From Candidatus Bipolaricaulia bacterium (GTDB lineage Bacteria > Bipolaricaulota > Bipolaricaulia > JBHIAT01), in the NCBI GenBank assembly GCA_046758705.1, contig JBHIAT010000045.1, positions 1 through 22,279 of the forward strand: a DNA stretch of 22,279 bases, given 5' to 3'. The position numbers were made by a program, and so were the translations under genes. Below the pieces are notes generated by a model. The model saw nothing but the letters and a program-made list of their open reading frames with translations, ran no database searches and was not told where the DNA came from. The first letter of the stretch is position 1; every line of letters begins with the position of its first letter. Shown piece by piece: positions 1-22,279 of the stretch.

Positions 1-66
1 CGGTTGGGAACAGGTGCGGGTGTTGGTCAACAAGCTGGGTTTTAGTTTGGTCCGCGACAAGGTGAC

Positions 67-765
67 GTGGGGCAGGCGGCAGAACTCTTCGAGGAGAGCC
101 TGACCCTGTCGCGAGAACTGGGGGACAAGCAGAGCATCGCGGCCTCGCTCGACAACCTGGGGTGGGTGGCAACTAGCCAGGGTGACTACGGGCGGGCGGT
201 GGAACTCTACGAAGAGGCGCTGACCCTGGATCAGGAACTGGGGAACAAGCGAGGCATTGCGTTTTCGCTCTATGGTTTGGGGATCTTGGCGCACCAACAG
301 GGCAACTACGAGCGGGCGGCGGAACTCTACGAGAAGGGCTTGGCTCTGTGTCGGGAATTGGGGGACAAGCGGGGCATCATGATCTCGCTCATCAACCTGG
401 GGGAGGTGGTGTGCCAACAGGGTGACTTGGGGCGGGCGGTGGAACTCTACGAGGAGGGCTTGACCCTGGAGCAGGAACTGGGGCACAAGGAGGGCATGAC
501 CTATAGTCTGGAGGGATTGGCAGGGTTGATCTGTGCAAACGGGCAACCAGAGCGGGCAGCGCGGCTGTTTGGGGTGGCGGAGGCCGTGCGCGAAGCCATC
601 AGCGCTCCCCTGCCACCTGTCGACCGCGCCGAATATGAACGCAACGTGACTGTCGTGCGTGCTGGGTTAGGCAAGGAAGCGTTTGAGACGGTGTGGGCCG
701 AGGGACGAGCGATGACGCTGGAGCAGGCCATCGCATACGCGTTAGGGAAAGACGTCGATGGCTGA
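67..765 (+). CDS. Tetratricopeptide-repeat protein; C-terminal part of a STAND (NB-ARC/cyclase-TPR) type gene, 5' end disrupted or missing
   Basis: 40-aa TPR units (LG..A..QGDY.RA.ELYEE.L.L..ELG.K.GI) and terminal ERAARLFG...WAEGRAMTLEQAIAYAL motif typical of predicted ATPase-TPR proteins; in-frame TAG at 43-45; TPR pattern (RQGD) extends upstream of the GTG. Confidence 0.85.
   Translation: MGQAAELFEESLTLSRELGDKQSIAASLDNLGWVATSQGDYGRAVELYEEALTLDQELGNKRGIAFSLYGLGILAHQQGNYERAAELYEKGLALCRELGDKRGIMISLINLGEVVCQQGDLGRAVELYEEGLTLEQELGHKEGMTYSLEGLAGLICANGQPERAARLFGVAEAVREAISAPLPPVDRAEYERNVTVVRAGLGKEAFETVWAEGRAMTLEQAIAYALGKDVDG
70..500 (+). repeat. 120-nt coding tandem repeat (TPR units)
   Basis: gggcgggcggtggaactctacga-like block recurs at about 70, 190, 310 and 430. 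Confidence 0.8.
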
Positions 766-1345
766 TCTACCCGCTGGCCGGACGGTTCAACGATTCAAGG
801 AAAAATACGAATCCCTGGCCGGCAAGGTCCACCTTGCCGCTGATGCAATCGAAGTTGTCGAGCTCGTTTCACAGATTCTCCAGGAGGCTGACGCAACGTG
901 CGTGGCGCTGGCAGACCTTCCAGAGGAGTTGCAGAGGGCCATCGCACAACACTGTGTGGAAGCGGGGATCCAGGTTGTTCAGCCTCCGTTTGATGGTGCG
1001 TCACTGCCGCAGGCTCTCGATGCAGTTCAGGTGGGTGTCAACACCGCGGCGTTCGGGATCGCTGACACGGGCACGCTCGTGGAGGTGGCCACAGACGATG
1101 CCTTCCGATTGGTCTCGACCCTGCCTCGAGTGCACGTGAGTGTGATTCGGACCGAGGATCTGGTGGCCACGCTCGAAGACGTAGCGCCGCGACTCCGAGA
1201 GATCTACGAACGTCAACCGCGAAACTGCACCGTCATCTTTATCTCCGGACCCAGCCGTACCGGCGATATCGAGATGCAGCTTGTACTGGGGGTTCATGGC
1301 CCTGAGCAAACGCATGCAGTGGTATTGCAAGAAACGGAGCAATAA
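758..1345 (+). CDS. lutC: LUD-domain lactate utilisation protein C (LutC/YkgG family)
   Basis: GIADTGTLV, RLVSTLPRVH and ISGPSRTGDIEMQLVLGVHGP signature motifs. Confidence 0.9.
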   Translation: MADLPAGRTVQRFKEKYESLAGKVHLAADAIEVVELVSQILQEADATCVALADLPEELQRAIAQHCVEAGIQVVQPPFDGASLPQALDAVQVGVNTAAFGIADTGTLVEVATDDAFRLVSTLPRVHVSVIRTEDLVATLEDVAPRLREIYERQPRNCTVIFISGPSRTGDIEMQLVLGVHGPEQTHAVVLQETEQ

Positions 1346-1353
1346 GAGTAGCC

Positions 1354-3525
1354 ATGCCTGAGGATCGCTATCCCCGTCTTCACGAAAAGATCAATCGGGC
1401 TTTGGAAGAAAAGCCGAAGCGTGACGCGCTCTATCGAGCCATGAAGCGCGGTCGGAACAGCCGTGCGCAGGCGGTCGCTGAACTGCCCGGGGGGGAGGCG
1501 TTTCGTCAACAGGTCCGGGAGACCAAACTCCGCTGCCTCGACCGACAGGGTGAACTGGTGGAACGCTTCGCCGAGAAGGCTCAGGAGCGGGGTGCGATGG
1601 TGTTCATCGCTAAGGACGGTGCTGCGGCGATCGAATACATTCTCAACATCGTAAAGGAACGTAGTGCCAAGCTGGTGACGAAATCGAAGTCGCTCACCAG
1701 CGAAGAGATCGAGGTCAATCGCCCGATGGAAGAGGCGGGGATAAACGTGATCGAGACGGATCTGGGCGAGTTGATCATCCAGAAAGTCCATGAAAAGCCG
1801 TTTCACCTCGTTTTTCCGGCCGTACACAAGACGGCCGCTGAGGTGGCAGAGATCTTCAGCACGGCCACCGGCAAGGAGATCTCCAGTGACGTCAAAGAGA
1901 TTATGAAGGCGGTGCGCAACTACCTGCGGCCGATCTTCCTGAGCGCCGATATCGGGATGACCGGGGCTAACATCGCCATCGCTGAGACCGGAGCGATCGT
2001 CATCGAGACCAATGAAGGGAACGCACGACTGGTCTCCAGCATCCCTGATGTCCACATCTGCATCATGGGGATGGAGAAGGTTGTAGAGACGATCGAGGAC
2101 GCGCTCAAGATGATGCTGGCCCACCCGCTGAGCGCTACAGGGCAGCTGCTGACGACCTATGTGACCCTCATGGCGGGGAGGTCCCCGTTGGGTGAGGGAC
2201 AGGGGCGGGGGCCCCGGGAGTCTCACATCATCATCCTCGACAACGGCCGCACCCAAATGCGGGAAGACGCTCGTTTCAGCGATGCCCTCAATTGCATCCG
2301 CTGCGGGGCGTGCATGAATATCTGTCCAACCTACGGCGTGGTTGGCGGACACGCGTTTGGGCATATCTATCCGGGGCCGATCGGGATTCCGTGGACGGCG
2401 GGCGTGCACGGTCTGGAAAAAGCGGGCGACTTCGCGTCACTCTGTATCTCCTGCGGGCTCTGTATGGAGATCTGCCCCGCAGAGATCGACATCCCGATGA
2501 TGATCGCCAAGGTCAAGCACCGAGATATGGCCAGCCATCCGCCGCCCCGGGTCAACCAGGTGATGATGCAGGCCGAAGCCTTCGCCAGGTTTGGAAGCGC
2601 CACCGCTCCACTCTCCAATTGGTTTCTGAAGAGTCGGCCATTCCGCTGGTTACTGGAGCGGGCCATCGGTCTCGATCGGCATCGGGAGTTGCCCCCGTTC
2701 AAGCGGCGGACCTTTGAAAAGTGGTTCAGACGGAGACAAAGGAGGAGATCGGGTCGGGTTTCCCACTCCCAACCGGTGCGCCGTGTCGCATTCTTTGTGG
2801 ATCTCTACGCAAACTACAACGTGCCGGAGGTGGGGATGGCTGCGGTGGAGCAACTGGAAAAGTTAGGATGTGAGGTTGTGCTGCCACCTCAGAGATCGAG
2901 CGGTTATCCCTACATCGGCTACGGAGATCTTGATCGGGCAAAACAGGTGGCAGACTATAACGTGGCGCAGCTGGTGCCTTATGCAAAGGAGGGCTTCGAT
3001 ATCGTAGCGACGGAGCCGACGGCGGCCTACTGTCTCAAACAGTCCTACCCCAAGCTGCTCAACGATCGGAAAGATGCGAAGATCGTAGCCGATCGCACCT
3101 ACGAGCTGTTCGAGTACCTGTTGATATTGGATAGTGATAGCGAATACAGCTCGTCCCATCGGGAGCGGAAGGAGACTAAAGCTCCGCTTGAGGGACAGCG
3201 ATTCGGCTTCCATGTCTCCTGTCACCAGCGTCCGCTGACCGCTGGAAAACCGGCGATGGAGTGGCTGAGACGTTGCGGAGCTGATGTGGAACTGATCGAG
3301 ACGGGAACCTGTTGCGGTATGGGGGGGACCTTTGGGCTTAAGACCGGTCCGTTGGGCTACGAGCTATCTCAGGCGGTGGGAGAGCCCCTGTTTCAGCTGT
3401 TTGTGGAATCGGGGGTTGAGGTGATCGTCACCGAGAGCAGTGTCTGTCGGATCCATCTGGAAGAAGGGACGGGGCTGAGCGTGCGGTACCCTTTGGAGTT
3501 GCTGTCGCGCATTTCGAACGCCTGA
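1354..3525 (+). CDS. lutB: LutB/YkgF-like LUD + 4Fe-4S protein fused to C-terminal CCG (cysteine-rich) domains
   Basis: KSKSLTSEEI, ETDLGELIIQ, TNEGNARL, CIRCGACMNICP, CISCGLCMEICP; C-terminal HVSCHQR and TCCGMGGTFG. Confidence 0.88.
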   Translation: MPEDRYPRLHEKINRALEEKPKRDALYRAMKRGRNSRAQAVAELPGGEAFRQQVRETKLRCLDRQGELVERFAEKAQERGAMVFIAKDGAAAIEYILNIVKERSAKLVTKSKSLTSEEIEVNRPMEEAGINVIETDLGELIIQKVHEKPFHLVFPAVHKTAAEVAEIFSTATGKEISSDVKEIMKAVRNYLRPIFLSADIGMTGANIAIAETGAIVIETNEGNARLVSSIPDVHICIMGMEKVVETIEDALKMMLAHPLSATGQLLTTYVTLMAGRSPLGEGQGRGPRESHIIILDNGRTQMREDARFSDALNCIRCGACMNICPTYGVVGGHAFGHIYPGPIGIPWTAGVHGLEKAGDFASLCISCGLCMEICPAEIDIPMMIAKVKHRDMASHPPPRVNQVMMQAEAFARFGSATAPLSNWFLKSRPFRWLLERAIGLDRHRELPPFKRRTFEKWFRRRQRRRSGRVSHSQPVRRVAFFVDLYANYNVPEVGMAAVEQLEKLGCEVVLPPQRSSGYPYIGYGDLDRAKQVADYNVAQLVPYAKEGFDIVATEPTAAYCLKQSYPKLLNDRKDAKIVADRTYELFEYLLILDSDSEYSSSHRERKETKAPLEGQRFGFHVSCHQRPLTAGKPAMEWLRRCGADVELIETGTCCGMGGTFGLKTGPLGYELSQAVGEPLFQLFVESGVEVIVTESSVCRIHLEEGTGLSVRYPLELLSRISNA

Positions 3526-3557
3526 GGCGGGAACCAGGGAATCATCCCGGCATGGCC

Positions 3558-3600
3558 AAAAAATGGCGGGCCACCGCCCGGCGGCGATGGCCCATTCCAT
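3558..3600 (-). terminator. Intrinsic terminator downstream of the cold-shock gene
   Basis: Minus strand GGGCCATCGCC-gccg-GGCGGTGGCCC stem followed by gccaTTTTTT. Confidence 0.75.
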
Positions 3601-3625
3601 GCCTTCTGCTGTCAGAAACAGAGTT

Positions 3626-3835
3626 CTACCAGCTCTCAGACACTCTCTTGACATTCTTGGCCTTCGGCCCTCGACCCTCCTCGATCACCTCACACTCAAC
3701 TTGTTCGCCCTCCTTGAGCGTCTTGAAGCCGTCTCCCTGGATCTCAGAGAAGTGGACGAAAACGTCTCGACCGTCTTCCATCTCGACGAAGCCGTAGCCC
3801 TTCTGGTCACTGAACCACTTAACGGTTCCTTTCAT
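3626..3835 (-). CDS. Cold-shock protein (CspA family), 69 aa
   Basis: [17 protein letters not shown] (RNP1) and DVFVHFSEI (RNP2); GAGGAGG RBS upstream of ATG at 3835, shorter than the ORF track call. Confidence 0.95.
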
Positions 3836-4202
3836 GGTACTTCGCACCTCCTCAGCCTTCCTACCTGCGATGGTGTCCGTACTATCCGGAGTTGGGTAGA
3901 GGCTATACCCAGTTCCATCCCATCTCAGAGCAACGGTCAGTTCAGGGTATTGATCGTCAAACAAGGGTGGCCGGTCAACGGTGGACGACGACATGAGACA
4001 CATCAAGGGAGGTCAACACATCTACGGACGACACCAACATGACTGGACGATACAGCACCCTCCGCTGAGCTATGTTTGCTTCAAACTCAACCTATCTGTA
4101 CTATATCAGAAACGAGCCAATGGGTCAAGGGCAAGACCTGTTCGTATTGATTCCAATCACATATAGAGTAGAGTAAAACGAAGGGGGTGAGGCAATAGGG
4201 AA

Positions 4203-4631
4203 ATGGCTAAGCGAGACGAAGAGATCGTTGAATTCTTGAAACAGACTCCGCTTTTCTCCCTGTGTCGAGAGAAGGATCTCAGGAGTATCATCAAGATTGC
4301 CAACGAGAAGAAGTTTGAAGCGGGATCCCCTATCATCAAGGAAGGGGATAGCGGGCTCGGTTTCTACCTCATCCTTGAGGGGAAAGTGGATATTAAGCGT
4401 GACGATCGGCTCCTGTCCCAACGTGGGGTCGGGGATTTCTTCGGAGAGATGACCCTGTTGGACGGGGGACCCCGTTCCGCCGATGTGATCGCCACCGAAC
4501 CGACGAGATGTTTGGTGTTGGCCAGATGGGATCTGAAAGATATCGTCAAATCCTACCCTGATGTCGCGCTGTACATGCTGGAGGAGTTATCCCGTCGTCT
4601 GCGAGAAACGGATCAGGCGCTGACTGAATAG
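4203..4631 (+). CDS. Stand-alone cyclic-nucleotide-binding domain protein
   Basis: IIKEGDSG..FYLILEGKV, GDFFGEMTLLDGGPRSADV phosphate-binding cassette; no HTH. Confidence 0.92.
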   Translation: MAKRDEEIVEFLKQTPLFSLCREKDLRSIIKIANEKKFEAGSPIIKEGDSGLGFYLILEGKVDIKRDDRLLSQRGVGDFFGEMTLLDGGPRSADVIATEPTRCLVLARWDLKDIVKSYPDVALYMLEELSRRLRETDQALTE

Positions 4632-4663
4632 CCTGTTTGGCACGATATAACAGGAGGTTTCCC

Positions 4664-6563
4664 ATGTCCGACCCGCCGTCTGGTACCGTCACCTTCCTGT
4701 ACACCGACATCGAAGGCAGCACTCAGCTCTGGGAGCAACATCCTGAAGCGGTGGAGATCACCCTCACCCGCCACGACACCCTGCTGCGTCACGCCATCGA
4801 AGCCAACAGTGGCCAGGTGTTCAGAACCGTCGGGGACGGCTTCTGTGCGGTCTTCATCACCGCCTCGGATGCCGTGGCTGCCGCCTTAGATGCCCAGCTT
4901 GCTCTACACGCCGAGGCATGGGGAGAGACCGGCCCACTGCGGGTGCGCATGGCGCTGCACACCGGCGAGGCGGAGGTGCGCAACGGCGATTACTTTGGCG
5001 CCTGCCTCAACCGCATCGCTCGCCTCCTCGCCGTGGCACACGGCGGCCAGACACTCCTCTCTCACGCCACCGAGCAACTGGTGCGCGATGCCCTGTCGGA
5101 GGGAGCAAGCCTGCAGGATCTGGGTGAAGTTCGCTTGCGTGATCTGACTTTGCCAGAGCGCGTTTTCCAACTGCAGCATCCCGATCTGCCCGCCGATTTC
5201 CCGCCTCTCAAGTCGCTCGACAGCCGTTCGAACAACCTCCCATTACAGCCCACACCGCTCATCGGACGGGAGAAGGAACTGGCTGCTGTCCAGAACGCCT
5301 GCAGACCGAGGAGGTGCGCCTGCTGACGCTCACGGGCGCTGGTGGCACGGGCAAAACCCGCCTGGGGCTGCAGGCAGCGGCCGATCTAATCGATGATTTC
5401 GAGGATGGTGTTTACTTTGTGGATCTAGCGCCCATCAGCGATCCCGGGCTGGTTGTCTCCGCCATCGCCCAGAAAATGGGCGTCAGGGAAGCTGAAGTCG
5501 GAGGACGACCGCTGCTCGACAGCCTGAAGGAACACCTGCGGGACAAGCAGATACTGCTGCTGCTCGATAACTTCGAGCAGGTCGTGGCAGCGGCGCCGCA
5601 GGTAGCGGAGCTGCTGGCGGCCTGTGCTTGGCTGAAGCTGCTGGTGACCAGTCGGGAGCCCTGCCACGTACGCGGCGAGCACGTGTTCCCAGTGCCGCCG
5701 TTAGCACTGCCCGAGCCCGACCGCAAGCGTCCGCTGGCTATCGAATACCTGATGCAGTACGAGGCGGTTCGTCTGTTCATCGATCGTGCGCAGGCCGTGA
5801 AGCCTGACTTTGCGGTCACCCACGAGAACGCCCCAGCGGTCGCCGAGATCTGCATCCGCCTGGATGGTCTACCGCTGGCGATCGAACTCGCTGCCGCCCG
5901 GATCACGCTGCTCCCACCGCAGGTGATGCTGGCGCGGCTCGGGAGCCGGCTCAAACTATTGACGGGGGGAGCACGGGACCTGCCAGCCCGCCAGCAGACA
6001 CTGCGGGCCACGATCGACTGGAGCTACGATCTGCTGGACGCCAGCGAGCAGACGTTGTTTGAGCGGCTATCGGTCTTTGTCGGTGGTTGCACGCTGGAGG
6101 TGGCGGAGGCAGTGTGTAACGGGACTGGCGACCTGGAGCTGGACGTGGACGTGTTAGATGGATTGGCCTCGCTGGTGGACAAGAACCTGCTGCGGCAGGA
6201 GGAGCAGGTGGAGGGAGCGCCGCGGTTCTTGATGCTGGAGACGATTCGGGAATACGGGTTGGAGCGTCTGGAGGCGAGTGGGGAAGCAGAAGCAACCCAG
6301 CGCACGCGCGCCGACTACTACCTTGCGTTAGCTGAACAGGCAGAGCCGAAGCTTTGGGGTGGTCCAGAGCAGGGGGAGTGGCTGGATCGGCTGGAGGTGG
6401 AACACGACAACCTGCGGGCGGCGCTGGCGTGGTGTGAGCAGAGCGGGGAGTGTGAGGTGGGGTTACGGTTGGGCGTGGCGTTGCGGCGGCGTGGGCCGAG
6501 GGACGAGCGATGACGCTGGAACAGGCCATCGCATACGCTTTAGAAAAGACTTCCAATGGCTGA
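4664..6563 (+). pseudogene. Class III adenylate/guanylate cyclase - NB-ARC-like ATPase - (TPR) gene with a 1-nt frameshift near 5293 and loss of the TPR region near 6485
   Basis: AGGAGG + ATG 4664; TFLYTDIEGST, VGDGF, DYFG..LNRIAR; Walker A GAGGTGKT and LLLLDNFEQ in the next frame; third frame carries only the terminal AWAEGRAMTLEQAIAYAL*. Confidence 0.85.
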
Positions 6564-6595
6564 AACATTCACCAGTTTTTTAGGAGGTGACAGAA

Positions 6596-7423
6596 ATGAC
6601 CTTCCCCGATAAGCATCTCGAAGCTGCCATCCGGCAAGCGATCGGCAAGCTCTCTGAGGAGATCTTACCAGAGGACCTTGCCGGTCTGGAAAAGCTCAAT
6701 GCTGCGCTCAGGAATCTGGAGTCCCTACAGGGGATCGAGCACCTCACGTCTCTTCAGGAGCTCTCCCTAGGGCGCAATAAGATCAGCGATATCGGTCCGC
6801 TGGTCCATCTCACCAGCCTGACTGGGCTTTGGCTTGGATTCAATGAGATCAGCGATATCAGCGTCCTGGCTGGGCTGACCCAACTGCAGTGGCTCGAGCT
6901 TGAGCGCAACCGGATCGGCGACATCAGCGCCCTGGCTAAGTTGACTCACCTGAAGCGGCTCGAACTGATGAACAACCGGATCAGCGATATCAGCGTCCTG
7001 GCTGGGCTGACCGAACTGAACGCGCTCGACCTCCAAGGCAACAGGATTTCGGATCTAAGGCCGCTGGCCAACCTCACCAATCTGACCGGGCTGGTTCTCA
7101 ACTACAACCACAGGATTGAGGACATCAGTCCGTTGGCCGGGCTGATCAACCTGACCGAACTTGAGCTCGGGGGCAACAGGATTTCGGATCTAAGGCCGCT
7201 GGCTAACCTCACGAACCTGACAAAGCTTTCGCTTGAAAATAACAGAATCAGCAACCTTCAGCCGCTCATCGAAAACAGCGATAACGGAGGATTGGGTGAG
7301 AGGAACTTTGTGGATCTCCGAGGCAATCCCCTTGACCTCACCAGGAGATCGGAAACCATGAGGGCGATCCGGTTGTTTAGAGACAGAGGGGTTTCAATTT
7401 TGATCGACCTTCCCCCCTCCTGA
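6596..7423 (+). CDS. Internalin-like leucine-rich repeat protein
   Basis: FPDKHLEAAIR cap then 22-aa LRRs (L..L.L..N.ISDIS.LA.LT); AGGAGG at 6582-6587 before ATG 6596. Confidence 0.9.
   Translation: MTFPDKHLEAAIRQAIGKLSEEILPEDLAGLEKLNAALRNLESLQGIEHLTSLQELSLGRNKISDIGPLVHLTSLTGLWLGFNEISDISVLAGLTQLQWLELERNRIGDISALAKLTHLKRLELMNNRISDISVLAGLTELNALDLQGNRISDLRPLANLTNLTGLVLNYNHRIEDISPLAGLINLTELELGGNRISDLRPLANLTNLTKLSLENNRISNLQPLIENSDNGGLGERNFVDLRGNPLDLTRRSETMRAIRLFRDRGVSILIDLPPS
6847..7203 (+). repeat. Exact internal duplications within the LRR gene
   Basis: 34-nt identity at 6847-6880 and 6979-7012; 32-nt identity at 7037-7068 and 7172-7203. Confidence 0.85.
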
Positions 7424-7450
7424 GGTTTCACATTTTCTGCCACCGCTGTA

Positions 7451-8053
7451 TCATCCGCTCCATTGACCTCTCCATCGGAAAAGACCCTTCGCTTCCTTCC
7501 CCTGTCTCATATAGTAGAAGATCATCTGGAAAATGCCCCCCACAAGCAGGACATCCCCAATGCTGAACACCCACATTTCTGAGGAGAGTATCGAGGTATA
7601 GTGGGGAATGTAAAGGATATCTCCCAGGAGGTTGAGCCGCGTCCCTTCAGTCATTAACGTGTGCTTAAAGTCCTGGCCATTTTGAAGCGACTGTACGATT
7701 GTGGGTGTGTCAAGCCCTGTACCCTGCATCGCTGTCAGTGATACCGGCATCTTCCCAACGTTGGCGGCGATGACGAGGAAGTTCAACACAAGCCCCAAGC
7801 CGATCAGTTTCATCCCGACCACCCGCCAGTTCTTCCACAACACCCAAAAGAGCAAGCCGTAGGTTCCCAGGTGGATATAGGGGTGGTAGGCCTGGAGGAA
7901 GGAGTTTCCCGGGGAGAAGATGAGCCCGAACTGGATGCCGAATGCCATGACGATCAGGAAGACCTGCTTCAGCGGGATATCGGCCAGCTTGCGGAAATCG
8001 CCTCCGGAAAGCCACGCCAGCAAAATTGCCAGGATGACTCCATCAATAAACAT
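7451..8053 (-). CDS. DUF5317-family integral membrane protein
   Basis: Multiple TM segments; LNFLVIAAN.GKMPVS, KHTL...TRL..LGDI..IP and VFSIGD motifs recognised as this family. Confidence 0.8.
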   Translation of the reverse strand: MFIDGVILAILLAWLSGGDFRKLADIPLKQVFLIVMAFGIQFGLIFSPGNSFLQAYHPYIHLGTYGLLFWVLWKNWRVVGMKLIGLGLVLNFLVIAANVGKMPVSLTAMQGTGLDTPTIVQSLQNGQDFKHTLMTEGTRLNLLGDILYIPHYTSILSSEMWVFSIGDVLLVGGIFQMIFYYMRQGKEAKGLFRWRGQWSG

Positions 8054-8077
8054 TGAGCGCCTCTTTCATCAGGGGGA

Positions 8078-8112
8078 GGGGAGAACGAGGGTATGAAGCC
8101 CCCGTTCTCCCC
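8078..8112 (-). promoter_or_regulatory. Intercistronic stem-loop between the small peptide ORF and the DUF5317 gene
   Basis: Perfect 10-bp inverted repeat GGGGAGAACG (8078-8087) / CGTTCTCCCC (8103-8112), extendable on the minus strand; no U-tract. Confidence 0.6.
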
Positions 8113-8201
8113 CTTGGACAACCTTATCCTCCTTGTCCAGATTCAGCGATCCTTATCGGAACCCCACCTGGGAGTAACAAATCAAGCAAGGGGAGTAGGG
8201 T

Positions 8202-8297
8202 TCAACTGCCCGCGACCCTTAACGCAGCTCCCCCTGCGAGCAACACACCGACCACGGGTAGCAGGATCAGGAACGCCTTCAACAGTCGTGCTCGCAT
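8202..8297 (-). CDS. Unannotated 31-aa signal-peptide-like protein MRARLLKAFLILLPVVGVLLAGGAALRVAGS
   Basis: AAGGAGGTG RBS (8312-8304) 6 nt before ATG 8297, TGA at 8204-8202; basic n-region, hydrophobic h-region, short tail. Confidence 0.75.
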   Translation of the reverse strand: MRARLLKAFLILLPVVGVLLAGGAALRVAGS

Positions 8298-8555
8298 TGT
8301 CTCCACCTCCTTGCCCCCTTCTTAGAGACCCAGTCCATCCGTCAGCGTCAGGGGGATGAACCGGCTCCACTCTCGAAAGGGTTGATGTGGGGTGTTATCG
8401 TATGGGGTGTCGACTGACCGCTACTCTTACAGGAGCCGATCAGTCAGGAGCTTAGCACAGTTTTTAATCCCCGTTGTTTTATAGCAGGAGAACCTCCCAT
8501 TTTTCTCCCAAATGGCTCCCATCCCTGTCCAAGGACCGGAAACCATCACCTTGTA

Positions 8556-9710
8556 CTAGAGCCCGTGATTATCGATATAGTGGCGAGCTTGGGCACGGAG
8601 GTTAAAGTCTGTATGCTGGCTCAAGTCAATAATGGCGGCGATGGCATCCGGGCTGAGCGTGCCTGCTATCGGATCAGACATCTGATTCAACGCAGAGATG
8701 ACTCCAAGGAGGAGATGGTAGGAGCTATTAGGATTTTCCAACACCTCTTGGATCCAGGGCAACGCCGCTCGACCTCGGCTCGCAAGGTCGGCACGAGCAT
8801 CGAGGCGGATGATCAGATCGTCGGATTCGAGTTGCAAGGCAAACCTGGTAATCTCCTCCGGGTGAAGGATGCCCTGTTCTTGGGCGTAGGCTGTTGCGAC
8901 GAAGAGTCTTCTGACCAGCCCTGCTCGTTCCACAGTGACTCTATTTACAAGAGCAGGAAGTTCCTCATAGTTGCTGTTGCTAGCTATCTGTGGGCAAAGT
9001 TTCTCCTGATAGTCAGGGCTGCCATTCACCGGGCAAAGCTCCTTCGTTTCATCGCTATACATTACGAACAACTTGTCTTCGTCCCGTTCGTATACGATGC
9101 GTACTATGTTGCCGTCGTAGAAGCTCGGGCGAATAGTCAGATTGTGTTTGGTCCACGACTCAGACCCAGGGCTGCTCCGGTCAAACAGGAAAGACATCAT
9201 CGTGCCGTCTTTGAGCTGCTCGGGAGTGCCAATAAGCCACTCATAGTCGAAGAGGCCCCCTACACCAGCGTAGTTACGGTGCAGGTACCAGTCTTTCGAG
9301 CGACTCAATATTTTTTCTGAGTCCTTAAGATTCTCGAACGTGCCCCGGATGGTGGAGGTGGGCTTGCTGGAGAGGTTAATTCGGGACCAGGCGTAAACGG
9401 AAAAGCCAACGAGGCCAAAGATTACAAGCCAGGTAACGAGATAGACTATCAAGAGCGGAACCTTACCTGCCTCGGATGTATTCCTCCAGGCTCGGTGGGC
9501 CTTGATCTCGACCACAAAGAGAAAAAACACGAGAAGTGCGAAGGGACCGTATGTGTAAAGGAGCTTTATCCATGTTTCGATACTTGGTTCGTCATTAGGC
9601 ATTTGAGACTCCTGAGCTTGAACAAAGACCCCTCCTCCCAGAAGGAGCAGTATCGCCAGCACAGAAATCCACTTGACACTAATGCCCCTTGCTCTAAGCA
9701 GCCTTTTCAT
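8556..9710 (-). CDS. Hypothetical membrane protein (signal peptide, two TM helices, soluble domain, C-terminal HEAT-like helices)
   Basis: Long ORF; hydrophobic segments near the N-terminus; GGAGGTG RBS favours ATG at 9710. Confidence 0.7.
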   Translation of the reverse strand: MKRLLRARGISVKWISVLAILLLLGGGVFVQAQESQMPNDEPSIETWIKLLYTYGPFALLVFFLFVVEIKAHRAWRNTSEAGKVPLLIVYLVTWLVIFGLVGFSVYAWSRINLSSKPTSTIRGTFENLKDSEKILSRSKDWYLHRNYAGVGGLFDYEWLIGTPEQLKDGTMMSFLFDRSSPGSESWTKHNLTIRPSFYDGNIVRIVYERDEDKLFVMYSDETKELCPVNGSPDYQEKLCPQIASNSNYEELPALVNRVTVERAGLVRRLFVATAYAQEQGILHPEEITRFALQLESDDLIIRLDARADLASRGRAALPWIQEVLENPNSSYHLLLGVISALNQMSDPIAGTLSPDAIAAIIDLSQHTDFNLRAQARHYIDNHGL

Positions 9711-9903
9711 CTTCATCACCTCCCCGCCGCAGACCGACGGTCGGGGTCAGGCGCAGGCCCAACCCAACGAGAAAGCGGGCAGCCCACTCACGCCAGCGAG
9801 AGCTCCGCGGTATCTCAGCGGCTATCCTGCTTTCCTCCGCCTCGCGAAGCAGTTGCTCGTGCCTCTGCTTCACCAACTGGTACAACAACTCCGGATGGTG
9901 CAT
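9694..9903 (-). CDS. Small hypothetical protein (69 aa) divergent from the SARP regulator
   Basis: AAGGAGGT RBS upstream; MHHPELLYQLVKQRHEQLLREAE..R helical pattern; overlaps the start of the next gene. Confidence 0.7.
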   Translation of the reverse strand: MHHPELLYQLVKQRHEQLLREAEESRIAAEIPRSSRWREWAARFLVGLGLRLTPTVGLRRGGDEDEKAA

Positions 9904-9971
9904 GGTTTGACCTCCTTACCAATTCGAATTCACTAAGGTCGGTAGGAAGTCTATCGTGTGGAGGTCGAAAG

Positions 9972-10051
9972 ATTGTCAACGCGCATTGTCAAAAATTGTC
10001 AAACCGGTTGTTACATTTTGTTTGACACGGCTCTTCACGCGGAGATATATT
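9972..10051. promoter_or_regulatory. Divergent promoter region with ATTGTCAA direct repeats and a plus-strand sigma70-like promoter
   Basis: ATTGTCAA at 9972, 9985, 9995; TTGACA 10022-10027, 18 nt, TATATT 10046-10051. Confidence 0.65.
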
Positions 10052-10078
10052 GAACCATCGCGATGTCGGGGGCCCATC

Positions 10079-13000
10079 ATGGGGTTACGGGTGCAACTCT
10101 TCGGATCGTTCCAGCTCTGGAGAAATGATGAGCTAATCCAGCCAGAAGCCTGGAGAGGCCACAAAGCCCAAGCTCTGTTTAAGATCCTGCTCACCGAACC
10201 CGGTCGCCCCTTCACCCAGGATCAACTCATCGATTGGCTGTGGCCTGACACCGATCCCGATAAAGCGCGTCACAATCTTCGATCTCTGATCACCCGGGTG
10301 CGTCGTATCCTGGAGCCCGAGCTCAAACGCGGTCCGCAATCCCAATATATCCTCACCCGTCCGTCCGGCTATGGCTTCAACGCCCAAGCCGACTGTGTCA
10401 TCGACTCCCAAGCCTTCGAAGGCCACCTAAACCAAGCCAGGCAGCTGGAATCAAAGGACCAATTCGAAGGTGCCATTCAGGAATATCAGCAGGCAGTGGC
10501 TCTCCACCAGGGAGAATTCCTCGCTGAGGATCGCTACGAGGACTGGGCCATCCCTCATTCGGAAAGATGGCAACAGATCTATCTCGACGCCCTGTCCCAA
10601 CTGGCCGAATGCCATGCCCGCTTGGGCCAATACCGAAGAGCGATCGCCCGTTGCAACCAGATCCTGACGGTCGAGTCGTATCGCGAGGGGACCTACCGGC
10701 TATTGATGCTTTACCACTATCTAAACGGTGACCCAGACCAGGCGATCCGGATCTATGAGCGGTTTCGAACCTTGTTACAGCAGGAACTGAATACCGAACC
10801 TCTTCCTGAAACCCAACAGCTCTACCAGCAGATTCTCGATCGGGAGATCTTGGGGATCGATGACCTCTACCGGCCGGTCTCGGTGGTGGAGCGCACCCCG
10901 ATCCCGACGTTGTTGAAACGGGTCCCGTTTGTGAGTCGGGAGCAGGAGTATGGGGAACTGGTCAGTCATTTAGAGGAGGTGAAGAACGGCAGCGGGAGAA
11001 TGGTTCTGGTCTTCGGGGAGGCCGGGATCGGCAAGACCCGCCTGGTCGAAGAGCTCATCCGCTACGGGCAACATCAACATCGAGTGCGAGCCTTGGAAGG
11101 ACGTTGTCATGAGTTGAATATGAGTCTGTCGTATCAGCCGTTGATCGATGCGATCCGAGAGGAACTGCCTCGGCTGGCTCACACTCCCGAAGTGTTGCAA
11201 CCCATCAACCCGCTGTGGTTGGCTGAGGTGGCTGACCTGGTGCCTGAGCTGCGCGACCTGGTCCCAGACCTGCCTGACAATTCGTCCTTGCCCCTGGAGT
11301 TGAAACGGAACTATCTATTTGAGGGCCTGACTCAGTTCCTCGTCGGACTGGCCCAAGCTGAGGGACTACTGGTGCTGTTTCTGGACGATCTTCACTGGGT
11401 CGACCCTTCGACCCTGGATTTTTTAGCTCTCTTTTGCGCTCGCCTCGTCAACTACCCGATCTTGATCGTCGGGACCTACCGCAGTGAGGAGGTTGAGGAA
11501 GTCCATCCGTTGATCAAATTGATCCAGCATGGAGAACGACAAGGAGTCCTGCATCGCTATGAACTGGATCATCTCTCCGAACAAGCCGTGGATCAACTGC
11601 TGAGTGAGATGTTTCCCCAATTTGACCGATCGTTTCGGGAGCGGATCTACCAAGAAACACAGGGCAACCCGTTCTTCATCGTGGCGGTGTTGCAGCACCT
11701 GTTTGAGGAGGGCCTATTACAGGTGGGAGAGGATGGCACCTGGAAGTCCACCGTCGAGAAGATCCCCACGGAGGATCGGGCACGGGCGCTGATGTTTCCG
11801 GAGATGGTGAAGGGGGTGATCCAGAGACGGTTGATGCGACTGAAGGCTGAGGAACGACGGCTGTTGCAGTTGGCGGCGGTGATCGGGGATCGGTTCGAGC
11901 TTGAACTGCTCGAACGAGCTCAGGGAGAAGCGCCCCGAGCGACCTTAGCGACTCTAGAAACGTTAGAAGGGTTAACCCAAGCCCAATTGCTGGTGGAACA
12001 AGCCGACAATGGAGGTTATGCCTTCGCATTCAGTCACGACAAGATCTGGGAAGTGGTCTACTACGATGAAATGAGTGAGGCGAGGCGGAAGTGGCTCCAT
12101 CGGCAGGTAGGGGAGGCATTGAGGCAGGTTTACGCCGATCGCCTAGAGCAGTACGGTGGGCGGATTGGGAAGCACTATGCGCGTGCCGGGGATACGGTGA
12201 AGGCGGCGGAATGGTATAGGCGGGGGAGGGCCTATCGGCAGGCGTTAGAAGCCTATAAAATCGTTCTACAAGAGGCGACAAAGCAAGAAGAACACGCGGA
12301 GCTACTGTATAAGATCGGCTACATGTACGAACTGCTTGGGGAGTATGAGCAGGCGATCGAGTATTACATGAAGAGCAACGACATCAGCGAGTCCTTGGGG
12401 AACCGGGCCGGGGTGGCTAGGGCCTATCACCATATAGGATGGGATTACTACCGCCTGGGTCGGCTGGAGCAGGCCCGGGAGTGTCTCACCGTCAGCCGGA
12501 AGATGGCCCAGGAATTGGAAGACAGGCTCCTTTTAGCCCGTACGGATCTTAGACTGGGTCCGATCGATTGGAAGGAAGGACAGTTAGAAGAGGCACGGAT
12601 ACGTTTCGAAGACAGCCGGCGCATCTTCTCCGAACTGGGCGAGCGGAGGTGGGAGGCCCAAGCCGTGGGCAACCTGGGTCTGATCTATCGTACGATGGGG
12701 GATCTGGATCGGGCGCTATCGTACTACCGCAAGGCCATGGAGATCCAGAAGAAGATCGGCGATTTGAATGGCCTGCTATACGCTTACAATAACCTGGGGG
12801 AGGTCTATCATCGGCTTGGGGATCATAGCCAAGCAGTTCATTACTATGAGCGACTTGCACAGTTGGCTCAAGACACCGAACACAAGCGTATGTTGAGCAT
12901 CGCTTACTCAGGGCTTGCCGACGCCTATCTTGCCCTGGGAGAGTCGCGACGAGCTCTGGAATATGCCCTGAAGGCGTGGCAGGTGGCCCAGGAGATCGGA

Positions 13001-13192
13001 CCCGGCTTCGAACTGGGTGTCAGTTGCCGTGTCCTTGGCGAAGTCCGGTTGGTCTTGGGGGATGCGGCTCGGGCAAAGGCGTGTTTTGAGCAAAGCATTC
13101 CGCTCCTGGAAGAGGTTAAGGAAGATGAGGAACTGGCGAAAGCCCGTCACGGGCATGAGTTGGCACTTTCCCGCTTAGGCACCGATTCTTAA
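10079..13192 (+). CDS. SARP/AfsR-family transcriptional regulator: wHTH-BTAD, AAA/STAND ATPase, TPRs
   Basis: LRVQLFG, QDQLIDWLWPD, LHQGEFLAE..YEDW, YRLLM; Walker A GEAGIGKT, LFLDDLHWVD, TQGNPFFI; C-terminal TPRs; ATG 10079 matches the usual domain start. Confidence 0.92.
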   Translation: MGLRVQLFGSFQLWRNDELIQPEAWRGHKAQALFKILLTEPGRPFTQDQLIDWLWPDTDPDKARHNLRSLITRVRRILEPELKRGPQSQYILTRPSGYGFNAQADCVIDSQAFEGHLNQARQLESKDQFEGAIQEYQQAVALHQGEFLAEDRYEDWAIPHSERWQQIYLDALSQLAECHARLGQYRRAIARCNQILTVESYREGTYRLLMLYHYLNGDPDQAIRIYERFRTLLQQELNTEPLPETQQLYQQILDREILGIDDLYRPVSVVERTPIPTLLKRVPFVSREQEYGELVSHLEEVKNGSGRMVLVFGEAGIGKTRLVEELIRYGQHQHRVRALEGRCHELNMSLSYQPLIDAIREELPRLAHTPEVLQPINPLWLAEVADLVPELRDLVPDLPDNSSLPLELKRNYLFEGLTQFLVGLAQAEGLLVLFLDDLHWVDPSTLDFLALFCARLVNYPILIVGTYRSEEVEEVHPLIKLIQHGERQGVLHRYELDHLSEQAVDQLLSEMFPQFDRSFRERIYQETQGNPFFIVAVLQHLFEEGLLQVGEDGTWKSTVEKIPTEDRARALMFPEMVKGVIQRRLMRLKAEERRLLQLAAVIGDRFELELLERAQGEAPRATLATLETLEGLTQAQLLVEQADNGGYAFAFSHDKIWEVVYYDEMSEARRKWLHRQVGEALRQVYADRLEQYGGRIGKHYARAGDTVKAAEWYRRGRAYRQALEAYKIVLQEATKQEEHAELLYKIGYMYELLGEYEQAIEYYMKSNDISESLGNRAGVARAYHHIGWDYYRLGRLEQARECLTVSRKMAQELEDRLLLARTDLRLGPIDWKEGQLEEARIRFEDSRRIFSELGERRWEAQAVGNLGLIYRTMGDLDRALSYYRKAMEIQKKIGDLNGLLYAYNNLGEVYHRLGDHSQAVHYYERLAQLAQDTEHKRMLSIAYSGLADAYLALGESRRALEYALKAWQVAQEIGPGFELGVSCRVLGEVRLVLGDAARAKACFEQSIPLLEEVKEDEELAKARHGHELALSRLGTDS

Positions 13193-13213
13193 TCTTGAAA
13201 GGAGGTAACAACC

Positions 13214-13753
13214 ATGAATAAGGTGAGCCGAGTTCTCAGAGGTGTGAACGGGACTGCGGCTGGGAGACGGATGTTGTTCGTCTCCCTGGTGGTTCTCATG
13301 GCTCTCAGCCTGATGGCTGCTTGGGGACAATCCACGCTGGGGCAGTTCGTGATAACGGTTCTTGAGGAGGAAGTGGAGGGAGCGGGGGGGTTATTGGTGA
13401 TCGTAACGGTGCCTCAGCAGCACATAGGTACAGGAAAGGTGCGATTCGTGAGGAAGCCTTTGGGAACGCTGGAAGAGATAGGGATGGGATCAGACGATTT
13501 CACGCCCAGGTGGTTGGTGGCCAGAATCGCGTTGTTAGACGACGAAAGTGGCAGGCCTCTGAGAGAATTTGCTCCCGTTATCATACTCCAGGTAGAACTC
13601 CCAGATGGGGTGGAGCGTGCCAATTTGGGCTTCTATAACGGCCTACAATGGGTACCCTTCGAAGGTGTTCAATTCAGAGACGGGTTCGGCGTTGTCCAGA
13701 TCGAGAGATGGGAGTTCCTCAAGGACGATCCTCCTATCGCTTGGGGTGAGTGA
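13214..13753 (+). CDS. Hypothetical exported protein
   Basis: AAGGAGG RBS; N-terminal hydrophobic signal; beta-rich body ending DDPPIAWGE. Confidence 0.7.
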   Translation: MNKVSRVLRGVNGTAAGRRMLFVSLVVLMALSLMAAWGQSTLGQFVITVLEEEVEGAGGLLVIVTVPQQHIGTGKVRFVRKPLGTLEEIGMGSDDFTPRWLVARIALLDDESGRPLREFAPVIILQVELPDGVERANLGFYNGLQWVPFEGVQFRDGFGVVQIERWEFLKDDPPIAWGE

Positions 13754-13779
13754 TAGGCACGTTGGTGAGACCTCTTCGC

Positions 13780-14556
13780 TTAGGGATGGAGCCCGTTCCA
13801 GATCATGTTCCCGGCGGAGTAGAGCATCACCACTCCAAAGAGGCGTCGCAGGAAGATCTGAGGGACGCGAACCGTGGTCGATGCCCCCAGCTGCGCCCCA
13901 ACGATGATCCCCAGCCCCAACAGCAGGGCCAGATTGAGGCGCAGATTGTCCAACAGCGCGTGCTGGATCGAGCCGATGAGCGCCGAGGGCCCCATCACGA
14001 ACAGACTGGTGGCCACCGCTGCCACAATGTCCACACCGAGTACCAGTGTGAGCGATGGGACCATGACGATCCCACCTCCGATGCCGAAGAAGCCTGCCGC
14101 CGTGCCGGCGAACAGCCCGACCACGACCACCGGGGGCCAGCGGTAGATGATCCGACCGTCGGCTGTGTGCCGCTGGAGTTTGAGCGCCAGCTCTTTCGGG
14201 GTCTTATTCCACAGCATGAGTCCGGCGACGTAGATGAGTATCACCCCAAAGGCCATCGACAGGCCTTCGCTCGAGATGAACTCGGTGAGATAAGCGCCCA
14301 GCCACGCCCCTGCGATCGACCACGGTATCAGCATCAATCCCAACCGAAAATCCAAGACACGCTGGCGGGCATAGCCTACCGTGCTGGACAGGCTGGTGAA
14401 GACGATGGCCCCTAGACTGGTCCCCACAGCGATCTGGGTCGTGTCCACGTAGAAGAGCGCCAACAGCGGGACCATGAAGATCCCGCCTCCCACGCCGATC
14501 ATGCTGGCCACCCAGCCGATGGGTATCGCGATGAAGCTAAGCAATACCAGATCCAA
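13780..14556 (-). CDS. Sulfite exporter TauE/SafE family membrane protein
   Basis: Duplicated G.GGG...VP motifs (GVGGGIFMVP, GIGGGIVMVP), AVGTSL / AVATSL. Confidence 0.9.
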   Translation of the reverse strand: MDLVLLSFIAIPIGWVASMIGVGGGIFMVPLLALFYVDTTQIAVGTSLGAIVFTSLSSTVGYARQRVLDFRLGLMLIPWSIAGAWLGAYLTEFISSEGLSMAFGVILIYVAGLMLWNKTPKELALKLQRHTADGRIIYRWPPVVVVGLFAGTAAGFFGIGGGIVMVPSLTLVLGVDIVAAVATSLFVMGPSALIGSIQHALLDNLRLNLALLLGLGIIVGAQLGASTTVRVPQIFLRRLFGVVMLYSAGNMIWNGLHP

Positions 14557-14579
14557 TTAACTGTTCCCCTGTCTCCTTT

Positions 14580-16154
14580 TTAATAACCCTGAGCGCAGCC
14601 GTCGCCGCGCGGGTCAGAACCGCCCAGCAACACTCCGCTCTCGGGATCGATCACGATCGCCTGGGCTCCACCGAAGTTGCCATCGCCCGCGATCAGCTCG
14701 TGGCCTCGAGTTCGCAGTCGTTCGCGCACCTGTTGGGAAATGCTCTGTTCCAACGCGACCCGATTCCCCTCGAAGAAGTTAAACCTCGGTATCTCGATCG
14801 CCTGTTGCAAATCCATTTGGTGATCGATGAGGTTGCAAAGCAGCTGTAGATGCCCCTGAGGTTGCATGAAGCCGCCTACCACCCCAAAGCTCATCCATGG
14901 CGTTTCGCCTTGAAACACCATCGCCGGGATGATGGTGTGATACGGACGCTTTCCGGGTTCCAGGTGATTCGCATGGCCGGGATCCAGCGAGAAAAGGCTG
15001 CCGCGGTTCTGAAGCAATATACCGGTATCGCCAGCGGTGACCCCCGAGCCGAACGACATAAAAAGACTCTGAATAAATGAGGCCACATTGCGCTGCTCGT
15101 CCACGACGGTGATGTAGACGGTGCCGCCTTCGGGCAAGCCGTGAACGACACCGGGACTCGCTCTCTCTTGGATGAGCGTTTTCCGCTGTGCGGCATACGC
15201 TTTGGACAGCAGTGGCTCGATGGGGACGTCCTCGAACTCCGGATCGGCAATATAATGCATTCCGTCCGCAAACGCCAGCTTGATCGCCTCGATGAGCGTA
15301 TGCAGATACTGAGCCGAGTTATGCTCCAGCTCGGCCAGATCGAAGCCTTCGACGATGTTCAACGCCAACAGGGTGATCAGGCCCTGGGTGTTGGGCGGAA
15401 GCTCATACACGGTAAAGCCGCGGTAGGGGATACTGATGGGATCGATCCATGTAGGTTCATCATGTCTCAGATCGTTCAGTGACAGCAAGCCGTCGTGCTT
15501 TTCGGACTCTTTGACGATCTGCTCAGCGATCTCGCCTTCGTAAAAGGTGGCGATCCCGTCCCGAGCGAGCTGTCGGAAAGTGCGTGCCAGATTGGGGTTC
15601 TTGAAGAGCTGACCCGGCCTCGGTGCCTGACCGTCGATCAGATAATTTTCCGCTGTGCTTTCATGTTGCTTGAGCTTCTCTTCCCTCATCTGCCAGCCAC
15701 GGCTGATGATCTCCGTGACAGGGAAGCCGTTCTGAGCATATTCGATCGCAGGCTGGAGCAGTTCTGAAACGGACTTCGTTCCGAATTCTTTTAAGAGTGC
15801 CTCCCAACCGTGGGGCGCTCCGGGCACCGTCACGGTGAGGATGCCGTCTTCGGGCATCTTGGTGAATCCTCGGTTTTGGTACGCCTGCACCGTGGCGTTC
15901 TCCGGGGCGCGGCCGCTGGCGTTCAGGCCGACGAGTTTTTCAGACGGGGCGTGATAGACGAGCGCGAACAGATCTCCACCGATGCCGGTGCTCATCGGCT
16001 GAACGACGTTTAATACCGCGGCGGCGGCAATCGCTGCATCGACGGCGTTGCCCCCTGCTTTTAAAATGTCCAATCCAGCTTGGACGGCTAACGGTTGGCT
16101 GGTTGCGACCATCGATTTGGGGCTCATCACCGTCGAGCGACCGACGCGTCTCAT
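14580..16154 (-). CDS. ggt: Gamma-glutamyltransferase (Ntn hydrolase)
   Basis: GGNAVDAAIA, TGIGGDLF, TVPGA, nucleophile Thr in GGTVYITVVD, PGKRPYHTIIP, GGFMQPQGH, GSDPRGDG; ATG 16154 overlaps the upstream stop (ATGA). Confidence 0.93.
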   Translation of the reverse strand: MRRVGRSTVMSPKSMVATSQPLAVQAGLDILKAGGNAVDAAIAAAAVLNVVQPMSTGIGGDLFALVYHAPSEKLVGLNASGRAPENATVQAYQNRGFTKMPEDGILTVTVPGAPHGWEALLKEFGTKSVSELLQPAIEYAQNGFPVTEIISRGWQMREEKLKQHESTAENYLIDGQAPRPGQLFKNPNLARTFRQLARDGIATFYEGEIAEQIVKESEKHDGLLSLNDLRHDEPTWIDPISIPYRGFTVYELPPNTQGLITLLALNIVEGFDLAELEHNSAQYLHTLIEAIKLAFADGMHYIADPEFEDVPIEPLLSKAYAAQRKTLIQERASPGVVHGLPEGGTVYITVVDEQRNVASFIQSLFMSFGSGVTAGDTGILLQNRGSLFSLDPGHANHLEPGKRPYHTIIPAMVFQGETPWMSFGVVGGFMQPQGHLQLLCNLIDHQMDLQQAIEIPRFNFFEGNRVALEQSISQQVRERLRTRGHELIAGDGNFGGAQAIVIDPESGVLLGGSDPRGDGCAQGY

Positions 16155-17068
16155 CGTCTCACCTCTTGATATTCCCGCACGTCGAAGATGTCCCGAAGCG
16201 CGTCTCCCAGGAAATTGATGCTGAGGACGGTGATCATAATGGCCAAGCCGGGGAACACGCCCAGCCACCAGGCGCGCGAGATGAAGCTGCGCGCATCGCT
16301 CAGGATCAATCCCCAGGTCGGCGTGGAGGGTTTGACGCCCAGCCCGAGGAATGAGAGCCCCGCCTCAGCGAGGATGGCGTAGGAGATGCTCACGGTCGCT
16401 TGGACGATGATGGGCGCGATCGCATTGGGCAGGATATGACGCAGCAGAATGCGTCTGTCAGAGGCGCCCCCGGACCGTGCGGCAACCACGTAGTCCTCCT
16501 CGCGGATCGAGAGCACCATGCCGCGCGCGATGCGGGCGAAGTCGTCCAGGAACGCCAGTGAGATGGCCACGATCACGTTCTGCAAACCGGTGCCGAAGAT
16601 AGCCACCAGGTAGACGGCGATGAGGAAGTTGGGAAACGCCCACTGCAGGTCGATGTAACGCATGATCACCGTATCGAGCCAGCCGCCATAGTAGCCGGCC
16701 AGCAGCCCCAACAGCACGCCGACGACCATCGCGAGCAACACCGTCGACAGACCGACAAACAACGAGATCCGTGTGCCGTGAATGATGCGACTGAACAGAT
16801 CTCGACCCAGATCGTCGGTGCCCAGCAGGTGTGTTTCAGACGGGGGCAGGAGCATCCTGAACGCCTGGTCGTTCGGATCATGGGGAGCGATGAGCGGGGC
16901 GAAGACGGCAACGACGATCAGGGCCAGTAGGACGATGAGCCCAACGGTCGCCTTCTTATCGTGCCATAGGTAGCGCAACCGGCGCCATCGACGTTGCGTT
17001 GCGACGCCGGGCCGCCCGGCGATACGTTCACGATCAGTTCCGGCAACGGCTGTTCGCGAACGGGCCAT
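16151..17068 (-). CDS. Peptide/nickel ABC transporter permease (DppC/OppC-like)
   Basis: HLLGTDDLGRDLFSR, EAA loop YVVAARSGGAS, HILPN, AEAGLSFLGLG. Confidence 0.93.
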   Translation of the reverse strand: MARSRTAVAGTDRERIAGRPGVATQRRWRRLRYLWHDKKATVGLIVLLALIVVAVFAPLIAPHDPNDQAFRMLLPPSETHLLGTDDLGRDLFSRIIHGTRISLFVGLSTVLLAMVVGVLLGLLAGYYGGWLDTVIMRYIDLQWAFPNFLIAVYLVAIFGTGLQNVIVAISLAFLDDFARIARGMVLSIREEDYVVAARSGGASDRRILLRHILPNAIAPIIVQATVSISYAILAEAGLSFLGLGVKPSTPTWGLILSDARSFISRAWWLGVFPGLAIMITVLSINFLGDALRDIFDVREYQEVRR

Positions 17069-17096
17069 GGTTCACTTTCCCTCTCCCTCTCACTAT

Positions 17097-18050
17097 TCAC
17101 TCCTCGTCGTAACGAATGCGAGGGTCGATCACCGTGTAAAGCAAATCGACGACTAAATTGACGAACACGAAGATCGCCGCGACTAACAGGATGGCGCCTT
17201 GAACGACCGGGAAATCGCGGTTGAGGATGCCCTGGATGAGCACGCGCCCCAGCCCCTTGATGGCAAAGACATTCTCGACAATCACCGCACCGGCCATCAA
17301 CAGAGCGAACGCAATCCCCAGCACAGTGATCACCGGGATGAGCGAGTTTCGAAGTGCGTGCTTGAAGATGACCCGGCCCTCGCTCAGCCCCTTGGCACGC
17401 GCAGTCTGGATGTAGTCAAACTTCATTACTTCGAGCATCGCCGAGCGGATCATGCGAGCCAAGATCGCTGAGAACGCTGTTCCGATGGCAATAGCTGGCA
17501 GAATCAGGTGGGAGAGCCACGGCCAGAAGCCCTTTGCCAGGGGCACATAGCCGATGGCCGGCAGCCAATGCAAGTTCACGGCGAAGACGATGATCAGCAG
17601 GATCGCCAGCCAGAAGTCCGGCATGCTCAACCCCAAGAACGCCGCAAACGTGAAGGTGTGATCCATGAGCGAATGCTTTTTGACGGCCGAGATGATCCCG
17701 GCGGGGATGGCCAGAAGCAAGGAGATAAAGAACGCCAGGCCGGCTAAGGCAATCGTCCGTGGCAACGCCTCACGGATAATGCGGCTCACCGACACACGGC
17801 TCCCATAGATCGAGTTCCCCAGGTCGCCTTGGAACAGGCGTCCGAACCACAGCCCATATTGGACGTAGACGGGCCGGTCCAGGCCGAGTTTGTGACGCAG
17901 CTCCTCTGCCGCCTCAGGGTCACCGACGTCAAAAAGCATGGCACGCAACGGGTCACCAGGGACGGCGCGCAGCATAAAGAAGACCAGCGTGGCTACCGCC
18001 CACATCACCACCAGCGCGTGAAACGTCCGCTTGAGGATGTAGCGATTCAT
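17097..18050 (-). CDS. Peptide/nickel ABC transporter permease (DppB/OppB-like)
   Basis: PGDP, LGLDRP..VQY, GDLGNS, YIQTARAKGL, HALRN, DLLYTVIDPRI. Confidence 0.93.
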   Translation of the reverse strand: MNRYILKRTFHALVVMWAVATLVFFMLRAVPGDPLRAMLFDVGDPEAAEELRHKLGLDRPVYVQYGLWFGRLFQGDLGNSIYGSRVSVSRIIREALPRTIALAGLAFFISLLLAIPAGIISAVKKHSLMDHTFTFAAFLGLSMPDFWLAILLIIVFAVNLHWLPAIGYVPLAKGFWPWLSHLILPAIAIGTAFSAILARMIRSAMLEVMKFDYIQTARAKGLSEGRVIFKHALRNSLIPVITVLGIAFALLMAGAVIVENVFAIKGLGRVLIQGILNRDFPVVQGAILLVAAIFVFVNLVVDLLYTVIDPRIRYDEE

Positions 18051-18074
18051 GTTGGCCTCATAGTCTAAGTATAA

Positions 18075-18122
18075 AGGGCCTCCCCCTCAAGCGACAAACC
18101 CCTTGCTCGAAGGGGAGGCTCT
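18075..18122 (-). terminator. Long stem-loop after the substrate-binding protein gene (partial terminator or mRNA stabiliser)
   Basis: Minus strand AGAGCCTCCCCTTCGAGCAA...TCGCTTGAGGGGGAGGCCCT imperfect 20-bp stem followed by TTATACTT. Confidence 0.7.
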
Positions 18123-18155
18123 CCGTCCGTCGTTTGTCGTTTCTACTCCCTGACC

Positions 18156-19958
18156 TTAGCGAGCGATCGTGACCCGATCGAGATCGACCAGGCCCGGAAT
18201 GCGACTGGCGTTGGGGAAGTTCACTTCCTTGCGCCAGACGAGAATGTCCAGTGGATGGAACAGGAACGCCCCGGCGACCTTGTCTGAGGTGAGCTGGTTC
18301 GCCCGCTGCACCAGCTCTTTTCGCCGGTTGAGATCGGGCTCGACGCGCTGCCGGTCGATCAGTTCGTCGACCTCCCGTTCAGAGAAGAAGCCGAACGGCA
18401 TCTCCTCTTTGTTCCGGTTGGCCCCGTTGAACTTGGAAGTTGTCTGCATCCAATCGACCACGCCGTCATCGGGGTCGAAGTCGCCGCCGCTGCCGATGCG
18501 CAGCAGGTCGTAGTCCATCGCCTGGAAGTTGTCAATCAACACCGGGAATTCCCTGATGTCCAACTCGACGTTGATGTTGAGGTTCCTGTTCAGGATATCC
18601 ACCAGGATCTGACCCTCGCGTCGGCCACCCGCGGTGGTCAGAAGCTTGAGCGTAGGAAAACCCCGGCCGTTGGGGAAACCGGCCTCGGCAAGCAGTTGTT
18701 GGGCGGCTTCGGGGTCAAAGCGTTGCTCGCTGGTCTCATTGATGGCGGTGTCGAAGAAGAAGCGCATCGCCGGATTGATCGTGCCGAAGGCAGGCACGCC
18801 GCGTCCGAACAGCGCCCGCTCGATGAGCGTTTCCCGATCGATCGCTTTGGCGATCGCTAACCGCACTTTGAAGCCCCGCTCCTGCTTCAGTTGCTCGACC
18901 GGCTTGTTAAAGTCCGTGACCACAAACGGCTCGCGCCACGGGTTGATCCACAGCGCCTGGAAACCCGGCCCGGGGATCTGTGAGACGACCAGGTCCCGGT
19001 TGGCCACGAACCGATCGATCAGTTCTGGCGCGGGCGGGTTGCCCCCAATGAGCTGGATGTCCCCTGCTTCAATGGCCGCGGCCAGCGGCTCGGGCTCGGG
19101 GATCGGGATGATCGTCACCTTGTCCAATCGGGGCCGCCTGGAGTCATAGTATTGGTCGTACTTCTCCAGCACCACGCCTTGGCCCAGCTGGTGGAAGGTC
19201 ACGCGGAACGGTCCGGTTCCCACCGGGGTGAGGCCGTACTGCGCTGTACCCATCTGTTGCAGCGCCCGGCGGTTCACGATGGTGAGCGCCCGACCACTGG
19301 CGCGCTCGGTGGTCTTGATCAGGAACGAAGCCTGTGGGGCGCTGAGGGTGAACTTGACGTGGAACCTTCCTTGAGGGTCGTCCGCTGTCCTGACCTTCTC
19401 CACCTTCTCGACTTGGGCCAGTACCCGGGAATGGATCGACTGCTCCGGGTCCTTCGAGCGGTTGAAGGTGAAGATCACGTCGTCGGAGGTGAACCGATCA
19501 CCGTTGTGAAAGGTCACGCCATCGAGCAAAGTGAAGGTGTACTCTTTGCCATCGGAGGAGACCTTCCAATCGAAGGCCAGGTCCCCTTCGGCAACCAAAT
19601 TGGGATTGATATGGGTCAGCCCTCCAAGCACGACCGAGGCGATCTGGAACTCCAGGACTTGGTTGATCTGGGCTGGATCGAGTGTCCGGATCTCACCGGT
19701 GCCCGCCCAGCCGGCGGTCAGCTCTCCACCGATGTGATCAGCAAAGGCACTGCTGCTGCTAACACCCGGCAGCAGATGCCACAGCGAGAGCGTCCCTGCC
19801 GCGGCCATCAGCCTTAACACCGTCCGCCGGCTCATCTTCGGGCCGCGCAAATCTGACTTGCTCAGACTGAACAACGGATCCTTGGGGTCGAAATCGTAGG
19901 CCCACTTCAGCTCGTCACGGATCTGTTCTTTCTCCTTCTCATCAAGTTCGTCAAACAT
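18156..19958 (-). CDS. ABC transporter substrate-binding protein (family 5) with twin-arginine signal
   Basis: SRRTVL Tat motif, TLDPA, YTFTL..GVTFHNG..FTSDDVIFTF, PVGTGPF; AAGGAGG RBS. Confidence 0.92.
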   Translation of the reverse strand: MFDELDEKEKEQIRDELKWAYDFDPKDPLFSLSKSDLRGPKMSRRTVLRLMAAAGTLSLWHLLPGVSSSSAFADHIGGELTAGWAGTGEIRTLDPAQINQVLEFQIASVVLGGLTHINPNLVAEGDLAFDWKVSSDGKEYTFTLLDGVTFHNGDRFTSDDVIFTFNRSKDPEQSIHSRVLAQVEKVEKVRTADDPQGRFHVKFTLSAPQASFLIKTTERASGRALTIVNRRALQQMGTAQYGLTPVGTGPFRVTFHQLGQGVVLEKYDQYYDSRRPRLDKVTIIPIPEPEPLAAAIEAGDIQLIGGNPPAPELIDRFVANRDLVVSQIPGPGFQALWINPWREPFVVTDFNKPVEQLKQERGFKVRLAIAKAIDRETLIERALFGRGVPAFGTINPAMRFFFDTAINETSEQRFDPEAAQQLLAEAGFPNGRGFPTLKLLTTAGGRREGQILVDILNRNLNINVELDIREFPVLIDNFQAMDYDLLRIGSGGDFDPDDGVVDWMQTTSKFNGANRNKEEMPFGFFSEREVDELIDRQRVEPDLNRRKELVQRANQLTSDKVAGAFLFHPLDILVWRKEVNFPNASRIPGLVDLDRVTIAR

Positions 19959-20114
19959 TTTTTCCTCCTTTTCGGTTTCGAGATGTTTGCTAACACGGAT
20001 CGCTGATCCTACGGTGAGCAGTTTTCACCTCCTCCTTCTGAATCTCGCGTAGAACCCGTCGCTGTCGTCGAGCAGGCATGTAAGGCTCTCCAGATTTCGC
20101 TCGAAACGCACGAT

Positions 20115-20828
20115 TTAAGCGTTCAAGTCCGTTTCGAGGGCATCGAAGTGCTGGCCCATCTCGAAGACAGCCTGTACCCGATCCCGCTGTTCAATCGCCT
20201 GAAAGATTCGTCGATGGATCTCGAAGGTCTCTCTGAAGCGTTGACTGTCGGAACGATAGTACTTCTCTCTGAGTTGTCGGGGAAGTCGTTGTCCCATCAC
20301 TTCCAGCAGAGGTTCCAAAGCACGAACCAGCAGAGAGTTATGAGTCGCGGTGACGAGGGTCAAGTGGAAACCCTGGTTGGCCCGGTTGAACGCATCGAAG
20401 TTGCGGACATCTGCCGTCTGTCGCATCGCGGTTAGAGACGTTTCTAACGCCTGAAGATCCTTGGAAGTGGCCTTGTTGCAAACCAGACCGGCAATGCCCT
20501 CCTCCAAAACTCGTCTGGCCTCGAACGCCTCATACAGGCTTTCACTCTCCTCGAGCAGCGAGAGCGCCCGATACCCTTCCTCAAGGCCGACCATATTGCT
20601 CAATACGTATGTCCCATCCCCGGCGCGACTCTCGACGATACCCACCAGCTGTAGTGCACTGAGGGCCTCGCGCACCGAGGGACGGCTCACGCCCATCTGC
20701 GCTGCAATCTCCCGCTCAGGAGGCAGCTTATCGCCGACGTGATACGCCCCTCTTCGGATCGCCTCAACGATCTGCTCGGCGGCATAAGTGCTCTTTCTTT
20801 TCTTCTCGATCTTCGTGAATTCTGCCAT
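20115..20828 (-). CDS. GntR-family, FadR-subfamily transcriptional regulator
   Basis: GDKLPPEREIA..MGVSRPSVREAL wHTH and FCD domain (EARRVLE, FH..LV.ATHN, M.QHF); start uncertain (ATG 20828 or GTG 20843). Confidence 0.92.
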   Translation of the reverse strand: MAEFTKIEKKRKSTYAAEQIVEAIRRGAYHVGDKLPPEREIAAQMGVSRPSVREALSALQLVGIVESRAGDGTYVLSNMVGLEEGYRALSLLEESESLYEAFEARRVLEEGIAGLVCNKATSKDLQALETSLTAMRQTADVRNFDAFNRANQGFHLTLVTATHNSLLVRALEPLLEVMGQRLPRQLREKYYRSDSQRFRETFEIHRRIFQAIEQRDRVQAVFEMGQHFDALETDLNA

Positions 20829-20843
20829 ATGAGTATGAGCCAC

Positions 20844-20888
20844 ATTCTAATAGACAATTGGCCAGATTGTCAAGTGGTCAGGCCATTA
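20844..20888 (-). promoter_or_regulatory. sigma70 promoter of the regulator with an overlapping FadR-type operator
   Basis: Minus TTGACA (20873-20868), 18 nt, TAGAAT (20849-20844); AAGTGGTCAGGCCATTA (20872-20888) resembles FadR-subfamily TGGTCnGACCA boxes. Confidence 0.7.
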
Positions 20889-21193
20889 TACTGAAATTAC
20901 GACATAAGAGCTAACCCCCTTCCACCCTCACCTCTCTCATCTCTCTACCCCTTCAGACTCAGGATCCACGCGAAAGAACGTCTCAGGCGGCTTCCCCAGG
21001 ATCACCATCAACTCCTCCACATCCAGCACCGCATACCACTCCCCCGCAAACACGATCACTTGATGGATGCTGTCCCGCCCCATCTCCTCCCGCCGAAATC
21101 GGCGTATCCCTTTCTCCTTCTCCCCCAACCGGTAGCCCCGATCCGTGCGAAACCCGTAAATGGGTCGATCCCTGGATCCGGAAGTGAACGAAC

Positions 21194-21469
21194 ATGGCAA
21201 AATCCCAAGAGCAAGTTTGTCCGGTCTGTGGCGCCCCTCTAAAGGAGACCCAGGTCACCCATGATGAAACATGGGGAGACAAGCTTTACCGATTTGAGAA
21301 GGTGCCGGCTTTGATCTGTACTGAGTATGGTGAGGTTCTTTTCAGTGCCGAAGTTAATGAAATCCTAGAGGAGATTATTACCAGCCAAGAGGAACCAGAT
21401 CACTATCAAGAGGTGAAGATTCCGGTTTTCAACTTTACCAAGCACCTTCCGGAAAAGACAGCTGCTTAA
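21194..21469 (+). CDS. YgiT-type zinc-finger protein (MqsA N-terminal-like antitoxin), second Cys pair degenerate
   Basis: CPVCG...VPALICTEYGEVLFSAEV pattern. Confidence 0.8.
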   Translation: MAKSQEQVCPVCGAPLKETQVTHDETWGDKLYRFEKVPALICTEYGEVLFSAEVNEILEEIITSQEEPDHYQEVKIPVFNFTKHLPEKTAA

Positions 21470-21511
21470 GACCACTGATTGCAAGAGAATTAGATGCGAT
21501 GGAGGTGCTCT

Positions 21512-21617
21512 AAAAAAGAAAGAGCGCTGCCGTGAGAAGCTCCCCTCCAGCCAATAGCCCCACCTGCTGGGGCATGACGCCGGAGGACTACCTCACGGAC
21601 TTCTGCGCCTTTCACTT
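21512..21617 (-). ncRNA. Candidate rod-like small RNA with its own promoter and U-tract
   Basis: Minus TTGACA (21649-21644), 16 nt, TATATT; nested stems GAAAG/CTTTC, GCGC/GCGC, CCGTGAG/CTCACGG, CCTCCGGC/GCTGGAGG, GCCCCA/TGGGGC; ends TTTCTTTTTT. Confidence 0.55.
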
Positions 21618-21646
21618 ATAAAATATACCTTCATCTACTGATTTGT

Positions 21647-21790
21647 CAAAAACAAAAGGGGAAACGGCCCAGCTGTTTTGGCTGGGCCACCCATCTTAGG
21701 CTTGTTCCCGAAGGAACAGAGGCCACCGATGGCTGCTCCTATTCCCGATCTGAGATCGGGACACCCGCTGTTAAGGTCGGTATTCGGAGA
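21647..21790 (-). ncRNA. Candidate structured RNA ending in an intrinsic terminator
   Basis: TCCCGATC/GATCGGGA hairpin, long stem capped by C(UUCG)G, then GGCCCAGC/GCTGGGCC hairpin + U-rich tail. Confidence 0.55.
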
Positions 21791-21800
21791 TCACTATTAT

Positions 21801-22143
21801 TCATTCTTTCAGCGGCTAAAACCGCGTACTTTTAGTACGCGGATACAGCCGCCCTTGACTTCCCCTCCTGCATGTGGTATAACCACCATAGGTCTTTGAC
21901 AACGTAGGGGGTTGTTGCCACAACCCTGCGCAACGTAAAACGTTGTGGGTATAGCCAGGTGTATTTTGCCAGCGTTTTGCGGTTCAGCGAGACAGAAGCT
22001 AACCGCCACCAAGCCTGGCCTAAAGAAACTAAAATGCTGTGTGTACCAGGCCGGGCGCGGCCTGCGTGGAGACGAGAACCTCTGCTTGTGTAAGTTCCGT
22101 CTGTGAAGCGAGAAGCCACGTACTTTAGTGTGTGGAGCGTCAC
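21801..22143 (+). mobile_element. Non-autonomous, ORF-less IS200/IS605-family element
   Basis: Left end: TTAT (21797-21800), AAAA, hairpin CCGCGTACT-tt-t-AGTACGCGG; right end: GAAG, hairpin CCACGTACT-tt-AGTGTGTGG, TCAC (22140-22143). Confidence 0.8.
21855..21883 (+). promoter_or_regulatory. Near-consensus sigma70 promoter inside the element
   Basis: TTGACT 21855-21860, 17 nt, extended -10 TGgTATAAC. Confidence 0.8.
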
Positions 22144-22163
22144 ATATACTCACTCAGTTGTAC
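21890..22163 (+). ncRNA. Candidate TnpB-type omegaRNA (reRNA) scaffold plus flanking guide
   Basis: Series of hairpins ending GCGTGGAGACG...CGTCTGTGAAGCGAGAAGCC-hairpin-TCAC, as at TnpB right ends. Confidence 0.65.
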
Positions 22164-22258
22164 CTGTCAAGACCCCGGATTCCTAAGTGGAAAAAGCTGG
22201 ATCCTTGATTTTTTGACTTATACCCTTCTATAGTTTCGCAGAATTTGAAGGAGGTGCA

Positions 22259-22279
22259 ATGAGGGTCGATCTTCCCCAT
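22259..22279 (+). CDS. Start of a gene truncated by the window edge (MRVDLPH...)
   Basis: AAGGAGGTG RBS; upstream TTGATT (22205-22210), 18 nt, TATAGT (22229-22234). Confidence 0.55.

What the first reader, a model, noticed from the sequence alone, without database searches (positions are those of the whole stretch)
21797..22163. Protein-free IS200/IS605 mini-element that appears to be a self-contained guide-RNA expression cassette
Seen: two related subterminal hairpins (CCGCGTACTTTTAGTACGCGG and CCACGTACTTTAGTGTGTGG), a near-perfect internal promoter, about 250 nt of hairpin-rich sequence and no tnpA/tnpB ORF. Established: TnpA (Y1) ends pair a 4-nt guide with a 4-nt cleavage site (IS608: AAAG/TTAC and GAAT/TCAA). 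The same rule fits here at both ends: AAAA predicts TTAT (present at 21797-21800) and GAAG predicts TCAC (22140-22143). TnpB omegaRNAs overlap the right end and use flanking DNA as guide. Inference: a 343-bp element that borrows TnpA and TnpB in trans, with TAM about (A)TTAT and guide ATATACTCACTCAGTTGTAC. ORF-less relatives have been reported, so novelty lies in this scaffold and host.
Basis: partly seen in the sequence, partly recalled or inferred. Interest (0 to 1): 0.8.

Follow-up and report, generated by a model that had tools for sequence, protein, structure and literature searches.

The report
Gene-less guide-RNA mini-transposon with extra module
This is a real 343-base, protein-less offshoot of a TnpB-type jumping gene that keeps both transposon ends, a promoter and a guide-RNA scaffold, which is a known kind of element, but it also carries a strongly conserved extra RNA motif of unknown role that differently ended elements of this kind share.

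Summary
Window 21801-22143 is a non-autonomous IS200/IS605 element. A 99% identical copy on another contig starts right after a flanking TTAT and ends at ...GTCAC. All 11 left ends read follow TTAT. A paralogous site on contig C10 is uninterrupted at exactly this point.

The left end and the last ~110 nt match a resident 393-aa TnpB-only IS. That 3' domain shares a covarying fold with the TnpB loci, with 10 of 34 pairs compensatory. ORF-less omegaRNA elements are already in print, and this scan has noted them in other genomes.

What looks new is a ~150-nt module between promoter and scaffold. Its ~60-nt core is 87-98% identical among five lineages whose ends are only 34-84% alike. The core recurs in four other MAGs, at least three of them of the same class, with compensatory helices. 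It was found in none of 26 tnpB loci and in no Rfam family.

Transcription, TnpB binding and mobility remain untested.

The parts
21797..21800 (+). TTAT: the target/cleavage tetranucleotide in the left flank. It is not part of the element. It is the predicted TAM for the TnpB-guide complex.
   Evidence: TTAT precedes all 10 fully assembled left ends aligned (C45, C120, C80, C106 and six subfamily-B copies). The C2 contig-end fragment also begins at it. It is kept in the uninterrupted paralogous site on C10. The TnpB-only IS on C185 follows TTTAT.
21801..21854 (+). Left end: AAAA 'guide' tetranucleotide (21818-21821) and imperfect palindrome (21822-21842).
   Evidence: Sequence. Homologous to the left end of the C185 TnpB-only IS, with 48 identities over 69 aligned positions of 75 nt.
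21855..21883 (+). Internal sigma-70-like promoter reading towards the right end: TTGACT, 17-nt spacer, TATAAC, with an extended -10 TG.
   Evidence: Sequence. A -35/-10 pair sits at the same place in the other G000 lineages, except the 5'-truncated C144 copy, and in G050 and G151 elements, although the surrounding sequence differs. Not listed by the consensus scan because the -10 ends in C. The transcription start near 21890 is inferred.
21891..22033 (+). 5' RNA module found in no tnpB locus searched. Core motif 21893-21951: UCUUUG, P1 (21899-21904 with 21941-21946), junction UAGGGGGUU, P2 (21914-21918 with 21930-21934), junction GUAAAA, GGGUA. It is followed by a long hairpin and closed by 21893-21898 pairing with 22020-22026.
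   Evidence: Covariance models R1 and R2 find 12 copies in the genome, none in a tnpB locus. The core is 87-98% identical among 5 lineages. P1 and P2 are kept by compensatory changes in G050, G151, G063 and G007. No Rfam match.
22034..22143 (+). omegaRNA-like 3' domain and right end. Closing helix AUGCU (22034-22038) with AGCGU (22136-22140); hairpin 22046-22064; GAAG 22112-22115; right-end palindrome 22116-22135; cleavage site TCAC 22140-22143.
   Evidence: BLAST: 81% identity to the right ends that follow the tnpB genes on C274 and C185 (sequences). The shared consensus fold of 4 mini-elements and 2 TnpB loci has 34 pairs, 10 with compensatory changes.
22144..22163 (+). Right flank (ATATACTCACTCAGTTGTAC), the predicted guide of the transcript. 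It would match the TTAT-adjacent donor joint after excision.
   Evidence: Position only. The first 16 nt occur once in the assembly, with no other TTAT-adjacent copy. Transcription across 22143 was not tested.

Best explanation
Window 21801-22143 is a non-autonomous, protein-less IS200/IS605 element of the PATE type. It inserted 3' of TTAT without a target duplication.

It has four parts:
- a left end;
- an internal sigma-70-like promoter;
- a ~150-nt structured 5' module;
- a ~110-nt omegaRNA-type scaffold that ends at the right-end cleavage site TCAC.

Inferred mechanism:
1. A Y1 TnpA encoded elsewhere in the genome excises and inserts the top strand. The tnpA-tnpB IS on C207 uses the same AAAA/TTAT and GAAG/TCAC tetranucleotides.
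2. The promoter makes an RNA that runs through the scaffold into the right flank.
3. A resident TnpB of the C185/C274 lineage binds the scaffold.
4. With the flank-derived guide, that TnpB cuts the TTAT-adjacent empty site left by excision, so the element is restored by recombination.

The 5' module is not part of the TnpB-linked scaffold. It is a portable leader shared by satellites with at least three kinds of TnpB-type right end. I think it most likely serves the stability, processing or loading of the guide RNA.

Shown here: mobility signatures, homology of the ends, the conserved fold, and conservation of the module. Inferred: transcription, TnpB binding, cleavage, and the role of the module.
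For: - Copies and boundaries: a 99% identical copy on C120 has different flanks, starts after TTAT and ends at GTCAC.
- Recent spread: six identical subfamily-B copies sit at six loci.
- Right ends: 21 right ends of this type have 21 different flanks.
- Insertion site: an uninterrupted paralogous site on C10 reads ...CACTATTAT|T....
- Left end: it matches the C185 TnpB-only IS.
- 3' domain: it matches the C274/C185 tnpB 3' ends at 81% and shares a fold with them, 34 pairs with 10 compensatory.
- Candidate nuclease: the C185 TnpB is 393 aa with PF12323, PF01385 and PF07282. It carries IDVG, FESL and HRDHN, which I recall as the RuvC D-E-D positions.
- Enzymes present in the genome: 22 TnpB zinc-ribbon matches over the Pfam cut-off and 6 Y1 TnpA matches.
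- Promoter: it is kept in position across lineages and genomes.
- Same pattern elsewhere: in G063 the mini-element's 3' domain matches that genome's own tnpB 3' end from the hairpin just after the NAARNIF codons.
- Precedent: published work describes PATE-like elements that encode omegaRNAs used in trans, and standalone omegaRNAs shown to work in trans (passages read).
Against: - There is no expression evidence of any kind.
- This copy's -10 box is TATAAC, lacking the conserved final T.
- The scaffold is only 81% identical to the nearest TnpB-linked one, and only over 60-80 nt by BLAST, so compatibility is assumed.
- G050, an 85% complete MAG, carries four module-bearing elements, yet no TnpB or TnpA was found in it.
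- The strongest conservation lies in the 5' module, not in the scaffold. This hints that the module may be the selected part.
- No orthologous empty site was found.
- The C144 copy joins a truncated module directly to a right-end palindrome with no scaffold.
Confidence: 0.68

Rival explanations
1. The element is mobile, but the conserved 5' module is the real cargo. On this view it is an independent small RNA (regulatory, ribozyme-like or protein-binding), and the TnpB-type 3' domain is kept only because it contains the right end that TnpA needs. No guide function is involved.
For: - The core motif is the best conserved part, at 87-98% against 59-84% for the 3' domain.
- It is combined with right ends of the GTCAC, GAGTCGTCAC and GTTGAC types, and in truncated form with a GCTCAC-type palindrome.
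- G050 has four such elements but no detectable TnpB.
- The C144 copy lacks the scaffold.
Against: - The ~60-70 nt between the module and the right-end palindrome are kept and covary with the TnpB-linked fold. A TnpA substrate would not need them.
- In each lineage read, the retained 3' part starts at about the same place as in the matching tnpB locus.
- The C80 derivative kept the 3' domain but lost the module.
Confidence: 0.2
2. The element is an inert decay product of a full-length tnpB IS. Its promoter and hairpins are leftovers with no present function.
For: No ORF and no expression data. This copy's -10 box is imperfect. Truncated derivatives exist on C80 and C144.
Against: - Six identical copies sit at different loci.
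- The module matches no tnpB locus, so it is not a leftover of the lost gene.
- Helices are kept by compensatory changes across five genomes.
Confidence: 0.06
3. The conserved module acts as single-stranded DNA during peel-and-paste transposition, for example as an accessory site on the excised top strand, and not as RNA.
For: The structure is specific to the + strand: its G-U (G-T) pairs would be A-C mismatches on the other strand. The + strand is the strand that carries the TTAT and TCAC cleavage sites.
Against: A promoter is kept immediately upstream in all lineages except the 5'-truncated C144 copy. Full-length tnpB IS of the same genome lack the module, so transposition does not need it.
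Confidence: 0.06

Closest known systems
PATE-like, protein-less IS200/IS605 elements of Geobacillus stearothermophilus (Meers et al. 2023, PMC10055086; passages read)
   Same: No ORF; left and right ends shared with tnpB-bearing IS of the same genome; carries an omegaRNA that must use TnpB, and be moved by TnpA, in trans.
   Different: - This element has a ~150-nt conserved 5' RNA module between the promoter and the scaffold, found in none of the tnpB loci searched.
- That module is shared by satellites with different right-end types.
- The host is an uncultured Bipolaricaulota-class MAG. The class is inferred from the record title of the same-class genome G050.
- I did not see the paper's extended-data figures or supplements, which may show comparable leaders.
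Standalone omegaRNAs of OMEGA systems (Altae-Tran et al. 2021, as summarised in PMC10691335; passage read)
   Same: Mobilised guide-RNA loci without an effector or transposase, in genomes that also hold effector loci. They are reported to work in trans, with biological role unknown.
   Different: From recall, those cases were mainly IscB-type, with the guide at the 5' end. Here the scaffold is TnpB-type, with the guide taken from the right flank. The 2021 paper itself was not read here.
IS608 / IS200-IS605 TnpA end recognition
   Same: Subterminal palindromes; a 4-nt guide 5' of each palindrome matched to a 4-nt cleavage site; insertion 3' of the target tetranucleotide; no target duplication.
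   Different: The tetranucleotides here are AAAA/TTAT and GAAG/TCAC. In subfamily B the left-end palindrome differs from the right-end one.
IStrons: a group I intron joined to a TnpB/omegaRNA IS (Zedaveinyte et al. 2023 preprint, 10.1101/2023.11.20.567912; abstract and figure-legend passages read)
   Same: A composite IS200/IS605 element in which a separate structured RNA module occupies the 5' part and the omegaRNA the 3' part. ORF-less PATE versions exist.
   Different: The module here is ~60-150 nt, lies behind an internal promoter and matches no intron or ribozyme family of Rfam 15. No splicing role is suggested.

Membership tests
Non-autonomous IS200/IS605 element (PATE type) | Subterminal imperfect palindromes at both ends and no inverted terminal repeats | tested here: met
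   Palindromes at 21822-21842 and 22116-22135, kept in the copies.
Non-autonomous IS200/IS605 element (PATE type) | Insertion 3' of a fixed tetranucleotide, without target-site duplication | tested here: met
   TTAT precedes 11 of 11 left ends read. Right flanks differ and show no repeat of the left flank. A paralogous uninterrupted site exists on C10.
Non-autonomous IS200/IS605 element (PATE type) | A 4-nt guide 5' of each palindrome matched to the cleavage site | tested here: met
   AAAA/TTAT and GAAG/TCAC here. Other lineages show CAAG/TGAC (right ends of C67, C19, G050 and G151; left ends of C5 and C54) and CAAA/TGAT (left end of C244). Read; the hairpin feet are my own parsing.
Non-autonomous IS200/IS605 element (PATE type) | No transposase or nuclease gene inside; several copies at different sites | tested here: met
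   No + strand ORF of 30 aa or more spans the element. There are 12 module-bearing copies plus fragments.
Non-autonomous IS200/IS605 element (PATE type) | Mobilised in trans by a Y1 TnpA | not testable with these tools
   Six Y1_Tnp matches in the genome. The C207 tnpA-tnpB IS has TTAT then ...GTAAAAC at its left end and GGAAG...TCAC at its right end. Cross-recognition is inferred.
TnpB omegaRNA (reRNA) | Scaffold homologous to the RNA encoded at the 3' end of a tnpB IS and abutting the right-end boundary | tested here: met
   81% identity to the C274 and C185 tnpB 3' ends. Common fold with 10 of 34 pairs compensatory. The scaffold ends at TCAC.
TnpB omegaRNA (reRNA) | Transcript that continues into flanking DNA to give the guide | not testable with these tools
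   No RNA data were available (details under Tried and rejected). Only a promoter-like site in the right orientation supports this.
TnpB omegaRNA (reRNA) | Binds a TnpB and directs TAM-dependent cleavage | not testable with these tools
   A candidate TnpB, P0001 (393 aa), has the three Pfam domains. No binding or cleavage test was possible.
Any described RNA family (Rfam 15) for the 5' module | Match to a curated covariance model | tested here: not met
   No match at gathering score over the whole window. Nothing lay in 21801-22143 at E up to 10. Nothing except a tRNA in six related loci at E up to 0.1.

The most novel reading that the evidence does not exclude
The ~60-nt core (UCUUUGACA, P1, UAUGGGGUU, P2, GUAAAA, P1', GGGUA) may be an undescribed class of structured RNA that works as a portable guide-RNA leader. 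It could be a processing signal or small ribozyme, an RNA-polymerase or protein handle, or a sensor.

On this reading it has been exchanged by recombination among omegaRNA satellites of several TnpB lineages in Bipolaricaulota. It would be a natural counterpart of the ribozyme- or tRNA-flanked guide cassettes that engineers build. It would also mean that satellites, not the nuclease genes, evolve their own guide-RNA biogenesis machinery.
Probability: 0.25. Interest if true: 0.7.

Novelty: new variant of a known kind. Interest (0 to 1): 0.45.

Why it matters
ORF-less omegaRNA elements are already described, so the element itself adds only a host phylum and a clean, well-bounded example. The example comes with a testable TAM (TTAT), a testable guide and a candidate TnpB.

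The part worth following is the 5' module. It is a strongly conserved, covarying RNA motif with no Rfam family. It sits behind the promoter of guide-RNA satellites with different right-end types, and it was found in none of the nuclease-bearing parent elements searched.

If the module controls the stability, processing or loading of guide RNAs, it would show how parasitic guide-only elements compete for a shared nuclease. It could also provide a compact natural leader for TnpB guide expression.

Tried and rejected
- **Known RNA families.** The window gave none at gathering score. Only two chance-level matches, both outside the element, appeared at E up to 10. ARAGORN found no tRNA or tmRNA.
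- **DNA search in relatives.** 21885-22143 had no match in 40 same-class genomes. No closer relatives are held.
- **Exact 21-mer of the core.** 0 hits in genome contigs and 0 in metagenome contigs.
- **Gapped pattern.** 5 loci in 2 MAGs in genome contigs; 0 in metagenome contigs; 0 in viral contigs.
- **Sequencing runs.** No RNA holder was listed. Four DNA runs from one hydrothermal-vent study were laid as contigs. No contig joins 21800 to 22144, so no empty site was seen. These are short unitigs, so this shows nothing either way.
- **Is the module a piece of tnpB or of its RNA?** Model R1 found only the 12 known copies in the genome. Model R2, run with filters off on 26 tnpB loci (67 kb), gave a best E of 1.4 at scattered places. 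I noticed a resemblance between CACAAC..GC.CAA in the core and the codons of the RuvC-III motif. I could not support it and I dropped it.
- **RNAalifold's two-hairpin model of the core.** It has 0 compensatory pairs, against 3 pairs and 7 cells for the P1/P2 model. The proposed GGGG:CCCU pseudoknot is only 73% paired and is not kept in G063, so I do not claim it.
- **Weak R2 matches.** Those in G117, G023 and G001 look like chance. One is simply a promoter, and G023 and G001 have no TnpB.
- **Literature searches.** Bipolaricaulota + TnpB returned 0 papers. TnpB + PATE + promoter + 'in trans' returned 4 papers holding all terms, of which 2 were listed, both already read. One search was rejected for a term-format error and not repeated.

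Full report
**What is there.**
- TTAT lies at 21797-21800.
- AAAA (21818-21821) is followed by the palindrome CCGCGTACTTTTAGTACGCGG (21822-21842).
- A promoter-like site reads TTGACT (21855-21860), 17 nt, TATAAC (21878-21883), with TG two bases upstream.
- About 250 nt of structured sequence follow.
- GAAG (22112-22115) is followed by CCACGTACTTTAGTGTGTGG (22116-22135).
- TCAC lies at 22140-22143.

The tool's promoter scan does not list the site, because its -10 box ends in C. Sister lineages have TATAAT. No + strand ORF of 30 aa or more spans the element.

**It is a repeated, precisely bounded element.** The window is contig C45 of a 3.7-Mb, 319-contig MAG.
- BLAST finds a 99% identical copy on C120. 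Its flanks differ from ours up to TTAT on the left and from the base after TCAC on the right.
- Six mutually identical copies (subfamily B: C183, C42, C279, C85, C65, C63) share the RNA body at 88% identity but have a different, shorter left end. All six follow TTAT and end in GAGCGTCAC.
- Further lineages lie on C106, C244, C159 and C144.
- C80 holds an internal-deletion copy: 41 nt of left end joined to 113 nt of right end.
- Several contig ends stop inside the element.
- TTAT precedes all 11 left ends of subfamilies A, B and C106 that I could read.
- A pattern scan finds 21 right ends of this type, with 21 different right flanks. Each 16-mer is unique in the assembly. Five of the 21 belong to tnpB IS or their contig-end fragments (C185, C274, C79, C259) or to the C80 deletion copy.
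- Metagenome contigs from four runs of one study show loose ends exactly at 21797 and at 22144/22146, with yet other flanks.

**An uninterrupted paralogous site.** The 145 nt to the left of the element have an 84% identical paralog on C10. There...GGAGATCACTATTAT runs straight on into sequence resembling our right flank; both carry CTGTCAAGA about 20 nt downstream. This fits insertion 3' of TTAT with no duplication. It is a paralog, not an orthologous empty site.

**Relation to resident IS.** The genome has 22 TnpB zinc-ribbon matches over the Pfam cut-off and 6 Y1 TnpA matches.
- The tnpB loci on C274 and C185 end in sequence 81% identical to the last 60-80 nt of our element (sequences).
- The C185 element is a TnpB-only IS. 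Its left end follows TTTAT and aligns with ours, with 48 identities over 69 aligned positions of 75 nt, including GGCTAAAAC, the palindrome and ATACAGC.GCC..TTG.CTT.
- Its TnpB (P0001, 393 aa) has the HTH_OrfB, OrfB_IS605 and zinc-ribbon domains.
- An alignment of the last ~112 nt of four mini-element lineages and these two tnpB loci gives a common fold of 34 pairs, 10 with compensatory changes. It includes a long-range helix, AUGCU with AGCGU here and AUUCUCC with GGGGAGU in C185 by my reading, that closes the domain.

So 22034-22143 is a TnpB-type scaffold that ends at the right-end boundary.

**The TnpA rule.**
- Right ends of C67 and C19, and of the G050 and G151 elements, have CAAG before the palindrome and end in TGAC.
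- Left ends of C5 and C54 have CAAG and follow TGAC.
- The C244 left end has CAAA and follows TGAT.

These are read, and the hairpin feet are my parsing. The tnpA-tnpB IS on C207 has TTAT and ...GTAAAAC at its left end and GGAAG...TCAC at its right end. That makes its TnpA the most obvious candidate helper, but this is inference.

**The unexpected part: a separate 5' module.**
- The ~150 nt between promoter and scaffold (21891-22033) match no tnpB locus. BLAST and a covariance model of the module (R1) find only the 12 ORF-less copies in the genome.
- The module is combined with different ends:
  - the C159 copy has the 3' domain of the C33/C14 tnpB type;
  - C144 joins a truncated module to a palindrome like that of the C207 IS;
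  - C244 has a left end of the C5/C54 type.
- Among five lineages the 63-nt core is 87-98% identical. The next hairpin is 66-92%, the 3' domain 59-84%, and the left end plus promoter 34-72%.

**The module occurs in other genomes.**
- R1 found four matches in G050, which was 1 of the 150 other same-class genomes searched. G050 is a Candidatus Bipolaricaulota MAG by its record title.
- A gapped pattern found one more in an uncultured-bacterium MAG, G151.
- A core model (R2) found further matches in G063 and G007.
- Of the 151 genomes in that call, 7 matched. These were our own genome, G050, G063 and G007, plus three that I regard as chance (G117, G023, G001).
- Only 1 of 74 genomes of G050's family has the motif, so the distribution is patchy.
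- All these matches lie in ORF-less units made of a palindrome, a -35/-10 pair, a leader, the core and a TnpB-type right end that finishes in GTTGAC or GTCAC. The G063 contig stops before its right end.
- In G063 the 3' part matches that genome's own tnpB 3' ends, starting at the hairpin right after the NAARNIF codons.

**Structure of the core.** Parsing all 13 sequences gives UCUUUGACA, 0-5 nt, P1 (6 bp), UAUGGGGUU, P2 (5-9 bp), loop, P2', GUAAAA, P1'.
- P1 reads ACAACG/CGUUGU, ACAACA/UGUUGU, UGAAGG/CCUUCA and UGCCGG/CCCGCA.
- P2 reads GUUGC/GCAAC, GCUGC/GCAGY, GCUAC/GUAGU and CCAGGA.../...UCCUGG.

On the 11-sequence alignment this model has 3 pairs and 7 cells with double changes, and 90% of cells are paired. 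The RNAalifold two-hairpin model has none. Only about five independent lineages are sampled, so this is supportive, not conclusive. R2 finds nothing in 26 tnpB loci with filters off, and Rfam 15 has no matching family.

**Interpretation.** The element is a PATE-type satellite of a TnpB IS. This kind is in print.
- Altae-Tran et al. 2023 summarise mobilised standalone omegaRNAs that work in trans and whose role is unknown (passage).
- This scan has also logged several such elements in other genomes, one with an extra 5' module in a phage.

What I have not seen described is a conserved leader motif shared by satellites with different right-end types and not found in the parent IS searched. Its role is open. 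I favour guide-RNA stabilisation, processing or loading. The main rival is that it is the selected cargo in its own right. Supplements and extended-data figures of the cited papers were not available to me and may show similar leaders.

**Weaknesses.**
- There are no expression data.
- This copy's -10 box is imperfect.
- No TnpB or TnpA was detected in G050, which is 85% complete.
- Scaffold compatibility with the C185/C274 TnpB is assumed from 81% identity and a shared fold.
- All genomes involved are fragmented MAGs, in which repeats are poorly assembled.

Noticed in passing
window 21652-21800, - strand; paralog at L023:1386-1523 (- strand; contig C10): A ~145-nt structured sequence with an 84% identical paralog. 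The consensus fold has 38 pairs, 4 compensatory between the two copies, and ends in an intrinsic terminator (window 21692-21662, - strand). On C10 a TTGACA-17-TAGAAT promoter lies just upstream. In the window, the mini-element sits between the equivalent promoter region and the RNA body. No Rfam match. This is a candidate unknown small RNA gene that the insertion has disrupted.
   Followed up: partly
window 22225-22279: The last 55 bases are shared with the ends of contigs C7, C287 and C188, and metagenome contigs show different upstream flanks from 22225-22228. So another repeated element starts here. Its first gene starts at 22260 behind a GGAGG ribosome-binding site, with a TTGATT-18-TATAGT promoter-like site at 22205-22234. 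Read-through from the mini-element's promoter would enter it.
   Followed up: no
G000 contigs C159 (L012:1422-1680), C144 (L013:1479-1640), C244 (L010:1-384): These are chimeric satellites: the same 5' module joined to ends of different IS lineages. C159 has a C33/C14-type 3' domain, C144 a C207-type palindrome, and C244 a C5/C54-type left end that follows TTGAT instead of TTAT. This suggests recombination among satellites.
   Followed up: partly
G000 contig C80, 9196-9351 (L011): A 156-bp derivative with 41 nt of left end, the two letters GC, and then 113 nt of the 3' domain. It has lost the promoter, the module and half of the left palindrome. The same joint is present in contigs of two metagenome runs.
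   Followed up: partly
G050 (L072-L075): Four module-bearing ORF-less elements in an 85% complete 1.1-Mb Bipolaricaulota MAG. No TnpB (PF07282, PF01385) and no Y1 TnpA (PF01797) was found in that MAG.
   Followed up: partly
G000 IS lineages; C192 locus L044: The tetranucleotide before each palindrome covaries with the cleavage site across IS lineages (CAAG/TGAC, CAAA/TGAT, GAAG/TCAC). C192 may add GAAC/TCAG, but its boundary was not verified.
   Followed up: partly
L088:1820-1891 (G007), - strand: A tRNA gene lies about 150 bp downstream of the G007 mini-element's right end.
   Followed up: no
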